From an uncultured Spirochaetales bacterium (lineage in GTDB: Bacteria > Spirochaetota > GWE2-31-10 > CAYYKD01), in NCBI GenBank assembly GCA_964471825.1, contig CAYYKD010000008.1:5867-69866 (forward strand): a stretch of DNA of 64,000 nt. The letters run 5' to 3'. Below, piece by piece: positions 1 through 64,000 of the stretch (positions within the stretch are counted from its first letter, which is position 1; every line of letters starts with the position of its first letter). The translations under genes and the position numbers were made by a program. Below the pieces are notes generated by a model, which worked only from the letters and a program-made list of their open reading frames with translations, did not search any database and had not been told where the DNA came from.

Positions 1-2072
1 TGATCACTCTTATTTCTTCTTCCATTTACCTGCTTAATATTAAAATGGGAGCTTTTCGATGGTAACGCAATCCTGCTGCTTTTTTTTTCAGCTGATATAT
101 TCTGATTCTGTTCAATATCGAGAGTATTCTCAGTATTACGATTTTCTACAGATTTTTTCTTAACATCTATATTATCGGTAGTAATGGTTTCAGGTGCTTT
201 TTTAAGTACTAGATTATCTTTTTCTTGATTGTTATTATCATTTCCATTACTTATTTTTTCCACATTATTTTTATCTATAGTCTTATTTTCCGAATCTCCA
301 CCTTTTACATGTTCTTCTTTATTTATTAGAGTATCGATTTCTTGAACTTTCTCCCGTTTGATAATTTCTTCTTTTTTCTTTTCTATGGTTTCTACAACTG
401 TAAAGAAGGATTTCAACTTTTCTCTTTGTTCTGCAAAGACCTCTTTTCTAGACACCATATTCTCGAATAATTCCTGTGCTTTCAATATTTCAGGTTTATT
501 TTCATCAATCAGATTCTTTTCTTTCATCTCCTCAATATAATCACCAAGTTGCCTCATCTTATCTTTTAGAGCATCAACTTCAAAATCTTTTTCAAATATT
601 AAAAATGGATCCACCTCATCTTTAAATTTAATAAAATCTGTACTTATCACCCGATCTCTGACTATAATGGTTTTATTTTCATTATTAAAGCCAATTCTCT
701 GTTCTAATAATATTCCGCATTCATTAATGACTTTACCACTACACTCTATGGATTTATCCAAAGAAAGGTAATGTCCACAATTAAAATCTGTTTGAAGCAT
801 TACAAAATAGAGTAATGAATCAATTGAGTTTTTAGTTTCACTAGAGATATATTTTTTTATTATTTCACCATCGCTTTTTCCTTCTATCTTTATTGATGGT
901 CTTTGATTAGCAGATAAATTTTTAACAATATTATTTATGGAGTCGTCGTCATTTATTTTCTTCTCAAATACTAACGGGTGATACTTTAAGATTGGTAATG
1001 CATCTTTATCATAATAATCAATCTTCATTTCAAAAGAAGATTTAGTCTCATCAAGCCCGATATACTCTACCAGAAAGTGATTTTCATTTTCTAGAAATCC
1101 TTTTTCTCCATCTAGTGAATACTTAATATTATTATATATTATATAGATCCGCTTATTTTGAAACATCAATCTTATATTATTTAGTTTTACATCTATCGTA
1201 TCACGCTCGGGATAAAGAGGATCAAATATATCATCAGAAATTAGTTTTAACCAAAGCGGGTCTTTTTCTCGAAGAACTAACTTAATTTTTTCATTTGATG
1301 ATCCATTATCTATAAAGGTTTTTAACCAAAGTGAGTCAGGATAGACGCCCTCTGTAACATATAAAAATTTAATAGATCCCGGAGTTATACCAACACGAAT
1401 TGCATCTTTTACCCAATCTTGATTACCTGTAATACAGGCAAAATTATTATTTGAATAAACAAATATTGATTTATCTGATATGATAAAACCGTCTTTCTTG
1501 TATGTCTCTAAATAATATTTTCTAAAATAGTCCGTCTTTAAAGAAATTTCCTTTTTTTCACTTACTATCTTGCCTAACCAATCCTTCAAGTCAAATATAT
1601 TTTCAGCCCGATTAAAAACCCGAATATTCCCATCGTTATAGAATGCAGCAAAACTATGTTTTACTCTTCTTCTATCATATCTTAGTTCCTCGAGAAATTG
1701 TTCCTCAGATTTCTTTTGAATATTTTTCCCTTTATTTTCAGGATCTTCAGCATAGACTTTTACAATATTATCTGTTTCAATTCCTCCGGTTTTCAGAAAT
1801 TCTACAAATTTATTTACTACAGTTGTAAGACCTATTATCTTTCTATCAATATTTGGTCTAAAAATATCTAATTCTTTAAAGGGATTTCCGGGATATAGTG
1901 AGGTAAGAAGAGTTATAAAGGTTAGACCTTGTCCGAATTCCTTCAAAAATGGCGAGTTCCCTATCCGTAGAAATCTTTCCTTTTTACTAGATAATTCCTC
2001 TGCAAATATAATAAAACATTCTTGATCTATATGAAAAACTCTCTTAGTATTATCCAAATGCTGTGATGTCAT
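1..2072 (-). CDS. Large hypothetical protein, C-terminally truncated by the window edge (at least 690 aa visible). N-terminus reads MTSQHLDNTKRVFHIDQECF; the distal part is K/E/N-rich low complexity.
   Basis: Manual reverse-complement translation from ATG at 2072 (AGGAAA Shine-Dalgarno 7 nt upstream) stays open to position 1. It is absent from the ORF track, presumably because no stop lies inside the window. No family recognised. Confidence 0.5.
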   Translation of the reverse strand, partial: MTSQHLDNTKRVFHIDQECFIIFAEELSSKKERFLRIGNSPFLKEFGQGLTFITLLTSLYPGNPFKELDIFRPNIDRKIIGLTTVVNKFVEFLKTGGIETDNIVKVYAEDPENKGKNIQKKSEEQFLEELRYDRRRVKHSFAAFYNDGNIRVFNRAENIFDLKDWLGKIVSEKKEISLKTDYFRKYYLETYKKDGFIISDKSIFVYSNNNFACITGNQDWVKDAIRVGITPGSIKFLYVTEGVYPDSLWLKTFIDNGSSNEKIKLVLREKDPLWLKLISDDIFDPLYPERDTIDVKLNNIRLMFQNKRIYIIYNNIKYSLDGEKGFLENENHFLVEYIGLDETKSSFEMKIDYYDKDALPILKYHPLVFEKKINDDDSINNIVKNLSANQRPSIKIEGKSDGEIIKKYISSETKNSIDSLLYFVMLQTDFNCGHYLSLDKSIECSGKVINECGILLEQRIGFNNENKTIIVRDRVISTDFIKFKDEVDPFLIFEKDFEVDALKDKMRQLGDYIEEMKEKNLIDENKPEILKAQELFENMVSRKEVFAEQREKLKSFFTVVETIEKKKEEIIKREKVQEIDTLINKEEHVKGGDSENKTIDKNNVEKISNGNDNNNQEKDNLVLKKAPETITTDNIDVKKKSVENRNTENTLDIEQNQNISAEKKSSRIALPSKSSHFNIKQVNGRRNKSD

Positions 2073-2388
2073 CTTTTTTTCCTAACTTATTTTAGGCTAT
2101 TCTAAAACAATATCACAAAATGTCAATTTATTTCTTGTTTATTACTCTTTTTATCTTTTAATCAATCCAATTTGATTATATTGCAAATAAAGTTTTGGAT
2201 TTAGTTAGATATTAGAATTAATTATCATTTTAAAACTAAGACTCATCACTAATAATTAAACACTCAAATCAACACTCCAAACATTTCACACTTTAATCAA
2301 CCTAAATTTAATCTATAAACTTTTATTGTTTAGTTGAAATAACAAAAAAAAGCTACCTTTACAGGCAGCCTTAGATTGAATTACTAAT

Positions 2389-2430
2389 GAGACTCTTGCA
2401 AAATTCAAAATTTATTTTTGCAAGAACCTC
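2389..2430. repeat. Palindromic intergenic repeat, family B copy 1 (GAGACTCTTGCAAAATTCAAAATTTATTTTTGCAAGAACCTC)
   Basis: 10-bp inverted arms TCTTGCAAAA/TTTTGCAAGA. Near-identical copies occur at 42031..42077 (opposite orientation) and 62559..62601. Confidence 0.7.
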
Positions 2431-2438
2431 TATTAATT

Positions 2439-3437
2439 TTAATTTTTTATAAACTCTGATGGATTCTTAACTACTCTTTCAATTGATGCTTGAGTTACGA
2501 AATATACATATGAATTGTAATCAGGTTTAAATACAAAATCATATGATTGATCATCCGAATTATATACATTGATATTTCTTGTATCTCCGTTATTCAATAC
2601 TATTTTTATAAATCCTAGATTTTTTAAACCATCAACTTTTCCATCGTATTTAAAGTTGTCTGCTTTGAATGAAATAATGGATTTAATCTGATTTTCGAGT
2701 GCGAATTCCTTCAACTCTTTTTCGATTGATGGTACTATTTCATATATTTTTTTGCCGGGTTGTGCTGGATCATCTTTTGAAGAGATTGAATAGTCCACAT
2801 TATACTTAGAACTTTTTAATGAATAGCTAATTGTTTTTACAGAATCTAAATCTATTCCTTTAATTATACTTTGATCTGTCCATTTTAAAACATCATTTGG
2901 GGTTTCTACTGCAATTAATGATTTTACTTCTCGGACAGAGTTCACATCACTTTTATTAGTAAACCCATTGTTTATAATAATATACGATGTCCCCTTCGTA
3001 GGTCCAACATTCCCTATTCTTATTTCAATGGTTTTTTTATCCATTGTAAATACAACCACTTTTTGACCGACCAGATCATCAAATCCATATCTTTTTTTTG
3101 ATTCAGGGGTTAGATTGCTTTCGATGACCATCCCTTTTTTTAGAGATTCAATAATCTTAAGATAGCCTTCAACTTTAGATATATTGGCTGGCACCTTTGA
3201 GTCTCTATAATTAACTATCCAACTATCAGCATTCTTCTCTAACTTAAATGATTTCTCTGCATCTACAATTTCCAATGAAATAATATTCTTACTAGTAACA
3301 TTTTTTAACAAAGGTCTATTCATCGAATATAGTTTAATATTCGATGAGGAAAAGATATTTAGTGTTACAAATAATATTACCTGTAGACCGACAAAAATCG
3401 CTAGAAAAATTATTAACTTTTTACTTTCTATTTTCAT
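2439..3437 (-). CDS. DUF4340-like membrane-anchored protein, the partner commonly encoded next to GldG-type ABC auxiliary proteins
   Basis: N-terminal TM helix, 332 aa, lies immediately downstream of the GldA/F/G-like ABC genes. The domain call rests on this gene context and is an inference. Confidence 0.45.
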   Translation of the reverse strand: MKIESKKLIIFLAIFVGLQVILFVTLNIFSSSNIKLYSMNRPLLKNVTSKNIISLEIVDAEKSFKLEKNADSWIVNYRDSKVPANISKVEGYLKIIESLKKGMVIESNLTPESKKRYGFDDLVGQKVVVFTMDKKTIEIRIGNVGPTKGTSYIIINNGFTNKSDVNSVREVKSLIAVETPNDVLKWTDQSIIKGIDLDSVKTISYSLKSSKYNVDYSISSKDDPAQPGKKIYEIVPSIEKELKEFALENQIKSIISFKADNFKYDGKVDGLKNLGFIKIVLNNGDTRNINVYNSDDQSYDFVFKPDYNSYVYFVTQASIERVVKNPSEFIKN

Positions 3438-3468
3438 AAATACTCCTCATAAATAAATTTTTTCACGA

Positions 3469-3563
3469 GGCTGTCCACTAAGTCGGTTTATAAACGATTT
3501 TTACTCGTTTTACGCCGGCAATTAACCGGCACAAATAAAAATTTCTCGACTTAATGGACAGCC
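3469..3563. repeat. 95-nt structured palindromic element, family A copy 1 (GGCTGTCCACTAAGTCG...CGACTTAATGGACAGCC)
   Basis: 17-bp terminal inverted repeats (16/17 complementary) enclose two internal hairpins, AAACGA-N7-TCGTTT and GCCGG-CAATTAA-CCGGC. The second copy at 32562..32656 is 94/95 identical. The element is much more GC-rich than its flanks. Confidence 0.8.
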
Positions 3564-3613
3564 CCGATATAATCATAGGCTCATTAAGATACCTGATGAA
3601 CGCATAGGTCTAC

Positions 3614-5245
3614 CTAAAATTGTTCTCTGATACGAGAGAGTTTTTTTCTCTTCAATATATATAGAATAAATCCTAACGCAATAAAAAGTATCGGTAAAAT
3701 ATATGTCGAAAAAACTATTACAATGTTTTTTACAATCTCAAGTACAGGCTTTGTTGTTTTATCTAGTTTTCTTTCGAACATCCCCTTACTTCTAATTTTC
3801 ATCAGATCACTGTCAGTGTGTAGTGCCTCTACTGCATTAAGGGCAAATGAAAGTTCAGTGTCTGAAACGAGTCTATTTTCATAAAAATAACTATCAACAA
3901 ATGTTTCATTTCCAACCGCTACAATCTGAGCAGTACCTGAATTTAATCTCTTGTATTCGAACTTTTCACCGCTAGAGTTTTCAGGAATCTCTTTTCCTTC
4001 AAAATAACTTTTTAATTCTCCTTGAAAATGAACAGCAAGAGAAAACTGCTCATTGCCTTCTAACCGATGAAATGCATAGTCCTCTGGTGTAATTTTTATA
4101 TCCTGTGTGTCTGCCCATGATTGTTTTGTTGTTGTAAAAAGAGTTGTCACTTTATCCTTAATAGAATCGTCAATGTTAATTGATGATGCCCAAAGTAAAT
4201 TTAACTCAGGCAAATCTGATACAATTTTACTATCTGAATTAATATTCATAGATTTTACATTAATATAGATGGGGTATCTAGCCATTTCGAGATAACCCTT
4301 TTTTGTAGATGGGATTGGATTAAATGATTCATTGTCTCCAACAATATCTCTATTTATTGTTATACCATATGATTTTAACATCTCAAATAAACCACCAAAA
4401 GAAGGCAGAACCATTGGACCACCATATGATTGATTTTCGAAGTTTATCTTAACTCCGGAAGCAGCAACCATTAAATTTCCACCCCTCATCAAAAATTGAT
4501 CAATCTGAAATAGATCGTATTCTGTTAATGCCTCACTTCCAATAACCAATAATGTCGAAATATCTTCAGGTATATTCATGCCTGTTCCAATATCAACTTG
4601 ATTCTTAAACTGTGATTTTATATAATGCTTTATGTGTCTGTAATCTCTATCCAATGACTTACCATTTAAACCGGCAATTATACCGACTGACTTCGATCCA
4701 AACTCAGCATTTATTAGATTTTTTATCTGAATCGCTATATCGAACTCAAGGCCTTCACTTTGACGAACTATTGGAATTGTTTCAGTTTTATCTTTATATT
4801 TAATTATTATTCCGGAAAAACCTAGAACTTGCTTTATTTCGGACTTATCTGATTGAACCAATGGAAACTGTCTTATCCCCTGCTCTTCTAAACCGGCGAT
4901 CTCTTCCATATGTTTTTCATAACTTAATGTCCGAATTATTACACTGATCTTTCCTCTTGAATACCCCTGCATTTCTTTCAGAATATCTTCAACATACTGT
5001 ATAACCAAAGACATATTTCTAACCTGTTTTGCCTTATCGTTATAGTAGTATTCTATAATGACACCTGTGTCGATTTTCTTAATTAAATCCTTTGTTGGTT
5101 TCGATATGCTATATTTTTGTCCTCTTGTTAAATCTAACCTGAGATACAAAAAATTAGATACGAATATTAAAAAGATAATATTTACTATAATTAAGCCAAA
5201 TATTACCCACGATTGATTTTTTTTATTTTTTACATTATCATTCAT
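3614..5245 (-). CDS. GldG-like auxiliary component of an ABC-type uncharacterised transport system
   Basis: 543 aa with N- and C-terminal TM helices and a large periplasmic region. Operon context with an ABC-2 permease and an ATPase. Confidence 0.55.
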   Translation of the reverse strand: MNDNVKNKKNQSWVIFGLIIVNIIFLIFVSNFLYLRLDLTRGQKYSISKPTKDLIKKIDTGVIIEYYYNDKAKQVRNMSLVIQYVEDILKEMQGYSRGKISVIIRTLSYEKHMEEIAGLEEQGIRQFPLVQSDKSEIKQVLGFSGIIIKYKDKTETIPIVRQSEGLEFDIAIQIKNLINAEFGSKSVGIIAGLNGKSLDRDYRHIKHYIKSQFKNQVDIGTGMNIPEDISTLLVIGSEALTEYDLFQIDQFLMRGGNLMVAASGVKINFENQSYGGPMVLPSFGGLFEMLKSYGITINRDIVGDNESFNPIPSTKKGYLEMARYPIYINVKSMNINSDSKIVSDLPELNLLWASSINIDDSIKDKVTTLFTTTKQSWADTQDIKITPEDYAFHRLEGNEQFSLAVHFQGELKSYFEGKEIPENSSGEKFEYKRLNSGTAQIVAVGNETFVDSYFYENRLVSDTELSFALNAVEALHTDSDLMKIRSKGMFERKLDKTTKPVLEIVKNIVIVFSTYILPILFIALGFILYILKRKKLSRIREQF

Positions 5246-5248
5246 AAG

Positions 5249-6013
5249 TTAGCTCCCCTTTTTACTATCAAGCGATCGAAGGTTAAGATAGAAAAAAATT
5301 ACTGTTACTCCAAGGTAATAGATAACATCTCGTGAATCAATCACACCCTTACTAAAATTTGCAAAATGTGTAGATAGACTTGTATAGACCAGTAAATTTC
5401 TAAGCCACTCTAACCATGCCGGAAAAATAACTATCATGGAAAGGTATCCAAAAGTAGTAAGAATTAATAAAAGAGACGCACTTATTAAAAATGCATCGAT
5501 CAATTCCTTTGTAAGGCTGGATAGAAATAAAGTAATAGATATATAACAACCTGCTAATATAATAGAACCAAGATACTGTGTAAAAATTTGCCCCCAATCA
5601 AATGAACCCGCAAAACTACTTATCAATGGAATTGAAAGAGTACTTAGTAATGCGATACTCACTAGAGTCAATGCAGCAAAGAATTTACCAAGCATAACCT
5701 GCCATGCTTGAACAGGAAAAGTGAACAACAGCTCAAGTGTTCCTGCATTTTTTTCTTTTGCCCACCCGCCCATTGTTAGGCCGGGTATAAAAATTATAAA
5801 GATAAACGGAAGCATTGCAAAATAGGTTCTCATTGTCGCATTGTTTTCTCTAAATATCCCGCCAAAAAAATAGAAGAAGAAAATATTTGGGATCAAAAGA
5901 AATAATACTAGAAATACATATGCAATCGACGAGTTAAAATAATCAGATAATTCTTTTTTATAGATAGTCAATATAGGTCTAAGCATTTTCATTTTCATCT
6001 CCCTCACCCGCAA
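5249..6013 (-). CDS. ABC-2 family permease (GldF-like)
   Basis: Polytopic membrane protein of 254 aa that overlaps the upstream ATPase gene. The true start is probably MKMLRP, a few codons inside the call. Confidence 0.6.
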   Translation of the reverse strand: MRVREMKMKMLRPILTIYKKELSDYFNSSIAYVFLVLFLLIPNIFFFYFFGGIFRENNATMRTYFAMLPFIFIIFIPGLTMGGWAKEKNAGTLELLFTFPVQAWQVMLGKFFAALTLVSIALLSTLSIPLISSFAGSFDWGQIFTQYLGSIILAGCYISITLFLSSLTKELIDAFLISASLLLILTTFGYLSMIVIFPAWLEWLRNLLVYTSLSTHFANFSKGVIDSRDVIYYLGVTVIFFYLNLRSLDSKKGS

Positions 6014-6938
6014 GTTTCAAAAAGATCTCTTCAAGGTTAGCTGATCCGCTTGAAATTGAAGATAATTTATAATTATATTTATTAACAAACTCATTAATCT
6101 CATTCGTGAAGTTTGCATCTTTACCAACCATCGCCTTAAATTTAAACGCATTCTTTGATAATTTTTTTTCAAACTCAATTTTCCATGCAGATTTTATTTC
6201 AGTCAATTTCTGCTCTAGATCATTTAAATTATCAGCTTCTATAGTAAGATCAAAGAACTTCTCATCTGCAAACTTCTCTACTAATTTTTGTAAAGAATCA
6301 TCTGCAACAACTTGCCCTTTCTTGATAATAATTACCCGCTCACATAGTGCTTCAATTTCAGATAGAATATGTGTCGAAAGAATAATAGTTTTCTTTTCGC
6401 TTAGGCGTCTTAACATTCTCCTAAAAGTAATAATCTGATTAGGATCAAGCCCGGAGGTAGGTTCATCAAGAATCAGGATTTGAGGATCATGCAACATGAC
6501 AGAAGCTAAGCCAACTCTCTTTCTAAATCCCTTAGATAGTTGTCCAATTTTTTTTACTATTACAGATTTTAATGAAACCAATTCAACCATCTTTTTAATT
6601 GAACTATCTACATTTTCTTTTTCGATCCCTCGAATTTCCGCACAGAACTTCAGATAATCATACACTGTCATGTCATCATACTGCGGTGTGTGTTCGGGTA
6701 GATAACCAATCAAATTTTTGATGTACAATGATTCCTCTAGAACATCCTTGCCGTCAATAAATATATCACCGCTAGTTGGGGTTAGATATGTTGTTAACAT
6801 CCGCATAATTGTTGTTTTACCGGCACCATTTGGACCTAGTAAACCAACAATCTCCCCTCTTTGCACTTCAAATGATACATTTTTTACGGCAGTGGAATTT
6901 GAGTCAAAAGACTTAACTAAATTAGAAACTTTAATCAT
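5979..6938 (-). CDS. ABC transporter ATP-binding protein (GldA-like)
   Basis: Walker A GPNGAGKTT, ABC signature LSKGFRKRVGLA, Walker B ILILDEPTSGLD. Confidence 0.85.
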   Translation of the reverse strand: MIKVSNLVKSFDSNSTAVKNVSFEVQRGEIVGLLGPNGAGKTTIMRMLTTYLTPTSGDIFIDGKDVLEESLYIKNLIGYLPEHTPQYDDMTVYDYLKFCAEIRGIEKENVDSSIKKMVELVSLKSVIVKKIGQLSKGFRKRVGLASVMLHDPQILILDEPTSGLDPNQIITFRRMLRRLSEKKTIILSTHILSEIEALCERVIIIKKGQVVADDSLQKLVEKFADEKFFDLTIEADNLNDLEQKLTEIKSAWKIEFEKKLSKNAFKFKAMVGKDANFTNEINEFVNKYNYKLSSISSGSANLEEIFLKLAGEGDENENA

Positions 6939-7240
6939 AAAACCACCTGATTTATAAAAATTTATTTTCGATTAAAAAAAACAGAATATTTGTATATTCA
7001 CAAGAATATTTGGATGTGTCAATACGCTTTACATTTAGTTTAACATAAAACTTTACATTAGTACAGATTAATTAAACCATTCTTGCCGAATTTAAGTATT
7101 TACAAATGTTTTATTTTCGTCTATAAAGATTTACTGCAATTAATTTATTCTATCAATTGCATAGTAATTTTGGTGTAAACAACACCTTACCAATGTTCAT
7201 TTTTTAGAATGAAATTTCCATTTATTAAAGTGAGACTATT

Positions 7241-7906
7241 ATGAATATTCAATATTTAAAACGATCTGATAAAGAAGAACTAATTATATTCTTTTCAGGA
7301 TGGGGAATTGAAAGCTATTCATTTTTAAATATTCCATCTAAGTCATCAATATTATTTATCAGCGATTATTCTAAACTGGATAATATAAATACAATAAATA
7401 ATTATTCAGCTAATTATAAAAAAATTACTGTAATTTCATGGAGTTTTGGAGTTCTTATCTATTCTATCATTAAGGAAGAATTGAAATTCAAATCAGAATC
7501 CGAAATTGCGATTAATGGCACCCTTAAACCTATTGACGACAGATATGGAATTCCGGAGAAAATTTTTGATAAAACACTGATTAACCTGAATCAAATATCT
7601 ATAAACCAATTTTACTCAAATATGTTCAATAACGAGGCTGATTCTTTGAGATTTTTATCAAATAACACCTCTAGAGATTTAAATTCACTAAATAATGAGT
7701 TATCAAAATTAAAAAATTATGCTAATAATCATTCTAATATTACGAATAATTTTAACAAGGTAATAATATCTAAACAAGATAAAATTATTAGATTTCAAAA
7801 TCAACTGCGATTCTGGGATCAAAGATGTAAAAATATTTCAATAATTGATAGTGGACATTTTCCGTTTTATTTGTGGAATCAATGGGAGGATATACTTGAA
7901 AGTTAA
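7241..7906 (+). CDS. bioG: Putative pimeloyl-ACP methyl ester esterase BioG (DUF452-like)
   Basis: About 220 aa with FFSGWG and SWSFG (GxSxG-like) motifs. Lies immediately upstream of bioC-bioD. Confidence 0.4.
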   Translation: MNIQYLKRSDKEELIIFFSGWGIESYSFLNIPSKSSILFISDYSKLDNINTINNYSANYKKITVISWSFGVLIYSIIKEELKFKSESEIAINGTLKPIDDRYGIPEKIFDKTLINLNQISINQFYSNMFNNEADSLRFLSNNTSRDLNSLNNELSKLKNYANNHSNITNNFNKVIISKQDKIIRFQNQLRFWDQRCKNISIIDSGHFPFYLWNQWEDILES

Positions 7907-8654
7907 CAAAGAATTTATGCTGAGACAATTTACAAGAACGCTTAGCACCTACGAGTCGAATGCATTGGTGCAAAACGATATGGCTGAAAAGTTGATATCT
8001 TTAATTACTGAAAAAGCAGGGATTACTCACAATCGTACACTCGAGGTTGGTTGTGGAACGGGACTTTTGACTAAGAAATTCGTCAACGAATTTGCGATCA
8101 ATGAACTTTACCTTAATGACCTTATCAGTGACTTCGATACATATATTAAAAAAAGAGTACACGATGAGTTTGAAGTTATCAACGGAGACATCGAAGAGAT
8201 AAACAGTTTCCCTAATGATTTTGATCTTATCATATCAAATGCAACATTTCAATGGTTTAATGACACTAAGAAAACTATCGAAAAACTTCACAGTCATTTA
8301 AAACAAAACGGAATATTAGCATTCACAACATTTGGGCAATCTCACTTTAAGGAAATAAAAGAAATAACAAATATTACTCTTGACTATTTACCTGAAAGCT
8401 TCTACAAAGAACTATCCTCGGATAAGTTCGATTTACTACACTACTCATCTGAGATAGTTCACCTCTGGTTTCCCGATCCCATCTCTGTTTTACACCACAT
8501 AAAATACTCAGGTGTTAATGGAATAGAAACACCAAAATGGACAAGATCAACACTAAATACATTCTGTAAGAACTATGAAAAGAAATTCACCTCTCCAAAA
8601 GGTGTATCACTCTCATATCAGCCGGTGTTTGTTTTACTTAAAAAGAAGGGGTAA
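7845..8654 (+). CDS. bioC: Malonyl-ACP O-methyltransferase BioC (class I SAM methyltransferase)
   Basis: SAM motif EVGCGTGLLT and BioC-like N-terminus (LSTYESNALVQ). The true start is likely the M of MLRQFTRT, near position 7917. Confidence 0.65.
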   Translation: MIVDIFRFICGINGRIYLKVNKEFMLRQFTRTLSTYESNALVQNDMAEKLISLITEKAGITHNRTLEVGCGTGLLTKKFVNEFAINELYLNDLISDFDTYIKKRVHDEFEVINGDIEEINSFPNDFDLIISNATFQWFNDTKKTIEKLHSHLKQNGILAFTTFGQSHFKEIKEITNITLDYLPESFYKELSSDKFDLLHYSSEIVHLWFPDPISVLHHIKYSGVNGIETPKWTRSTLNTFCKNYEKKFTSPKGVSLSYQPVFVLLKKKG

Positions 8655-8656
8655 CA

Positions 8657-9319
8657 ATGAAAATATACTTCATTACTGGAATTGATACTAACTGTGGTAA
8701 AACACATGCAGCGGGACTATTTGCAAAATATTTAAAATCGCAAGAACTAAAAGTAACAACACTTAAAGCGATTCAAACCGGTAGTAAAACCTCAATATCT
8801 GAAGACATATTAACTCACAGAAAAATTATGGGAGTAGAGCCTGATCAATTTGATATAGACCTGGTTACCAGCCCTATCTCATTAACATACCCTTGTTCTC
8901 CCCACCTTGCTGCCAGCATGGAAAATCAGAAGATCTACACAAGTAAAATAACCGATTCAATCACATACTTATCGGACTTTTTTGATGCTCTCATTATTGA
9001 AGGTGCCGGCGGTTTATTTACACCGATATCGATGGATTATACACTATACGACTTCCTAAAAGAAAACATAAATTTTAAAACAATCCTGGTCAGTTCATCC
9101 AAACTAGGAGCGATTAACCACACAATCTTGACAATTAATCAAATATCTAACACGAAGGAAATATACTTCAATGGTGTAATTTTTAACGAATTTCTTCACG
9201 ATGACCCAATTATCGCCGACGGCAACCTAGAGTTTTTATCAAATTACTTTAACAACATTCACTTTACTAAAGTAACTCACGACACCAACATTGAGTACGA
9301 TTTTTCTAAATTGATTTAG
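8657..9319 (+). CDS. bioD: Dethiobiotin synthetase BioD
   Basis: N-terminal P-loop MKIYFITGIDTNCGKTHAAG and the EGAGG motif. Confidence 0.8.
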   Translation: MKIYFITGIDTNCGKTHAAGLFAKYLKSQELKVTTLKAIQTGSKTSISEDILTHRKIMGVEPDQFDIDLVTSPISLTYPCSPHLAASMENQKIYTSKITDSITYLSDFFDALIIEGAGGLFTPISMDYTLYDFLKENINFKTILVSSSKLGAINHTILTINQISNTKEIYFNGVIFNEFLHDDPIIADGNLEFLSNYFNNIHFTKVTHDTNIEYDFSKLI

Positions 9320-9358
9320 ATCTACATTTATTTATTGCTGCAGCAAGAAGTGCTATAC

Positions 9359-10186
9359 TTACAATATCGCTACTTGCTGCAGATTCACAAATTCATCAAA
9401 AAACAGATCATAGTATTGATCATCTCTAATACAATTTATCAAAATAAAAACAGATAAATATAACAAAAAATCCCCACTGTCTTTAAGAGATAACAATGAT
9501 TGCAGATCCCTAAGACACTCTTCCCCACCCATAAACACTGACTTCCTGTATTCAAAATAATTCCGTGAACCGCTAATTAATCCATTAACAAAAACACTCA
9601 ACTTCGATTTAATTAGTAAATTGTTTCCACTATAGCTCGACTGAATATAGTTTCTCAGTATGGCTAAACTTGAAACAACAATCAAAACATCACTAGACAA
9701 GTCATCCGAATATTTGCCGGTAGAAGCCAATGATAAAATCGAATTAAAATCACAATCTTCTTCACAAAAGAAATTTTGATCCACAACAACACGGTAGAGA
9801 TCTTTTAGTACGCAACTAATAAATAAACCAACAAATGTTTCACGTGAAACATGACCCTCCAAAAACACACCCGCCTTAACCTGCTCATTGACATGCACTT
9901 CCTGTTCGCACTTTTGATTGGCTTTATTTAAGGAGGAGCCATCATCAGTAATATTGATAAACGACGCGCTTAATCTGTTGTTATAGATCGAGATAATTCG
10001 TTTTGTTATTTCATTATAATCTAAATTTTGATCTGCTTGTTTATTCTCAACGCCTAAATTGTAATGGTTTTGATTGATGTCCGGGTGATACTTTAGCAAT
10101 AATTCAAGATATTTTTTTCTTAGTTCTTTAGGTGTAGATATGTTCCGGAGTGATATTATGTCGTCGTTGATTTGGTTTTGCAACAC
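9359..10186 (-). CDS. J-domain (DnaJ-like N-terminal) protein of otherwise unknown function
   Basis: J-domain-like stretch with HPD motif (RKKYLELLLKYHPDINQ). The rest has no recognisable domain. Confidence 0.45.
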   Translation of the reverse strand: MLQNQINDDIISLRNISTPKELRKKYLELLLKYHPDINQNHYNLGVENKQADQNLDYNEITKRIISIYNNRLSASFINITDDGSSLNKANQKCEQEVHVNEQVKAGVFLEGHVSRETFVGLFISCVLKDLYRVVVDQNFFCEEDCDFNSILSLASTGKYSDDLSSDVLIVVSSLAILRNYIQSSYSGNNLLIKSKLSVFVNGLISGSRNYFEYRKSVFMGGEECLRDLQSLLSLKDSGDFLLYLSVFILINCIRDDQYYDLFFDEFVNLQQVAIL

Positions 10187-10312
10187 AAACTCCTTTTGTG
10201 TACGGTTGTGGCAAAGAAGTAATTCAAATTAAATCGCCGGTTAATTCAAACATAGGTGATTAAGTTGTTATTCAATGTTTCACGTGAAACACAGAATAAC
10301 ACGAACAACGCT

Positions 10313-10981
10313 CTATTTTACTATGTCTACTATTACAATGTTTCGCTCTTTTACGGCGTTTTTAGGAGCAACCTTGATGATTTGATGAATAAATTTAAAA
10401 CGGTTTTTTTTAGCCAAAGTGATTTCTTCATCTATTGTTGATAGTTTACCTTTAAATAGAACTAGTTTGGTTGGATAGTTGGTTGTGTTTTTTAGTAATG
10501 AAAGTATAACCGGGATCGGTTTAAACGCCCGGCAAGTAAGAATGATGTTAGATTCACGCATGTCTGGTTTATACATAATTGTTTCAACAAGTTTATTTTC
10601 AACTCTAGCATTACTTAGTTTTAGTTCTGTTATTATTTCGTTTAAAAAGCTACATTTTTTTGGGCTTTTTTCAACAAGAAGAATCTCCTTGTCAGGAAAT
10701 ATACAGGCTAATAAAATACCGGGGAATCCTCCGCCGGCTCCGATATCGGTTATTTTATTATACGGTTTAAATAGATAAAAGGCAGATATACAGTCATAAA
10801 GATGATCGATTAATAGAGATTCCTTTGTTATTGTGCGTGAAATCAAATTTAGTTCATTGTTTTTTTTTACTAAAAGCGATATGTAATGAGAGATTAATTC
10901 ATAACTTTCGCTATACAATCCGTCTAATATCAAGTTTAGGTCTTTTGTTGTTACGGTGATATTTTCTTGTGTTTCAATCAT
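10313..10981 (-). CDS. rsmG: 16S rRNA (guanine527-N7)-methyltransferase RsmG/GidB
   Basis: DIGAGGGFPGILLA SAM-binding motif; 222 aa. Confidence 0.8.
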   Translation of the reverse strand: MIETQENITVTTKDLNLILDGLYSESYELISHYISLLVKKNNELNLISRTITKESLLIDHLYDCISAFYLFKPYNKITDIGAGGGFPGILLACIFPDKEILLVEKSPKKCSFLNEIITELKLSNARVENKLVETIMYKPDMRESNIILTCRAFKPIPVILSLLKNTTNYPTKLVLFKGKLSTIDEEITLAKKNRFKFIHQIIKVAPKNAVKERNIVIVDIVK

Positions 10982-10982
10982 A

Positions 10983-12401
10983 TTAGCTAACCACCGTACT
11001 ATTTATTTGTGGGTTTGCATCTTTATAAAGAGGGAGTGAAAAAATTACAATAGCACCTGACCCACTAATAGGTTTCTCAAATCTTATATTACTGCCATGT
11101 TCATTAATAATTCCCTTGCATATAGACAGGCCAAGCCCAAAACCACCCGTGTTTCTATCTCTTGACTTATCTACTCTGTAAAACTTCTCGAAAACAAGCT
11201 CAAACTGATCTTCAGGTATGCCGACTCCATTATCCGTTATTTTAAACTCAATAAACTTTTCTAATAATCTGGATGAAATAGTTATCTTATTAGCTGATGC
11301 TTTTATAGAATTGCTAATCAGATTAGTAAAAACTCTTTCGATCTTTTCCACATCAATATACAACTCGGCATTTTCAACTTCATCAACATCTAATACAATA
11401 TTATAGGCAGATTCAAAAGTCTTTGCAACCAAGAGAAGTCTGTTTCTCAACTCCTCAGATAGTACTGCTTCATTATAAAGAGTTTCTTTTCCCATTTCCA
11501 AGCGTGATATTTCAATGATTTCTCCGGCCATCTCATTAAGAAAATCAACTTCACTTAGAATGTTTTGATAATAATTTAAAACTTCCTGTTTTGATAAATC
11601 CAAGTCCATTATAATTTCAGTATAACCCTTAATGCGTCCTAACGGTGACCGCAACTCATGACTAATAGTTGCGAGTAATTCATCTCGGATTCTCTTCATT
11701 TTAAAAAGCTCGTTGGACATGAAATTTAATGATTCTGATAATGCACCAACCTCATCATCTGAAATATGATCTATTTGTACTCCAAGATTACCTGATGCTA
11801 TATTTTTTGCAATATTAGACATCTGTAAAATGGGAGTAACTATACTTTTAGAAAAAAATATGATAATTGGAAACATGAAAATAGCTGTTAGAACCGAAGC
11901 AAAAACAAGACTTCTCAATATTATTAAGTAGTAGTTAAATTTAATCGACAGATGTATAGATTTAAATGGCATGTTTTCTGCAAATTTAACCTCTCTGGTA
12001 ATTTCCAAAAAGTATTTTTCCTGTCTTCCATCATATATCAGCTTGGGTGTCTCTTTGAACTCAATAACCCCTTCTATTACCGGTATCCTAATATTGTAAC
12101 CATGAAAAACTTTTTCTACAGTTCCAAAAATAATTTCGGATTCATTAACATCCATTTTTTCCTTAATCTCATTTAAGTCAAAAATGTTTGTTTTTGCTTG
12201 ATATAAGTTTTCAATCTGTTTTTTAAAAACCGATGTTTTTTCCTCAAAAACTGACATCTGATTATCTATCAATTTTTGAAAAATAAAATATGAAAATACA
12301 GCGGTTAATAGTAATGATACGGTTAAAAATCCAAAATAATAAAAAATTATTTTTTTGGTTAAAGTAAATTTTACTTTAGGAAACAATATCTTTGCACTCA
12401 A
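10983..12401 (-). CDS. Sensor histidine kinase (TM-HAMP-HisKA-HATPase)
   Basis: H-box ISHELRSPLGRIKGYTEII, N/G boxes, two TM helices. Overlaps its cognate regulator gene. Confidence 0.8.
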   Translation of the reverse strand: MSAKILFPKVKFTLTKKIIFYYFGFLTVSLLLTAVFSYFIFQKLIDNQMSVFEEKTSVFKKQIENLYQAKTNIFDLNEIKEKMDVNESEIIFGTVEKVFHGYNIRIPVIEGVIEFKETPKLIYDGRQEKYFLEITREVKFAENMPFKSIHLSIKFNYYLIILRSLVFASVLTAIFMFPIIIFFSKSIVTPILQMSNIAKNIASGNLGVQIDHISDDEVGALSESLNFMSNELFKMKRIRDELLATISHELRSPLGRIKGYTEIIMDLDLSKQEVLNYYQNILSEVDFLNEMAGEIIEISRLEMGKETLYNEAVLSEELRNRLLLVAKTFESAYNIVLDVDEVENAELYIDVEKIERVFTNLISNSIKASANKITISSRLLEKFIEFKITDNGVGIPEDQFELVFEKFYRVDKSRDRNTGGFGLGLSICKGIINEHGSNIRFEKPISGSGAIVIFSLPLYKDANPQINSTVVS

Positions 12402-13086
12402 ATCTATACCCTGATCCCCATACAGTTTTGATAAAACAAGTTTGCGGCTTCTGTAGTTTCAATTTATTACGGAGATGACTAATGTGCATATCTATTGATC
12501 TGTCATAAACTGCATACTCTCTATCCGAGACTAGTTTTAAGAGTTCCTCTCTACTATAAGTTTTATCTGAGTTAGCAGCAAGAAGATAAAGGATTTCAAA
12601 CTCTGTTTTAGTTAGTTCATACTCTACGCCATTTAATAATAATGCTCTTTTATTTTGACTTAACTCGAAACCGGGATAATTAACATCCTTCTTCTCAACG
12701 AAATCATGGGTGGAAACTGTACTTCTTCTTAACACAGTTCTAATCCGTGCAATTAATTCTCTTGGAGAAAATGGTTTTGTAATATAATCATCGGCTCCCA
12801 TTTCTAATCCAATTACCTTATCAACTTCCTCCCCTTTTGCAGTTAACATTATTACAGGTATCGTGAAGTCTTTTTGTACTTTTCTTAGAATATCGAATCC
12901 ATTTCTATCCGGCAACATTACATCTAACAAGATTAAATCAGGCTTTTCTCTTGAAATTATTGCTTCTACCTCTACGCCTGTATTAGCAATTAAAACTTGA
13001 AACTCGTAATGCGAAAAATATTTTTCAATAATTTCGGTTAATTTTGTATCATCATCAATTATTAATATCTTTTTTCTGTACTGCAT
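12376..13086 (-). CDS. OmpR-family response regulator
   Basis: Receiver domain (DDD...D...K) plus winged-helix output (VWGSGYRF). Confidence 0.85.
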   Translation of the reverse strand: MQYRKKILIIDDDTKLTEIIEKYFSHYEFQVLIANTGVEVEAIISREKPDLILLDVMLPDRNGFDILRKVQKDFTIPVIMLTAKGEEVDKVIGLEMGADDYITKPFSPRELIARIRTVLRRSTVSTHDFVEKKDVNYPGFELSQNKRALLLNGVEYELTKTEFEILYLLAANSDKTYSREELLKLVSDREYAVYDRSIDMHISHLRNKLKLQKPQTCFIKTVWGSGYRFECKDIVS

Positions 13087-13293
13087 TTGCTTCTCCGTAA
13101 TTGTAAATTTTTACAATTATAAATAAAGTCTATTTTTTTATAAATTGCAACAAAAAAGAACATTAATACAAATTTATTACAAGTTGATTTTATATTTGAA
13201 AATATTTTATATAAATAAATTTTTATTCTATAATGATATTTATTTTAATAATATTTATTTAAACAAAAATTTAAACAGATATATGGAGGCTAT

Positions 13294-14349
13294 ATGTTGA
13301 AATGCTTATTTGTATTATTAACACTAACACCAACAATATTGTTTTCCGGCAATATAAATATTGACAGCATAATTTATAATTTTCCTGATGATTTAGTTCT
13401 AAATGAAAACATTATATTAGAAAATCAAGATTCTACAATTGTAGAACTAACATCGAAAATAGAGTTATCAAACAACTCAGAGGACGATATATCAACAATG
13501 TATCTTCATCTGACAACGCCAGCCACTAATAATGATTATCAAATTCTTTTAAGTATAAATGCAACAGGCTATGAAAAAATCGAATTAAAAAATCATAAAA
13601 ATCAAATCGATAGTTACCTGCAATTCACATTTCCACTCCAAGCGAAAACTATACACAATATAATTGTAACATTTAAATTATTACTTATTCCGGTAGATTA
13701 CAACTTTGTTGTGAATAAAATAAAAGAATTTAAAAAAAATGAGACTGAAAGTATCTATACTGAACCATCAAAATATATAGAATCAGATGCTAATGAGATT
13801 AAAATACTTGCTAATAATATTGTCAAATCATCTAATAATTTGATCGAACAGACAAAATTAGCATATAAGTTACCTTGGAAGTTGTTACGATTTGAAGTGC
13901 AAAAACAACCATTGGGAGCGTTAAAATCCTACTTGTTAGGCAAGGGGGATTGTACTGAATTTGCGGCTTTATACTGTGCGATCAATAGATCACTGAACAT
14001 CCCATCAAGATTATACTCTGTATTTTCATTTGGTAAAGATACATCTAGAACATGGCAAACACCAAACCACACTATTTCCGAGATATACCTAAATGAAATC
14101 GGCTGGATACCAATAGATCCAAATCTTGGACAAGGAAAATTTGCAAATCAACATAGTTTTGGTAAAACAACTAATAATATAATTTATTTCAACCATGAAA
14201 ATACATGGGTCTGGGGAATACATATTCCCGAAAAAAACTTAAATAGAAAAAAAATAAAATCAAATATTAAATGGAATGGTAAAATAATTTCTTATGGAAA
14301 ACCTCATGAGCTTTTCCATAAGTTTAAATTACAAAATAAATATGATTAA
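13294..14349 (+). CDS. Secreted transglutaminase-like cysteine protease superfamily protein
   Basis: Signal peptide, then a Cys-His-Asp core (GKGDCTEFAALYC ... NHTISEIY ... GWIPIDP). Confidence 0.6.
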   Translation: MLKCLFVLLTLTPTILFSGNINIDSIIYNFPDDLVLNENIILENQDSTIVELTSKIELSNNSEDDISTMYLHLTTPATNNDYQILLSINATGYEKIELKNHKNQIDSYLQFTFPLQAKTIHNIIVTFKLLLIPVDYNFVVNKIKEFKKNETESIYTEPSKYIESDANEIKILANNIVKSSNNLIEQTKLAYKLPWKLLRFEVQKQPLGALKSYLLGKGDCTEFAALYCAINRSLNIPSRLYSVFSFGKDTSRTWQTPNHTISEIYLNEIGWIPIDPNLGQGKFANQHSFGKTTNNIIYFNHENTWVWGIHIPEKNLNRKKIKSNIKWNGKIISYGKPHELFHKFKLQNKYD

Positions 14350-15575
14350 AACTTCAACAATGAAAGTCGGTTAATTGCTTCCTTCACATCTTCCTGCTTA
14401 CCAAAAGCAGATAATCTAAAATATCCTTCGCCGCACTTACCGAAACCAACGCCGGGAGTTCCTACAATTTGGCAATCGTTTAGAAGTTTTGAGAAAAAAT
14501 CCCATGAACTCATATTGTTAGGTGTTCTAAACCAAATATATGGGGAATTTACACCACCGGAATAAATAAACTTTAGTCTGCTTAAACCATCTGTAATAAT
14601 TTTTGCATTTGCCAGATAATAATTTATTAACTCTTTTGTTTCCTTCTGACCTTCTTCAGTGAAAACTGCTGCAGCACCCTTTTGAATAAAATATGCAACA
14701 CCATTAAATTTTGTTGATTGTCGTCTAAACCACATTTGGTTTATATTATTAACAACACCATTTTCATCTGTAATATTAAGACTCTTAGGCACTATAGTAT
14801 ACGCACATCTTGTTCCTGTAAAGCCTGCAGTTTTTGATAAACTTCTAAACTCTATAGAACATTTATCTGCTCCATCAATCTCAAATATTGACCTCGGAAT
14901 ATTATCCTCAGTAACAAAAGCTTCATATGCCGCATCAAAAAGTATGAGCGATTTATTTGCTAATGCATAATCAACCCACTTTTTTAATTCTTGTTTTGTT
15001 AAGACCTGTCCAGATGGATTATTTGGAAAACATAGATAGATTAGATCAACCGGTTCACTTGGTAAAGAAGGCTTGAAGTTATTCTCAGAACTACATTCTA
15101 GATATACAATTTTTTTATACCTGCCTTCTGAATTATCTCCTGTTCGACCAGCCATGACATTTGTGTCGATATAAACCGGATATACAGGGTCTGTTATGGC
15201 AATTTTTATATTGTTTGAAAATATTTCTTGAATATTAGCTGTGTCCTCTTTTGCACCGGTTGAAATAAATATCTCATCCTTATCTATATTGATTCCTCTT
15301 CGTTTAAAATCAAAATCAGAAATCGCAGATCTTAAAAATTCATAACCATTTTCAGGACCATAACCTTTAAAGGTTGAAGAATCAGACATCTCATCAACAC
15401 CTGATTTAATTGCCTCGATGATTGTAGGAGTCAAAGGTTTTGTTACATCACCGATTCCCAATCTAATTATTTTTTTTTCCGGATTCTGTTCTCTATAAAT
15501 GTTTACCCTTTTTGCAATTTCGGAAAATAAATAACTTCCCTGAAGTTTTGAATAATTCTCATTTACTCTAATCAT
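14346..15575 (-). CDS. dapL: LL-diaminopimelate aminotransferase DapL
   Basis: DapL-characteristic N-terminus (VNENYSKLQGSYLFSEIAKRV) and a PLP aminotransferase fold. Confidence 0.8.
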   Translation of the reverse strand: MIRVNENYSKLQGSYLFSEIAKRVNIYREQNPEKKIIRLGIGDVTKPLTPTIIEAIKSGVDEMSDSSTFKGYGPENGYEFLRSAISDFDFKRRGINIDKDEIFISTGAKEDTANIQEIFSNNIKIAITDPVYPVYIDTNVMAGRTGDNSEGRYKKIVYLECSSENNFKPSLPSEPVDLIYLCFPNNPSGQVLTKQELKKWVDYALANKSLILFDAAYEAFVTEDNIPRSIFEIDGADKCSIEFRSLSKTAGFTGTRCAYTIVPKSLNITDENGVVNNINQMWFRRQSTKFNGVAYFIQKGAAAVFTEEGQKETKELINYYLANAKIITDGLSRLKFIYSGGVNSPYIWFRTPNNMSSWDFFSKLLNDCQIVGTPGVGFGKCGEGYFRLSAFGKQEDVKEAINRLSLLKF

Positions 15576-15593
15576 AATAAATATCCTCCTATA

Positions 15594-16295
15594 TTATCTA
15601 CCAACAACAAAATCTTCATACGAATTATATAATAATTCACTCATATTTAAATATGAGCATGGATCTTCTAATAAACCAAATAACTTTGAAAATCTAGCAT
15701 AATAACCATCTGCATTAATATTTCGAACATTTGAAAGAACAGGAATAGATAAGTTCTGAGAAGTGTATTTGTAAAAATCAGATTGAAAACCGTTTAAAAT
15801 AGCTAAAAAACCATTATTACTTTCGTATTCTTTAATCATATTAAAAACACTGATAAAATAGGCTTCTTCATTTTGATTATTCTGATAATTTACCTCTAAA
15901 GCAAAGGGTATATTAGATCCTAGAATTGTTTTAATGTTTTTTCCAATATTAAAACTTCCGTTCAATATTAAAAAGTCAGCTTTATTATTCGTTATAAAAT
16001 TAGTTATTTTTTCTAATGATATCGAACTTCCGGTATATAACGAAGTAACCGGTAAATCAACTGCAAAATATTTGGTAGAAGTGTAATTTTGAATAATATG
16101 ATAAAAAAATTCTTCCTTTATATATTGAGATGACTTAAAACCATGCAATAAGGCAAACTCATCTAAATCAAATCTGAAAAAATCAATATTTTCAATATTG
16201 ATTTTTTCTTGAACAACATTATTAATTACAGACAAACCAAAAACCTTTTTTTTATTCAATTTCTTTTCTTTGAAATAACTGGTTATATGATTCAT
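15594..16295 (-). CDS. Hypothetical protein
   Basis: 233-aa ORF packed tightly after jag. No recognisable motifs. Confidence 0.4.
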   Translation of the reverse strand: MNHITSYFKEKKLNKKKVFGLSVINNVVQEKINIENIDFFRFDLDEFALLHGFKSSQYIKEEFFYHIIQNYTSTKYFAVDLPVTSLYTGSSISLEKITNFITNNKADFLILNGSFNIGKNIKTILGSNIPFALEVNYQNNQNEEAYFISVFNMIKEYESNNGFLAILNGFQSDFYKYTSQNLSIPVLSNVRNINADGYYARFSKLFGLLEDPCSYLNMSELLYNSYEDFVVGR

Positions 16296-16304
16296 AAAAT
16301 ATTC

Positions 16305-16958
16305 CTATTGATTATCTTCTATAATTCCTTCTTCCTTGTAGAAAACTCTAACCTTCTTTAGAAGTCCATCGCCTTCTGACTCAGTTGTTACAAGTTTATC
16401 ATCTTTTAAACACATATGAATAATTCTTCTTTCAAAAGGGTTCATTGGTTCCAGAAGTATCGGTTTTCCTGATTTTTTTACATCAGAGGCAGCTTTATGA
16501 GCGATATTTAGAAGGATTGCCTTTCTTTTATCCCTATAGTTACCTACATCAATTATTATTTTTGTCCACTTGTTAAAGGATCTATTCATTGTAACATTAA
16601 CAAGTGTTTGAATAGCTTCAAGAGTTTGACCTTTTTTACCAATTACGATTGCTGAATCAGGTGATTCAATTTCAATAATAATCTGTTCATCATCTTCATC
16701 TATAAGATAAATTTTAGCTTCAATATTCATTTTCTCTAATAGATCCCTTACAAACATAAGTGACCTATTCCCAAACATTAATTCTTCATCAAACTTAATT
16801 TTAAGAGTTACCTCTTCTTTTTTTCCAAAAGAAAATAGTCCCCCCTTAGCAGATGAGTCGACCTCTACCTCTACTTGATCTCTTTTTAACTTTAGTATAT
16901 CTAATGCTGATTCAATAACCTCTTGCTCATCTTTTCCTGAAAATAATCTTTCTATCAT
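16305..16958 (-). CDS. jag: Jag/KhpB RNA-binding protein (Jag_N, KH and R3H domains)
   Basis: R3H motif (LEPMNPFERRIIHMCL) and the conserved position downstream of yidC. Confidence 0.7.
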   Translation of the reverse strand: MIERLFSGKDEQEVIESALDILKLKRDQVEVEVDSSAKGGLFSFGKKEEVTLKIKFDEELMFGNRSLMFVRDLLEKMNIEAKIYLIDEDDEQIIIEIESPDSAIVIGKKGQTLEAIQTLVNVTMNRSFNKWTKIIIDVGNYRDKRKAILLNIAHKAASDVKKSGKPILLEPMNPFERRIIHMCLKDDKLVTTESEGDGLLKKVRVFYKEEGIIEDNQ

Positions 16959-16967
16959 AATATCCCC

Positions 16968-18701
16968 CTAACTTTTCTTCAGTTTTTTTAAAATCTCATT
17001 TCTATTAACAAAGACCTGTTGAAATAAATTTAATATATTCATAACAGTCCAATATAATACAAGACCTGATGATACATTATAAAATATAAAAAAGAAAACA
17101 ATCGGTAACATAAACATCATCATCTTTGTTTGACTATTATTGGTTCCTGAGCTTGGAGTTAACGCACTTGTTAAAAATTGAGTTATAACCATTAATATAG
17201 GTAGTATGTGAAGTGGAATTCCATTCATACCAAACATAGCAAAGGGTATTTCTAAAATTTTATCCGGTGCTGATAGATCTTTAATCCATAAGAAAGAAGA
17301 ACTTTTTAACTCAACCATATTTACTAACAATTCATACATTGCAATAAGCAACGGCATCTGTAATAGTAATGGTAAACATCCGCCTAGCGGATTGATGCCT
17401 GATTTTTTGTAGAATTTCATAGTTTCTTCATTTAATTTTTGCGGGTCATCCTTAAACTTCAACTGTAATTCTTTTAACTTTGGTTGAACATCCATCATTT
17501 TTTTCTGTGAAACCATACTGGAATGTGTAAGCGGTGCGAGTAATAATTTTATTAAAAATGTAATAATAATAATTGCCAATCCGTAATTTTTAACAATACT
17601 ATAGATATAGGAAAGGCCCCATCCAATAACATTACCGATACCAAAAAGAATGCTTCTTTCTAGTTTATTTATCTTAGAATTAATAATTGAATTATCTCCA
17701 AATTTTCTGTTTTTATTGTAATCGCCCAGCACACTACCAACTTTTGGACCCAGATAGATATTAAAACTAGCATTTGCAACTGACTTAGATAACTCTCTCG
17801 TATAGCCTGTATAATATTTATTATTATCCTTCTGTCTATAATCAAAAAAGTATCTATATCTTTGATTGTCTGATAAAATAGCAGTTGCAAAATAATGTCC
17901 ATTATTTACTACCCATCCATCAATATTTTGAGGAATCTTATCATTAAATAAATATTTGTCAGGAAAGGATTTTTTATCATTAAACTTAACATCTACTATT
18001 TTTTTCCCATCGAAATATGAGAGAAAGTTTTTTAGTTTCTTGTCGTTTTTTTCGTTAACAATACCTAGCGTAGGCCCCCATCCAATACTAAATGATGAGT
18101 TGGAATTATCAAACGCCATTACTTCAGACTTAGAGTTACTGATTTCTATATCACATTTAAATACAAACTCATCTTTATAGAAAGTAAAAATCTTTTTAAC
18201 TGTATAGATTGATTCTGTTTCAATATTTTTAAATGTTGAAGTAAAGACAAATTTATTATCATCCCGTTTAAATACGAAATAATCATTTCCATCGGTTAAA
18301 CTATCAAGTGTTATATCACTATCCCAACTTCCTAGTTTTAACAACAAACCACCATCTCCATCTGTTCCATAATTAATATGATGTAATACTGAGCCATCTC
18401 TATTTAAAAATGTGTCTTTAATGAATGCATCTGTTACAACAGCACCCTTTTCAGAAAATATTAACTTGATATTTTTATTTTCATAGGTTAATAATGACTG
18501 ATCATAATATCCTCTCTCAGTTAGAGAAGTAAATTTTGATGTTTTTTTTACCTGATTGTTGTTTACTAAATTAGGAATATCAGGTTGAATTTGAGTTTGT
18601 TCAGGTTTGATTGCAGCATTTTGAGGTTGCCAAAAAATCCAATAGGCAGTAAATAATAATGCCATAATAACCATAAAGTAAAATGATTTGTTTGTGTCCA
18701 T
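16968..18701 (-). CDS. yidC: Membrane protein insertase YidC (long, diderm-type with a periplasmic domain)
   Basis: 577 aa. Conserved C-terminal 5-TM core; follows yidD, rnpA and rpmH. Confidence 0.85.
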   Translation of the reverse strand: MDTNKSFYFMVIMALLFTAYWIFWQPQNAAIKPEQTQIQPDIPNLVNNNQVKKTSKFTSLTERGYYDQSLLTYENKNIKLIFSEKGAVVTDAFIKDTFLNRDGSVLHHINYGTDGDGGLLLKLGSWDSDITLDSLTDGNDYFVFKRDDNKFVFTSTFKNIETESIYTVKKIFTFYKDEFVFKCDIEISNSKSEVMAFDNSNSSFSIGWGPTLGIVNEKNDKKLKNFLSYFDGKKIVDVKFNDKKSFPDKYLFNDKIPQNIDGWVVNNGHYFATAILSDNQRYRYFFDYRQKDNNKYYTGYTRELSKSVANASFNIYLGPKVGSVLGDYNKNRKFGDNSIINSKINKLERSILFGIGNVIGWGLSYIYSIVKNYGLAIIIITFLIKLLLAPLTHSSMVSQKKMMDVQPKLKELQLKFKDDPQKLNEETMKFYKKSGINPLGGCLPLLLQMPLLIAMYELLVNMVELKSSSFLWIKDLSAPDKILEIPFAMFGMNGIPLHILPILMVITQFLTSALTPSSGTNNSQTKMMMFMLPIVFFFIFYNVSSGLVLYWTVMNILNLFQQVFVNRNEILKKLKKS

Positions 18702-18715
18702 AAAATCTCCATTGT

Positions 18716-18934
18716 TTATTTAAGTGGGTCAAATCCACCCGCATTCCATGGATTGCAGCGAATTATTCGATAAATTGATAAAAAAATTGCTTTAATGAAA
18801 TTATACTTTTGAAATGCCTGTTTGGAGTAATCCGAACAACTCGGATAAAACCTACATGACGGCGGGAATAAAGGAGATAAAAATTTCTGATATATTAGTA
18901 TTAACTGTATAAATAATTTATTTATTATCTTCAT
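18716..18934 (-). CDS. yidD: Membrane protein insertion efficiency factor YidD
   Basis: Conserved FYPSCSDY...CNPW motif; 72 aa. Confidence 0.8.
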   Translation of the reverse strand: MKIINKLFIQLILIYQKFLSPLFPPSCRFYPSCSDYSKQAFQKYNFIKAIFLSIYRIIRCNPWNAGGFDPLK

Positions 18935-19264
18935 TATACTTATTTATTAAAAAAAGAAATTCGGAATTCAAGGATTCAAATTTTATAGAGTTTTTTTTAA
19001 CTATCACAACAATATCTACATGAAATAATAATTGTGACCTGATAGATCTAAAAAATTCTCTTAATATTCGTTTTTGATAATTTCGTTGTACTGAATTTCC
19101 TGAAACTCGTTTGCTTACAATTATTCCAAATCTGGAATAATCTAATGAGTTTTTAAAAAAACCTATAATATAAAATTTACCCTTTAATACAGTACCTTCA
19201 TTTAGTACTTTATTGAATTCCGTTTTTTTTTTAGCCGTTCACATTGTTTAAAAGTATAATCCAT
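18918..19264 (-). CDS. rnpA: Ribonuclease P protein component RnpA, split by a 1-nt frameshift in a T10/A10 homopolymer (sequencing error, slippage-dependent gene, or pseudogene)
   Basis: ATG at 19264 lies 6 nt after the rpmH stop. Frame 1 gives MDYTFKQCERLKKKRNSIKY* and the adjacent frame continues KKKTEFNKVLNEGTVLKGKFYIIGFF...GIIVSKRVSGNSVQRNYQKRILREFFR (RnpA-like) to the stop at 18918. The frame switch falls inside T10 at 19223..19232, and 347 nt is not a multiple of 3. Confidence 0.7.
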
Positions 19265-19270
19265 TGATAA

Positions 19271-19411
19271 TTAGCCCTTAACGGCTAATTTTTTTCTACC
19301 TACCAGTCTTCTTCTTTTTAAAACAAGTCTTCCACCTTTAGTTTTCATCCTTGCTCTAAAACCACATTTATTAATTCTTCTGGTCTTTGACGGTTGATAA
19401 GTCATCTTCAT
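19271..19411 (-). CDS. rpmH: 50S ribosomal protein L34
   Basis: Manual translation gives [46 protein letters not shown] (46 aa). It is below the ORF-track length cutoff. Confidence 0.85.
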
Positions 19412-19637
19412 AAAAAAACTCCTATATATACATAAAAAAACATTTAATTTAAAATAAAATCTTCAAAATTGAGAGTTGCGAATATATCATTTTTTATATA
19501 TATGTGTCAAGTATAATTTAGTATTGAAAATCTTGATAATCACTGAATATCAAAATAATCAACCTTTAAGCAGATATTAGAGATACTGTAGTATCAATTG
19601 TCTTTAAAGAATAATTAATATTTCGCAATAAATAACT

Positions 19638-19934
19638 TTAATCAATGTCAAATGACCCGAATTTAAATTTAATATCTATAATATCAGATAGTTGAGAAAA
19701 GGCAATAATTTTTTTTAGTAATTCGGATTTAAATTGATTTAAAGTTGTTACCCAGCCGGGATGATTACACAATATAATTAAAACATTTTTATCAATTTTT
19801 TCAGGTTTTGTAACTTGATATATTTTTTCACCGGCAATTTCTTTCCATTTTGTTTGAATTTTTTTTAATTTAAAATCTACAAAAAGATTATTTTTTTTTA
19901 AAATTTCATCAAGTATATTTTTTAAATCCTCCAT
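19638..19934 (-). CDS. dciA: DUF721/DciA-like protein (candidate replicative-helicase operator)
   Basis: 98 aa directly downstream of recF in the dnaA-dnaN-recF operon, with a W-EIAGE...HP..WV..L-type pattern. The assignment rests on context plus weak motif evidence. Confidence 0.5.
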   Translation of the reverse strand: MEDLKNILDEILKKNNLFVDFKLKKIQTKWKEIAGEKIYQVTKPEKIDKNVLIILCNHPGWVTTLNQFKSELLKKIIAFSQLSDIIDIKFKFGSFDID

Positions 19935-19974
19935 ACAGCACCTCGATTGTTAATTATAGACTTTAAAAAAAATA

Positions 19975-21051
19975 TTATAGATTTATTACATTAATATTTT
20001 CTTTGTTTTTAATAAATTTTATAAATCTATTATCTGTAAAAGTTGCAAATACCTGTTCATTATTAAAAATTTCATTAAAAATATGTTCCTGCCTAAATAG
20101 ATCTAATTCTAAAATTACATCATCTACCAGTAAAATTGGACTCTGATTAAATACTTCACTAAATATATTTTTTTGTATTAATTTAATAATCAATGAGGCT
20201 AATCTGCATTGTCCGAGTGAACCATATTTGTTAAATTGTGCACCATTTAACATAAAAAGATAATTATCCCTATGAATTCCAAAACACATATGGCCGATTT
20301 TAATAGATTCGCTTCGTTTTGATAAATAATAATTATAATAATTCTCTGCAGTAAAGTTAGAGTTATTGTTTTTTGATATATTTGGTAAATAGAGAACTTT
20401 AGTATCAAGATTAAAATTACCGATATTCTTAAAATAATCTGTAAATAAAGATGAAAATTTATCAATAAAGATATGCCGCTTAGTTGATATGTATTCAGAT
20501 TTTGATGCCATTTGAAAATCATATACATCAAGCATTTTAATGTCTGATGAATTTTTTAAAAGAGAATTTTTTTTTCTGAGTAGATTATTATAGTCGCGTA
20601 AATTGGCAAGGTATACACTATCTATCAGGCATAATATTAAATCAAAATATTCTCTTTTATATGTAGGTTGACCTAAAATTATGTTTAAATCCTGTGGTGA
20701 GAATAAAACTGTTAATAATTCACCAAGTATTGCAGAGTACTTTGAAACCTTTTTATTATTAATAAAAACTTCTTTTTTGGTTTTATATTTAATAGAGATA
20801 TCTTTAGATATACTATTTTTTTCAAACGATAAATTTATATAAAAACTATCTGTTTGATTTTTTATTAACTCATTATCTTTATATGATCGAAATGACCGTA
20901 AATACGAACTATAATATATTGATTCCAATAAATTTGATTTACCTGTACCATTTTGACCAATTATAAAATTGTAGGGTTTGAGTTTAGTAAATTCCAAATG
21001 ATAATTACTGTAATTTCTAAAATCATTTAAGAATAATTTAGATATTATCAA
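19975..21051 (-). CDS. recF: DNA replication and repair protein RecF
   Basis: Walker A GQNGTGKSNLLESI. Conserved position after dnaN. Confidence 0.85.
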   Translation of the reverse strand: MIISKLFLNDFRNYSNYHLEFTKLKPYNFIIGQNGTGKSNLLESIYYSSYLRSFRSYKDNELIKNQTDSFYINLSFEKNSISKDISIKYKTKKEVFINNKKVSKYSAILGELLTVLFSPQDLNIILGQPTYKREYFDLILCLIDSVYLANLRDYNNLLRKKNSLLKNSSDIKMLDVYDFQMASKSEYISTKRHIFIDKFSSLFTDYFKNIGNFNLDTKVLYLPNISKNNNSNFTAENYYNYYLSKRSESIKIGHMCFGIHRDNYLFMLNGAQFNKYGSLGQCRLASLIIKLIQKNIFSEVFNQSPILLVDDVILELDLFRQEHIFNEIFNNEQVFATFTDNRFIKFIKNKENINVINL

Positions 21052-21060
21052 AATATTAAA

Positions 21061-22182
21061 CTATGATTTACTCATTGGCATCATAATATAGATATAATCA
21101 TTGTTATCTTGTTCTTTAACTGTAATAGTACTATTTGAATCTTTAAATTCAAAGATAGTATATTCTGTTTTGATAACGGATAGGACATCTAAAATAAAAG
21201 TATAATTCAATGCTACTTCAAAGTCGTCACCGCTATATTCTACTTCAATAACTTCTTTTCCGGAACCATGAGAAATATCTTCTGTGCTTATTTTTATATA
21301 ATTACCTGATAAACTAAAAAGAATTTTATGTGATTCTTTATCACCCATAAGTGCAATTCTATTTAATACTTTTTGCATTAAAGATGTTTTTATTTTAAAT
21401 GTTCCGGTTTGATCTGTTGGTATTACTTTTTTGTACGGTGGAAAATCTCCATCTAATAGATTAGAAATAAAGTAATAATTGTCAATTTTAATGTGAATGT
21501 TTTTTTCTGAGAATCCTATTTTCACATCTCCATTGTTTTTTGACAATTTAAGTACTTCTTGTAATATTTTTGGAGGTACAATAATTCCATTTTCTAATGA
21601 ATTTTTTATATCAAACTCTTTTTCAATAAATGATAATCTCTTACCATCAGTAGAAACCATTCTTATAAAATTATCAATTGTTTCAAAATATAATCCGCTG
21701 ATAAATCTACGGTTTTCAGTTAGTGATACAGAAATTATTGTTTTCTTTATCATATTAGAAAAAACATCTTGCGGTACAGAAATAAATTCTATGTCATTCG
21801 GTTGATCTATTCTAGATAATTTTTCAGGATCAATTGTTTTTAAAATATATTGACTATTTTTATTATCCTTAGGATTTATTAATAATTGACCATTTTGATT
21901 TGATTCTATTGATATTTCATTACAATCAAAACTTTTTACTATGGAATAAAATTTATTACAAAATACAGATGTTTCCCCTTCTTCAATTTGTTCTATTTGA
22001 CATTCTCCAAGAAAATTAATTTTTGTTTCAAATGCAGATAATTTCATTGTATTATTTGATACCTGGATTAATACATTAGAGTTAAAGGATATACTGTTTT
22101 TTGCAGAAATAATACTATCAGCTATACTTAGCATTTCGATTAAAGTTTGTTTCATACATATAAATTTCATTTTTTTCTCCAT
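21061..22182 (-). CDS. dnaN: DNA polymerase III beta sliding clamp DnaN
   Basis: 373 aa. Position between dnaA and recF, and three-domain clamp architecture. Confidence 0.85.
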   Translation of the reverse strand: MEKKMKFICMKQTLIEMLSIADSIISAKNSISFNSNVLIQVSNNTMKLSAFETKINFLGECQIEQIEEGETSVFCNKFYSIVKSFDCNEISIESNQNGQLLINPKDNKNSQYILKTIDPEKLSRIDQPNDIEFISVPQDVFSNMIKKTIISVSLTENRRFISGLYFETIDNFIRMVSTDGKRLSFIEKEFDIKNSLENGIIVPPKILQEVLKLSKNNGDVKIGFSEKNIHIKIDNYYFISNLLDGDFPPYKKVIPTDQTGTFKIKTSLMQKVLNRIALMGDKESHKILFSLSGNYIKISTEDISHGSGKEVIEVEYSGDDFEVALNYTFILDVLSVIKTEYTIFEFKDSNSTITVKEQDNNDYIYIMMPMSKS

Positions 22183-22491
22183 AATATTTTAATAGTATTT
22201 ATTAAAAATTTGATTGTTATTAACAATCTCTTATATCTATCTTAATCTTATAAATTTAGTAGTAGTAGTAGTAGAGACTGTAAATAAGTTAATAACCCAT
22301 CTAACTACTTGGTTTTAATAAAATTAAATAATACAAAACCGGTTAATAAATTCGCAGACTTATTCACATTATTAACAATTACAAATTCTATTAACAGGTA
22401 TTTGATAACTAGTTAACATATTATAAAATAATAAAAAACACAAACAATTTTTCATTATTTGAATATAATTTTGATAAATGAATAAGTTTAT
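22183..22491. promoter_or_regulatory. dnaN-dnaA intergenic region with DnaA-box-like 9-mers and a (TAG)6 microsatellite; candidate oriC module
   Basis: TTATTCACA at 22352..22360 matches the TTATNCACA consensus. Several TTATTAACA/TGTTAATAA variants are also present. TAGTAGTAGTAGTAGTAG lies at 22258..22275. Confidence 0.4.
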
Positions 22492-23910
22492 TTATTGCAA
22501 TTTTTTTAAAATTAATTCGATATCTTTTTTCGTTTCTTGAACAGTATCTATCATATCACCTATTTTTTTGGTTGCATGCATAACTGTTCCGTGTTCTTTG
22601 CCTCCAAAATATGCACCTATTTGTGTTGTTGATAATCTTGTTTCTTTTCTGCTAAGATACATTGCGATTTGTCTGGCCATTACAATTGACTTTGTTCTTT
22701 TTGTTCCTGTGAGATCATGAGATTTTAAATTATAATATTCGGCTACTCTTGTAATAATTGTATCAACTGATATTGGTGAATTATGTGCTTCATTAATTTT
22801 ATCTTTAAGTTTATCTTTGACAATAGCTAATGTAATTGGTTTTTTCATTATACTATAGTATGCCCGTACTATTCTAAATGATGATTTTAAATCCCTTATG
22901 CTTCCTGATATATTTGTAGCAATATATTCAAGAGCCTCATTGTCAATTTTAATTTCAAAGGAATCTTTTTCATTTTTTAGAATTGCCATTCTAAGTTCAA
23001 AATCCGGCGGTATCAGATCAACATTTAACCCCATACCAAACCGTTGTCTTACTCTTTCTTCTAAATTTGACACCTGTTTAATTGGTTGATCACAGGAAAA
23101 AACCATCTGTTTAAAGTCGTGATAGAGTTGATTAAATGTATGAAAAATTTCTTCCTGCATCATACTCTTGTTTTCAAAAAATTGAATATCATCAAGGAGT
23201 AAAACATCAACTCGTCTATACTTCATTCTAAATTGAGGCATTTGTTTTTTATTAAGATGTTCGTAAAAATCATTTCCAAACTCTTCGGAGGTTGTGTACT
23301 TAACAATTTTATCTGGATATGTTTCTTTAATATATTTTTCAATAGATCTAAGCAGGTGAGTTTTTCCTAATCCGCTACCTCCGTAGATAAAATATGGGTT
23401 GTATTCTAGTCCGGGTTTTTGGGCGACAATTCTTGCTGATTTAGCTGCAAACTCATTTGAGTTTCCTATTACAAAAGAATCAAAAGAATAATCCTCAGTA
23501 GAATCACTTTGATCTGTGCCTTCTCTAAGAATTTGAAGTGAATTGATGGAGTTGGATCCTGTGGATTCCGTGTCAGATAATTTATTTTCTAAAAAAGAAA
23601 TATCATCTGATATCTGTTTTTCTTTAATTAAACTTTCTACTTCAACGATATCTTCGTATTTTTTTGTAATAAATGATATAGAACACTTATAGCCAAATAA
23701 TCCCGATAGACATTGTTCAATTTCAGGTGCTAGTTTAAGTATATTATCCTTAATGAAATTTGAAGCTACAGACAAGGTCATAATTTTCAGATCTTCATCA
23801 TAGGTTTCAAATTTAATTCTTTTGATCCACAGATTAATATCGTTTGTAGATATAAGCCCATCAAGGTTTTTAACAGTTTCATTCCAAAAAACCGAGTAAT
23901 CTGATCCCAT
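22492..23910 (-). CDS. dnaA: Chromosomal replication initiator DnaA
   Basis: AAA+ Walker A GGSGLGKTHLL. The C-terminal DnaA-box-binding domain is present. Confidence 0.95.
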   Translation of the reverse strand: MGSDYSVFWNETVKNLDGLISTNDINLWIKRIKFETYDEDLKIMTLSVASNFIKDNILKLAPEIEQCLSGLFGYKCSISFITKKYEDIVEVESLIKEKQISDDISFLENKLSDTESTGSNSINSLQILREGTDQSDSTEDYSFDSFVIGNSNEFAAKSARIVAQKPGLEYNPYFIYGGSGLGKTHLLRSIEKYIKETYPDKIVKYTTSEEFGNDFYEHLNKKQMPQFRMKYRRVDVLLLDDIQFFENKSMMQEEIFHTFNQLYHDFKQMVFSCDQPIKQVSNLEERVRQRFGMGLNVDLIPPDFELRMAILKNEKDSFEIKIDNEALEYIATNISGSIRDLKSSFRIVRAYYSIMKKPITLAIVKDKLKDKINEAHNSPISVDTIITRVAEYYNLKSHDLTGTKRTKSIVMARQIAMYLSRKETRLSTTQIGAYFGGKEHGTVMHATKKIGDMIDTVQETKKDIELILKKLQ

Positions 23911-24452
23911 TTATCCCTCATTTTTGACAAGTTATTAACATTTGAATTCATATGCGTTCTAAAAAAGAATGATAAATTCTAAATTCAAAACAATAAACAT
24001 CTAGTTGAAAATCAACAAGTTAAGAAAATGTCAATAGTAATAAATATTATAAAAACAATTTGTTTATAACTTATTAACAACATATTGACAAAGTTATTTA
24101 ACATGACGATTGATATTCTTTATAAATTTAAAAGTAAAAAAAATCAATCTTTAAAAAACTTAAAAATTGAATATATATTTGTTTATTGATTTTCAACAAG
24201 TTATAATGAAAATATTTACCGGTTATTAACAGGAAAAAATATCACTATTTATTAGAAAATAGAAATTTTTCTGAATTTGATTAAATTCAAGGGAATTTGA
24301 CAAATTTATTTAAATTCAATTGTTACTCAAACCATAATGTAAAATTAATGCTAAGGCGATTGTAAAAAAGGATACAATATTTTTGAAGAGCATCTTTACT
24401 AAAAAGGATAATTATTATATACATCGTTAAAGACAAAATAACGGAGGTTGGT
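23911..24452. promoter_or_regulatory. AT-rich dnaA-upstream / icd-upstream intergenic region; candidate oriC with degenerate DnaA boxes and repeated ACAAGTTA motifs
   Basis: A 542-nt non-coding region with multiple TTATTAACA variants. The 17-mers TTGAAAATCAACAAGTT (~24004) and TTGATTTTCAACAAGTT (~24188) are repeated. Confidence 0.45.
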
Positions 24453-25667
24453 ATGAAAAAAATTGAAATGAAAACGCCGATAGTTGAATTAGATGGAGAT
24501 GAGATGACTCGAGTGTTGTGGCCGCATATAAAGGAAAAACTCATACAACCATTTATCGAATTAAAAACAGAATATTACGATCTTGGGCTTGTCAAGAGAG
24601 ATGAAACAGATGATAAAATCACAGTAGATGCTGCGAATGCAATAATTAAGTATGGTGTTGGAGTCAAAAATGCAACAATAACTCCAAATGAGGAGCGGGT
24701 AAAAGAATATAATCTAAAAAAACAGTGGAAAAGTCCGAACGGAACTATTAGGGCTATGCTTGATGGAACAGTATTTAGAAAGCCAATAATTGTTAAAAAT
24801 GTACAACCATCTGTAAGAAGTTGGAAAAGTCCGATTATTGTTGGAAGACATGCCTATGGTGATGTATATAAATGTGCAGAAATCTATGCTGCAAATGGTG
24901 GTGAGCTTAAAATTTCGGTTACAGATAAACAAGGTGTAACAGTAAATGAAACTATTATTAAAGTAGATGAACCGGCTGTTGTACTCGGAATGCATAATAC
25001 AATACCTTCTATAGAGAGTTTTGCAATATCATGCTTCGAGTACGCACTGGATCAAAAAATTGATATCTGGTTTGCTACAAAGGATACAATATCTAAGATC
25101 TATGATCAGACATTTAAAAAGGTTTTTGAGGATATTTTCAATAAAAAATATAAATCTAAGTTTGATAAATTAGGTATAAGTTATAATTACACGCTGATTG
25201 ATGATATGGTTGCAAGGTTGGTAAAATCAGAGGGGGGGTTTCTTTGGGCATGTAAAAACTATGATGGAGATGTTATGAGTGATCTTGTTGCCTCAGCATT
25301 CGGAAGTCTTGCAATGATGACCTCAGTCTTAGTTTCTCCTAAAGGGTATTTTGAATATGAAGCTGCTCATGGAACTGTTCAGAAACACTACTACAAGCAT
25401 CTAAAGGGAGAGAAAACATCAACAAATCCTGTCGCTCTAATATTTGCATGGAGTGGAGCATTAAGAAAGAGGGGTGAGCTTGACAATATAACTGAGCTTG
25501 TTCAGTTTGCAGATATTCTTGAGAAAGCAGTTATAGATATTATAGAATCCGGAATTGTTACCGGAGATATTGCATTAATCTGTGAACCTAAAGCTGTCAA
25601 GACTCTTAATTCCCTAGAGTTTATAGACGCAATAGCTTCTAGATTAACAGCATTAATAAAGGTATAA
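24453..25667 (+). CDS. icd: NADP-dependent isocitrate dehydrogenase, homodimeric type II (eukaryote-like subfamily)
   Basis: N-terminus VELDGDEMTRVLW...SPNGTIRAMLDGTVFR...IVGRHAYGD is typical of subfamily II IDH. Confidence 0.9.
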   Translation: MKKIEMKTPIVELDGDEMTRVLWPHIKEKLIQPFIELKTEYYDLGLVKRDETDDKITVDAANAIIKYGVGVKNATITPNEERVKEYNLKKQWKSPNGTIRAMLDGTVFRKPIIVKNVQPSVRSWKSPIIVGRHAYGDVYKCAEIYAANGGELKISVTDKQGVTVNETIIKVDEPAVVLGMHNTIPSIESFAISCFEYALDQKIDIWFATKDTISKIYDQTFKKVFEDIFNKKYKSKFDKLGISYNYTLIDDMVARLVKSEGGFLWACKNYDGDVMSDLVASAFGSLAMMTSVLVSPKGYFEYEAAHGTVQKHYYKHLKGEKTSTNPVALIFAWSGALRKRGELDNITELVQFADILEKAVIDIIESGIVTGDIALICEPKAVKTLNSLEFIDAIASRLTALIKV

Positions 25668-25669
25668 TT

Positions 25670-26746
25670 ATGAAGATTGCGGTTGGTTTAAGCGGCGGTG
25701 TTGATTCCTCAGTTGCTGCTTATCTTCTAATAAAAGAAGGTTATGAAGTTTTTGGTCTCACTATGAAAAACTCTCCTGATATTATTACTGTTAATAACGG
25801 TAAATCAGCTTGTATAGGTGAAGACAACAAAGAAACAGAAGAAGATGTTAGGAAAATTGCAGAAAAATTGAAAATTTCCTATCATATTCTAGATTTAACA
25901 GAGGATTTTGAAACAAAAGTAATGACCTATTTTAAGGATGAATATAAAAAAGGGAGAACACCTAATCCATGTGTTGTTTGTAACTGTAGAATAAAATTTA
26001 ATGCTCTGCTTGATAGGGCATTAGCAGACGGAATAGAATTTGATCTCTTTGGAACCGGTCACTATGCCAGAGTAGAATATAATGAAGAAAGAAAAAGATT
26101 TATCTTAAAAAAGGCTATTTATCTTGAAAAAGATCAAACCTATTTTCTTGCATTTTTAAATCAGTTTCAACTTTCGAGATTGATATTTCCACTTGGAACT
26201 TATACTAAGTCAGAGGTCAGGAAAATAGCAGAGTCGATAGGTTTGCACACTCATGATAAGATAGAGAGTCAGGATTTCTATTCAGGTGATTATAAAAATC
26301 TGCTTGATGTAAAACCGATTGCCGGGCCGATAAAACATGTTGACGGTAGAATCCTTGGAACACATATGGGTTATTTTAATTATACCATAGGACAGAGAAA
26401 GGGGTTGGGTGTTAGCTATAATTTGCCGATATTTGTAGTCTCATTAGATCCAGAATCAAACACAGTCTTTGTTGGAGAAGAAAAGTACCTGTTAAATGAC
26501 AAGTTATATATCAATAAGTTTAATTGGGTCTCTATTGAGAATCCCGGTAAACAATTTAAAGCATCTGTAAAAATCCGCTATAGGCATGAAGCTGAATCAG
26601 CAACAATAATTCCGATAAGTGATGAATTGCTTGAGGTTATATTTGATAATCCGCAAAAAGCAATAACCCCCGGTCAGGTGGGGGCTATCTACATTAATGA
26701 TGAATTAGTAGGTGGCGGATTTATTGAATTAGAAAGCTCTTTATAA
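25670..26746 (+). CDS. mnmA: tRNA-specific 2-thiouridylase MnmA
   Basis: PP-loop SGGVDSSVAA and catalytic cysteines; 358 aa. Confidence 0.9.
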   Translation: MKIAVGLSGGVDSSVAAYLLIKEGYEVFGLTMKNSPDIITVNNGKSACIGEDNKETEEDVRKIAEKLKISYHILDLTEDFETKVMTYFKDEYKKGRTPNPCVVCNCRIKFNALLDRALADGIEFDLFGTGHYARVEYNEERKRFILKKAIYLEKDQTYFLAFLNQFQLSRLIFPLGTYTKSEVRKIAESIGLHTHDKIESQDFYSGDYKNLLDVKPIAGPIKHVDGRILGTHMGYFNYTIGQRKGLGVSYNLPIFVVSLDPESNTVFVGEEKYLLNDKLYINKFNWVSIENPGKQFKASVKIRYRHEAESATIIPISDELLEVIFDNPQKAITPGQVGAIYINDELVGGGFIELESSL

Positions 26747-26794
26747 AAGAGTCGCGGTTGTAATAAATTTACTGTTGTTTATAGGGGGATAAAT

Positions 26795-27925
26795 ATGTAT
26801 AGGAAAATATCAATCTTGATATTTATATGCGTAGCAACTTTGATATCTTCAAATGAGATTAATAAAGTTGTGAATGATGTTACCAATGATGTTATCAATA
26901 ATACTACCGGAACTACTGTTGATAATGTTATAGTTGAAAGTGTTGATGAAAAGAATATAAAAAAAATATATATAGATAAACTAGACTCAGATAAAATTGA
27001 CTCAGATAATAAAGACATTGATAAAAAAGACATTGATAAAAAAGACGTTGATAAAAAAGATAAGTTAACCAATCAAGAGAAAAAATTATTAAAGGAACAA
27101 AAAAAAGAGATAAAAAAAGAAGAGAGGCTATTAAAAAAGGAACAAAAAAAGGAAAAGAATAAGGAAAAAGTATTTATAAGGAATCAGAAGAAAGAGTTAC
27201 AAAAAGAACTGAATGCTAAAGAAAAAGAAGAAGCACAGTTAAAAAAAGATGAGAAAAAGTTTATTGGCGGTCTGACATTCGCAGTTGGCGGTTGTTTTTC
27301 AGATGTAAGTAATTCATATCTATTTAGATATTCACCTGTATATACAGATGATATCCCGGTTATAAATCAAATTGTTAAAAAATTTAACGCCCCTGTGTAC
27401 CTTTCAAACTTAGCCGGATTTGATACTTCTTTTATGGTTGCCTTTTCATATTATAAGAAAAAAAACTCATCTATGGGATTTGTTAATAGAATCGGGTATA
27501 AATTTCTTTTGACTGATCCATTTAGTCATTTTATTTTTGATAAACAGTTTAGGATACTTAACACATTTTTTACAACACTGGAAATAAAAAATACGATAGG
27601 TAGTTTTGATAAAAACACCTTTTTATTTATGACTAGCGGGTTCTATTTCTCTGTTTTTTTTCAAAACTATAGTCCTGAGAAGGAAAGGGTTCTTCCATAT
27701 GGTGTTGGAATTGGCCCAACTTCAGAGATAGGACTTGAATATCATAAAAATAATTTTGTATATAAAACATCAATCTATTGTAATTTTATTTTTAGGCTAC
27801 GAGGGAAATACGAGGATTATCTAACTGACTCAGATCTGTTCATGGAGATAGATATTGGTGTATCACATAAGTTTGGATATTTGACAAAAAAAAGATTTAT
27901 AAAGGAATCTAACAAAAAAAATTAA
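26795..27925 (+). CDS. Secreted repeat-containing protein (DIDKK tandem repeats, K/E-rich coiled segment, C-terminal beta-rich possibly OM-associated domain)
   Basis: Signal peptide, 15-nt tandem repeats around 26980..27070, then a KEQKKEIKKEERLLKKEQKKEK segment. Confidence 0.45.
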   Translation: MYRKISILIFICVATLISSNEINKVVNDVTNDVINNTTGTTVDNVIVESVDEKNIKKIYIDKLDSDKIDSDNKDIDKKDIDKKDVDKKDKLTNQEKKLLKEQKKEIKKEERLLKKEQKKEKNKEKVFIRNQKKELQKELNAKEKEEAQLKKDEKKFIGGLTFAVGGCFSDVSNSYLFRYSPVYTDDIPVINQIVKKFNAPVYLSNLAGFDTSFMVAFSYYKKKNSSMGFVNRIGYKFLLTDPFSHFIFDKQFRILNTFFTTLEIKNTIGSFDKNTFLFMTSGFYFSVFFQNYSPEKERVLPYGVGIGPTSEIGLEYHKNNFVYKTSIYCNFIFRLRGKYEDYLTDSDLFMEIDIGVSHKFGYLTKKRFIKESNKKN

Positions 27926-27937
27926 CTTCAACCTATA

Positions 27938-28906
27938 GTGTATTTAATATCGTGGTCTGTGAAAACCGGAATAATGGGTAAAGATGGTGTATATCAAAAT
28001 TTTTCAAGAGGTTCTTTACATATAAAAAAATATAGTGTAAGAACTATTATGAGTTTTAAAAGGATGCCGATATATATGTTAAAGTCTAGTGTTAGTCATT
28101 ATGGAGCAGATATGATAGCATTAAGGGAAAAACTAATAACTTTAAGAGATAACTATGGTTTGGTTGGCGTCAAGGGCGGAACTGAAGTTGAAGCAATGTC
28201 ATTTGAAGAGATTAAGTTCCTAAAACAGGTATCTAAGGGAATCGTACCATTAACTGTAAAGATCGGTGGTCCCGAGGCAAGAAACGATGTCGAGTTTATG
28301 CTCTCGATTGGAACAGAGGTGATTCTTGCACCTATGATTGAGTCAGTATATAGCCTTAAAAATTTTGTTGACATGATGAAGAGTATAGATTCAGAAAGAA
28401 GTTCAGCGTTGGCAATAAACATAGAAACAATAACTGCATATAAATCACTTGAGGAAATTTTTGGATCAATATATTTTAACTCAATACATAGTGTAACAGT
28501 TGGAAGAACTGATCTATCCGGATCAGTTGATATGGATGTTGATGATGACTTTGTTATGAAAATGACTTATAATATTGTTAGATTAGCCCGATATTTTAAC
28601 AAAAAAACATCAGTTGGTGGTAAAGTTGATACAATGAACGCTAACTCAATAAAAAACATAATTCAGAGTGAATACCTGAACACAAGGCACATGATAGTTA
28701 AAAATAGTCAAGAAGATATTTCAAAAGCAGTTGAAGCAGCTCTCGACTGGGAAGCTCAATTATATCAGAAAATGTCAGACTTTTTTCCACTTAGAAAATC
28801 GTTCTATGACGCAAGAATCAATTCAATATTTAACAGAAAATCCAAAATCTCTGCTGCCGGCGGAGGGATAGCTGTAAATGAAGATGCAAAATGTACTTGC
28901 CGCTAA
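27938..28906 (+). CDS. HpcH/HpaI aldolase / citrate lyase family protein (putative)
   Basis: Family-like pattern INIETITAYKSLEEI...VTVGRTDLSGS. The true start is probably internal (MSFKRMPIYM or a later Met). Confidence 0.4.
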   Translation: MYLISWSVKTGIMGKDGVYQNFSRGSLHIKKYSVRTIMSFKRMPIYMLKSSVSHYGADMIALREKLITLRDNYGLVGVKGGTEVEAMSFEEIKFLKQVSKGIVPLTVKIGGPEARNDVEFMLSIGTEVILAPMIESVYSLKNFVDMMKSIDSERSSALAINIETITAYKSLEEIFGSIYFNSIHSVTVGRTDLSGSVDMDVDDDFVMKMTYNIVRLARYFNKKTSVGGKVDTMNANSIKNIIQSEYLNTRHMIVKNSQEDISKAVEAALDWEAQLYQKMSDFFPLRKSFYDARINSIFNRKSKISAAGGGIAVNEDAKCTCR

Positions 28907-29339
28907 TTCTACAGGAGATATGGCATATCTCTGTGGAAAATGTGGTCATGAAGTAGATAAGAGAGCAAATGTCTGTGATAATTGCGGAGCCAGGCTCGGT
29001 GGTATAAGGTGCCCGTTTTGTAATTTTTCAGGATCGGCAGACGCTTTTAAAAATGACACCTGTCCAAAATGCGGTAGAAAGAGTAAAACAGAAAAGCACT
29101 CATCTAATAAGCAAGAAGCCGCTAATAATAAAAAAAGAAAAAATGATCATAATAGAAGTAATAATCAAACAAATTTATCTCTTAGACAAAAATCGCTTAG
29201 ACAAGAACCATTTAGACAAGAATCATTAAGAAAACAGTCAGTTATAACCGGTAAAATATTCATAATCTCGCTTATCTGCCTGATAATATGTGCGGTTGCA
29301 ATTGCATGTGTATATGTAATTCATTTTAATCTAATCTAG
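28878..29339 (+). CDS. Double zinc-ribbon protein with C-terminal TM anchor and a short tandem LRQ repeat
   Basis: CGKCGHE...CDNCGAR...CPFCN...CPKCGRK cysteine pairs; C-terminal hydrophobic helix. Confidence 0.5.
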   Translation: MKMQNVLAANSTGDMAYLCGKCGHEVDKRANVCDNCGARLGGIRCPFCNFSGSADAFKNDTCPKCGRKSKTEKHSSNKQEAANNKKRKNDHNRSNNQTNLSLRQKSLRQEPFRQESLRKQSVITGKIFIISLICLIICAVAIACVYVIHFNLI

Positions 29340-29719
29340 AATTGACCAACCCCATAGATGGCTTCTTTTACTTTTGTAAGTAGTTCATCGTAGTCAAACG
29401 GTTTTTCAAAGATTGCAACAACATTTTTAGAGCTAAGCTCTTCGTATTGATCCTCGTTTAAAAAACCTGACATTACTATAATTTTTGCTTCGGGATGTTT
29501 GCTTAGAATGTAATTAATTACCTCAATGCCGCTCATTCCCTCCATCTTAAGATCGGTAATAATCAAATCAAATCTAATTAATTCCTGTAGGTCGATTCCA
29601 TCTATCCCGGAATTGGCAATGTTGATTTGAAATTTATTCATAGTTAAAAATTTAATTAGTGGTTTTAGAAAAAGTTGATCGTCATCAATAATGAGAATTT
29701 TTTTGTAGCTAAAAGGCAT
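29336..29719 (-). CDS. Stand-alone CheY-like receiver domain protein
   Basis: DDD acidic pocket, phospho-acceptor D in ITDLKMEGMSG, conserved K in FEKPF. Confidence 0.75.
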   Translation of the reverse strand: MPFSYKKILIIDDDQLFLKPLIKFLTMNKFQINIANSGIDGIDLQELIRFDLIITDLKMEGMSGIEVINYILSKHPEAKIIVMSGFLNEDQYEELSSKNVVAIFEKPFDYDELLTKVKEAIYGVGQF

Positions 29720-29787
29720 TGTAAGTCTCCTAGTGTTTTTCCATAAGTAAGAGTATCTGATACAATAACATATTTAAGTATTAAAAG

Positions 29788-31392
29788 TCAATCGAAAACA
29801 ACATTGCTTTTAAATAAATTTTCTAATGTAGTTATATCAAGGCTCTTTGAAAAATTGGAGTTTAATTTAAAGTTAAGAATCGATTTATTGATTAAATAGT
29901 AACCCTTGAAACAAACAATCGGAGTCACATAGTAATTATTAATTAATTCGATAAAATGATCTTTTGATTCGGATACAATTGACTTGTTTTCAATTAGAGT
30001 TTGCCTATATTGTGTAAAATATTCATGATACCCATTAATGAGATTGACAAAATCCCTATAGACAAAACTTGTTTCAGCATAGAACAGATCAAAATCACGA
30101 TTATAAAATACTGTGTCAACAAATTGAGTAAAATTTACGATTTTTATATCAAATGCGATTCCTGATGATGAGAGAGTTGAAGTAAGTGCATTCTTAAGCA
30201 ATGCGGATTTGTCGCCATCTTTAATGAATATTTTAATAGGTTGGTCAAAATGTTGATTTGATGGGTTTTCATTCTCAGTTTGATTTTGTGAACCTGCAAG
30301 TATTACTGTGTCATTTATGTTAATAGCACTCAAAACCTTACTTAATATTTTTCTTCTATTTAATTCATACAATTGTGAATTTGGGTTAAGTGTATTATAT
30401 ATTCCGGTAAAGGCACTACTGTAGCCGGTAAAGAGAGTTAAATATTTATGGTTATCTGAAGTATCATAGGGACTTTTGATCGGTATTATATCATAGTTTA
30501 AAGTTGAGTCAGCAAAGTCAGCAAGCATAATTTTTAGATCTGATTTTTTAGTTGGACCAACAACTCCCCTGGTATAGTATGGGTTTGGAGATAATGTAAG
30601 GGAGGTTTTGTCAAATCGGCTAAATGTATATGGGCCTGAGAATGAAAGATTCTTAATCTGAAGTCTGGAAAAAACTCTGCTCATATCATCAATGTTAGAA
30701 AGTTTACTTTCAATATCCTTGTAATGTAGAATCGGGTATTCGGTAAGAAGATATAAAAGACTACTTAGATTTGTAACACCTGATATGGTAAAGCTATAGT
30801 CTGTTAATTGAAGAATGTTGAAATTGCTGTTGTTGGAGTTAGATAGCAGCTTTTTATAGAAAGTACCTTTAAGTATAGAATTTATTAAATTGAGTGATGC
30901 TATTACAGATCTCGAGGTTAATAATTCTCCATTGGAAAAATAGTTATCACTCTCAAGTTCTATAGTAATTGTATCCTCTGATTCGAGTTTGTAAAATTTG
31001 ACTAGCTGGTTTTCAATCTGTCCATTTTCATTATTTATCTTAAATAGTGATGAAAACAATGCGGAGCTTATTAAATGATCGATGGTATTCATCCTGTAGA
31101 ATGGATTTAATGACATTGAACTGCTCTCAGATCTAATAACAATCTCTTTTCCATTTTGCTCTGATTCACCGGGTTTATAAAAATTGGAATAATTAGGTAC
31201 AAGAGTGTTCAAAGAGCTATCAAATATATAGTTTTGTTCGTTTTTATGTGTACATGAGTTGAAGAAAAAAAAGGTAAACAACAGTATGATTGTAAATAAT
31301 AGTGCAGCGGTAATATTAGGACTTATAAGTGATAGTTGGCGAAATTTGTTCTGTAAAATTTTGTTCATAATCAAGTTCCTTATATTCGACAC
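29788..31392 (-). CDS. Hypothetical secreted/membrane-anchored protein
   Basis: 534 aa with an N-terminal hydrophobic segment. No confident family. Confidence 0.4.
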   Translation of the reverse strand: MSNIRNLIMNKILQNKFRQLSLISPNITAALLFTIILLFTFFFFNSCTHKNEQNYIFDSSLNTLVPNYSNFYKPGESEQNGKEIVIRSESSSMSLNPFYRMNTIDHLISSALFSSLFKINNENGQIENQLVKFYKLESEDTITIELESDNYFSNGELLTSRSVIASLNLINSILKGTFYKKLLSNSNNSNFNILQLTDYSFTISGVTNLSSLLYLLTEYPILHYKDIESKLSNIDDMSRVFSRLQIKNLSFSGPYTFSRFDKTSLTLSPNPYYTRGVVGPTKKSDLKIMLADFADSTLNYDIIPIKSPYDTSDNHKYLTLFTGYSSAFTGIYNTLNPNSQLYELNRRKILSKVLSAININDTVILAGSQNQTENENPSNQHFDQPIKIFIKDGDKSALLKNALTSTLSSSGIAFDIKIVNFTQFVDTVFYNRDFDLFYAETSFVYRDFVNLINGYHEYFTQYRQTLIENKSIVSESKDHFIELINNYYVTPIVCFKGYYLINKSILNFKLNSNFSKSLDITTLENLFKSNVVFD

Positions 31393-31468
31393 AGATTACA
31401 TTAGGGTTTATTGAGAAATTATTCCTTAATAATCAGGAATTTTTCTTAATCATAACATCTAAAAAAAG

Positions 31469-31783
31469 CTATTTCTCTACTATAAAAAATAATAGTGTGA
31501 GAAAGAGGATTACATATGTAATAATATCCAAAAACAGATGAACTATTTGTTTGGATATTAATAAATCATCCAATAAAATTATACCCATACTATCAAGGTT
31601 TCTAATTACAACCGTAGAAAAAAGTACTAATGAAAAGACAAGTAAAAAAATAAGACTGGTTTTTCTGAGTTTTGAGTAGGCGATAGCTGAAAGTATGGTA
31701 GTAATAGTTGCAATTATAATCAGAGTTGTTGACAGTACTTCAGTATTGAGTGTAAGATTTTTAACTATTTCGAATATGCTCAT
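31469..31783 (-). CDS. Small integral membrane protein
   Basis: 104 aa with 3 predicted TM helices. Confidence 0.35.
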   Translation of the reverse strand: MSIFEIVKNLTLNTEVLSTTLIIIATITTILSAIAYSKLRKTSLIFLLVFSLVLFSTVVIRNLDSMGIILLDDLLISKQIVHLFLDIITYVILFLTLLFFIVEK

Positions 31784-31795
31784 TAACCACTTTCC

Positions 31796-32293
31796 TTATC
31801 TTCTAGTTTGATTAATTAATAGTTCTTTAATCTGTAATAACTCGTCTTTATGAAGGTTTAATTCTTTCAAAATTGTATTTACACCGGATCTATTTATATC
31901 ATCACCGGAAATTGAAATATTAGTAGAATTGTGATTTGGATTATCCTGAGTAGTCTCTATAAAAAAATCATCCTTAAAATCCTCAGAGAACATTTTAAAG
32001 ATTGATCTGATTTTATCCTTTGTATTCTCAATAAACTCAAACTTAGGTTTATACAGTGAAATTCGTTTCTTAAAAGAATCGTATATTTTAAACAGATCTT
32101 TTTCATTAGCACATTGCTGTTTTGCAGTATTAAATTCGTCAATTATACCATCAAGCTCTGCTTCAATAGAGATACACATCTTACAGTAAGCAGAGACAGA
32201 TATATTTAACTCCTTGGCAAATTTTTGTATTGTTTCTCTTGTTCCTTTTGGAACCAGTAATGTTATTTTTTCAATGTTATTGTTAGAAATCAT
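31796..32293 (-). CDS. Hypothetical protein with N-terminal ribbon-helix-helix-like segment
   Basis: ITLLVPKGTRETIQKFAKELNISVSAYCKMCI resembles CopG/Arc-type RHH. The C-terminal region is unknown. Confidence 0.35.
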   Translation of the reverse strand: MISNNNIEKITLLVPKGTRETIQKFAKELNISVSAYCKMCISIEAELDGIIDEFNTAKQQCANEKDLFKIYDSFKKRISLYKPKFEFIENTKDKIRSIFKMFSEDFKDDFFIETTQDNPNHNSTNISISGDDINRSGVNTILKELNLHKDELLQIKELLINQTRR

Positions 32294-32561
32294 CTCTACA
32301 CCTAAATATATTTATTTCTCTAAATCATTATTATAGATAATCTATAAAATTTTTCCGCTATGGCAAATAAACTATAGTAAAACTAAAAACATAGTAATGC
32401 TATGATAAAAAAAGACAATCTTTAGAATACAGATGCAAATTGAATCTGTGAAATTATTAATATCTTAAAAAGGGGAAAAAATCAATTGATAATATTGATA
32501 ATATTGATAAAATATTTATAAAGCAATGATAAAGTGCAGGGGTGGTATCAAAAAGGAGGGG

Positions 32562-32656
32562 GGCTGTCCACTAAGTCGGTTTATAAACGATTTTTACTCG
32601 TTTTACGCCGGCAATTAACCGGTACAAATAAAAATTTCTCGACTTAATGGACAGCC
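32562..32656. repeat. 95-nt structured palindromic element, family A copy 2
   Basis: 94/95 identical to 3469..3563 (single C/T difference). Flanked by a TGATAATAT tandem decamer at about 32490..32520. Confidence 0.8.
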
Positions 32657-32775
32657 ACATTCTTTTGACTTTTTGTCCACTTTTAGAAAAAAAGGGGAAT
32701 TTCTAAAAAATATAACTTTAGCTTGACTTCAGTTTTATAATATAATAGCATATAAAAGACTACGAGGCAGGATTT

Positions 32776-33624
32776 ATGAATATAAAGATAAAAAATGAGA
32801 CCGGACGGCTCAAATCAGTAATATTGGGTATTCCACCAAAGATTATGGCAGATGAAAAAAACCACGATGATTTTACGGAACGAGACATCAAACAGAACTA
32901 TGAGATCAAGTCATTTAAGAAGGTCCTGGTAGAAAACGGTGTAGAAGTAGTTCGTCCTAAGAGAATAAAAAATATAGAACATAAACTACAGATATTTACA
33001 AGAGATATAGGATTTGTTATAGATAAGTATTTTATTAAAGGAAATATGCGTGTAAATGATCGAGCCTATGAGTTTGAAGCTCTTAAAGACATTATTAAGG
33101 ATATAGATAAAAATCACATCTTAACACCACCGCCTGAGGCGGACATAGAGGGTGGGGATGTAATTCTGTGGAACGACTATATATTTGTCGGACTTAGTGC
33201 AAGAACTAATTATAGGGGCTATGAGTTTATTAAAAAATCTTTTCCCGATAAAGAGGTGATACCATTTGAGGTGTACCTTTCAAGCGATGAGAGACGGAAT
33301 ATTCTGCATCTTGATTGTACATTTCAACCTATTGGGAAACATCATGCCCTGATCTACGATTGCGGTTTTGAGAGGCCACCCGATCCGCTATATGACTTAT
33401 TTAAAGAAAAGAATCTAATAAGGGTTCATGCGGATGAGGCATTTCATCTTGCAACAAATGTTTTTTCAATATCAGAGGACCTTCTGGTTAGTGAAAAAGG
33501 TGCAAAACGGGTAAACAATGAACTAAGAAAAGCAGGTTTTAAAGTAATAGAGGTTCCGTATTACAATGTAATAAGATGCGGCGGCTCTTTTAGGTGTTCA
33601 ACACTTCCGCTTGAGAGAAAATAA
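32776..33624 (+). CDS. Amidinotransferase-superfamily enzyme (dimethylarginine dimethylaminohydrolase / arginine deiminase-like)
   Basis: C-terminal catalytic-Cys motif CGGSFRCSTLP is typical of this superfamily. Confidence 0.55.
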   Translation: MNIKIKNETGRLKSVILGIPPKIMADEKNHDDFTERDIKQNYEIKSFKKVLVENGVEVVRPKRIKNIEHKLQIFTRDIGFVIDKYFIKGNMRVNDRAYEFEALKDIIKDIDKNHILTPPPEADIEGGDVILWNDYIFVGLSARTNYRGYEFIKKSFPDKEVIPFEVYLSSDERRNILHLDCTFQPIGKHHALIYDCGFERPPDPLYDLFKEKNLIRVHADEAFHLATNVFSISEDLLVSEKGAKRVNNELRKAGFKVIEVPYYNVIRCGGSFRCSTLPLERK

Positions 33625-33788
33625 CTCACAGCTCGACTTATAGTGGTTTTTTGAAAAACCATGTGTAAATTATTGGACAAGTTATTGGAAAACACTATTG
33701 GAAAAAATTATTGACGATTAGACAATAAGGTAAAATTTAATAAGCTATCTAGAGGTTTAATTTACCACAAAACTAACATAGAAAACAT

Positions 33789-36700
33789 ATGAAATTAAAA
33801 TATATACTCGCATCTCTACTCATTTTTAATTCAATACTCATCTTTGCTGATTATAGTTTTACTGCATATACAGTAACAGCAGGATTATCAAACAACTCAG
33901 TCTTTGATGTTTTCCAGGATTCATATGGTTATATATGGATCGCAACAGCAGATGGATTAAATAAATTTGATGGGATTAATTTTATTACCTTTAGACATGA
34001 CTACAAAAATCCTAACTCGCTTCCTGATAATTGGATTACCTCTGTTACAGAGGACAGAGATAGGAATGTGTGGGTAGCAACAGAGGGTGCAGGTGTAAGT
34101 AGGTATAATAGAAATGAGAATAAGTTCTATAACTATTCGAGTGTACCTGATGACGAAAATACAATATCTGATAATCAGTGCTGGAAAGTCTACTGTGATC
34201 AATCAGGTGATATTTGGATATCCACATATAATGGAGGTCTAAATAAGTATATTCCTAGAGAGGATAATTTCGTTCGTTATGTGAACCGAACAGACGATGA
34301 TACATCAATATCTGCTAACAATGTATGGCCAATAGTTCAAGATAAAGATGGAGACATCTGGGTTGGTACTGAGGGTGATGGGGTAAGCAGATATAGTAAA
34401 TCAGCAAATAGATTCTATAATTATAGAAATATTTCTGACAATAAAAACTCCATTAGTGGTAATATAGTTTGGGCGATACTTCGTGATAGTTCAGACAATA
34501 TGTGGTTTGGCGCGAACTATCGAGGATTAAATAAGTATAACATTGAAAGTGATAGTTTTGTAAGATATGATTTGCCGGATGAAATAAAAAATGAACGAAT
34601 CTATTCAATATGTGAGGTAGAAAAAAATGTTCTTCTGATCGGTGTAACAACAGGATTACTAGAGTTTAATTGTATAACCGGCATTTACAATAGAATAAAG
34701 AATCCACAGTATAATGAGAAAAATGAAGATAATCGAATTAGGACTATAATTAAAGATAAATCCGGAGTAATCTGGGCAGGCGGGATGGATGGAGTCAGTA
34801 AACTAACATTAAAACTATTTAAATATCACGCAAAAAAAAATAATGAAAATTTGTACGGGTCAAATTATGAAGTACTGTCTCTTGCTGAAACAGGAAGCGG
34901 TAAAATACTAGTATCTACAGGACGAGGGGTGGATGAGTTCAATCCCAAAACAGGGCAATTTACTCAGATAGCTTTAAACAAAAGATTTGCCGTTCGCAAA
35001 GTATATGCTGCTGTTGAAGATCAGCATGGGCGGATCTGGTTTGCATTGAGTAGCGGGCTGTTTTGCAAAGAACTTGATGGAGAAATAATCGACTATGGAA
35101 ATAAATTAAAGTTGAAACAGATTATTGTCAACTGTATTTTATCTGATAGAAATGGATTTGTGTTAGTTGGCACGGAACAGAACGGACTAATTAGAATTGG
35201 TGGTCTTAGTGAAACAGTAGAATATTTCGGCATTGATGAGAATGGACAAAATACACTCTTTAGTAGAGGTATAACTGAGTTAACAATGGATAAATCGGGT
35301 GATGTCTGGATTGGTACAGGTGGAAATGGTTTGTACAGATTTTCGCTTGAGGCCGGAATAATTAGAAAATATTCATCAGAGGCTAATGAACTGAGCAGTA
35401 ATATAATTCAGAGCGTCCATTCAAATAGAGATGGAGCAATATGGGTAGGGACGCAGAATGCCGGCCTAAATAGGATTGATAGCGTTACAGGAAAGACTAA
35501 GATATTCGATCAGCCTGAACTATACTATAGTACTATTAAAAATTCTATTAAAAGTCTTGTCGAATCAGATGATGGGATGTTGTGGATAGCTACAACCTAT
35601 GGGGTTGCAAAAATTAGAAAATCAGATCTAACATCAAGAATATTTACAAAAAGTGATGGTATCAATGAGGTCGAATTTAATTCGCGTGCTGTTCTATACC
35701 ATAGTAATGGAAAAATTTATTTTGGTACAAGAAATGGGATTGTAGAAATAGATCCCTCATTAGTCGGAGAGACTTCCTATCAGCCCCTGGTTGTTATAAC
35801 AGCATTTCGGATATTTGACAGGGAGTACAACTCAGATAAAAATCTCGAAATATTGGATAAAGTAAGGCTGACATATAGGGATAATTTTTTTAGTTTTGAG
35901 TTTTTAGCACTAGATCATGCAAACATCGAGAATAATAGTTATAAATATATGCTTGAAGGTTTTGATAAGGAGTGGATATATACCGGAAATAGACGATATG
36001 CAAGTTATACTAATCTTGAAGGTGGAAGATATCGTCTTCATATTGCAGGAACAAATCGTGATGGGGTATGGAGCTCAAATATCAAAACTATTGATATCAC
36101 CGTAAAGCCCCCTTTTTGGAAAACGATTTACGCATTCATCGTGTATGGAGTTATTGCGATTTTTATATTTATACTCCTGGTAAGATGGAGTTTATATCGG
36201 TATTCTAAAAGGATGAAAAAAAATGATGAATCACTTATACAGGAAAGATTTATCATTGAAAGGGAACGGCTGCGAATAGGCCAGGATTTACATGACGACA
36301 TAGGACAGGAGTTAACCGGGATTGCCCTTTTCGCTAAATCTCTCGAAGAGGACATCTCGGAAGAGGATAAGGACTTAAAATTAAAGGCAAAAAGCATAGT
36401 AGATTATCTGAATCGAGTTATCGATAAAATTAGAAACCTTGCAAGAGGGCTTGCAACAATCGAGATAAAACACGGCGAGTTCTATAAGGTTCTATGTGAG
36501 CTTACAAGAGAGATAATGAATAGAAATCGAGTAAATATTGTTGTCGATATAGATGAGACGATAATTATTGATAATGATACTGTAGTTAAACATCTCTATC
36601 ATATTATACAGGAATCTATAAGTAATGGAATTAAACATGGTCACGCTCAAAACTTTATCATTTCACTTGCTAGAAAAAAAGGCTACGAAGTTCTTAGAAT

Positions 36701-36878
36701 AGAAAATGATGGTCATTCAATCGTAAAAACATCTGACGAGAACCTAGGAATGGGAATTAAGACTATTAAATATCGAACAAATTTGATTGGCGGTTCTGTT
36801 CGTGTATATTCTGAAAATGATAGAACTATTGTTGAGTGTCAATTCAAAGAACGAACTCTAATGAGATTTGAAGATTGA
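33789..36878 (+). CDS. Sensor histidine kinase with periplasmic two-component-regulator beta-propeller repeats, Y_Y_Y domain, TM, HisKA_3 (NarX-type) and HATPase_c; no receiver domain
   Basis: Repeated W-x-G/ T-x-x-G-L propeller units; H-box RIGQDLHDDIGQELTG; C-terminal ATPase. Confidence 0.85.
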   Translation: MKLKYILASLLIFNSILIFADYSFTAYTVTAGLSNNSVFDVFQDSYGYIWIATADGLNKFDGINFITFRHDYKNPNSLPDNWITSVTEDRDRNVWVATEGAGVSRYNRNENKFYNYSSVPDDENTISDNQCWKVYCDQSGDIWISTYNGGLNKYIPREDNFVRYVNRTDDDTSISANNVWPIVQDKDGDIWVGTEGDGVSRYSKSANRFYNYRNISDNKNSISGNIVWAILRDSSDNMWFGANYRGLNKYNIESDSFVRYDLPDEIKNERIYSICEVEKNVLLIGVTTGLLEFNCITGIYNRIKNPQYNEKNEDNRIRTIIKDKSGVIWAGGMDGVSKLTLKLFKYHAKKNNENLYGSNYEVLSLAETGSGKILVSTGRGVDEFNPKTGQFTQIALNKRFAVRKVYAAVEDQHGRIWFALSSGLFCKELDGEIIDYGNKLKLKQIIVNCILSDRNGFVLVGTEQNGLIRIGGLSETVEYFGIDENGQNTLFSRGITELTMDKSGDVWIGTGGNGLYRFSLEAGIIRKYSSEANELSSNIIQSVHSNRDGAIWVGTQNAGLNRIDSVTGKTKIFDQPELYYSTIKNSIKSLVESDDGMLWIATTYGVAKIRKSDLTSRIFTKSDGINEVEFNSRAVLYHSNGKIYFGTRNGIVEIDPSLVGETSYQPLVVITAFRIFDREYNSDKNLEILDKVRLTYRDNFFSFEFLALDHANIENNSYKYMLEGFDKEWIYTGNRRYASYTNLEGGRYRLHIAGTNRDGVWSSNIKTIDITVKPPFWKTIYAFIVYGVIAIFIFILLVRWSLYRYSKRMKKNDESLIQERFIIERERLRIGQDLHDDIGQELTGIALFAKSLEEDISEEDKDLKLKAKSIVDYLNRVIDKIRNLARGLATIEIKHGEFYKVLCELTREIMNRNRVNIVVDIDETIIIDNDTVVKHLYHIIQESISNGIKHGHAQNFIISLARKKGYEVLRIENDGHSIVKTSDENLGMGIKTIKYRTNLIGGSVRVYSENDRTIVECQFKERTLMRFED

Positions 36879-36977
36879 TAACAAAAAAGTTGTTGACTGA
36901 TGGACTCAGGCCTCTTTTTTTATAAGTAATTGTGAATATATCCCATTTTCATTCTTATGTGTTTCTATAGATTAAAA

Positions 36978-37511
36978 TCAATTGAGTTTCTCTATCTCAA
37001 CGATCACTTCATTATGATCATCGCGGACAGTGATATCTCCATCCTGAATGGTAACCAATATGCTCATCGATCTGGCTGTCATTTTAGTCATCTCTTTTAC
37101 GGCGGACTCATCTACATTGTAGATAGTTAGATTTTTAACTCTTGTTAATTTTTGTGATGCCCTACCCCACCAGTCTCTTGTTTTAAGTTTATATGAATAG
37201 ATGATGACATTATTAGAAATACCACAGGCTTTTAGGATTGATTTTTCTTCAGGTTGTCCAATATCGATCCAGAGTTGTATAGAGCCTGTCAGGTCTTTGA
37301 GGCACAACTCGGGTTCTTCAGGGTTAGTTAAGCCGTTAGCAAATTTTAGATTATCTGTGGCATTTAATGCAAATGCAAGTATTCTCATCATAAGTCGCTC
37401 CTCAGTCTCTGAAGAATGACGAGCAATAGTCAGGCTATGTTCTGCATAATAATGTGTGTCGATATTTGCAACTTGAAGGTCAACCTTGTAGATAGTAGAT
37501 TTTATAGCCAT
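36978..37511 (-). CDS. yaeQ: YaeQ family protein
   Basis: MAIKSTIYKVDLQVANIDTHYYAEHSLTIARHSSETEERLMMRILAFAL matches the conserved YaeQ N-terminus. Confidence 0.7.
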   Translation of the reverse strand: MAIKSTIYKVDLQVANIDTHYYAEHSLTIARHSSETEERLMMRILAFALNATDNLKFANGLTNPEEPELCLKDLTGSIQLWIDIGQPEEKSILKACGISNNVIIYSYKLKTRDWWGRASQKLTRVKNLTIYNVDESAVKEMTKMTARSMSILVTIQDGDITVRDDHNEVIVEIEKLN

Positions 37512-37648
37512 ATATATCCTTCCGGTCTACAAATAATGTTGTATGTCGGCTTATTTTTTATTCTATGTAATTCAAAGCAATTCAAACCTTTAGTAACACC
37601 GTAAATTTTCATTCCGGTGTTAATATAAGGAAGGTTTTGCACATTACT

Positions 37649-39562
37649 CTATTGTGAGACTATCCTGTCTGCATAGTCATTCCAGCCGAAAGCGGCTTTG
37701 TAAGCATCCACAGAACCTGCGGGGACTTTAATATTTCCGGGTGTATTCTGAAATACCAAAACACTCATTGAAGGCGGTGTTGTCGGCATAACAATTATTT
37801 CTGCAAGACTTATACAACCATAGAATGCATAATTCCCAATAGATGTAACACTATCCGGTATAGTAACCGAAGTCAGATTTGTACAACGATAGAATGCATA
37901 ATTCCCAATAGATGTAACACTATCCGGTATAGTAACCGAAGTCAGATTTGTACAACGATAGAATGCACCATAGTCAATAGATGTAACACTACTTGGTATA
38001 GAAATCGATGTAAGGCTAATACAATCTCCGAATGTCCCATCCCCAATAGATGTAACACTATTCGGTATAGTAACCGATATCAGACTTGCACAATCTTGGA
38101 ATGCATAATCCCCAATATATGTAACACTATTCGGTATAGTAACCGATGTCAGACTTATACAACCATAGAATGCATAATTCCCAATAGATGTAACACTATC
38201 TGGTATAGTAACCGAAGTCAGATTTGTACAACGATAGAATGCACTGTGATTAATATTTGTAACACTACTTGGTATAGAAACCGATGTAAGGCTAATACAA
38301 CCTGCGAATGCACCATAGTCAATAGATGTAACACTATTCCCAATAGTAACCGATGTCAGACTAATACAATCTTGGAATGCACCATTCCAAATAGATTTAA
38401 CACTATCCGGTATAGTAATCGATGTAAGACTAATACAATCTTGGAATGCACCATTCCAAATAGATTTAACACTATTCGATATAATAACCGATGTCAGACT
38501 TAGACAACCTTGGAATACATAAGAATAAATACCTGTAACACTATCCGGTATAGTAATCGATGTAAGACTAATACAATCTTGGAATGTCCCATCCCCAATA
38601 GATGTAACATTATTCGATATAATAACCGATGTCAGACTTAGACAACCTTGGAATGCATAAGAATAAATACCTGTAACACTATCCGGTATAGTAACAGATG
38701 TCAGATTAGTACAACCTTCGAATGCGCGCTGCCCAATATCTGTAACACTATCCGGTATAGTAACCGATGTCAGACCTAGACAACCCTGGAATGCACCGGA
38801 CTCAATAGATGTAACACTATCGCTAATTACAAAACTCTTCAATGAAACATAATGTCTAAAATTATACGAGACCCTTTCAGTAATTACTGCATCTTTCATG
38901 TCTACCGATAGGAGTCCGTTCACAATAATAGTTTTTTTTAGATGGTCTATGTCGTCTTTGTTTAGGGCTACACCTTCCGCAGTAGTTATAATCAGATTTT
39001 TTTCGGTCATTCCATTAAGTAATGAACCCAGGGTGCCAGCGGCAGATACATTTACTGTTTTCAAAGAATTATCATCCGCTGAACCCCCTCCGTCTTTACC
39101 ATCTTTTGCCAATATCTGCCAAGCTGAACCATCATAGATATATGATATGCCCTCTGTCAAATTGTAATATGCCCACCCGCCAACAGGATTTAAAGGTGCA
39201 GTAGCTAAGCCGCCTTTCCATAGTATAATGTTATAAACAACGGTATTAACTGATGATCTTGTCATACCGGTTTTATACGCAATAGCTTTTAAGGTCATTG
39301 TGTTATTTACTAACACTTCACTATCATATATTAGTCCAACAGTTTCAGTCGGTTCACTACCATCAATTGTATACCTTATAGTTGCACCGGTAGTCTCAGT
39401 TAAAATAACTACAGTTTGTTCACCAAAGTATTGCCCGGCAATTTGACTGAATGAAGGTGTAGAAACTGTATAACTCCCGCCATTTATATTATTTGTTTCA
39501 TTCATAGAACATGATAAAGTAACTACAAGAACCAGGAGTCCAAAAATCTTGACTTTAAACAT
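37649..39562 (-). CDS. Surface lipoprotein with BspA-type leucine-rich repeats and an N-terminal chitobiase/Fn3-like domain
   Basis: Lipobox (VVTLSCS). About 15 consecutive 22-aa repeats of type SLTSVTIPDSVTSIGNYAFYGC, encoded by near-identical 66-nt units. Confidence 0.8.
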   Translation of the reverse strand: MFKVKIFGLLVLVVTLSCSMNETNNINGGSYTVSTPSFSQIAGQYFGEQTVVILTETTGATIRYTIDGSEPTETVGLIYDSEVLVNNTMTLKAIAYKTGMTRSSVNTVVYNIILWKGGLATAPLNPVGGWAYYNLTEGISYIYDGSAWQILAKDGKDGGGSADDNSLKTVNVSAAGTLGSLLNGMTEKNLIITTAEGVALNKDDIDHLKKTIIVNGLLSVDMKDAVITERVSYNFRHYVSLKSFVISDSVTSIESGAFQGCLGLTSVTIPDSVTDIGQRAFEGCTNLTSVTIPDSVTGIYSYAFQGCLSLTSVIISNNVTSIGDGTFQDCISLTSITIPDSVTGIYSYVFQGCLSLTSVIISNSVKSIWNGAFQDCISLTSITIPDSVKSIWNGAFQDCISLTSVTIGNSVTSIDYGAFAGCISLTSVSIPSSVTNINHSAFYRCTNLTSVTIPDSVTSIGNYAFYGCISLTSVTIPNSVTYIGDYAFQDCASLISVTIPNSVTSIGDGTFGDCISLTSISIPSSVTSIDYGAFYRCTNLTSVTIPDSVTSIGNYAFYRCTNLTSVTIPDSVTSIGNYAFYGCISLAEIIVMPTTPPSMSVLVFQNTPGNIKVPAGSVDAYKAAFGWNDYADRIVSQ

Positions 39563-39962
39563 ATTACCCTTCTTAAAAAGTATTATTCAGACCTAAAAAC
39601 AAATCTATATTGCGATAAATTCAAGCACAATTTGCTTAATATTTAATATTTATACAATATAATAACTATCAATTCAAGATATATAAAATATTTTTGTGTT
39701 CTAGTCAACGCAATTTGCGTTCTGATTGGCCAAGGGGACACATTATGTAATTTAATAATTTTCGAGATACAGATGCATCATAAAAATTTGGTTTACCTGT
39801 TTCTTTAATAATATAAAACTCACTTTTCTAATTAAATATTGGTCTTTTACTCTAGTTAAAAAAAAATTATTAATATAATATACTGCTTGACAATCCGCAG
39901 ATTATTTTTCATATTTAAATGCTTGGTTATCTCTTCGAAATAATCAATCAAGGTAGTAAACA

Positions 39963-41855
39963 ATGAAAAAAATCAGCGAAAATAACAAAGAAAACGCAAC
40001 AAAAGCTTTTAAGTTAAATATTTTTAAGGTTTATTCTGTTGTCTATTCATTAGTTGCTATCCCGATGGCTTATTATGGTCTTAATTTTATCGAGATGGTC
40101 TATAAAAACATTGTATTCTTTTTAATAACAATATCAGTCGTAATGGTGTTGTCGATAGTTATTTGTTATATCGTTCAAAATAGTACAACCGGAGATATAA
40201 GAGGTTTTTTTAATAACACACCATTTGACAGCTTAAAGATTAAAAAAAGTGCCTATTATTTACCTTTTTTCGTGGTTGCGGTTATGGATTTTGGCTGGCT
40301 TGTTTTAATGAATCTGATCGTGTTGATTCCGTTGTTTTTAATATATTCAGGTAATTTTGTAGAGCTGATAGTTATGAATATGTTGGTACTATCAGGTGCT
40401 TTATTGTCAACTCCGTTGGCTTATTTTATAACCGAAAACACTTCTGCACAGTTATTAAGCATAAAGGAAGTTAGTTTATTTAAAGAACCTGAAAAAGCGA
40501 TAAAAATAAATTTGAAAACAAAAATTTTGATGATCTGTTTGATTCTGATTATATCTCTTGTTTTAAATATAACATCCGGGATGCTGCTTGCGATTCTTCA
40601 CAATCTAACTCAATATCAAACTATAGTTAATATTTTTGTAATTAGCGGATCGCAAATTGTCACAGCAGTTGTTATTTCGATCTTTTTTGCCGATTCAATA
40701 ACAAAACCGATACTTAGGATGAAATTATCTGCTAATTTCATCCAAAATGGCGATATATCAATTACTATTCAAAAGACATCAAACGATGAGCTTGGCGACA
40801 CTTCCGACTCATACAATGCATTTCTTGAGAAACTGTCATTTATGATTGCAAATATTAAAGACAGTGTCCACACCACGCTCGATAACATTACAGAGTTAAA
40901 TAATGCCATGAACAGCACAGGGAGATCTGTAAATGATATAAATCTAATCTCTGATGAGGTTCGAAAAGTAATTACAAATCAGTCAGCAATTATTACAGAT
41001 ATTACAACAAAAATGGAGCAGATTGCCGGCACTATTACTAAACATGATATTAAAATCAATGATCAGACCGGCAGTCTCTCTCAAAGTTCGGCGGCTATTG
41101 AAGAGATGCTTGCAAATATCAGCTCTATTGCTACAAACCTGAACACCAATTCTAGCGAGTTTACTAATCTTCATAAAGCGATTAATGCCGGAAACACAGA
41201 TTTAGAAACACTTAAAGAAACGGTGATTTCTCTAAACAGACAATCAGATAGTGTGATCGAAGCAAATGCTATTATAACAAATATTGCGAGCCAGACAGAT
41301 TTGCTTGCAATGAATGCGGCCATCGAAGCGGCACACGCCGGAGAATACGGAAAAGGTTTTGCTGTTGTGGCAGATGAGATCCGAAAGCTTGCGGAAGTTT
41401 CAAATCATCAATCGAAGTTCATATCAGAAAACTTAAATAATCTCAAAAAATCTATAGAAGAGGCGGTTATAATTACGGATAAAACTGAAAAATCATTTGA
41501 AATAATCATTAAGTCGATTGAAACAGTAAATAATCTGGAAAAAGAGATAAAAAATTCGATTGATGAACAATCAAGCGGTAGCACTCAAATTCTACAGGCA
41601 ATAAACAATATCAATCAGATAACTATAGAGGTTCATGCAGGCTCAAAGGAGATGATGAACGACAGTAAAAATGTCATCTCTCAGATAAACGATCTGTTAG
41701 CGATAACCGAAAAGGTGAAGTCCTCTTCAATGAGTGTTGTAGAAAAAGCAAAAACCGTTAAAGAAGATGCTGACATTTCACTTGAACTTATTAAAACAAA
41801 TGACAATAATACAAAAAATATTAATTCATTAGTTGAAGTTTTCAAAATAAAGTAA
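39963..41855 (+). CDS. Methyl-accepting chemotaxis protein with polytopic (about 7 TM) membrane sensor, HAMP and MCP signalling domain
   Basis: Signalling motif DLLAMNAAIEAAHAGEYGKGFAVVADEIRKLAE. Confidence 0.85.
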   Translation: MKKISENNKENATKAFKLNIFKVYSVVYSLVAIPMAYYGLNFIEMVYKNIVFFLITISVVMVLSIVICYIVQNSTTGDIRGFFNNTPFDSLKIKKSAYYLPFFVVAVMDFGWLVLMNLIVLIPLFLIYSGNFVELIVMNMLVLSGALLSTPLAYFITENTSAQLLSIKEVSLFKEPEKAIKINLKTKILMICLILIISLVLNITSGMLLAILHNLTQYQTIVNIFVISGSQIVTAVVISIFFADSITKPILRMKLSANFIQNGDISITIQKTSNDELGDTSDSYNAFLEKLSFMIANIKDSVHTTLDNITELNNAMNSTGRSVNDINLISDEVRKVITNQSAIITDITTKMEQIAGTITKHDIKINDQTGSLSQSSAAIEEMLANISSIATNLNTNSSEFTNLHKAINAGNTDLETLKETVISLNRQSDSVIEANAIITNIASQTDLLAMNAAIEAAHAGEYGKGFAVVADEIRKLAEVSNHQSKFISENLNNLKKSIEEAVIITDKTEKSFEIIIKSIETVNNLEKEIKNSIDEQSSGSTQILQAINNINQITIEVHAGSKEMMNDSKNVISQINDLLAITEKVKSSSMSVVEKAKTVKEDADISLELIKTNDNNTKNINSLVEVFKIK

Positions 41856-42030
41856 CTGCGAGGTATATTTTTTGCGGGGTATCTTTTTTAGTATTATGTG
41901 GGGGACAGCCTAAGGTTGATGATAACAAAAACAATAAATAGAACGAAACAATAAATAGAACAATTCGACAACAAATATAATAAATTTATTTTCTTTACAA
42001 AGCCTATATAATTATATAGAATTATTATAA

Positions 42031-42077
42031 GAGGCAGTTGCAAAAAAAAAATTTTGAATTTTTGCAAGAGTCTCATC
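42031..42077. repeat. Palindromic intergenic repeat, family B copy 2 (reverse orientation)
   Basis: Reverse complement GATGAGACTCTTGCAAAAATTCAAAATTTTTTTTTTGCAACTGCCTC. Lies 41 nt upstream of the NarL-type regulator start. Confidence 0.65.
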
Positions 42078-42117
42078 ACATCTAAATTATTAATAGTTAA
42101 ATAGTTACGGATAAATT

Positions 42118-42762
42118 ATGAAGAAAAAAATTTTTATTGTTGACGATCACGAGATAGTTAGACTCGGACTAATGCAGATTATTAACAAACGAGAAAATCT
42201 GATAGTCTGCGGTGAGGCTGATAATACCTTAGATGCACTAAAGCGGATTGAGGAACAAAACCCCGATCTGGCAATTGTTGACATCTCATTAAAAGACTCT
42301 AATGGGCTTGAACTTATTAAAGATATAAGGGTTAGGTTTCCCAAACTACCTACACTTGTACTATCAATCTATGATGAATCAATTTATGCAGAGAGAGCGT
42401 TGCGTGCAGGTGCATCGGGCTACATCATGAAACAGGAGTTGACAGATAGTGTAATTCTTGCTATTCAGACAATTCTTTCAGGTAGGAAATATCTCAGTTC
42501 TGATATGTCGATCAGGATGGCAGAACTATATATTGAAAATAAAGGCGACAAGGAAAAAAATCCCGTAAGTGTGCTTTCAGATAGGGAATTAGAGGTTTTC
42601 GAAATGTTTGGAAGAGGTTTGACTACAAAGGAGATCTCTGAAAAATTAAACCTAAGCATAAAAACTATTGGTAACTATCGAGAAAATATCAAGAAGAAAC
42701 TCAACCTTTCAAATACAAATGAGATTGTAAGATTTGCAGCTCAATCCGGTCTACTAAAATAG
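42118..42762 (+). CDS. NarL/FixJ-family response regulator (REC + LuxR-type HTH)
   Basis: Receiver motifs plus a C-terminal GerE/LuxR HTH (LTTKEISEKLNLSIKTIGNYRENIKKKL). Confidence 0.85.
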   Translation: MKKKIFIVDDHEIVRLGLMQIINKRENLIVCGEADNTLDALKRIEEQNPDLAIVDISLKDSNGLELIKDIRVRFPKLPTLVLSIYDESIYAERALRAGASGYIMKQELTDSVILAIQTILSGRKYLSSDMSIRMAELYIENKGDKEKNPVSVLSDRELEVFEMFGRGLTTKEISEKLNLSIKTIGNYRENIKKKLNLSNTNEIVRFAAQSGLLK

Positions 42763-42860
42763 GTTTTTTACCCATCACCTTTTGATAATTTATACCCTTG
42801 AATTTTAATTAACAAATACATATAATATTTGAAAGAGCCTCATTTAAAAAGGAGTGTAGT

Positions 42861-44432
42861 ATGGCAAATAAATACTTAGTTGATTTTAACATAGAACCAA
42901 TGAGAGATGGTTTGAGCAGTGTTAAATTATCGCAGAAATTCATACCGGTGAAGTATGTTGTTACAATTATTATTCTTGCATTTATGATACTGGGCTGTTT
43001 GGATAGAAACAGTATTTTAACAACTGATGAAAAAATTGGATATGATAAAATGCTATCAATCCTTGTCGACTCAAGTCTAAAGAGTCACATAACTCTTACT
43101 GAGGAGGGGACAACCTCTCAGGGAAGAAAGATTTTTCTGGTAAATCTGAATACTGGAAACAGAAATGGAAAACAGACAAAAGTATTTCTATACGGTCTTC
43201 AACATGGCGATGAGATTTCCGGTAGAGATGCCTTGATAGGACTAATCAGGGATATTGCAAACAAACCATCACTTCTTAATCACTCAGTAGATCTATTTGT
43301 TTTACCTTCACTTAACCCGGATGGCGGGGAAAAGAATGAAAGAAGAAATGGTATGAAGGTCGATCTAAATCGAGATCATCAACTATTAAGTCAGATAGAG
43401 ACAAGAATTCTATATAGGATTACCCAAAAAATACTACCCGATATTGCAGTAGATTTTCATGAATACAACCGTACAGGTTCAAGTTACACAAATGCAGATC
43501 TTCTAAAATGGGCTGATATTACTATGGACATTTGCAATAATCCATTATTCTCTAAGGAAATATATGCGGCTGGACTTTCGTGGATTGCATCTCAAGAGGA
43601 TGCAATGAAAAAGAGAGGGATTAATTTTTCAAGATATTTTGTCGGCGGTGCACCACCTGATGAGGAAATTCGGCCAAGCACTACAGATATTGATGACGGA
43701 AGGAATGGAGTCGGATCATATGGTGCTGTTTCATTCATTGTTGAGACCGGTGTATATTGGAGTTATCCTGATCCATATTTTGATCTGAATAAAAGGATAA
43801 CAGCAAATAGAATATTAATCAATAATCTGCTTAATGATAATCGCTTTTTGAAGATATCTAAACAACTGGCAAATGATTCCAGAAATGCTCCATTACCTGA
43901 TTTTATTCCTGTTAATTACTTCTGGGGAAGTTGTGGCGTTAAGGAAAACTCAGTTAAAGTAATGGATACTGAGAATAACGGGTCAGTAATAAAGACGGCA
44001 AATATGATGACCGATCTAATTGTTAAGAAAACAGTACGAAGACCGGAGGCATATATAATTGGATCAAATTATAGTGAGATTTTTACAAGTTTTCTTAGTT
44101 CACATGGCATAGAATTTGAAATTATACCTGAAGATAGAGAGTTTAAAGTGGAGGATTGTTATCAGGAGGAAATGTTGCTTGATTTTGACAAAATTCATCA
44201 GAGATATGCCGGAAGACAAATCGTATCACTTGATGATCCTATAAAGACGATATACCAAAGAGGAGCATTATTAGTTAAGCTAAAACCAGGGCATAGTTCA
44301 ATTCGAGCTATTGCACATCTTGAACCATCTATGATCTTTGGCCTATATCACTGGGATAACTTTGCAAAGACGATAGATGAAACCGGAAAAATGCCGGTAT
44401 CTAGAGTAACATCGCTTAATCCGAGCGAATAA
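42861..44432 (+). CDS. M14-family zinc carboxypeptidase-like protein (membrane/lipid anchored)
   Basis: HxxE zinc motif (LQHGDEISG) and a second His (DFHEYN). N-terminal hydrophobic anchor. Confidence 0.55.
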   Translation: MANKYLVDFNIEPMRDGLSSVKLSQKFIPVKYVVTIIILAFMILGCLDRNSILTTDEKIGYDKMLSILVDSSLKSHITLTEEGTTSQGRKIFLVNLNTGNRNGKQTKVFLYGLQHGDEISGRDALIGLIRDIANKPSLLNHSVDLFVLPSLNPDGGEKNERRNGMKVDLNRDHQLLSQIETRILYRITQKILPDIAVDFHEYNRTGSSYTNADLLKWADITMDICNNPLFSKEIYAAGLSWIASQEDAMKKRGINFSRYFVGGAPPDEEIRPSTTDIDDGRNGVGSYGAVSFIVETGVYWSYPDPYFDLNKRITANRILINNLLNDNRFLKISKQLANDSRNAPLPDFIPVNYFWGSCGVKENSVKVMDTENNGSVIKTANMMTDLIVKKTVRRPEAYIIGSNYSEIFTSFLSSHGIEFEIIPEDREFKVEDCYQEEMLLDFDKIHQRYAGRQIVSLDDPIKTIYQRGALLVKLKPGHSSIRAIAHLEPSMIFGLYHWDNFAKTIDETGKMPVSRVTSLNPSE

Positions 44433-44729
44433 TAGAGTTGAAACTAAACAACCGGACAAATTTTATTATTATAGGGTACCTCTAAATACCATATATTCTG
44501 AATTAAAAAACCAAAAGTCCATACTTTAATGGAAATCATACCAACTCAGATACCTATATGGCACTTCAAATCCCGAGAATATCGAAGTGCCTTATATTTT
44601 TTAGTAAAATTGTTTACCTTTTTCATTTTTTTTATTAATAGTCATAGATATAAAATCAATAGTCATAGATATAATTTCGTGTGATTTTTTAACAGCATTA
44701 TTTGTTTCGAAAAATGGAGAAGTTTAAAA

Positions 44730-45278
44730 ATGGAAGAAAAACTAAAGTGGAGATCGACAACCGTACTTGTTGTAAGAAAGAATGGTGAGGTTGCGATGGC
44801 GGCAGACGGACAGGTGTCTCTTGGCCAAACTGTTATGAAGACAGGTGCCAAAAAACTTAGGCGTTTGTATGAAGACAAGATAGTTGTAGGTTTTGCCGGA
44901 AGTACGGCAGATGCATTTAATCTCTTTGACAAACTGGAAGCTAAGGTTAATGAATATAGAGGTAACTTAACACGGGCATCTGTTGAACTTGCAAAGGATT
45001 GGAGAACAGATAAATATTTAAGAAGGCTGGAGGCCATGCTTATAGTTGCAGATAAGGAAAGCAGTTTTATTATATCCGGAAGCGGTGATGTAGTAGAGCC
45101 GGATCATGGTGTAGCAGCAATTGGAAGTGGCGGTAATTACGCACTATCAGCAGCCAGGGCACTTCTTGAGACTGATAATAATATGACAGCATCTGAGATA
45201 GCAAAGAAGTCCCTTGAAATAGCTGCGGACATCTGTGTCTACACAAATCACTCGATTACTCTAGAGGAGATTAAATGA
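44730..45278 (+). CDS. hslV: ATP-dependent protease subunit HslV, with a 10-residue N-terminal extension before the TT nucleophile
   Basis: [24 protein letters not shown] matches the HslV N-terminal Thr active-site region. Confidence 0.85.
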
Positions 45279-46663
45279 AACTATTAAAAGACTTGAACGA
45301 TCTAACCCCTAAAAAAATTGTAGAGGAACTGGATAAATATATTATTGGACAGAGAAGTGCAAAGAGAGCTGTTGCGATAGCACTAAGAAATAGAACTAGA
45401 AGAAAGCATATTCCTGAGGATATGAAGGAAGATGTGTCGCCCAAAAATATTATTATGATGGGACCTACAGGTGTTGGTAAAACAGAGATTGCTCGAAGAT
45501 TAGCTAAACTCTGTGCTGCACCCTTTGTTAAAGTAGAAGCAACTAAATTTACTGAGGTCGGCTATGTTGGTAAAGATGTAGAATCGATGGTCAGAGATCT
45601 AGTTACCGTATCGATAAATTTAATAAAAAGTGAACTAAGAAACTCAGTTATGGAAGAAGCTGAAAAACGAACTGAGGAGGCATTAATTAATTGCCTAGTT
45701 CCAGATGTTCATAAACCAAAAAATGTATTTGAGGGTGGTTCAGAGTTAAACGAACCTCCTGCATTTACAGATGTATCATCAACCAGAGCGAAATTCAAGG
45801 AATTGTTAATCGCCGGTAAACTCGAAGAGCAATCTGTAGAGATAACAGTTACCAGTAGTGTATCTCCAATGGTGGAGATGTTCTCGGGGGCCGGTTTTGA
45901 GGCCATGGGTATCAATCTCTCGGATCTTGGCAATGCATTTGGCGGTGGTCAGGGAAGAATGAAAAAAAAGAAGATGACTATTAAACAGGCTCGAAAAGTT
46001 ATACTGGAACAGGAAATTGATAAACTGATAGACATGGATAAAGTAGCTGATTTAGCTATTGAGAGGGCCGAAAATGAAGGAATTATTTTCATTGATGAAA
46101 TTGATAAGGTGGCTGTCAAATCAAAATCGGGATCGGGTGCTGATGTATCAAGAGAGGGTGTTCAGAGAGACCTATTGCCGATAGTTGAAGGTTCACAAGT
46201 AAATACGAAATATGGTCAGGTTAAAACAGATCACATATTATTTATTGCTGCCGGTGCATTTCACATGTCTAAACCATCAGATCTTATACCGGAGCTTCAA
46301 GGAAGATTCCCGATTAGAGTTGAGTTAGATAGTTTAACAAAGGAAGACTTTGTTGAGATTCTTATTAAACCAAAAAATGCAATAACACTTCAATATATTG
46401 AGTTACTTAAGACTGAAGGTTTATCAGTTATTTTTACTGATGATGCCCTTGAGACGATAGCTCTTTATGCCTTTGAGGTTAATAGTCAAACAGAAAATAT
46501 CGGTGCTAGAAGACTCCACACAATATTAGAGAAATTACTGGAGGAGATCAGCTTTAATGCTTCTGAAATGGAAGAAACTGAAGTTAAAATTGATAGTAAA
46601 TTTGTGTCTGATACACTGAAAGAGATTGTTAAGGATCAGGATTTATCACGATATATACTTTAG
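45275..46663 (+). CDS. hslU: ATP-dependent protease ATPase subunit HslU
   Basis: Walker [16 protein letters not shown]. Overlaps hslV by 4 nt. 462 aa. Confidence 0.9.
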
Positions 46664-46893
46664 TTTTAGAGACTCATTTTATATATTGTTTTTACTAGTG
46701 GTCTGTAATGCCATAATTGAGATTATGATCTACAGGCCATTTTGATTATTTAGTCAGTGAAGTTTAACAAATATCAAAATATCATCTATTTTAACATAAC
46801 CGTTTTTAATTACGCACATGTCATATTTATCTTGACAAGTGTGTGTTTTTTTGATAATTTACCGTAAAATTAAAAAAGTACAGGCGGATTAAC

Positions 46894-47763
46894 ATGAATA
46901 ATGAAATTCTTCACAAATTAAATGAGTTTAAGGGCGTCAATCTTATACTTTCAGAATCAATTAAAGGTAATCTACTAAGATCGGTGAATCGTGATTTTGA
47001 GGAGCTATATAAATACTCCTCGATTGATTGTCTTGAAAGTGAATGTATGGAGAAATTTGATAATAACGATTTGATACTTAGAATAAAGAAGGATGGTTCA
47101 ATTCGCATTGATACTGCACTGTTTAGTAATTCCTATGGATCATTTGTACCTGTATCAATCAAGTCATTCCCATTAAAAAAAGATAATGGGGCTGTAGTTG
47201 GTGTAATGCAAATAATGAATGACAACTCAGTTGAACAGGAAGCCTTAAAGATTGTTAAAAATCTACAGGATAAAATGAGGCATGATCATTTAACTGAAAT
47301 AGGAAATAGGATTGGTATAAAAGAGACCATAGAGAAAAAAATAGAGGAATACAGAAGGCATAAGACTTGTTTTGCAGTTATATTTATAGATATTGACAAC
47401 TTTAAAACAATTAATGACACCTATGGGCATGAGCTGGGCGATAAGGTGCTAGTCAAGATATCTGAGACATTAAAGAGTTCTATAAGAAATATTGACTATG
47501 TAGGCAGATGGGGAGGCGAGGAATTTATTGTTGTTGCACCATATGCTGAACCGTTGAATTCTTCAATAATCGCTGAAAGAATACGGGTTAACATTGAGAA
47601 ACTAATAGTATCTTATGATAACATTGAAATCATGACTACTGCAAGTATAGGAGTAACCAATGTTGTTGCAACAGATACCGTTGATTCTTTGATTGCCCGT
47701 TCTGATAAATTGATGTATATGTCTAAAGAAGATGGTAAAAATAAGGTAACTGAGCAGATATAA
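46894..47763 (+). CDS. Diguanylate cyclase (N-terminal sensor domain + GGDEF with GGEEF active site)
   Basis: RWGGEEF motif with upstream RxGD-type elements. Confidence 0.8.
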   Translation: MNNEILHKLNEFKGVNLILSESIKGNLLRSVNRDFEELYKYSSIDCLESECMEKFDNNDLILRIKKDGSIRIDTALFSNSYGSFVPVSIKSFPLKKDNGAVVGVMQIMNDNSVEQEALKIVKNLQDKMRHDHLTEIGNRIGIKETIEKKIEEYRRHKTCFAVIFIDIDNFKTINDTYGHELGDKVLVKISETLKSSIRNIDYVGRWGGEEFIVVAPYAEPLNSSIIAERIRVNIEKLIVSYDNIEIMTTASIGVTNVVATDTVDSLIARSDKLMYMSKEDGKNKVTEQI

Positions 47764-47914
47764 GAAATATTTATTGAGGCAAGAGCATCTAATTAAAAAA
47801 CAAAGAAAAAGACAGACTAAAGATCAAGTTCTCGTATCGCTACCCTTAAAATCAAAAAGGAAGCGATGAAAAACTTAAGGGATTTATTTGCAAGTGACTT
47901 TAGAGACTATTATT

Positions 47915-49384
47915 CTAGTTAGAACTTCTATCAAGATAGAGTGCATTAAAAATTTTATAGATTATCTTTATATCTGAGAATGGTGTTAGAAGTATATAGT
48001 CTGTTCCAAGTTTTCTGTAGTTCTGAGCTTCAGTAATATTTATCTTTTTTGCAATAATTACTACAGATATAGTTCTCTTATCAGCTCTCTTTCTTATCTC
48101 ATGTAACATTTGATATGAACCTGGATTCTGCATATCGTGCTCAATAAATACCAACAGGTATTTTTTCATTCCCAGAGTTGTAAGAAGTTTAGCTCCTGTG
48201 TCAATTACATCAATGTTAATATATAGATCAAGAGATGATCGAACACTCTCGATATTATGTTGGTTTGTTGAAACAATCAGAACATTTTGACCATCAAGTT
48301 TTTTTAAAAAAAGAACAAGTTTCTCGTTAACAATCTCTATATATTTATCACTGGAATTAACCTCTTCAAATTCCATCATTAGGGAGTCTTTTTTATTAAC
48401 CAATCCATCCATCATCACTTCACTTGCACCCGAACTAAGAATATCAGAGTCATCCTCCTTCTCAGAAAAATAGGTTAGTTTTTTTAGGCCGCTATTCAAG
48501 AGGTATTCTTTAATCTCATGGCTAATTATAGAAAGAGCGGGAATTCTTAGATCGCCTTCTTCATCATATAGATCAAAAATACATTTTGTTCCAACCTTTA
48601 GAAGATCAAGAGGAATATCCTTTTTTTTATTAAATGATATATTTAGCCCCTGGATACCATCATAGTAATTATTAACAATTTCATAATCACTATATTCTAT
48701 ATTTTCACGAAGCATATTAATTATATTTTTATTACTTGTGAGGACTTTTATATTTTGAGGTTTAATTTTGAATTCTTCAAGTTTAGTAAAACTAAAAAGA
48801 AATTCAAAGTTTTCCTTAGTAATGCTTTCAGGGTAGATAGATGGAAAAATAAATAAAACCTTTGGTTCCTTAACTTTTTTTTCATGAAAAAATGATCTTA
48901 ATTTAAATGTCATGATTTCAAGTTTATCCGGATGGAAATTCCCCTCAATTTGAATTACGAGAATATTTCCCTTAGAATGCATATCAAACAACATTGTAGT
49001 CTGCTTTGAAGGGCCATCAGGTATCCGTTTAAAATGACGGTTAAGTCTTTCTACAAGTGCCTCAATATTAAGCGGCATAGAAAGAAATGCCTTTACATTG
49101 TGTTCCTTTAGCTTTAGAATCTCCTGTGATGAAAAGTCGCCTATAAGAAAAACAGGAATCCCCTTGATAGCCGGTGTTACTTTTTTCTTTATCAGTAATC
49201 CACCGAGATCAACGCCCTGGAGTGTTTTATTAATTACAAATAAACCGGGAAAACCTTTTACACCTTTCTCAAATGCCTCACCGCCATCTGAGGCCTTAAT
49301 TACTTCAAATCCTTTTTTTCCTAAGAAGCCTGACACAAAATCAAGAAAAAATTTATCTGGATGAACAAATAGGACCCTAGCCAT
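47915..49384 (-). CDS. Protein with two degenerate receiver-like (REC) domains and a central unknown region
   Basis: N- and C-terminal CheY-like folds. The C-terminal one retains D in EHDMQNP; the acidic pocket residues are substituted. Confidence 0.45.
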   Translation of the reverse strand: MARVLFVHPDKFFLDFVSGFLGKKGFEVIKASDGGEAFEKGVKGFPGLFVINKTLQGVDLGGLLIKKKVTPAIKGIPVFLIGDFSSQEILKLKEHNVKAFLSMPLNIEALVERLNRHFKRIPDGPSKQTTMLFDMHSKGNILVIQIEGNFHPDKLEIMTFKLRSFFHEKKVKEPKVLFIFPSIYPESITKENFEFLFSFTKLEEFKIKPQNIKVLTSNKNIINMLRENIEYSDYEIVNNYYDGIQGLNISFNKKKDIPLDLLKVGTKCIFDLYDEEGDLRIPALSIISHEIKEYLLNSGLKKLTYFSEKEDDSDILSSGASEVMMDGLVNKKDSLMMEFEEVNSSDKYIEIVNEKLVLFLKKLDGQNVLIVSTNQHNIESVRSSLDLYINIDVIDTGAKLLTTLGMKKYLLVFIEHDMQNPGSYQMLHEIRKRADKRTISVVIIAKKINITEAQNYRKLGTDYILLTPFSDIKIIYKIFNALYLDRSSN

Positions 49385-49761
49385 TAAATATCCTTAGTAC
49401 TTTATTAATAATAGTAAATTTAATATTATAATTATTGTAATAAATCAAGATATTTTGTATATTTATTATACTATGATAACATAGTAACAGCAAACTAATA
49501 TTTAACCAATGTATAGTTTGGGTTTTGATAAATATTAACATAATCCTGGGCGCTTAGATAAATAAATTTATTATAGTTTATTATAGGGTACTTCTAAAAA
49601 CCTTATATTTTAAGGTTTTTACAAGCTCAAACCTATTCCTATACCTATATTGCATTCTAAATATAAAGAATTTAGAATGCAATATAATTATCTTAGGATA
49701 AATTTGTTGATTTTTTTAGCATTGTGATATAGAATATTAAAAGTAAAAATAGGAGTCGTTT

Positions 49762-50514
49762 ATGTATAGATTATCGTCAATGAAATTTTTATTAGGCTTA
49801 GTGGCATCTGTTGTGTTGTTTTCTTCCTGTACAACCCTTGACTACTCAAAGAAATACACTCATTCAACGCCTGCATCAGATATAACTAGTCTATTTGCAA
49901 CGAACAATGTCGGCTCAGTAACGATCAATCCCTCAACAGATGATCAGATTACAGTTAACTACACGGTATCTGTCCCAACAGAATCGGAAATTACAAAAGT
50001 TATAGTTGATTTTTCAAAAACAAACTCAAGATATGACATAACCGTTTCATCGGAGGATAAGTGGTTAAATTATAAGGTAGACATAGTTATATATCTCCCC
50101 GAAACAGTTGAGGCGGGTGTAAACAACAGCACCGGTGCGGTCTCAATAACCGGTATTAACAAAGTAACTTCAGTTGTAAATAGTACAGGAAGCATAAGCA
50201 TTTCTCAGGTTAAAGATGTTGGACCGATAACTAACTCAACCGGTACCATATCGATTCTATCTTCAGAAACAGTCTCAGATATAACTAACAGTACAGGTGA
50301 TATAGTTGTAGATATAGCCGGCCTTAAGGCTCCAACCTCCATCGAAAATAGTACCGGTGACATAACTATCAGACTTGCAGCCGATGCTTATAGCACTTTA
50401 TCCGAGTCAACAAGCACCGGATCTGTAAGTAACACTGCAAGTCCCGGTACAGGTACACACTCTTTAACTATAACAAATTCTACAGGTGATATAACCATTA
50501 CGCCTTTACTGTAG
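49762..50514 (+). CDS. Lipoprotein with repeated NSTG beta-strand units (DUF4097 / putative adhesin-like)
   Basis: Lipobox LFSSC. Reiterated (I/V)xNSTG(x)I(S/T)I motifs. Confidence 0.4.
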   Translation: MYRLSSMKFLLGLVASVVLFSSCTTLDYSKKYTHSTPASDITSLFATNNVGSVTINPSTDDQITVNYTVSVPTESEITKVIVDFSKTNSRYDITVSSEDKWLNYKVDIVIYLPETVEAGVNNSTGAVSITGINKVTSVVNSTGSISISQVKDVGPITNSTGTISILSSETVSDITNSTGDIVVDIAGLKAPTSIENSTGDITIRLAADAYSTLSESTSTGSVSNTASPGTGTHSLTITNSTGDITITPLL

Positions 50515-50623
50515 AATCTCTCATTCTAGAAAAGCAATTACTAAAAATATAATAATCTCTACAATTCAGATAGATTTATCAAATTGTATAGGTTATTTTC
50601 TTTTCCAAGAGGCTTTTTCACAT

Positions 50624-51340
50624 CTATACAGAGACTTTCTTCATTATATATTTTACGAGATACTCATAGGATTTTTCGTAAAAGTGTGTAAAGTTTACAG
50701 CCAATAATGTGTTTGAGATATTTACAATCTTTGCGTCAGAGTCAACCTGTTTATTGTGGACCTCAAATAGAAGATGCTCAAGCAGACTGCCCTTGGTGAG
50801 TTCTGTAGATTGATAGGCAGAATACAGCTCAAAAGCCATACCGCCAAGCGATATATCAATGATTTTGCCCGAAAGCCGTTTTTTATCTTTAAGTCTGAAG
50901 TTAACTCTAAGGAGTTCATCAACATCCGGAGTGATCCGCACATGTTTTCTGGCCGGAAAGTGATCTCTAAATTTTTCAAGAAGCAGGTTAATTTTATTTG
51001 CAACGACATCCTGACTCAGTGGTTTAATTAGAAATGAAATAACGCTATAAATTTGAAGCTTTTTTATAATGACGGGAGATGCATCGAGGCTTGTTGTTAA
51101 AATGAATAGGCCTGAGAGAGAGCTATCCTCTTTAATTGTTTTTAAAAGTTCAAAGCTCTTGTTATCAGAAAAATCAAGATCTAAAAAGAGAAATCTGGAT
51201 TTGCTGGTGTTAATTAAGTCATAGGCTAATTCCGGTGATTCTGCTACATTACAGACAATTCCGTAATTCAATAACACCTTCTGTAACATCGCAGTGTTAT
51301 TACTATTGCACATACATAGACACATATTAATGTTTTCCAT
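50624..51340 (-). CDS. Degenerate-REC + PilZ domain protein (putative c-di-GMP receptor)
   Basis: PilZ motifs RKHVRITP ... DISLGG. N-terminal CheY-like fold lacking the canonical acidic pocket. Confidence 0.55.
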   Translation of the reverse strand: MENINMCLCMCNSNNTAMLQKVLLNYGIVCNVAESPELAYDLINTSKSRFLFLDLDFSDNKSFELLKTIKEDSSLSGLFILTTSLDASPVIIKKLQIYSVISFLIKPLSQDVVANKINLLLEKFRDHFPARKHVRITPDVDELLRVNFRLKDKKRLSGKIIDISLGGMAFELYSAYQSTELTKGSLLEHLLFEVHNKQVDSDAKIVNISNTLLAVNFTHFYEKSYEYLVKYIMKKVSV

Positions 51341-51528
51341 AGAACCTCACAGGACTGAATTATTTCAACAATGTATTATAAATCTACAGAAAATGCAAAT
51401 CTAATTAACGATTTTTAGTTCTCTTTGATAAGTTGATAAATTAGTAATATTTATGATTTACAGTTTAATAATATCGAGAGTTGACGAAAATAATAAAATA
51501 ATCGTTAAAAATAATTTTGGAGATATAG

Positions 51529-52494
51529 ATGGCTAAAAAGCAAACAACAAGATCTACAACAAAATCTAAAAGGAAAAAAAATTCAAGCGGATTTCTTTTT
51601 TTCTTTCTTGTAATTCTAATTGCATTAGGTGGAGTGTTATACACTCTTAGGGATAAACTAAATATAAGTTTAAATAGTAATAATATAGAACAATCGAATA
51701 ATACATTAAATAATACTAAGGGGAGGTCAAATCTTCATAATTTTATAGATAGATTCAAATCAGGGGTTAGCAAAAGCTCAGCCGGTTCATCGTCAAGCTT
51801 ATCTTCAAAACCATCAGAAAAAACCACCAACAACACCTCATCAAAGTATAGTTCTTCATCAATGGTAATAAGATCATCAAAGTCTGTAGAATCTAAATCA
51901 TATTCATCACTATCGTCATCTGCTTCAACAAATATATCGTCGTTCTCTTCATCGAAATCTGCTTCTAAAAGTTCTGTTTCGTCATCTATATCATCATTAT
52001 CATCAATATCTTCTATATCCTCAATACAGTCATCTACTGCGGTAAATAAGACCGAAAAAACTAATGAGAAGACTTATTCCGGCAAGGTATATTTTGCAAA
52101 GATCAGTGATGATGAAAAGATATTTGTGCAATCAGTAAGTAGAAATATTAGATATATAGATTCACCATTGATAGAGACATTGGCAGTACTAATTTCGGGT
52201 CCGTTAAAATCAGAGCAGAACAAGGAAATTATTTCATGCATTCCACCAAAAACAAGATTGCTCTCTGCAAAAGTAAAATCAGGAGTTGCCTATTTGAACT
52301 TTTCTAAAGAATTTGAGTTTAATCCTTATGGACGAGAGGGTACATATAATCAACTAAAACAGATCGTATTTACTGCGACCCAGTTCCCTACTGTAAAGGC
52401 GGTAAAGATACTTATTGAGGGTAAAGAAAAGGTTTATATAGGTGGTGAGGGAATTATGATAAATAAACTGTTAACAAGAGATGATTTTTCTTGA
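51529..52494 (+). CDS. Membrane-anchored GerMN-domain protein with a Ser-rich low-complexity linker
   Basis: N-terminal TM and a long S-rich segment. C-terminal GerM/LpqB-like (GerMN) domain. Confidence 0.5.
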   Translation: MAKKQTTRSTTKSKRKKNSSGFLFFFLVILIALGGVLYTLRDKLNISLNSNNIEQSNNTLNNTKGRSNLHNFIDRFKSGVSKSSAGSSSSLSSKPSEKTTNNTSSKYSSSSMVIRSSKSVESKSYSSLSSSASTNISSFSSSKSASKSSVSSSISSLSSISSISSIQSSTAVNKTEKTNEKTYSGKVYFAKISDDEKIFVQSVSRNIRYIDSPLIETLAVLISGPLKSEQNKEIISCIPPKTRLLSAKVKSGVAYLNFSKEFEFNPYGREGTYNQLKQIVFTATQFPTVKAVKILIEGKEKVYIGGEGIMINKLLTRDDFS

Positions 52495-52533
52495 CATTAT
52501 CAGATAAATAATATATAAGTTTTTTTAAATTAT

Positions 52534-52607
52534 GGCGAAGTAGCTTAGCTGGTTATAGCGCTCGGCTCATAACCGAGAGGTCACTGGTTCGAGTCCAGTC
52601 TTCGCTA
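52534..52607 (+). tRNA. tRNA with CAT anticodon (elongator Met or lysidine-modified Ile2; not initiator-like)
   Basis: Cloverleaf: acceptor GGCGAAG/CTTCGCT (G1-U72), D arm GCT-AGCTGGTTAT-AGC, anticodon stem CTCGG/CCGAG with loop CTCATAA, T arm CTGG-TTCGAGT-CCAG. No encoded CCA. Confidence 0.85.
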
Positions 52608-52847
52608 ATATTTATCTACCGGGGGCTGTCTAAAAAGATGAATTCTCACACGGCACTCACATAGTATAATGGAGAAACCAAAATAATGGTAAATGTCTAC
52701 TTATTCTATATGAGTTCCGTGCGGAACTTTTTGGACACCCTTTTTTTTGTCATTTCATAAAATTTATGAAAAATGTTGTTTTTTTTATATTCCGGTATTA
52801 AATTGTACAAATTGAGAGTATGACTTTCATTTTCGGAGGATTTCTGT

Positions 52848-54767
52848 TTGAATATCTCAAAGGACTTAATACAGGAAATAAAATCCAGAAATGACATAGT
52901 AGAAATTGTAAGTGAAAAAGTCACCTCACTCAAAAGGACCGGAGGAAGCTGGACAGGTCTATGCCCATTTCATCAGGATAAGAAACCCTCATTTAGTGTC
53001 TCACCGGCTCATGGAATTTATAAATGCTTTGCATGTGGCGAGTCCGGTGATCTAATCAAGTTTGTTGAGAAAACAGAGGGACTTGAGTTTATTGACGCCG
53101 TTAAGTATCTTGCAAAGAGAGTTGGTATTGTAATTGAGGACTCTAAATTTAAAGGTGATGAAAATTCTGACTATAATAGAAGAGAGAAGTTGGCTGTATT
53201 TAATTCTAGAATTGTAAAATACTTCAAACATTATCTAACAGAAAGGCCGGAGGGTAAAATACCTTATTCATATTTATTAGATCGAGGACTAACTAGAGAG
53301 ACGATAGATAAATTTAATCTTGGGTTTTCTCCGCCGGACAGGGGTAAATTTTTTGATTTTCTCACAAAGAAAGGGTTTACTAAAGAATTCCTACTTACAA
53401 CGGGGCTTTTTTCTAATAACTATGAAAAAGTAAGAGCTATGTTCTTTAATAGAATTATTTTTCCGATATTTGACCATAGATCGGAATGTGTGGGGTTTGG
53501 AGGCAGGGCTCTAGAACCGGAACAGATGCCTAAGTATTTAAATACACCGGAAACGGTTCTATATAAAAAAAGTAGAATTCTTTATGGAATAGATCTCGCT
53601 AAGAAGTCGATTATTGATAATAAGCGTGTGTTTTTAGTAGAAGGTTATATGGATGTAATAGCCATGAACCAGAATGGGGTAACAAATACTGTTGCACCAT
53701 GCGGCACAGCAGTAACAAAAGAGCAGATTAGTATTTTGGCAAAATATGCTGATGAGATAGTTGTATTACTTGATAATGATGCTGCCGGGGTAAAAGGGGG
53801 TATTAAGGCTGTTAGAGAGTCGGTTAATACTGCCGTTAAGATATCTGTAATGCGACTCGAAGGTGCAAAAGACCCGGATGAGTTTTTTTTAAAGCACGGC
53901 ATTGATGAATTTAACAGGCTTGTTGAAAAGAGAGTTGAAGGTTTTGAGTTTATGCTTAATGAAAAAGGGACAGGGATTGATGTTACAGATGTAAGACTTC
54001 TATCTGAGACGATAAACTTTTTCTTTGACTTTATTAGAAATTGGGAAAATGAGATTATTCAGAATGGTCTTGTTATGAAGTTGGCTGATAGACTGAATGT
54101 TGATAAGAGGTCGCTTGCTGGAGATTTTTTGAGGTATAAAAAGAAAGCCTCATATTCATCTACCTATTCATCCTCCTATGAAGTCCCGGTAAAATCAACA
54201 GTAGGTGATAGAGATTTTATTCAAGACTCAAATAAAGATATAAATAAAGACTTAAATAAAGATGAAATTATTCCGAAACAGACCTATAATTTTGATAAAC
54301 AATTTAAAAGAGAGGCGGAATTAATAATTATTTTATCAAGACTCAGTTCTACAAAGGATGTTGTTTTGAGAGCATCTCTTAGGGACGAGTGTTTTGTTAA
54401 TGATGTAAATAGAGAACTCTATAATTATGTTATAAGTGAAAAATATTTACCGGAAAACAAAAATTTTATGGACTATATAGCCGATAATACCGTAAGAGAT
54501 TATTATGCTTCAGGAATATTTTCCGGTGAGCTTGATATTGAGGATGAGAATTTACTGCTGAATATATGCGTTGATAGGATTGCTGATTTAAAGAAAAAGC
54601 ACCTTGAAAGACAAAGCAAGGAGATAAGCAGTAAGATAAAACTTGGGATTTTTTACAAGGATAATGAACTTGTAAAGAGGATGCAGGAAGAAAAGTCAAT
54701 TGTAATTGGGGAAATTTTGAAACTTAATAAACTACAGGAGTTAAAAAATTCATGGAAAACTTATTAG
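52848..54767 (+). CDS. dnaG: DNA primase DnaG
   Basis: CHC2 zinc finger ([11 protein letters not shown]...CFACGESGD) and a TOPRIM domain. Confidence 0.9.
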
Positions 54768-56539
54768 ATTATCCTGAAATTAAAAATTTATTGGAGACAG
54801 GCAAAAAAACAGGGCTTGTTACAATAGATGAGATGAATAAATACATCCCTTCAGAAATTATAAACAATGAAAGGATAGATGAGGTTTTTGTAATCCTCGA
54901 ACAGAATAATATTAAAATTCAGGAAGAGGATGTTGAGAATATTGAAGATGATTCGTTTCTGAAGAACAAACCGGAAGCCGAAGTTATATACAAACAGGCT
55001 AAGGATACATCTAAGAAGGTTGTACATACAGGTAATGCTTCAATAGATGATCCAATACGAATCTATCTAAGAGAGATTGGACGGGTTGATCTTCTGAATG
55101 CTGAACATGAGGTAGATCTTGCAAAGAAGATTGAGAAAGGCGAGAAAATGATCCATGAGTCAATAAAGAAACTTGGTATACCAATCATTGAGTTTAACAA
55201 TATACTTGAAAAGATCACTGTTGAACCAATCGATATGGATAAGAATATTGTGACTATCAGATCTGACTCTCGAGAGTATTCATCAGAGAAAAAAAGAATT
55301 AAAAGTAAGTATAAAGATATTCTACAAGACTATATGAAAAAGACATTGGCATTCAAAACATTGATAACAAAACACAAGGACTCAAGATCTGAAAAAGAAC
55401 GAGTATCAATTAGAAAGGAAATCGATAAGGTTAAAGATGAGGCATTTGCAATAATGTTTAGTCATGAAGTTGATAACCAGGATATAATAAGAATTGCTGA
55501 GGAAGTAGTAAAAGTAGTAGAAAGTGTTCGGGAAACTGAAGCAACTAATACAAGGATTCTAAAAAAATTGCATTTTAGTAATGCTGCACAACTAAAAGTA
55601 TTGAGCAAGGAAGTTGAAAGCGGAGAAAATGCAGCAGCGATTGAAAACTCACATAGCTTGAGTATAGACAAACTTAAAGAACTGATTAAAAAGTTTAAAA
55701 CTAACGATGTTACGCTTAAGCAGATTGAATTCAAGTATGATAACACACTTGAAGAGATTAAGGAATATGGAAATGATGTCTCTAAGGGACTTGCTATGGT
55801 TAAGTCAGCAAAAGATAAACTTGTAAAGGCAAATCTAAGACTTGTTGTATCAATAGCAAAGAAATATACAAACAGAGGACTTCATTTTTTTGACCTTGTT
55901 CAGGAAGGAAACATAGGACTAATTAAGGCTGTTGACAAATTTGAATATCGAAAGGGCTATAAATTTTCAACCTATGCAACATGGTGGATCAGACAGGCAA
56001 TAACAAGATCAATAAGCGATCAGGCAAGAACTATCCGTGTGCCTGTTCATATGATTGAGCAGATAAATAAGGTGCTTAGAGAAACCCGTCAGTTGCTACA
56101 GCGGCTTGGTCGAGAACCATCAGATGAGGAGATCGCTAAAGAGCTGGGTTGGTCGGTCGGTAAGGTTAAGGCTGTAAAGAATGTTGCAAGAGAACCTGTT
56201 AGTCTTGAGACTCCGATAGGAGAAGAAGATGATAGTGTTCTCGGTGAATTTATAGAGGATAAAGGGTTTGAAAACCCTGCAAGTTTTGCTGCCTTTAAAG
56301 ATTTGCAGGAGCAGTTATCCCTTGTTATTAGAACTCTCACAAAGAAAGAGCAGGATGTATTGAAAATGCGATATGGCCTTGACGATGGCTATTCTTTGAC
56401 ACTAGAGCAGGTTGGATATATTTTTAATGTAACTCGTGAGCGTATACGACAGATCGAGGCAAAGGCATTAAGAAAACTAAGACACCCTGTCAGACTAAGA
56501 AAACTTAAAGACCATCTCGATGATTTCCAAAGAGAATAG
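54752..56539 (+). CDS. rpoD: RNA polymerase sigma factor RpoD (sigma-70)
   Basis: Regions 1.2-4. The 2.4 motif [12 protein letters not shown] and region 4.2 are present. Overlaps the dnaG stop. Confidence 0.95.
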
Positions 56540-56552
56540 ACAGATTCGATAG

Positions 56553-58391
56553 ATGAAAGAATTAACTGACAGCCTTCCAAAACTGCCCGGTGTATATATT
56601 TTTAAGGATGCGTCCGGCAAAATAATATATATCGGGAAGGCAAAGATACTCTACAATCGTGTAAGGTCATATTTTCTAGATAACAGGGACATTAAAACTG
56701 CTGCTTTAGTCAAGAAGATAGCTGACCTAGAGTATTTTGTAACAAATTCAGAAGTTGAAGCATTAATTCTAGAAAATAATCTGATAAAAAAACACACCCC
56801 GCAGTATAATATAAGTTTGAAGGATTCTAAAACTTATCCCTATATTAAAATAACAAAGGAAACGATCCCGCTTGTAATAAAGTCGAGGGAAACTAAAAAC
56901 CATAGAGATGAATATTTTGGTCCATATTTAGATAGTGATTTTATAGTAGCTACACGGAAGATTTTTAAAAAAATACTAAAACTTAGATCATGCAGACAGG
57001 TACTTAAACCGCCATTTAATAAAACGCCATGTCTTAATTACCATATCAATCAATGCTCTGCTCCATGTGCAGGGAAGATAACACCTGAGGATTATTCTAA
57101 ATCTGTTGATTTGGCAAGAGAGTTTTTAAAGAATAATTATAATAAAATTTTGGACATTCTAACTGAGAGGATGAATAAATATTCATTGAATATGGAATAC
57201 GAGGCAGCAGCCAAAATTAGAGATCAGATTAAAATTATTGAGTCAGCTCAAGTATATCAGATTGCTGAAAATCAGCATGCCAAGGATACTGATTATATAG
57301 GAGTTATGAATGATTTTAATAGTGCGGTTGTCTCTGTAATTTCTCTTAGGTCCGGTAACTTGATTGATAAAAAAAGTTTTTATATTCAACGAGTATTGAA
57401 ATATGAAGAACTTTTGCCGGATTTTATTAAGACATTCTATATGGATAGGGATGATATACCCGGACGAATTGTAATTGAATATCAACCAACAATACCGGAG
57501 GATAGAACTAAAGGTGAAATAGAGTGTGATGAGATAGAATCAGAGTTAATAAATATAGAAACTGCGATTTATCAAAACAGGAATATGAAGGTAAAGATGG
57601 TTCAACCAAGTAGTTTAACCGATAGAAGACTTCTTAAACTCGCAAAAGAGAATAGTGAAATTATCTTCGAGGAGCAGAATTTTCGTTCAGATAAGATCCA
57701 TCTATTAAGGGATGTTAAAAAAACACTTGGATTAAATAAGTTGCCCGTAATAATTGAGGGATTCGATGTCGCAACACTTGATGGACAATCAAATGTCGGT
57801 GCAATGGTTAGATTCAAAAATGGAATTCCCGATAAAGAGGGATATAGAAAGTTCAATATTAAAGGAGATGGACATCCGGACGACTATAAGATGATGGAGG
57901 AGATGATAGCACGGCGTTATCAGCGACTTCTCAATGAAAAATCAGAACTACCGGATTTGATCTTAGTTGATGGCGGAAAGGGTCAGCTTGGGGTTGCAGT
58001 GAAAATGATGAAAGCACTTTCGCTTGATATAGAGATAATAGGGCTTGCAAAAAAGAATGAGATCATATATAGGGCCGGAAAAAAAACGCCGATTATTCTA
58101 GAGCAGAGATCTCCTGTCTTACGGCTAATTCAGAGAGTAAGAGATGAGTCGCATAGATTCAGCAATATTTCGCTAAAAAAACTTCTTAAAAACAAACAGT
58201 TGGTTTCTAAATTGGAAGAAATAGAGGGGATAGGAAAAATTAAGGCTAAAAAACTCTTGCATGAATTTGGATCGTTTAAAAAAATGAACGAAGAAAATAT
58301 ATCAACTCTAAAATCAAAACTAGAAAAATTAAAATGGTTGAGCAGTAAGGAAATTGAACGAATATGTCATTATTTTGGGAAATCAATATAA
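56553..58391 (+). CDS. uvrC: Excinuclease ABC subunit C UvrC
   Basis: N-terminal GIY-YIG (GVYIFKDASGKIIYIGKAK), UvrBC domain, C-terminal RNase H-like + HhH. Confidence 0.9.
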   Translation: MKELTDSLPKLPGVYIFKDASGKIIYIGKAKILYNRVRSYFLDNRDIKTAALVKKIADLEYFVTNSEVEALILENNLIKKHTPQYNISLKDSKTYPYIKITKETIPLVIKSRETKNHRDEYFGPYLDSDFIVATRKIFKKILKLRSCRQVLKPPFNKTPCLNYHINQCSAPCAGKITPEDYSKSVDLAREFLKNNYNKILDILTERMNKYSLNMEYEAAAKIRDQIKIIESAQVYQIAENQHAKDTDYIGVMNDFNSAVVSVISLRSGNLIDKKSFYIQRVLKYEELLPDFIKTFYMDRDDIPGRIVIEYQPTIPEDRTKGEIECDEIESELINIETAIYQNRNMKVKMVQPSSLTDRRLLKLAKENSEIIFEEQNFRSDKIHLLRDVKKTLGLNKLPVIIEGFDVATLDGQSNVGAMVRFKNGIPDKEGYRKFNIKGDGHPDDYKMMEEMIARRYQRLLNEKSELPDLILVDGGKGQLGVAVKMMKALSLDIEIIGLAKKNEIIYRAGKKTPIILEQRSPVLRLIQRVRDESHRFSNISLKKLLKNKQLVSKLEEIEGIGKIKAKKLLHEFGSFKKMNEENISTLKSKLEKLKWLSSKEIERICHYFGKSI

Positions 58392-58525
58392 AATTCACGG
58401 AATACGCTAATACTTAAAATATTTACAAAATAATTATAAAATTATAGAATTTTACTTGATTTTTATTTTTTATTACTTTATAATTTATAAATATAAAAAA
58501 ACTTTATTTACAAAAGGGAGCTGTT

Positions 58526-58990
58526 ATGTCTGATATTTATATGGAACTACATGAAGCTATTGCTGAGAACTCTTTAAACAAGTGTTTAAGTGATTATTTT
58601 ACAAAGAGACGGATTGACAGAACTAAAATTTCTTCAGAAAAAAAGAAAGAATCTTTTGAAGAAGAATTTGGTATGATACACCATGCAACAACAAGTACCT
58701 ATACTTATAATAATATTTTTGAAAACATTGCAGATGTTAAGAAAGATATTAAGAGTTTAAATGATGTTAGCTATGGAAATGTGATAGCATTTTTAAAAGA
58801 TAGCTTTCAAGATGAGGGTATGTATAAATCAAACTATGTTGCATATAGATCATCCGGCAAATCTGTTAAAGAATCTTATGAAGATGCATTGAAGAATTTT
58901 ACTTCTCTTGTTGCTAACCTTAATGATGGAATTATGAATGGAAATTTTGCAGCATTGAGTACTTTTATTGAGAAATTCAGATTTAAATAG
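58526..58990 (+). CDS. Hypothetical protein
   Basis: 154-aa ORF with an AT-rich promoter-like upstream region. No motifs recognised. Confidence 0.35.
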   Translation: MSDIYMELHEAIAENSLNKCLSDYFTKRRIDRTKISSEKKKESFEEEFGMIHHATTSTYTYNNIFENIADVKKDIKSLNDVSYGNVIAFLKDSFQDEGMYKSNYVAYRSSGKSVKESYEDALKNFTSLVANLNDGIMNGNFAALSTFIEKFRFK

Positions 58991-59188
58991 TTATACGACA
59001 TAAACTAAACATTAACTAAAATGTAGATGATGGTGACCTAAAGGATATTATCAAGAGTATATCAATATAACATTTTAGAAACCTATTTGCGGATATAGGA
59101 TATGGATTTAAGATGCCAGAATATTGTATTGTTTTCGATAACTATGTGAGTAGTGCCGTTCGAAGGAGCGGCATTATTATTTATAGAA

Positions 59189-59431
59189 TTACCCTATAAA
59201 TTGAATTACTATCTGAAACTCATCTTGAAGGATTATAAAGTTTTCGATAACAATGTTAAATTTTATTATTGCTTCTTCCATAATTTCCATAAACAGGGAT
59301 TGCGTTTCCTCTGAGCAGAGTTGTTTTGCTGTTTCCGGTACAAGGCTTGATTTTACAAAATATGTTCCACCTTCTATTTTTTCGCGGTTTTTTCTCATGG
59401 TCTCTCCTCGTTTTATTTTGAAGTTTGTCAC
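59189..59431 (-). CDS. Small hypothetical protein; weak resemblance to the N-terminal half of IS200-like (Y1 HuH) transposases, with the HuH histidines replaced
   Basis: GGTYFV... and ...KFNIVIENFIILQDEFQIVIQ loosely parallel YHIVF ... ILE..MPDHVHLL of IS200 TnpA. 80 aa, truncated. Confidence 0.2.
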   Translation of the reverse strand: MTNFKIKRGETMRKNREKIEGGTYFVKSSLVPETAKQLCSEETQSLFMEIMEEAIIKFNIVIENFIILQDEFQIVIQFIG

Positions 59432-59870
59432 TTTTTAATCATCCAGAGTTAATTAAGCAATATGCTATTTGTTTAAAAATGTTAAAAATAATTAAATACA
59501 AATTACTAAAATCAATTATTACGGATTATTACGGATTTTTTATTTGCAAAAAAAAAAAAAATCAGATACAATATTAAAATATTAATTTGTTATTAAAGAA
59601 GAGGCTCTTAGAAAAATCATTATTTTTGCCGGATTAGGAACAGATGGGTCGAGTATATGACCAAGTACAATGCTGTTAGGTGAGTACATTTGACAAAAAA
59701 GAATGTTCTGCTATCGAACACATCAAGTATGACACTTGTTTTTGATACTATAAAAAATAACGATGAGATTTCGATTTAACGAAATTTAGCAGGGTCCTCT
59801 ATAATCTGTAGTTTTTATGCAGATGTTAATAAGAGATTTATATAAATAAACAAGATTAGGGAGTATTTAA

Positions 59871-60740
59871 ATGAAATTAGACTCAGTAAAAAATAAAAAC
59901 TTTGTGATAACAGGTGGCGGAACTGGATTAGGTAAAGAAATGGCAAAAATCCTTCTTGAAAATAAAGCTAATGTAGCAATTATCGGTAGAAGACTTGAGC
60001 CACTAACAAAATTTGCTTCAGAGTTTGAATCACAAAAGAAAAAGGGTGGAAAACTATTTACTATTCAAGGTGACATTTCAACTAAAGAGGGGTGTGAAAA
60101 AGTTTTACAGAAAATTAAGACAACACTCGGAAACTATGAGATATTAATTAACAATGCCGGAGTGTTCTTCTCCGGTAAGTTTGAGGACACAGAGTTCTCT
60201 GATATTGATAAAATGCTTGATACAAACTTGAAAGGGTTGATCTATTTTACTAAACTCTCACTTCCTAATATAAGAGCCGCAAAAAAACCAGCGATCATAA
60301 ATATATCATCTATTGCCGGTAAAGTCGGCATGCCTTTTATGACTATCTATTCTACTACGAAGTTTGCTGTAGCTGGCTTTACTGAAGCCCTTAGACGAGA
60401 GCTTGTAGATCAGGTTAAAGTAATTGGAGTCTATCCCTCAGGAATCTCTACAGGTTTCATGGGCGAAGCACAATCAAAATTACAAAAGAGTAAATTTAAA
60501 TTTGATAAACCAGATAATGTAGCTTTAAGAATAATTGAAGGATTTGTTAAAGGTGAGGATGAAATTATCATAGGAGATCATTCAAAAAGTACTGTTTTTT
60601 GGAATACAGCAAATAAAAAAACGGTTGATAATTCATTCAGAAAAATGAAGACAAAGATTATGAGTGCCGTCAATGGAGCTAGTTCTGAAAAAGAAAAGAT
60701 TTTTCCGGTAGACAAGAAAGTTTTTAAGTCGAACAAATAA
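59871..60740 (+). CDS. Short-chain dehydrogenase/reductase (SDR) family oxidoreductase
   Basis: TGGGTGLGKEMA Rossmann motif and the catalytic YSTTK. Confidence 0.8.
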   Translation: MKLDSVKNKNFVITGGGTGLGKEMAKILLENKANVAIIGRRLEPLTKFASEFESQKKKGGKLFTIQGDISTKEGCEKVLQKIKTTLGNYEILINNAGVFFSGKFEDTEFSDIDKMLDTNLKGLIYFTKLSLPNIRAAKKPAIINISSIAGKVGMPFMTIYSTTKFAVAGFTEALRRELVDQVKVIGVYPSGISTGFMGEAQSKLQKSKFKFDKPDNVALRIIEGFVKGEDEIIIGDHSKSTVFWNTANKKTVDNSFRKMKTKIMSAVNGASSEKEKIFPVDKKVFKSNK

Positions 60741-60890
60741 CTTAATTAAAAACTCATACATTATTTAGAATATTTAACTATGCTATAATTGTAGATTTAT
60801 TCTGAAAAGATATATTAACTGACATAAATTTTAACACCGTCAATTAAAAATGGCGATTTTGATAATTTAATCATTTAGGTTGTAAAAAAG

Positions 60891-62531
60891 ATGAATTATT
60901 TTTTAAACATTGCTGTAGATGACATTAGAATAGGCAGTTTTTTAGGCGGTGTGCTTTTTATTACCGGATTATACTATATCTGTTTTTATTTACTGCAGAA
61001 GAAAGAGCGACACCTTTTGTACTTCGGGCTATTTTGTATAGCTATCTTATTTAGGCAACTCACCCCACTGGCTAAGGATATCGTGGTGGGGAGGGCAGCT
61101 GATTTTAGTATAAATCTAATTGATAATATATCTTTTTTTGTAGCCCTACCATTGTTTATTTCATTTATTACATCGTTATTTCAAAATAAGTATAGTAAAA
61201 TATCAAAGATAATTTTCTATGTAATTTCAATATTTCTAATAATATTAAATATTATAGGAATTGCAAAATTGGCAGCTCTTTCAACTATCCTTTATCAAAT
61301 AGTAGCATCATTAGCGATTATATTCATATTTACAATTCTTATAGAATCAGTAAGAAAGCACGAAGCAGGAGCTTTCTATACATTGTTAGGGTTTATAATA
61401 TTCATATCTCTATTATTAATAGATGTAGTGATATCTGATTTTCAACCAAAAATCGGGTTCTTTACACAGACCGGTATAATTATATTTGTATTCTCAAATG
61501 CCTATATACTTGCATATAGATACTACAGATATATTGCTCTGTCAAGCATAGAGAAGAACAATCTTGGAGAATTTTCAAAGGGACTTGAAGCTCGTAATGT
61601 TATTCTCACCGAGTCAAATAAACTGAAAAAGGATCTATATAAAAATGTTGCCTCAATCATTAAATCCCCTATTGATGAGATTACAACGATTGTTAAAGAA
61701 CTCCATTCATCGGGACGCCTAGACAAGATAACTGTCCATAGAAGTGTAAATAACCTAATAAAAATAATTGATAACACAATTATTGAAGAAAATTTAAAAA
61801 AATTAATCATCCATGAGATGTCATCATTCGCCATGAACTATGATACCATTGATGATCTACGCCTCTATATTATAGACCGGTTAGAAAAACTATTTGAAGA
61901 TAACAGTTTTATTATTGATGAGCTTGTAAAAATTGAAGGAGTGGTGGAAGAAAACAATTTAACAAGAATTAGAAATCTGGTAAAAATTCAAACCGCTGCA
62001 TCACGGATATCATCATTTATTAATAATATCCAGAACATTATAAATATTGACAATGAAACAATGAAGATTTTCCCGGAACCAAATGTTATAAGAAGATTGA
62101 TTGCCGGTGTCATGGTAGAGGCCAGAAAAATACTAAATGAATCAGGTAAAAATGAGTCCTTAGAGTTAAAGTGCAATATATCTGACAATGTTCCTGAAAA
62201 ATGTCTATTTGATTATATTCAAACAGAAATGGTATTAAACAACTTTCTCTCAAATGCTATAAAACATACAGATAAAGGTGAGATAGAGATGCTGTGTTAT
62301 ATGGATGAAAATGAAGTTAAAATTGAAGTCAGGGATACAGGCAGTGGTATTCCCGATGATTTAAAAGAAACCATATTTAGCGATTTTGGTCTAACAAGTG
62401 AAAATCATAATCAAGGATTACTTCTGTCTCTATCAAAGAGGATAATCAAAATGCAGGGGGGAAATATTGGGTTTAAGTCGACGGTGAATTTAGGCTCGAT
62501 ATTTTGGATAACCTTAAAACATGCCGAATAA
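60891..62531 (+). CDS. 7TM-receptor-linked histidine-kinase-like protein (7 TM helices + HATPase_c; no canonical H-box)
   Basis: Seven N-terminal hydrophobic helices. C-terminal N box (NFLSNAIKHT) and G boxes (DTGSGIPDD, GLLLSLSKRI). The only H-box candidate is IIHEMSS. Confidence 0.55.
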   Translation: MNYFLNIAVDDIRIGSFLGGVLFITGLYYICFYLLQKKERHLLYFGLFCIAILFRQLTPLAKDIVVGRAADFSINLIDNISFFVALPLFISFITSLFQNKYSKISKIIFYVISIFLIILNIIGIAKLAALSTILYQIVASLAIIFIFTILIESVRKHEAGAFYTLLGFIIFISLLLIDVVISDFQPKIGFFTQTGIIIFVFSNAYILAYRYYRYIALSSIEKNNLGEFSKGLEARNVILTESNKLKKDLYKNVASIIKSPIDEITTIVKELHSSGRLDKITVHRSVNNLIKIIDNTIIEENLKKLIIHEMSSFAMNYDTIDDLRLYIIDRLEKLFEDNSFIIDELVKIEGVVEENNLTRIRNLVKIQTAASRISSFINNIQNIINIDNETMKIFPEPNVIRRLIAGVMVEARKILNESGKNESLELKCNISDNVPEKCLFDYIQTEMVLNNFLSNAIKHTDKGEIEMLCYMDENEVKIEVRDTGSGIPDDLKETIFSDFGLTSENHNQGLLLSLSKRIIKMQGGNIGFKSTVNLGSIFWITLKHAE

Positions 62532-62558
62532 ATATAGTAAATCTGATGTAGAATACTA

Positions 62559-62601
62559 GAAGCTCTTGCAAAAATTCAAAATTTATTATTGCAAGAGCCT
62601 C
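62559..62601. repeat. Palindromic intergenic repeat, family B copy 3
   Basis: GAAGCTCTTGCAAAAATTCAAAATTTATTATTGCAAGAGCCTC with 10-11-bp perfect arms. Lies between convergent genes. Confidence 0.7.
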
Positions 62602-62648
62602 ACTAAAAAAAATTAAGCGGCAAAAAAAAGTAATTTTTGTAAGAACAT

Positions 62649-63407
62649 TTATTGATTGTGAAATCCTGTACCTGGAATTCTAAAAATCTTATCAAGATGA
62701 TCGAACCCCTTTGTAACTATATATATTAAGAAAAGATATACAATACAGAGAATGATAAAAGATGGTATATAGTAATATGTCATTGAGAAGAAGTTCTGAA
62801 ATGCAAAGTAAAACTCTTCAACTTGTATTATACCTGCTACAGAGGTGTATTGCAATAGATAGACCATCTCGTTTGAAAGGGCAGGTATTGAAAACCTTAG
62901 GGCCTGCGGAATCATAATTGTTCTTATGGCACCCCACTTCGAGAGGCCGATTGAATATGCGGCTTCCATCTGCGTTTTTGAAATTGCGAGGAAACCACCT
63001 CTTATGTAGTCAGCCTGATAACAGGTACTATTAATAATGAACCCTATTGTTGCGGCATTTAAAGGTGTTATCTTAATCTGTTGAGGAATCGATGTAAACC
63101 CAATGACCTGAATAAAAAACCAATCTAAGTTTAATGATACTATTATCTCTCTGATTGGTAGTGATGGTATGCCATAATATATAAAAAATAGTTGGACTAG
63201 AAGCGGAGTCCCCTTAATAATTAATATGAACGAAGATATAAAAAGTTTAATCGGCCTATATGAATAAATTGAAAGGATAACCATAGGAAGTGCAATTAAA
63301 AAACCAACAACTGCTGACATTATGGTTAATCTTATTGTTATTAATAGACCTCTAAATATTCCGGGAAGATATCCCACTATAGCAGTAAAAAATGTCGAAT
63401 CTTCCAT
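62649..63407 (-). CDS. Polar amino acid ABC transporter permease (His/Glu/Gln/Arg/opine family)
   Basis: 252 aa with an EAA-like permease loop. Adjacent to the ATPase. Confidence 0.8.
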   Translation of the reverse strand: MEDSTFFTAIVGYLPGIFRGLLITIRLTIMSAVVGFLIALPMVILSIYSYRPIKLFISSFILIIKGTPLLVQLFFIYYGIPSLPIREIIVSLNLDWFFIQVIGFTSIPQQIKITPLNAATIGFIINSTCYQADYIRGGFLAISKTQMEAAYSIGLSKWGAIRTIMIPQALRFSIPALSNEMVYLLQYTSVAGIIQVEEFYFAFQNFFSMTYYYIPSFIILCIVYLFLIYIVTKGFDHLDKIFRIPGTGFHNQ

Positions 63408-63439
63408 TAAATTAATCCTATCGTAAATTAATAATAAAC

Positions 63440-64000
63440 CTAGCAGTATACATGGAGTATTTTACACAAAAAATCGCGTGTTCTCTGATGTTTAGCATTT
63501 GAGAATATCTCAGAAGGTGTGCCTGTTTCAACGATTTGTCCTTCATCCATAAAAATAATTTCATTGGCAACGGATTTCGCAAAACCCATCTCATGGGTAA
63601 CACAGATCATCGTCATTCCCTCAAGAGCAAGTTTCTGCATAACAGATAGTACGCCACCAATTAATTCAGGGTCTAATGCAGATGTAGGTTCATCAAATAA
63701 AATAAGAAGCGGATCCATTGCCAGAGCTCTTGCAATTCCAACCCTCTGCTTTTGGCCTCCTGATAACATTGAGGGATACTTGTCCATATGTTTATCAAGA
63801 CCAACGCGTACAAGTTCAAACTTTGCCTTGTCAATTGCATCTTTTTTGGGAATTTTTTTTACTTTAATTAATCCAAGTGCAACATTATCAAGTGCAGTAA
63901 GATGATCAAAAAGTGCAAATGTCTGAAATACCATTCCAATCTTTTGTCTATATTGTTCAATGTGCCGTTTAACCGCTGTTAATTCAATATTCTCTAAATA
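63440..64000 (-). CDS. Polar amino acid ABC transporter ATP-binding protein, N-terminus beyond the window end
   Basis: Q-loop/signature LSGGQKQRVGIARAL, Walker B LILFDEPTSALD, H-loop. The frame stays open upstream of the first in-window Met (...LENIELTAVKRHIEQYRQKIGMVFQ), so the Walker A lies outside the window. Confidence 0.85.
   Translation of the reverse strand, partial: YLENIELTAVKRHIEQYRQKIGMVFQTFALFDHLTALDNVALGLIKVKKIPKKDAIDKAKFELVRVGLDKHMDKYPSMLSGGQKQRVGIARALAMDPLLILFDEPTSALDPELIGGVLSVMQKLALEGMTMICVTHEMGFAKSVANEIIFMDEGQIVETGTPSEIFSNAKHQRTRDFLCKILHVYC

Follow-up and report, generated by a model that had tools for sequence, protein, structure and literature searches.

The REP family of bacterial repeats carries a 5' motif of the GTAG type, and REP/BIME sites bind IHF or gyrase. 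In Escherichia coli, REP/BIME sequences also lie inside operons, as between malE and malF, where they place a stable stem-loop between co-transcribed genes that could shield the upstream mRNA from 3' exonucleases and uncouple gene expression. PATEs, which derive from IS200/IS605, have subterminal hairpins and insert beside a fixed target of 4-5 nt, and single-strand Y1 transposition has a known strand bias. REPIN copies run to tens or hundreds per genome. REPINs of 71 and 110 bp fold as hairpins in single-stranded DNA or in mRNA (PMC3116915). A census of MITEs found the Spirochaetes to be rich in them, with an average of 145 per genome (PMC11602168).

The window, by which we mean the whole 64,000-nt stretch of DNA that was analysed, holds two copies of a 95-nt palindromic element (Table 1). 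No other 95-nt pair in the window was reported by the repeat finder, which put their identity at 99%. Aligned, they share 94 of 95 bases, lie 29 kb apart in the same absolute orientation and differ solely at element position 62 (C3530 in copy 1, T32623 in copy 2), so that repeat finder and alignment both agree with the original prediction of two 95-nt copies differing by one C/T base. Its terminal inverted repeats were also recovered: the 17-nt arms sit exactly at the ends of the identity block, are complementary at 16 of 17 positions (the mispair is C3478/A3554 in copy 1) and surround a 61-nt core with two small hairpins. A search with the arm GGCTGTCCACTAAGTCG and its near-complement gave the four expected sites and no others in the window; at a tolerance of up to three mismatches the chance expectation is 0.04 matches, and 0 of 100 shuffles reached four. 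The element is non-coding, with stop codons in all six frames. Its GC content had been put at about 45% in a background of about 28%; the measured values are lower for the copies (41% and 40%) and higher for the window (31.6%). The excess is confined to the arms (53-59%), the interior being at 33%, and about 8% of all 95-nt segments of the stretch equal or exceed the element's GC.

Table 1. Coordinates of the element, of the hairpins compared with it and of associated features. Positions are those of the window unless another locus is named.
Feature	Position	Strand	Basis or detail
Copy 1, 95-nt palindromic element	3469..3563	+	repeat finder, folding
Copy 2, 95-nt palindromic element	32562..32656	+	repeat finder
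Left terminal inverted repeat	copy 1 3469..3485; copy 2 32562-32578	+	GGCTGTCCACTAAGTCG
Right terminal inverted repeat	copy 1 3547..3563; copy 2 32640-32656	+	CGACTTAATGGACAGCC
Inner hairpin 1	3492..3510	+	AAACGA-TTTTTAC-TCGTTT; folding
Inner hairpin 2	3514..3530	+	GCCGG-CAATTAA-CCGGC; folding; last base C3530 / T32623
Imperfect hairpin, 117 nt, after tRNA-Met	52624..52740	+	termini GGCTGTCTAAAAAG ... CTTTTTGGACACCC; then T8
17-mer hairpin loci	L017 7509-7548; L023 1710-1765; L010, L014, L019; L001 5838-5975; L003 4578-4715
Second-family palindrome copies	2387-2430, 42043-42076, 62563-62601; L050 9138-9200
gldG-like to DUF4340 spacing	window		176 nt
gldG-like to DUF4340 spacing	L050 (GldG-like 58% identical)		17 nt, with ribosome-binding site
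gldG-like to DUF4340 spacing	L056 (GldG-like 44% identical)		4-nt gene overlap
gldG-like to DUF4340 spacing	L054 (GldG-like 43% identical)		120 nt, holds an unrelated A+T-rich palindrome
Truncated Y1_Tnp/RAYT-like ORF, 80 aa	59189-59431	-	HMMER, homologue match to PF01797

The block of identity is exactly 95 nt long, and within it identity is uniform over stems, loops and unpaired spacer. The 60-nt flanks of the two copies match at 14 of 60 and 21 of 60 positions, which is background for A+T-rich DNA. Because the flanks are unrelated, a segmental duplication that takes in flanking sequence, the origin that had been held up against a functional or mobile element, is excluded. No direct repeat is present at either copy (flanks CACGA and CCGATA at copy 1, GGAGGGG and ACATTC at copy 2), and no target-site duplication of any length was found at either copy or hidden inside the identity block. 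Since the copies are 99% alike, decay cannot account for the missing duplication. The uniform 94/95 identity with its abrupt drop at the flanks fits recent copying better than selection on structure, and on balance we lean towards reading the element as a short, non-coding, non-autonomous mobile repeat of a MITE- or REPIN-like kind that was copied recently within the chromosome.

The 176-nt spacer that contains copy 1 is bordered by a GldG-like ABC_transp_aux gene (3614-5245, minus strand) and a DUF4340 gene (2439-3437, minus strand). These belong to a four-gene unit that encodes an ABC ATPase, an ABC-2 permease, the GldG-like protein and DUF4340, with copy 1 downstream of the first three; the gene context is thus the GldA/F/G-DUF4340 operon in which the copy had been placed. 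On the coding-strand path the copy begins 50 nt past the gldG-like stop (3614), and the DUF4340 start (3437) lies 31 nt beyond it, with a GAGGAG ribosome-binding site in those 31 nt. A consensus scan found no promoter-like site between copy 1 and the DUF4340 start. The single terminator-like match near the copy (minus strand, 3470 to 3445) shares the last two bases of the element and enters the ribosome-binding site. With 31 nt and a ribosome-binding site separating copy 1 from the DUF4340 start, the element would be read through in the operon mRNA, and judged from this gene layout DUF4340 can be expressed only if transcription passes through copy 1. In the operon mRNA the element would form a stem-loop of about -47 kcal/mol that, like the REP sequences of E. 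coli, could make the transcript more stable or lead to its processing.

The closest GldG-like protein, 58% identical, comes from another organism of the same sample. That organism (L050 and L051; JGI Ga0207193_1001567; GCA_964608985.1) has 35% GC and carries the same four-gene ABC-transporter unit with different neighbouring genes. The next GldG-like matches are 41-45% identical, and some are from source-named Spirochaetes or Spirochaetota MAGs. The "gliding" gene names do not imply a Bacteroidota host, and the host is probably an uncultured spirochaete lineage. In these relatives the spacing of the gldG-like and DUF4340 genes (Table 1) suggests that tight coupling is probably the older state and that the junction tolerates inserts. 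The spacings are compatible with an insertion at copy 1, the relatives being too distant to fix its exact boundaries.

Copy 2 lies in a 482-nt spacer between divergent genes, a 165-aa gene (31796-32293, minus strand) and a DDAH/ADI-fold gene (32776-33624, plus strand), in keeping with the divergent promoter region near an amidinotransferase-like gene reported for it. The start of the plus-strand gene is 120 nt away and that of the minus-strand gene 269 nt, and promoter-like matches for both neighbours, weak ones to the consensus, lie between the element and each gene. An A-run precedes this copy and T-rich sequence follows it. The scan gave no terminator-like site at copy 2 and, apart from the match that overlaps its last two bases, none inside or directly behind copy 1; no T-run stands directly after either copy on either strand.

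The window also has a cluster of dciA (19638-19934), a recF-like gene (19975-21051), dnaN (21061-22182) and dnaA (22492-23910), with yidC at 16968-18701. GC skew changes sign, at its minimum, at about 22-24 kb, next to dnaA. From this skew switch beside dnaA, dnaN, recF, dciA and yidC, a chromosomal replication origin appears to lie inside the window, at 19600-24500. Both copies are within 20 kb of the predicted origin and, in their shared absolute orientation, occupy opposite replichores.

The window is identical to ENA contigs k141_283487 and k141_363036 (ERZ27262924), and it differs from the JGI contig Ga0207193_1000141 (sample 3300020048, 122 kb) by just two small indels, which lie away from the copies. 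The two copies, with their individual position-62 bases and flanks, recur in the JGI contig and in the two ENA contigs, which stem from a different assembler. A Logan contig enters copy 1 from the flank and ends 28 nt inside it; Logan contig ends were set aside as evidence of copy number, being uninformative, as other contigs break outside the element.

We searched for further copies and relatives at several levels. The copy count is two in the 79 kb of contig examined (the window plus 5.9 kb to its left and 9.4 kb to its right). An Rfam/Infernal search, named at the outset as a check, was run and matched no family to the element: at gathering thresholds over the window only tRNA was returned, and the best permissive-mode score was 17.8 bits, with the threshold at 45. 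When GTDB representatives, JGI metagenome contigs and IMG/VR were scanned for the exact arm, no two-arm match came up apart from short terminator hairpins; the source contig was itself not returned and apparently lies outside the scanned set. The matches were single-arm and due to chance, except for terminator hairpins in Bacillales. Viral contigs contained no match to an interior 18-mer or to either of two two-arm patterns. BLAST of the 95-mer against phages and plasmids gave just a 27-nt match (E = 0.2) in Ligilactobacillus plasmids, which we treated as noise. The concatenated six-frame peptides of the element, compared with 5.8 billion proteins to catch mis-called ORFs at other copies, scored nothing, and a covariance model of the two copies, run on the window, on the extensions of the contig and on the loci of relatives, picked up no diverged copy. 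An apparent 140-nt relative in a Draconibacterium locus (L015) was rejected as chance, its predicted fold leaving the arms unpaired. By inspection, remnants of integron attC sites, retrons, CRISPR and group II introns were dismissed as well, the core motifs being absent and no partner genes lying nearby. A literature string search for the arm sequences returned no papers. No cognate insertion sequence with element-type ends (GGCTGTCCAYTAAGTCG) was found in the 79 kb examined, and no transposase with matching ends either there or in the arm scans of GTDB representatives, JGI contigs and IMG/VR.

The window holds other repeats. A second family consists of the palindrome CTCTTGCAA, about 17 A/T-rich bases and TTGCAAGAG; all three window copies lie downstream of genes, and the palindrome is 84-89% conserved in the L050 organism, whose GldG-like protein is 58% identical. 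This suggests a putative conserved terminator or protein-binding site. At least 14 tandem 69-nt repeats (37737-38933) are found in a 637-aa gene (37649-39562, minus strand) for a BspA-type leucine-rich-repeat protein, and a 15-nt tandem repeat (26976-27073) lies inside ORF 26795-27925. At 26976-27073 the JGI contig has about 43 extra bases and fragmented gene calls; the difference is either population length variation or an assembly error. A tandem TACGGATTAT motif with a poly-A run occupies 59519-59566, where the JGI contig differs by an indel of about 30 nt; the string TTACGGATTAT also occurs in the gldG-DUF4340 spacer of L054. A 32-nt intergenic direct repeat (44466-44497 and 49578-49609, 91% identical) and a 22-bp near-perfect palindrome (49641-49691, 91% complementary) may be operator-like sites.

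On the plus strand, the RNA of the element is predicted to fold at -37.6 kcal/mol (z = -6.9 against shuffled sequences) into the terminal stem plus two inner hairpins. Both internal hairpins of the original prediction are reproduced in this fold, and so is its three-way junction; the minus-strand RNA (-46.6 kcal/mol, z = -9.9) is instead a rod with no three-way junction, and that part of the claim holds for one strand. The DNA fold has z = -6.2. Per base, no other structure in the window's intergenic DNA (about 10 kb) is as stable as the folds of the element. With C62T, the only other substitution, copy 2 has G46-U62 on the plus strand but C-A on the minus strand; in the arms it is the plus strand that has the C-A mispair and the minus strand that has G-U. 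The latter wobble had been read as a hint of a minus-strand RNA; C62T favours the plus strand, and the two signals cancel. Because the two transitions preserve pairing on opposite strands, the sequence carries no signal of RNA-level selection. Random mutation of a DNA palindrome would be expected to give just such a pair of transitions, each favouring a different strand.

The sequence after tRNA-Met (52621..52740) had been proposed as a diverged relative of the element. The hairpin at 52624-52740 is stable (z = -6.2) and terminator-like, and its termini match the element arms at 11 of 14 positions each, so that the likeness is limited to some 14 nt per terminus; the interior does not align and the covariance model of the element does not detect the hairpin. 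The window as a whole shows no enrichment for the arm 14-mer at three mismatches or fewer (6 matches outside the family against about 4.8 expected), and by a rough, post hoc estimate two such matches would end one hairpin in about 1% of cases by chance. A distant relationship to the element is possible. Elsewhere, the GTDB scan gave 23 exact 17-mer matches, 7 of them in Bacillales and mostly in Planococcaceae. All seven sit behind an unrelated housekeeping gene, with the 17-mer as the 5' arm of a hairpin of the terminator type (Table 1). In Planococcus koreensis, at L017 7509-7548, both arms surround an 8-nt loop, with A- and T-runs flanking, and this hairpin scores 34 bits with the covariance model of the element; BLAST of it against phages and plasmids gave nothing. 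The 5' arm also opens terminator hairpins in Viridibacillus, in another Planococcus and in Bacillus sp. N9, which has two copies of a composite, about 115 nt long with GGGGCTGTCC and GGACAGCCCC at its ends, behind a ctpA-like and a menE-like gene. With 596 Gb scanned, about three chance matches in Bacillales alone are expected by a rough estimate, and one dispersed hairpin family matched once by chance would yield several loci. The link to Planococcaceae may thus be a coincidence, or the arms may be a terminator-like or mobile stem module.

These data bear on several alternatives to a mobile repeat. As the source is a metagenome contig, the second copy could be an artefact of assembly. The presence of both copies in two separate assemblies makes this unlikely, and with JGI and ENA contigs agreeing on position-62 bases and flanks and a Logan contig running into copy 1 from its flank, we regard it as scarcely credible. 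A structured small or cis-regulatory RNA, with the stem and two hairpins as its fold and near-identity kept by purifying selection, would explain why the element has the strongest structures in the window's intergenic DNA on both strands (z = -6.9 and -9.9), and copy 1 would have to be transcribed within the operon mRNA in any case. Against this, the two strands are predicted to fold differently, conservation in loops and spacer equals that in stems, the two substitutions keep pairing on opposite strands, and neither an Rfam family, even in permissive mode, nor a homologue in the relatives' loci was found. The position relative to the downstream gene also varies, from 31 nt at copy 1 to 120 and 269 nt at copy 2, where the promoter-like sites, though weak consensus matches, would put the element outside both 5' UTRs. 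Such an RNA is in our judgement unlikely. The DNA itself might be what the host uses, as a cruciform or a protein-binding palindrome with copies kept alike by gene conversion; the DNA fold, the location of both copies within 20 kb of the predicted origin and the lack of target-site duplications are in its favour. Identity over 95 nt at two sites 29 kb apart far exceeds what a binding site needs, however, the element is absent from the same loci in relatives and no candidate binding protein is evident, which leaves a host DNA site improbable.

Two further alternatives draw on the terminator-type hairpins. The element could be a terminator stem with an expanded loop, akin to the hairpin beside tRNA-Met and to the Planococcaceae terminators. 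The P. koreensis hairpin with both arms and a short loop, the 5' arms that open terminators in Viridibacillus, another Planococcus and Bacillus sp. N9, where the genes ahead of them are unrelated, the similar termini of 52624-52740 before T8 and the A-run and T-rich sequence around copy 2 all point that way. Yet a G+C-rich stem followed by a T-run, the feature of intrinsic terminators, occurs in the 52624-52740 hairpin but in neither copy on any strand, and the one scan match near copy 1 has just two bases in common with the element. Copy 2 lies between divergent gene starts, where a terminator would serve no purpose, expression of DUF4340 requires read-through at copy 1, and the 17-mer match may itself be a coincidence given 596 Gb scanned and some three chance Bacillales matches. 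A terminator origin thus seems to us improbable too. Highly doubtful is the broader proposal in which the 17-nt arms serve as recognition module for a hairpin element moving across phyla without target duplication, with solo terminators in Planococcaceae, a 61-nt cargo in the spirochaete and a second cargo beside tRNA-Met. If that were true, the stem module would be mobile and handled by a single-strand enzyme (HUH/Y1-type) or a new one.

A candidate partner for a mobile repeat had been seen in the IS200-like remnant at 59189-59431. The identity of this fragment stands. The ORF is the N-terminal half of a Y1_Tnp-like protein (NCBIfam REP_Tyr_transpos, E = 0.037), and its 159-aa homologue P0112, 68% identical over the shared part, matches PF01797 at 2.6e-9. 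A HMMER search with the ORF gave four clear relatives (E 1e-10 or better), two of which match Y1_Tnp; a word-based protein search returned only the ORF itself, and no solved structure matched it by sequence. As we read them against the E. coli RAYT sequence, the homologues have E-F-Q in the place of the HUH motif, and they may form an inactive or domesticated branch. The proposed tie to the element did not hold up: the ORF is truncated, lies 26 kb from the nearest copy, has flanks with no similarity to the element and is followed just downstream by a single-copy 13-bp hairpin of its own (59149-59178) that is unrelated to it. It is not a credible partner.

For the mobile repeat that we favour, an enzyme encoded elsewhere would recognise the inverted termini, or the hairpin formed by the whole element in single-stranded DNA, and would move or copy the 95-nt unit into intergenic DNA. 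The lack of a target-site duplication at either copy favours an enzyme without staggered cuts over a DDE transposase; an example would be an enzyme of the HUH/Y1 kind that works on hairpins in single-stranded DNA, as with REPINs. We infer mobility, the class of enzyme and any mRNA effect from these features. The recent MITE/REP-like mobility first proposed is partly supported, by the discrete repeat, its unrelated flanks and its anatomy; the absent duplication and the absent matching transposase count against it, as do a total of two copies in 79 kb and arms that are not self-palindromic and are without the GTAG motif of classical REPs. Opposite replichores with the same orientation are also not what a Y1 strand bias predicts, a weak argument at n=2. 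If the element is mobile, it is a further repeat family that leaves no target duplications, from a deep, uncultured spirochaete lineage, and in that genome it can also be used as a marker in strain typing and of assembly breaks. Copy 1, in a conserved four-gene ABC-transporter operon, is a natural test of what an inserted stem-loop does to expression.

Among known systems the closest kind is that of the bacterial MITEs (Correia/NEMIS of Neisseria, RUP, ERIC; catalogued in PMC11602168), together with REPINs. As in MITEs, the element is short (95 nt, within a range of 50-800 bp), non-coding and intergenic, with terminal inverted repeats of 17 nt (at least 10-15 bp in MITEs), unrelated flanks and a long hairpin if transcribed. 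It departs from them in having no 2-10 bp target-site duplication at either copy, no parent insertion sequence found with the same ends and two copies in 79 kb. With the RAYT-mobilised REPINs (PMC3116915) it has in common a length in the range of about 70-110 bp, the predicted folding of the whole unit into a single long hairpin, an extragenic position and the lack of target duplication. Its arms, on inspection, are unlike REPINs in that they are not palindromic REPs and show no GTAG-type 5' motif. A Y1/RAYT-like ORF is present in the same window, as in REPIN/RAYT systems, but it is truncated and not flanked by the element, and its full-length homologues have, by our reading, E-F-Q at the HUH position. 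PATEs are likewise small, non-coding, hairpin-bearing and free of target duplications; the inverted repeats here are strictly terminal, unlike theirs, and the left flanks, CACGA and GGGGG, share no motif. With the E. coli REP/BIME sequences there is no sequence similarity, and the likeness of copy 1, a predicted stem-loop between co-transcribed genes, serves as a working analogy. The element resembles the MITE and REPIN families and is a proven member of neither. Current understanding is unchanged by it, such repeats being common in bacteria and in Spirochaetes in particular; most likely it is an ordinary small mobile repeat, a real but ordinary feature, MITE/REPIN-like rather than a classical DDE-type MITE.

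Follow-up and report, generated by a model that had tools for sequence, protein, structure and literature searches.

Frameshifts lying in poly(A) tracts have been described in Buchnera and Blochmannia (PMC5009743 and PMC3017870); they are conserved from species to species, 12-50% of the transcripts being corrected, and the rescue of such genes by slippage is credited, for Buchnera aphidicola and Blochmannia, to Tamas et al. 2008 PNAS and Wernegreen et al. 2010 MBE. In the dnaX gene of Thermus thermophilus, RNA polymerase adds A's in diminishing proportion at an A/T run of 9 (Larsen et al. 2000, as related in PMC5009743), and bacterial RNA polymerase is reported to slip efficiently at runs of 9 A's, mainly by adding at least one A (PMC5009743). 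On lysine poly(A) tracks, ribosome sliding and attenuation of output have been observed, with an avoidance of (AAA)3 in ordinary genes (Koutmou et al. 2015, PMC4363877; Arthur et al. 2015, PMC4552401); in E. coli this sliding is still weak on A9/A10 tracks and becomes robust only once A11 is reached (PMC4363877). In two AT-rich genomes with noted homopolymer frameshifts, those of Blattabacterium BBge and BPam, the rnpA genes are listed as 'pseudogenes' (PMC3296467). Apart from these, our literature search found no published frameshift of rnpA or of the RNase P protein.

The RNase P protein subunit is encoded by an essential and universal bacterial gene, rnpA. We examined this gene in a stretch of 64,000 nucleotides (the window) from an uncultured Spirochaetales bacterium, in which the order rpmH-rnpA-yidD-yidC, also present in all of the related loci, was found (Table 1). 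The rnpA ATG (19264..19262, minus strand) follows the TAA stop of rpmH after a spacer of 6 nt (ttatca), and translation from this ATG, re-read on the minus strand, gave MDYTFKQCERLKKKRNSIKY and stopped after 20 codons at 19204..19202, as the initial annotation had stated. Its further statements also held: the conserved RnpA body lies in the neighbouring (-1) frame (..KKKTEFNKVLNEGTVLKGKFYIIGFF..GIIVSKRVSGNSVQRNYQKRILREFFRS..) down to a stop at 18920..18918, inside yidD (18934..18716); the switch point is the ten-base run, which on the coding strand is an A-run at exactly 19232..19223; and the distance from ATG to stop is 347 nt (3n+2), so that one inserted A gives an ORF of 115 aa. A frame of 104 codons would be open by chance with a probability of about 1e-5 at the local base composition.

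The element located 5' of rpmH is, from its sequence, the probable promoter of an rpmH-rnpA-yidD-yidC transcript, and an equivalent TTGACA..TATAAT is found at positions 2210-2240 in the related species L004. The inverted repeat upstream of rnpA spans the rpmH stop codon and an AAGGG Shine-Dalgarno-like motif immediately 5' of the rnpA ATG, and it might, speculatively, act as a putative mask of rnpA initiation. No rnpB was found within the 64-kb window by a scan at the Rfam gathering thresholds, whose sole match was one tRNA.

Table 1. Features of the rnpA locus, in window coordinates
Feature	Position	Strand	Remarks
yidC (577 aa)	16968..18701	-	phylogenetic marker and anchor for orthologous loci
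yidD (72 aa)	18716..18934	-	PF01809, E 2.2e-28; 17-nt overlap with the 3' end of rnpA
rnpA body, -1 frame (TEFNKVLNEG...NEDNK and stop), 101 codons	18918..19222	-	RNR motif and all family-invariant residues
Zero-frame stop TAA, ending the 20-aa unslipped product	19202..19204	-	translation
A10 slip site (T10 on the plus strand), CTA AAA AAA AAA C	19223..19232	-	also A10 in L001, L002 and L003
rnpA zero-frame segment, ATG and 13 codons, MDYTFKQCERLKKK	19223..19264	-	sequence and translation
8-bp inverted repeat, AATTAGCC-GTTAAG-GGCTAATT	19269..19290	-	arms pair in the sense RNA; the scan reported a plus-strand stem-loop
rpmH (ribosomal protein L34, 46 aa)	19271..19411	-	PF00468, E 7.4e-19
Promoter, sigma-70-like, TTGACA-18-TATATT	19481..19510	-	11/12 consensus matches; TG precedes the -10; 5' of rpmH

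We then compared the 115-aa product of the A11-repaired gene with known RnpA proteins. This product matched PF00825 with 88.6 bits (cut-off 22.3) over profile positions 1-108 of 109, and TIGR00188 with 70.5 bits (cut-off 38.35). The invariant residues of RnpA (R45, R61, N62, R66 and D84) and the near-invariant ones (K65, R69, E70 and R73) are all present in the window protein, as is the basic RNR motif. The AF2 model of the repaired protein (pLDDT 93.8, pTM 0.85) was superposed by Foldseek on 3Q1Q_A, 1A6F and 4JG4 with TM scores of 0.80-0.82 and an rmsd of 1.6-1.9 Å, which is the alpha-beta fold of RnpA. Judged by its sequence and its predicted fold, the A11 product is a full-length RnpA. The stretch around the junction reads ...CERLKKKTEFNKVLNE... 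(also written ...RLKKKTEF...) in the repaired protein, and the alignment showed that the zero-frame segment MDYTFKQCERLKKK matches the N-terminal motif F.K.ERIKK..DF of distant RnpA proteins. With the RnpA of T. maritima (3Q1Q_A) the A11 product aligned without gaps (ERLKKKTEF versus ERLRLRRDF), the zero-frame segment corresponding to residues 5-14, and the frame junction falls within a conserved RnpA motif.

The comparison with orthologous rnpA loci of relatives, which the initial annotation had proposed, was made on 14 lineages of uncultured Spirochaetota whose YidC proteins are 40-64% identical. Related loci were found by an alignment-based YidC scan of genome contigs, a query with a single YidC protein having given nothing, and a scan of metagenome contigs contributed one relevant locus (L086, identical to L011); MAGs P0007, P0009, P0016, P0018, P0021 and P0022-P0032 lay outside the comparison. 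The same -1 correction (one additional A) at a run of A9-A10 was needed in 8/14 lineages, at three sites of rnpA. The site of the window was shifted in six lineages (the window species; sp2, represented by L004-6; L169; L171; L172; and L011/L086), while a second site, between IVVKKK and IGNSV, was shifted in one lineage (L009/L166/L167) and a third, between FKKK and NRIK, in another (L175). A shift of L011 at an upstream A7 run was considered and ruled out, this locus being an ordinary A10 case of the first site when read from its GTG start.

These three sites have nothing in common but the run. An uninterrupted A-run of at least 9 was found in 8/8 shifted lineages versus 2/6 in-frame lineages, and all of the eight shifted genes are one A short, in what would be at least 4 independent events, a uniform direction that suits an insertion bias of RNA polymerase, a -1 slippage of the ribosome and a contraction bias of long runs equally well. 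In six of the 14 lineages rnpA is in frame, so that function does not depend on the shift. In a neighbour-joining tree of YidC, the window species and sp2 formed one clade and L011, L171, L172 and L169 another, each with 100% bootstrap, and all of their members are shifted (2/2 and 4/4): the frameshift is inherited across species. Only these unambiguous 100% clades were used, the bootstraps of the deep rooted nodes being unreliable because of the rooting; as these deep nodes lack support, the shift may have arisen anywhere from 1 to 4 times.

Two readings would dispense with a frameshift, one in which TGA encodes Trp (genetic code 4) and translation starts at an ATG at 19246, and one in which a non-canonical internal start is used. 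The first agrees with the public gene call P0001 on contig L001, a protein of 108 aa beginning MWTAKKKTEF..., but it would lose the conserved F.K.ERL motif of the zero frame, and it fails in the seven other shifted lineages, where a TAA or TAG stop closes the body frame on its upstream side. Our codon count over 42 ORFs of at least 200 aa (16,644 codons) gave 94 TGG versus 0 in-frame TGA, and TGA serves as the stop of 3/42 ORFs. Genetic code 4 and the start of P0001 were ruled out as artefacts by these codon counts, the other lineages and the N-terminal motif. No canonical internal start is available either, the first ATG, GTG or TTG of the body frame being that of codon 86 of the repaired protein, at 19007; in sp2 the first one is a GTG that would cost 35 residues. 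The probability that rnpA is expressed here with no frameshift at all is close to negligible.

The initial annotation had hesitated between an error of sequencing or assembly, with A11 and an intact gene in the actual genome, and expression by slippage. Long homopolymers are classic sites of indel errors, and the A10 found in 4/4 copies of the window species (window, L001, L002 and L003) comes in part from identical sequences (L002 and L003 with the window, as L004 with L005 and L006, and L011 with L086), so that assemblies presented as independent may derive from the same reads. However, L001 belongs to a different assembly, with 1 SNP in 1342 nt relative to the window, and still has A10, and in the L009 species the A10 of the second site is found again in Logan assemblies between which 22 SNPs, but not one indel, were counted over 4.7 kb. 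The run length was uniform within species (A9 in 3/3 copies of sp2 and A10 in 3/3 copies of the L009 species), and the assemblers and pipelines (JGI, MEGAHIT k141, SPAdes NODE and Logan) agreed.

The run at 19223..19232 is the sole coding A/T run of at least 10 in the window; the two remaining ones (42042-42051 and 59548-59561) are intergenic, and the longer of them, an A14, shows that the assembler does report longer runs. In-frame A10 runs occur in other genes of the relatives (radA of L007, and positions 3993-4002 of L173), and the approximately 25 A9/T9 runs and 2 A10 runs of neighbouring genes, in about 130 kb of clade sequence, are every one in frame, whereas the defect is confined to rnpA in the eight lineages. 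Within the window, rnpA is the sole split gene seen, the five pairs of overlapping neighbour ORFs that were compared with Pfam being distinct genes. A general sloppiness of assembly was ruled out by these distinct pairs and by the in-frame A9-A10 runs over the 130 kb. The A11 version (115 aa) of the window RnpA was absent from a database of 5.8 billion proteins. The break is real and reproducible between contigs, and a homopolymer error at this run is extremely unlikely. Of the two explanations proposed initially, slippage was retained, since A10 is repeated in conspecific contigs and inherited in relatives under purifying selection, and the assembly error was not.

The DNA itself could also vary, the run flipping between A10 and A11 so that the population would always hold enough in-frame cells. 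A10-A11 tracts are hypermutable in replication and bacteria commonly have contingency loci with homopolymers, but these are typically surface or restriction-modification genes, a class to which rnpA does not belong. All assemblies of the window species have A10 as their consensus, which under phase variation would leave most cells 'off' for an essential gene, and in each of the related lineages the state is just as fixed, the out-of-frame form having been stable through speciation. No polymorphism of run length was seen between assemblies (4 copies of the window species, 3 of sp2 and 3 of the L009 species), and we regard phase variation as very improbable.

We then determined whether the downstream part of the gene showed signs of decay. 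The -1 frame was open over about 101 codons in each of the 8 lineages (a chance of about 1e-5 per lineage), and the dN/dS of the rnpA body was about 0.36-0.43 despite a saturation of synonymous sites, the dS of yidC being 1.0-2.1 within the shifted clades. All of the family-invariant residues were retained, no second lesion had accumulated, and the shift, being common to whole clades, must be old. A search of 5.8 billion database proteins gave a single close relative of the repaired protein, this same locus. These results argue against rnpA being a pseudogene or becoming one, with an RNase P protein that would be dispensable or supplied by another gene, although two AT-rich Blattabacterium genomes have an rnpA described as 'pseudogenized' (PMC3296467) and the genome was inspected here over 64 kb only, a second RNase P protein being possible elsewhere. 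The downstream frame is under purifying selection, and loss of the gene is quite unlikely.

The inheritance of a like break by related species makes expression by slippage far likelier than a dead or mis-assembled gene, and we infer from the sequence that the frame is restored by slippage of the polymerase or of the ribosome on the A-run. The rnpA DNA lacks one A for its frame to be open, and full-length RnpA would come only from events that slip on A10. The likeliest step is that RNA polymerase would realign on the T10 template and add one A, giving an A11 mRNA whose ordinary translation would produce ...ERLKKKTEFNKV... (115 aa), while unslipped transcripts would give only the 20-aa peptide; a -1 slippage of the ribosome on A_AAA_AAA could add to the yield. 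A low yield of RnpA may be tolerable or even useful, since the cell would need much less of it than of L34, which is co-transcribed with it.

The frame could instead be changed on an unedited A10 mRNA, by ribosomes that shift -1 on A_AAA_AAA (A_AAA_AAG in sp2) or slide, whether this is programmed or tolerated. A10 always includes an in-frame A_AAA_AAA, so a -1 slippage of the ribosome could take place there, and a slippery heptamer X_XXY_YYZ is in phase in 8/8 shifted lineages, as A_AAA_AAA in the zero frame of the window species and as A_AAA_AAG, exactly of the dnaX type, in that of sp2. Every case is -1, the usual direction of tandem tRNA-Lys slippage, and sliding on iterated AAA codons is known (PMC4363877). 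The stimulators of a programmed shift were looked for on both sides of the run. The nine 68-nt segments located 3' of it folded no better than shuffled sequences (z of -1.3 to +1.2) and had no common hairpin and no structure at a shared spacing, and the 60 nt upstream of the run contained no Shine-Dalgarno-like element. The classic stimulators of -1 frameshifting are absent, and a shift that depends on them was rejected on both counts. The -1 frameshifting of E. coli dnaX requires an upstream Shine-Dalgarno-like element and a downstream hairpin; rnpA resembles it in its slippery heptamer (identical in sp2), in the -1 direction and in having tRNA-Lys at both sites, and differs in having neither of these two elements.

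Comparison of the A-runs of intact genes with expectation also bears on the slipping machine. On the sense strand of 49 intact window genes, runs of at least 9 A's numbered 4 versus 7.9 expected, and runs of at least 10 A's 0 versus 2.4 (p of about 0.05-0.06), whereas A7 (88 versus 65 expected) and A8 (26 versus 24.6), which are already slippery for the ribosome, were not depleted. The shortage of A-runs, of borderline significance, begins only at length 9. A clearer signal came from KKK tripeptides, which were written AAAAAAAAA in 0/13 cases versus 4.8 expected (p of about 0.0025). The ribosome could make do with 7 A's, yet the shifted lineages all have at least 9, and A9/A10 is the range in which E. 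coli ribosomes slide weakly, A11 being needed (PMC4363877). Our analysis suggests that the polymerase, more than the ribosome, does most of the slipping, these thresholds being those of E. coli and Thermus and not of this organism. A shift left entirely to the ribosome is possible but rather unlikely. On balance, and with some reserve, we favour a frameshift that is real, fixed and evolutionarily maintained, full-length RnpA being produced by slippage on A10, chiefly that of the polymerase.

So read, the locus resembles the frameshifted genes of Buchnera and Blochmannia, as the available portions of PMC5009743 and PMC3017870 describe them, in several respects: a single-base indel in a run of about A10 within a gene that is otherwise intact and sometimes essential, a frameshift conserved between populations or species with no further decay in an AT-rich genome, and a proposed rescue by a mixed pool of mRNAs made by slipping RNA polymerase. 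In those same portions, however, rnpA is neither among the frameshifted Blochmannia genes named (PMC3017870) nor in the 2016 review (PMC5009743). The hosts also differ, since those endosymbionts are obligate and under strong drift while ours is an uncultured environmental member of the Spirochaetota with regulatory and transport genes. The initial annotation had invoked AT-rich reduced genomes: the genome is AT-rich indeed (31.6% GC), but the two-component systems, ABC transporters and biotin-synthesis genes of the window give no sign of a reduced endosymbiont. Unlike in the endosymbionts, the defect was found in one gene, over the approximately 130 kb examined, and recurs at three sites, through at least 2-4 independent events.

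As in Thermus dnaX (PMC5009743), a housekeeping gene would give its product by standard translation of edited mRNAs. The slippage in Thermus yields a second, shorter protein, gamma, beside the in-frame tau, whereas the functional product of rnpA would be obtained only through the slip, the unslipped product being a non-conserved peptide of 20 aa. Iterated AAA lysine codons would be the site of frame loss and of reduced output in rnpA as in the poly(A)-track systems, and the absence of AAAAAAAAA from the window KKK tripeptides is a further likeness; in those systems, however, the gene is in frame and its output falls through sliding at about A11 or more, while in rnpA the frame is already broken in the genome, at a run of A9-A10. 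The Blattabacterium rnpA genes are likewise annotated as interrupted in AT-rich genomes but were read as a loss of function and not as recoding (PMC3296467). The best reading that our analysis suggests is a known kind of recoding, that of Buchnera, Blochmannia and Thermus dnaX, now in a new gene and a new phylum.

One consequence concerns annotation. Public gene callers applied to these MAGs missed, truncated or mis-translated rnpA, once with a wrong genetic code, so that PF00825 will be scored as absent and some annotations will be wrong. For the biology, rnpA would be added to the few cellular genes that give a functional product only through a change of frame, in a case outside the obligate endosymbionts, where such frameshifts are usually blamed on genetic drift. 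Its recurrence in rnpA only and at three sites, its persistence and the avoidance of long runs elsewhere make this locus suitable for asking whether slippage is tolerated or selected. A bolder reading, which we put forward only tentatively, is that obligatory poly(A) slippage is a selected mode of rnpA expression in a family-level clade of low-GC environmental Spirochaetota, an attenuator holding RnpA to a small fixed fraction of the tightly coupled L34, which would have arisen at least three to four times on three lysine runs and been frozen by selection on the runs. If this is true, the polymerase or the ribosome of these bacteria would be slippery enough to purge runs of at least 9 A's from ordinary genes.

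Re-reading of the window bore out the initial annotation of a 1-nt frameshift in rnpA at a T10/A10 run: all of its coordinates, the 347 nt from ATG to stop and the 115-aa ORF obtained with one added A were recovered. Frame 0 of the window translation reads MDYTFKQCERLKKKRNSIKY and then meets a stop codon, while the RnpA body follows in the -1 frame, which contains no ATG, GTG or TTG ahead of codon 86 in the window and is open over a length that has a chance probability of ~1e-5 at the local base composition.

The 115-aa ORF scored 88.6 bits against the RnpA profile PF00825 (cut-off 22.3; profile positions 1-108 of 109) and 70.5 bits against TIGR00188, and the majority of ~7,000 RnpA relatives from 1.84 billion representative proteins aligned from query residues 1-5. 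When 30 relatives were aligned, the zero-frame piece (..TFKQCERLKKK) fell on the family N-terminal motif F.K.ERIKK..DF. Comparison of the repaired (A11) product with Thermotoga maritima RnpA (3Q1Q_A) was gap-free over the junction (ERLKKKTEF and ERLRLRRDF), so the family spacing is given by +1 A, not by -2 A. The AlphaFold model of the repaired protein reached a pLDDT of 93.8 and a TM of 0.80-0.82 to solved RnpA structures. The zero-frame piece and the -1-frame body are both real RnpA.

Features of the rnpA locus, A-runs and public gene calls (L001-L003, other contig copies of the window species; L004-6, sister species sp2; other L numbers, rpmH-yidC loci of related uncultured Spirochaetota lineages)
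Feature	Location	Strand	Remark
rpmH	window 19411..19271	minus	ends TAA
rnpA ATG	window 19264	minus	only 6 bases past rpmH TAA
A10 run, frame junction	window 19232..19223	minus	exactly ten A's
RnpA body, -1 frame	stop at window 18920..18918	minus	stop within yidD
Apparent promoter	window 19510..19481		
8-bp inverted repeat	window 19269-19290		sense RNA AATTAGCC(GTTAAG)GGCTAATT
dciA/DUF721	window 19638-19934	as rnpA	
recF	window 19975-21051	as rnpA	
dnaN	window 21061-22182	as rnpA	
dnaA	window 22492-23910	as rnpA	
Probable oriC	window 23911-24452		540-bp gap
Second intergenic A10	window 42042-42051		upstream of gene starting 42118
Gene-poor gap	window 58990-59871		880 bp
80-aa ORF in gap	window 59189-59431	minus	
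A14 in gap	window 59548-59561		intergenic
Site ER[IL]KKK	window species		zero frame CTA AAA AAA AAA CGG
Site ER[IL]KKK	sp2 (L004-6, GTDB CAZSQU01)		zero frame ATA AAA AAA AAG ACG
Site ER[IL]KKK	L169		zero frame CTA AAA AAA AAA GAG
Site ER[IL]KKK	L171		zero frame ATT AAA AAA AAA ATA
Site ER[IL]KKK	L172		zero frame ATA AAA AAA AAA GTG
Site ER[IL]KKK	L011/L086 (GWB1_27_13)		zero frame TTA AAA AAA AAA TAG
Site IVVKKK/IGNSV	L009/L166/L167		zero frame GTA AAA AAA AAA TTG
Site FKKK/NRIK	L175		zero frame TTT AAA AAA AAA ATA
Two RnpA-like frames	L011 2430-2460 / L086 1430-1460		
In-frame A10 runs	L007 1912-1921, 6108-6117		
In-frame A10 run	L173 3993-4002		240-aa gene downstream of jag
Poorly called rnpA	L001 667-993; L002-L005 ~2435-3000		
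Poorly called rnpA	L169 928-1268; L166 951-1285; L171 960-1256		
Poorly called rnpA	L172 1079-1282; L175 1048-1284		

With YidC as an anchor, the rpmH-yidC interval was fetched from 13 further lineages (YidC 40-64% identical to that of the window; loci 23-31% GC). Alignment of these orthologous loci, proposed as a check in the initial annotation, showed that 8 of the 14 lineages, the window included, require the same -1 shift, made good by a single added A, within a run of A9-A10. Three assemblies of the L009 species, one a GTDB MAG and two from Logan, carry A10 and differ by 22 SNPs and 0 indels in 4.7 kb. The gene was in frame in six lineages: L007 (A10), L170 (A9) and L008, L010, L173 and L174 (interrupted runs). 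In a neighbour-joining tree of YidC, a one-protein tree whose deep nodes lack support, all members of two clades of 100% bootstrap, (window, sp2) and (L011, L171, L172, L169), were shifted. Within both clades yidC dS was 1.0-2.1, so synonymous sites are saturated, and the rnpA body had a dN/dS of ~0.36-0.43 and no further lesion; together these results indicate that the break was inherited through speciation under purifying selection. Such inheritance, as read from the aligned loci, excludes a recent pseudogene and an error, and we regard these comparative data as the decisive evidence on the break. In GWB1_27_13, both frames 5' of the A10 are lysine-rich and resemble an RnpA N-terminus (MQNYKLLKKEKLKKK and AFKKREIKKK), so the junction is easily misplaced; a start codon (GTG) is present in just one of the two frames.

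A public 108-aa call, P0001 (MWTAKKKTEF...), on a separate contig makes rnpA seem intact by reading TGA as Trp. This reading was rejected: the long ORFs of the window contain 94 in-frame TGG and 0 TGA in 16,644 codons, TGA serves as a stop in the window, and the device is impossible in every related lineage. The A10 was identical on the JGI source contig L002 and the ENA MEGAHIT contig L003, some of these assemblies possibly deriving from common reads, and was also found on a second ENA contig, L001, 1 SNP apart. The intergenic A14 within the window indicates that runs longer than 10 were not collapsed. No other split gene was seen in the 64-kb window, where the overlapping ORF pairs checked were separate genes, and the A11 version of the protein was absent among 5.8 billion database proteins. 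Between the two options first put forward, assembly error is thus rejected on the A10 across copies, including the SNP variant, and on clade inheritance, and expression through slippage is supported.

Tabulation of ORFs broken at A/T runs of at least 9, also suggested at the outset, yielded only rnpA: across ~130 kb (window and related-locus flanks), ~25 A9/T9 and two A10 runs inside other genes were all in frame, and every out-of-frame run was in rnpA. In the 49 intact genes of the window, KKK tripeptides were never written AAAAAAAAA (0/13, 4.8 expected, p ~0.0025). Against a synonymous shuffle of their sense strand, A-runs were fewer than expected only from length 9 up, with borderline significance (at least 9 A's, 4 observed and 7.9 expected; at least 10, 0 and 2.4), while A7 runs were in excess (88 and 65) and A8 runs numbered 26 (24.6 expected). 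These counts suggest that slip-prone runs are costly across the whole genome, with the threshold at a length of about 9. Long runs thus appear to be a burden to this organism in ordinary genes, while the rnpA run is kept. One in-frame A10 of L007 lies in rnpA itself, and radA of L007 carries one directly past its start codon (ATG AAA AAA AAA ACA); if slippage is efficient, the genes with in-frame A10 in L007 and L173 should yield mixed products too.

The 68 nt 3' of the run folded no better than shuffles in 9/9 lineages, with no common hairpin, and no Shine-Dalgarno (SD)-like element was found upstream of the run; by the lack of these stimulators rnpA differs from dnaX-type programmed ribosomal frameshifting. 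The three shift sites have only the run in common, and it is never shorter than 9 A's. According to PMC5009743, bacterial RNA polymerase (9-10 bp hybrid) slips efficiently at that length, mostly by gaining one A or more, longer additions being progressively rarer. This bias fits the uniform genotype of one A short, a direction that could also come from a mutational bias to contraction of long runs. The E. coli ribosome slides weakly on A9/A10 and needs A11 or longer to do so robustly (PMC4363877), and A7/A8 runs, already ribosomal heptamers, are not avoided in the window's genes. On these grounds we lean towards transcriptional realignment as the frame-restoring step, in which RNA polymerase would realign on the run and add one A to the rnpA mRNA. 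The chief alternative, which may also contribute, is -1 slippage of the ribosome on A_AAA_AAA/G; as the explanation it seems rather unlikely. We conclude that rnpA is genuine and conserved, and infer from sequence that it depends on slippage.

For Buchnera and Blochmannia, poly(A) frameshifts are described that persist across species and are put right by slippage during transcription (PMC3017870; PMC5009743). The rnpA break is the same phenomenon, and is mechanistically like Thermus dnaX, but affects another gene, recurs at three sites of that gene and occurs in environmental Spirochaetota, of which the source organism is an uncultured member, not in drift-dominated endosymbionts. Phase variation is not indicated, since all copies of the window species compared carry A10. 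No description of rnpA recoding emerged from a literature search, nor does the available part of a 2016 review (PMC5009743) mention RNase P. In the AT-rich cockroach endosymbionts Blattabacterium BBge and BPam, rnpA is reported as pseudogenised and the genomes show homopolymer frameshifts (PMC3296467); by analogy, these may be an overlooked parallel, a slippage-rescued gene misread as loss.

Public rnpA calls are poor across the clade: some contigs lack any gene between rpmH and yidD/yidC, and others carry two fragments, an N-terminally truncated ORF or, once, a code-4 product (P0001). PF00825 will therefore score as missing or partial in the MAGs of this clade.

Directly upstream of rpmH-rnpA lie dnaA, dnaN, recF and dciA; this cluster, with a change of GC skew sign near 24 kb, makes the adjoining gap a probable oriC. 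The inverted repeat covers the rpmH stop codon and an AAGGG SD-like motif just 5' of the rnpA ATG, and its conservation was not obvious in the sister species; it could limit independent initiation of rnpA. The two genes apparently lie behind one strong promoter, and in E. coli RnpA is present at a far lower level than L34. The lysine-rich motifs of RnpA (ERIKKK, VSKK) would be written as long A-runs by an AT-rich genome. Slip-dependent yields quoted for endosymbionts are 10-50% (PMC5009743). A yield of perhaps 10-50% may be harmless or useful for rnpA, and once the shift was fixed, selection would have to hold the run intact, which agrees with its observed retention.
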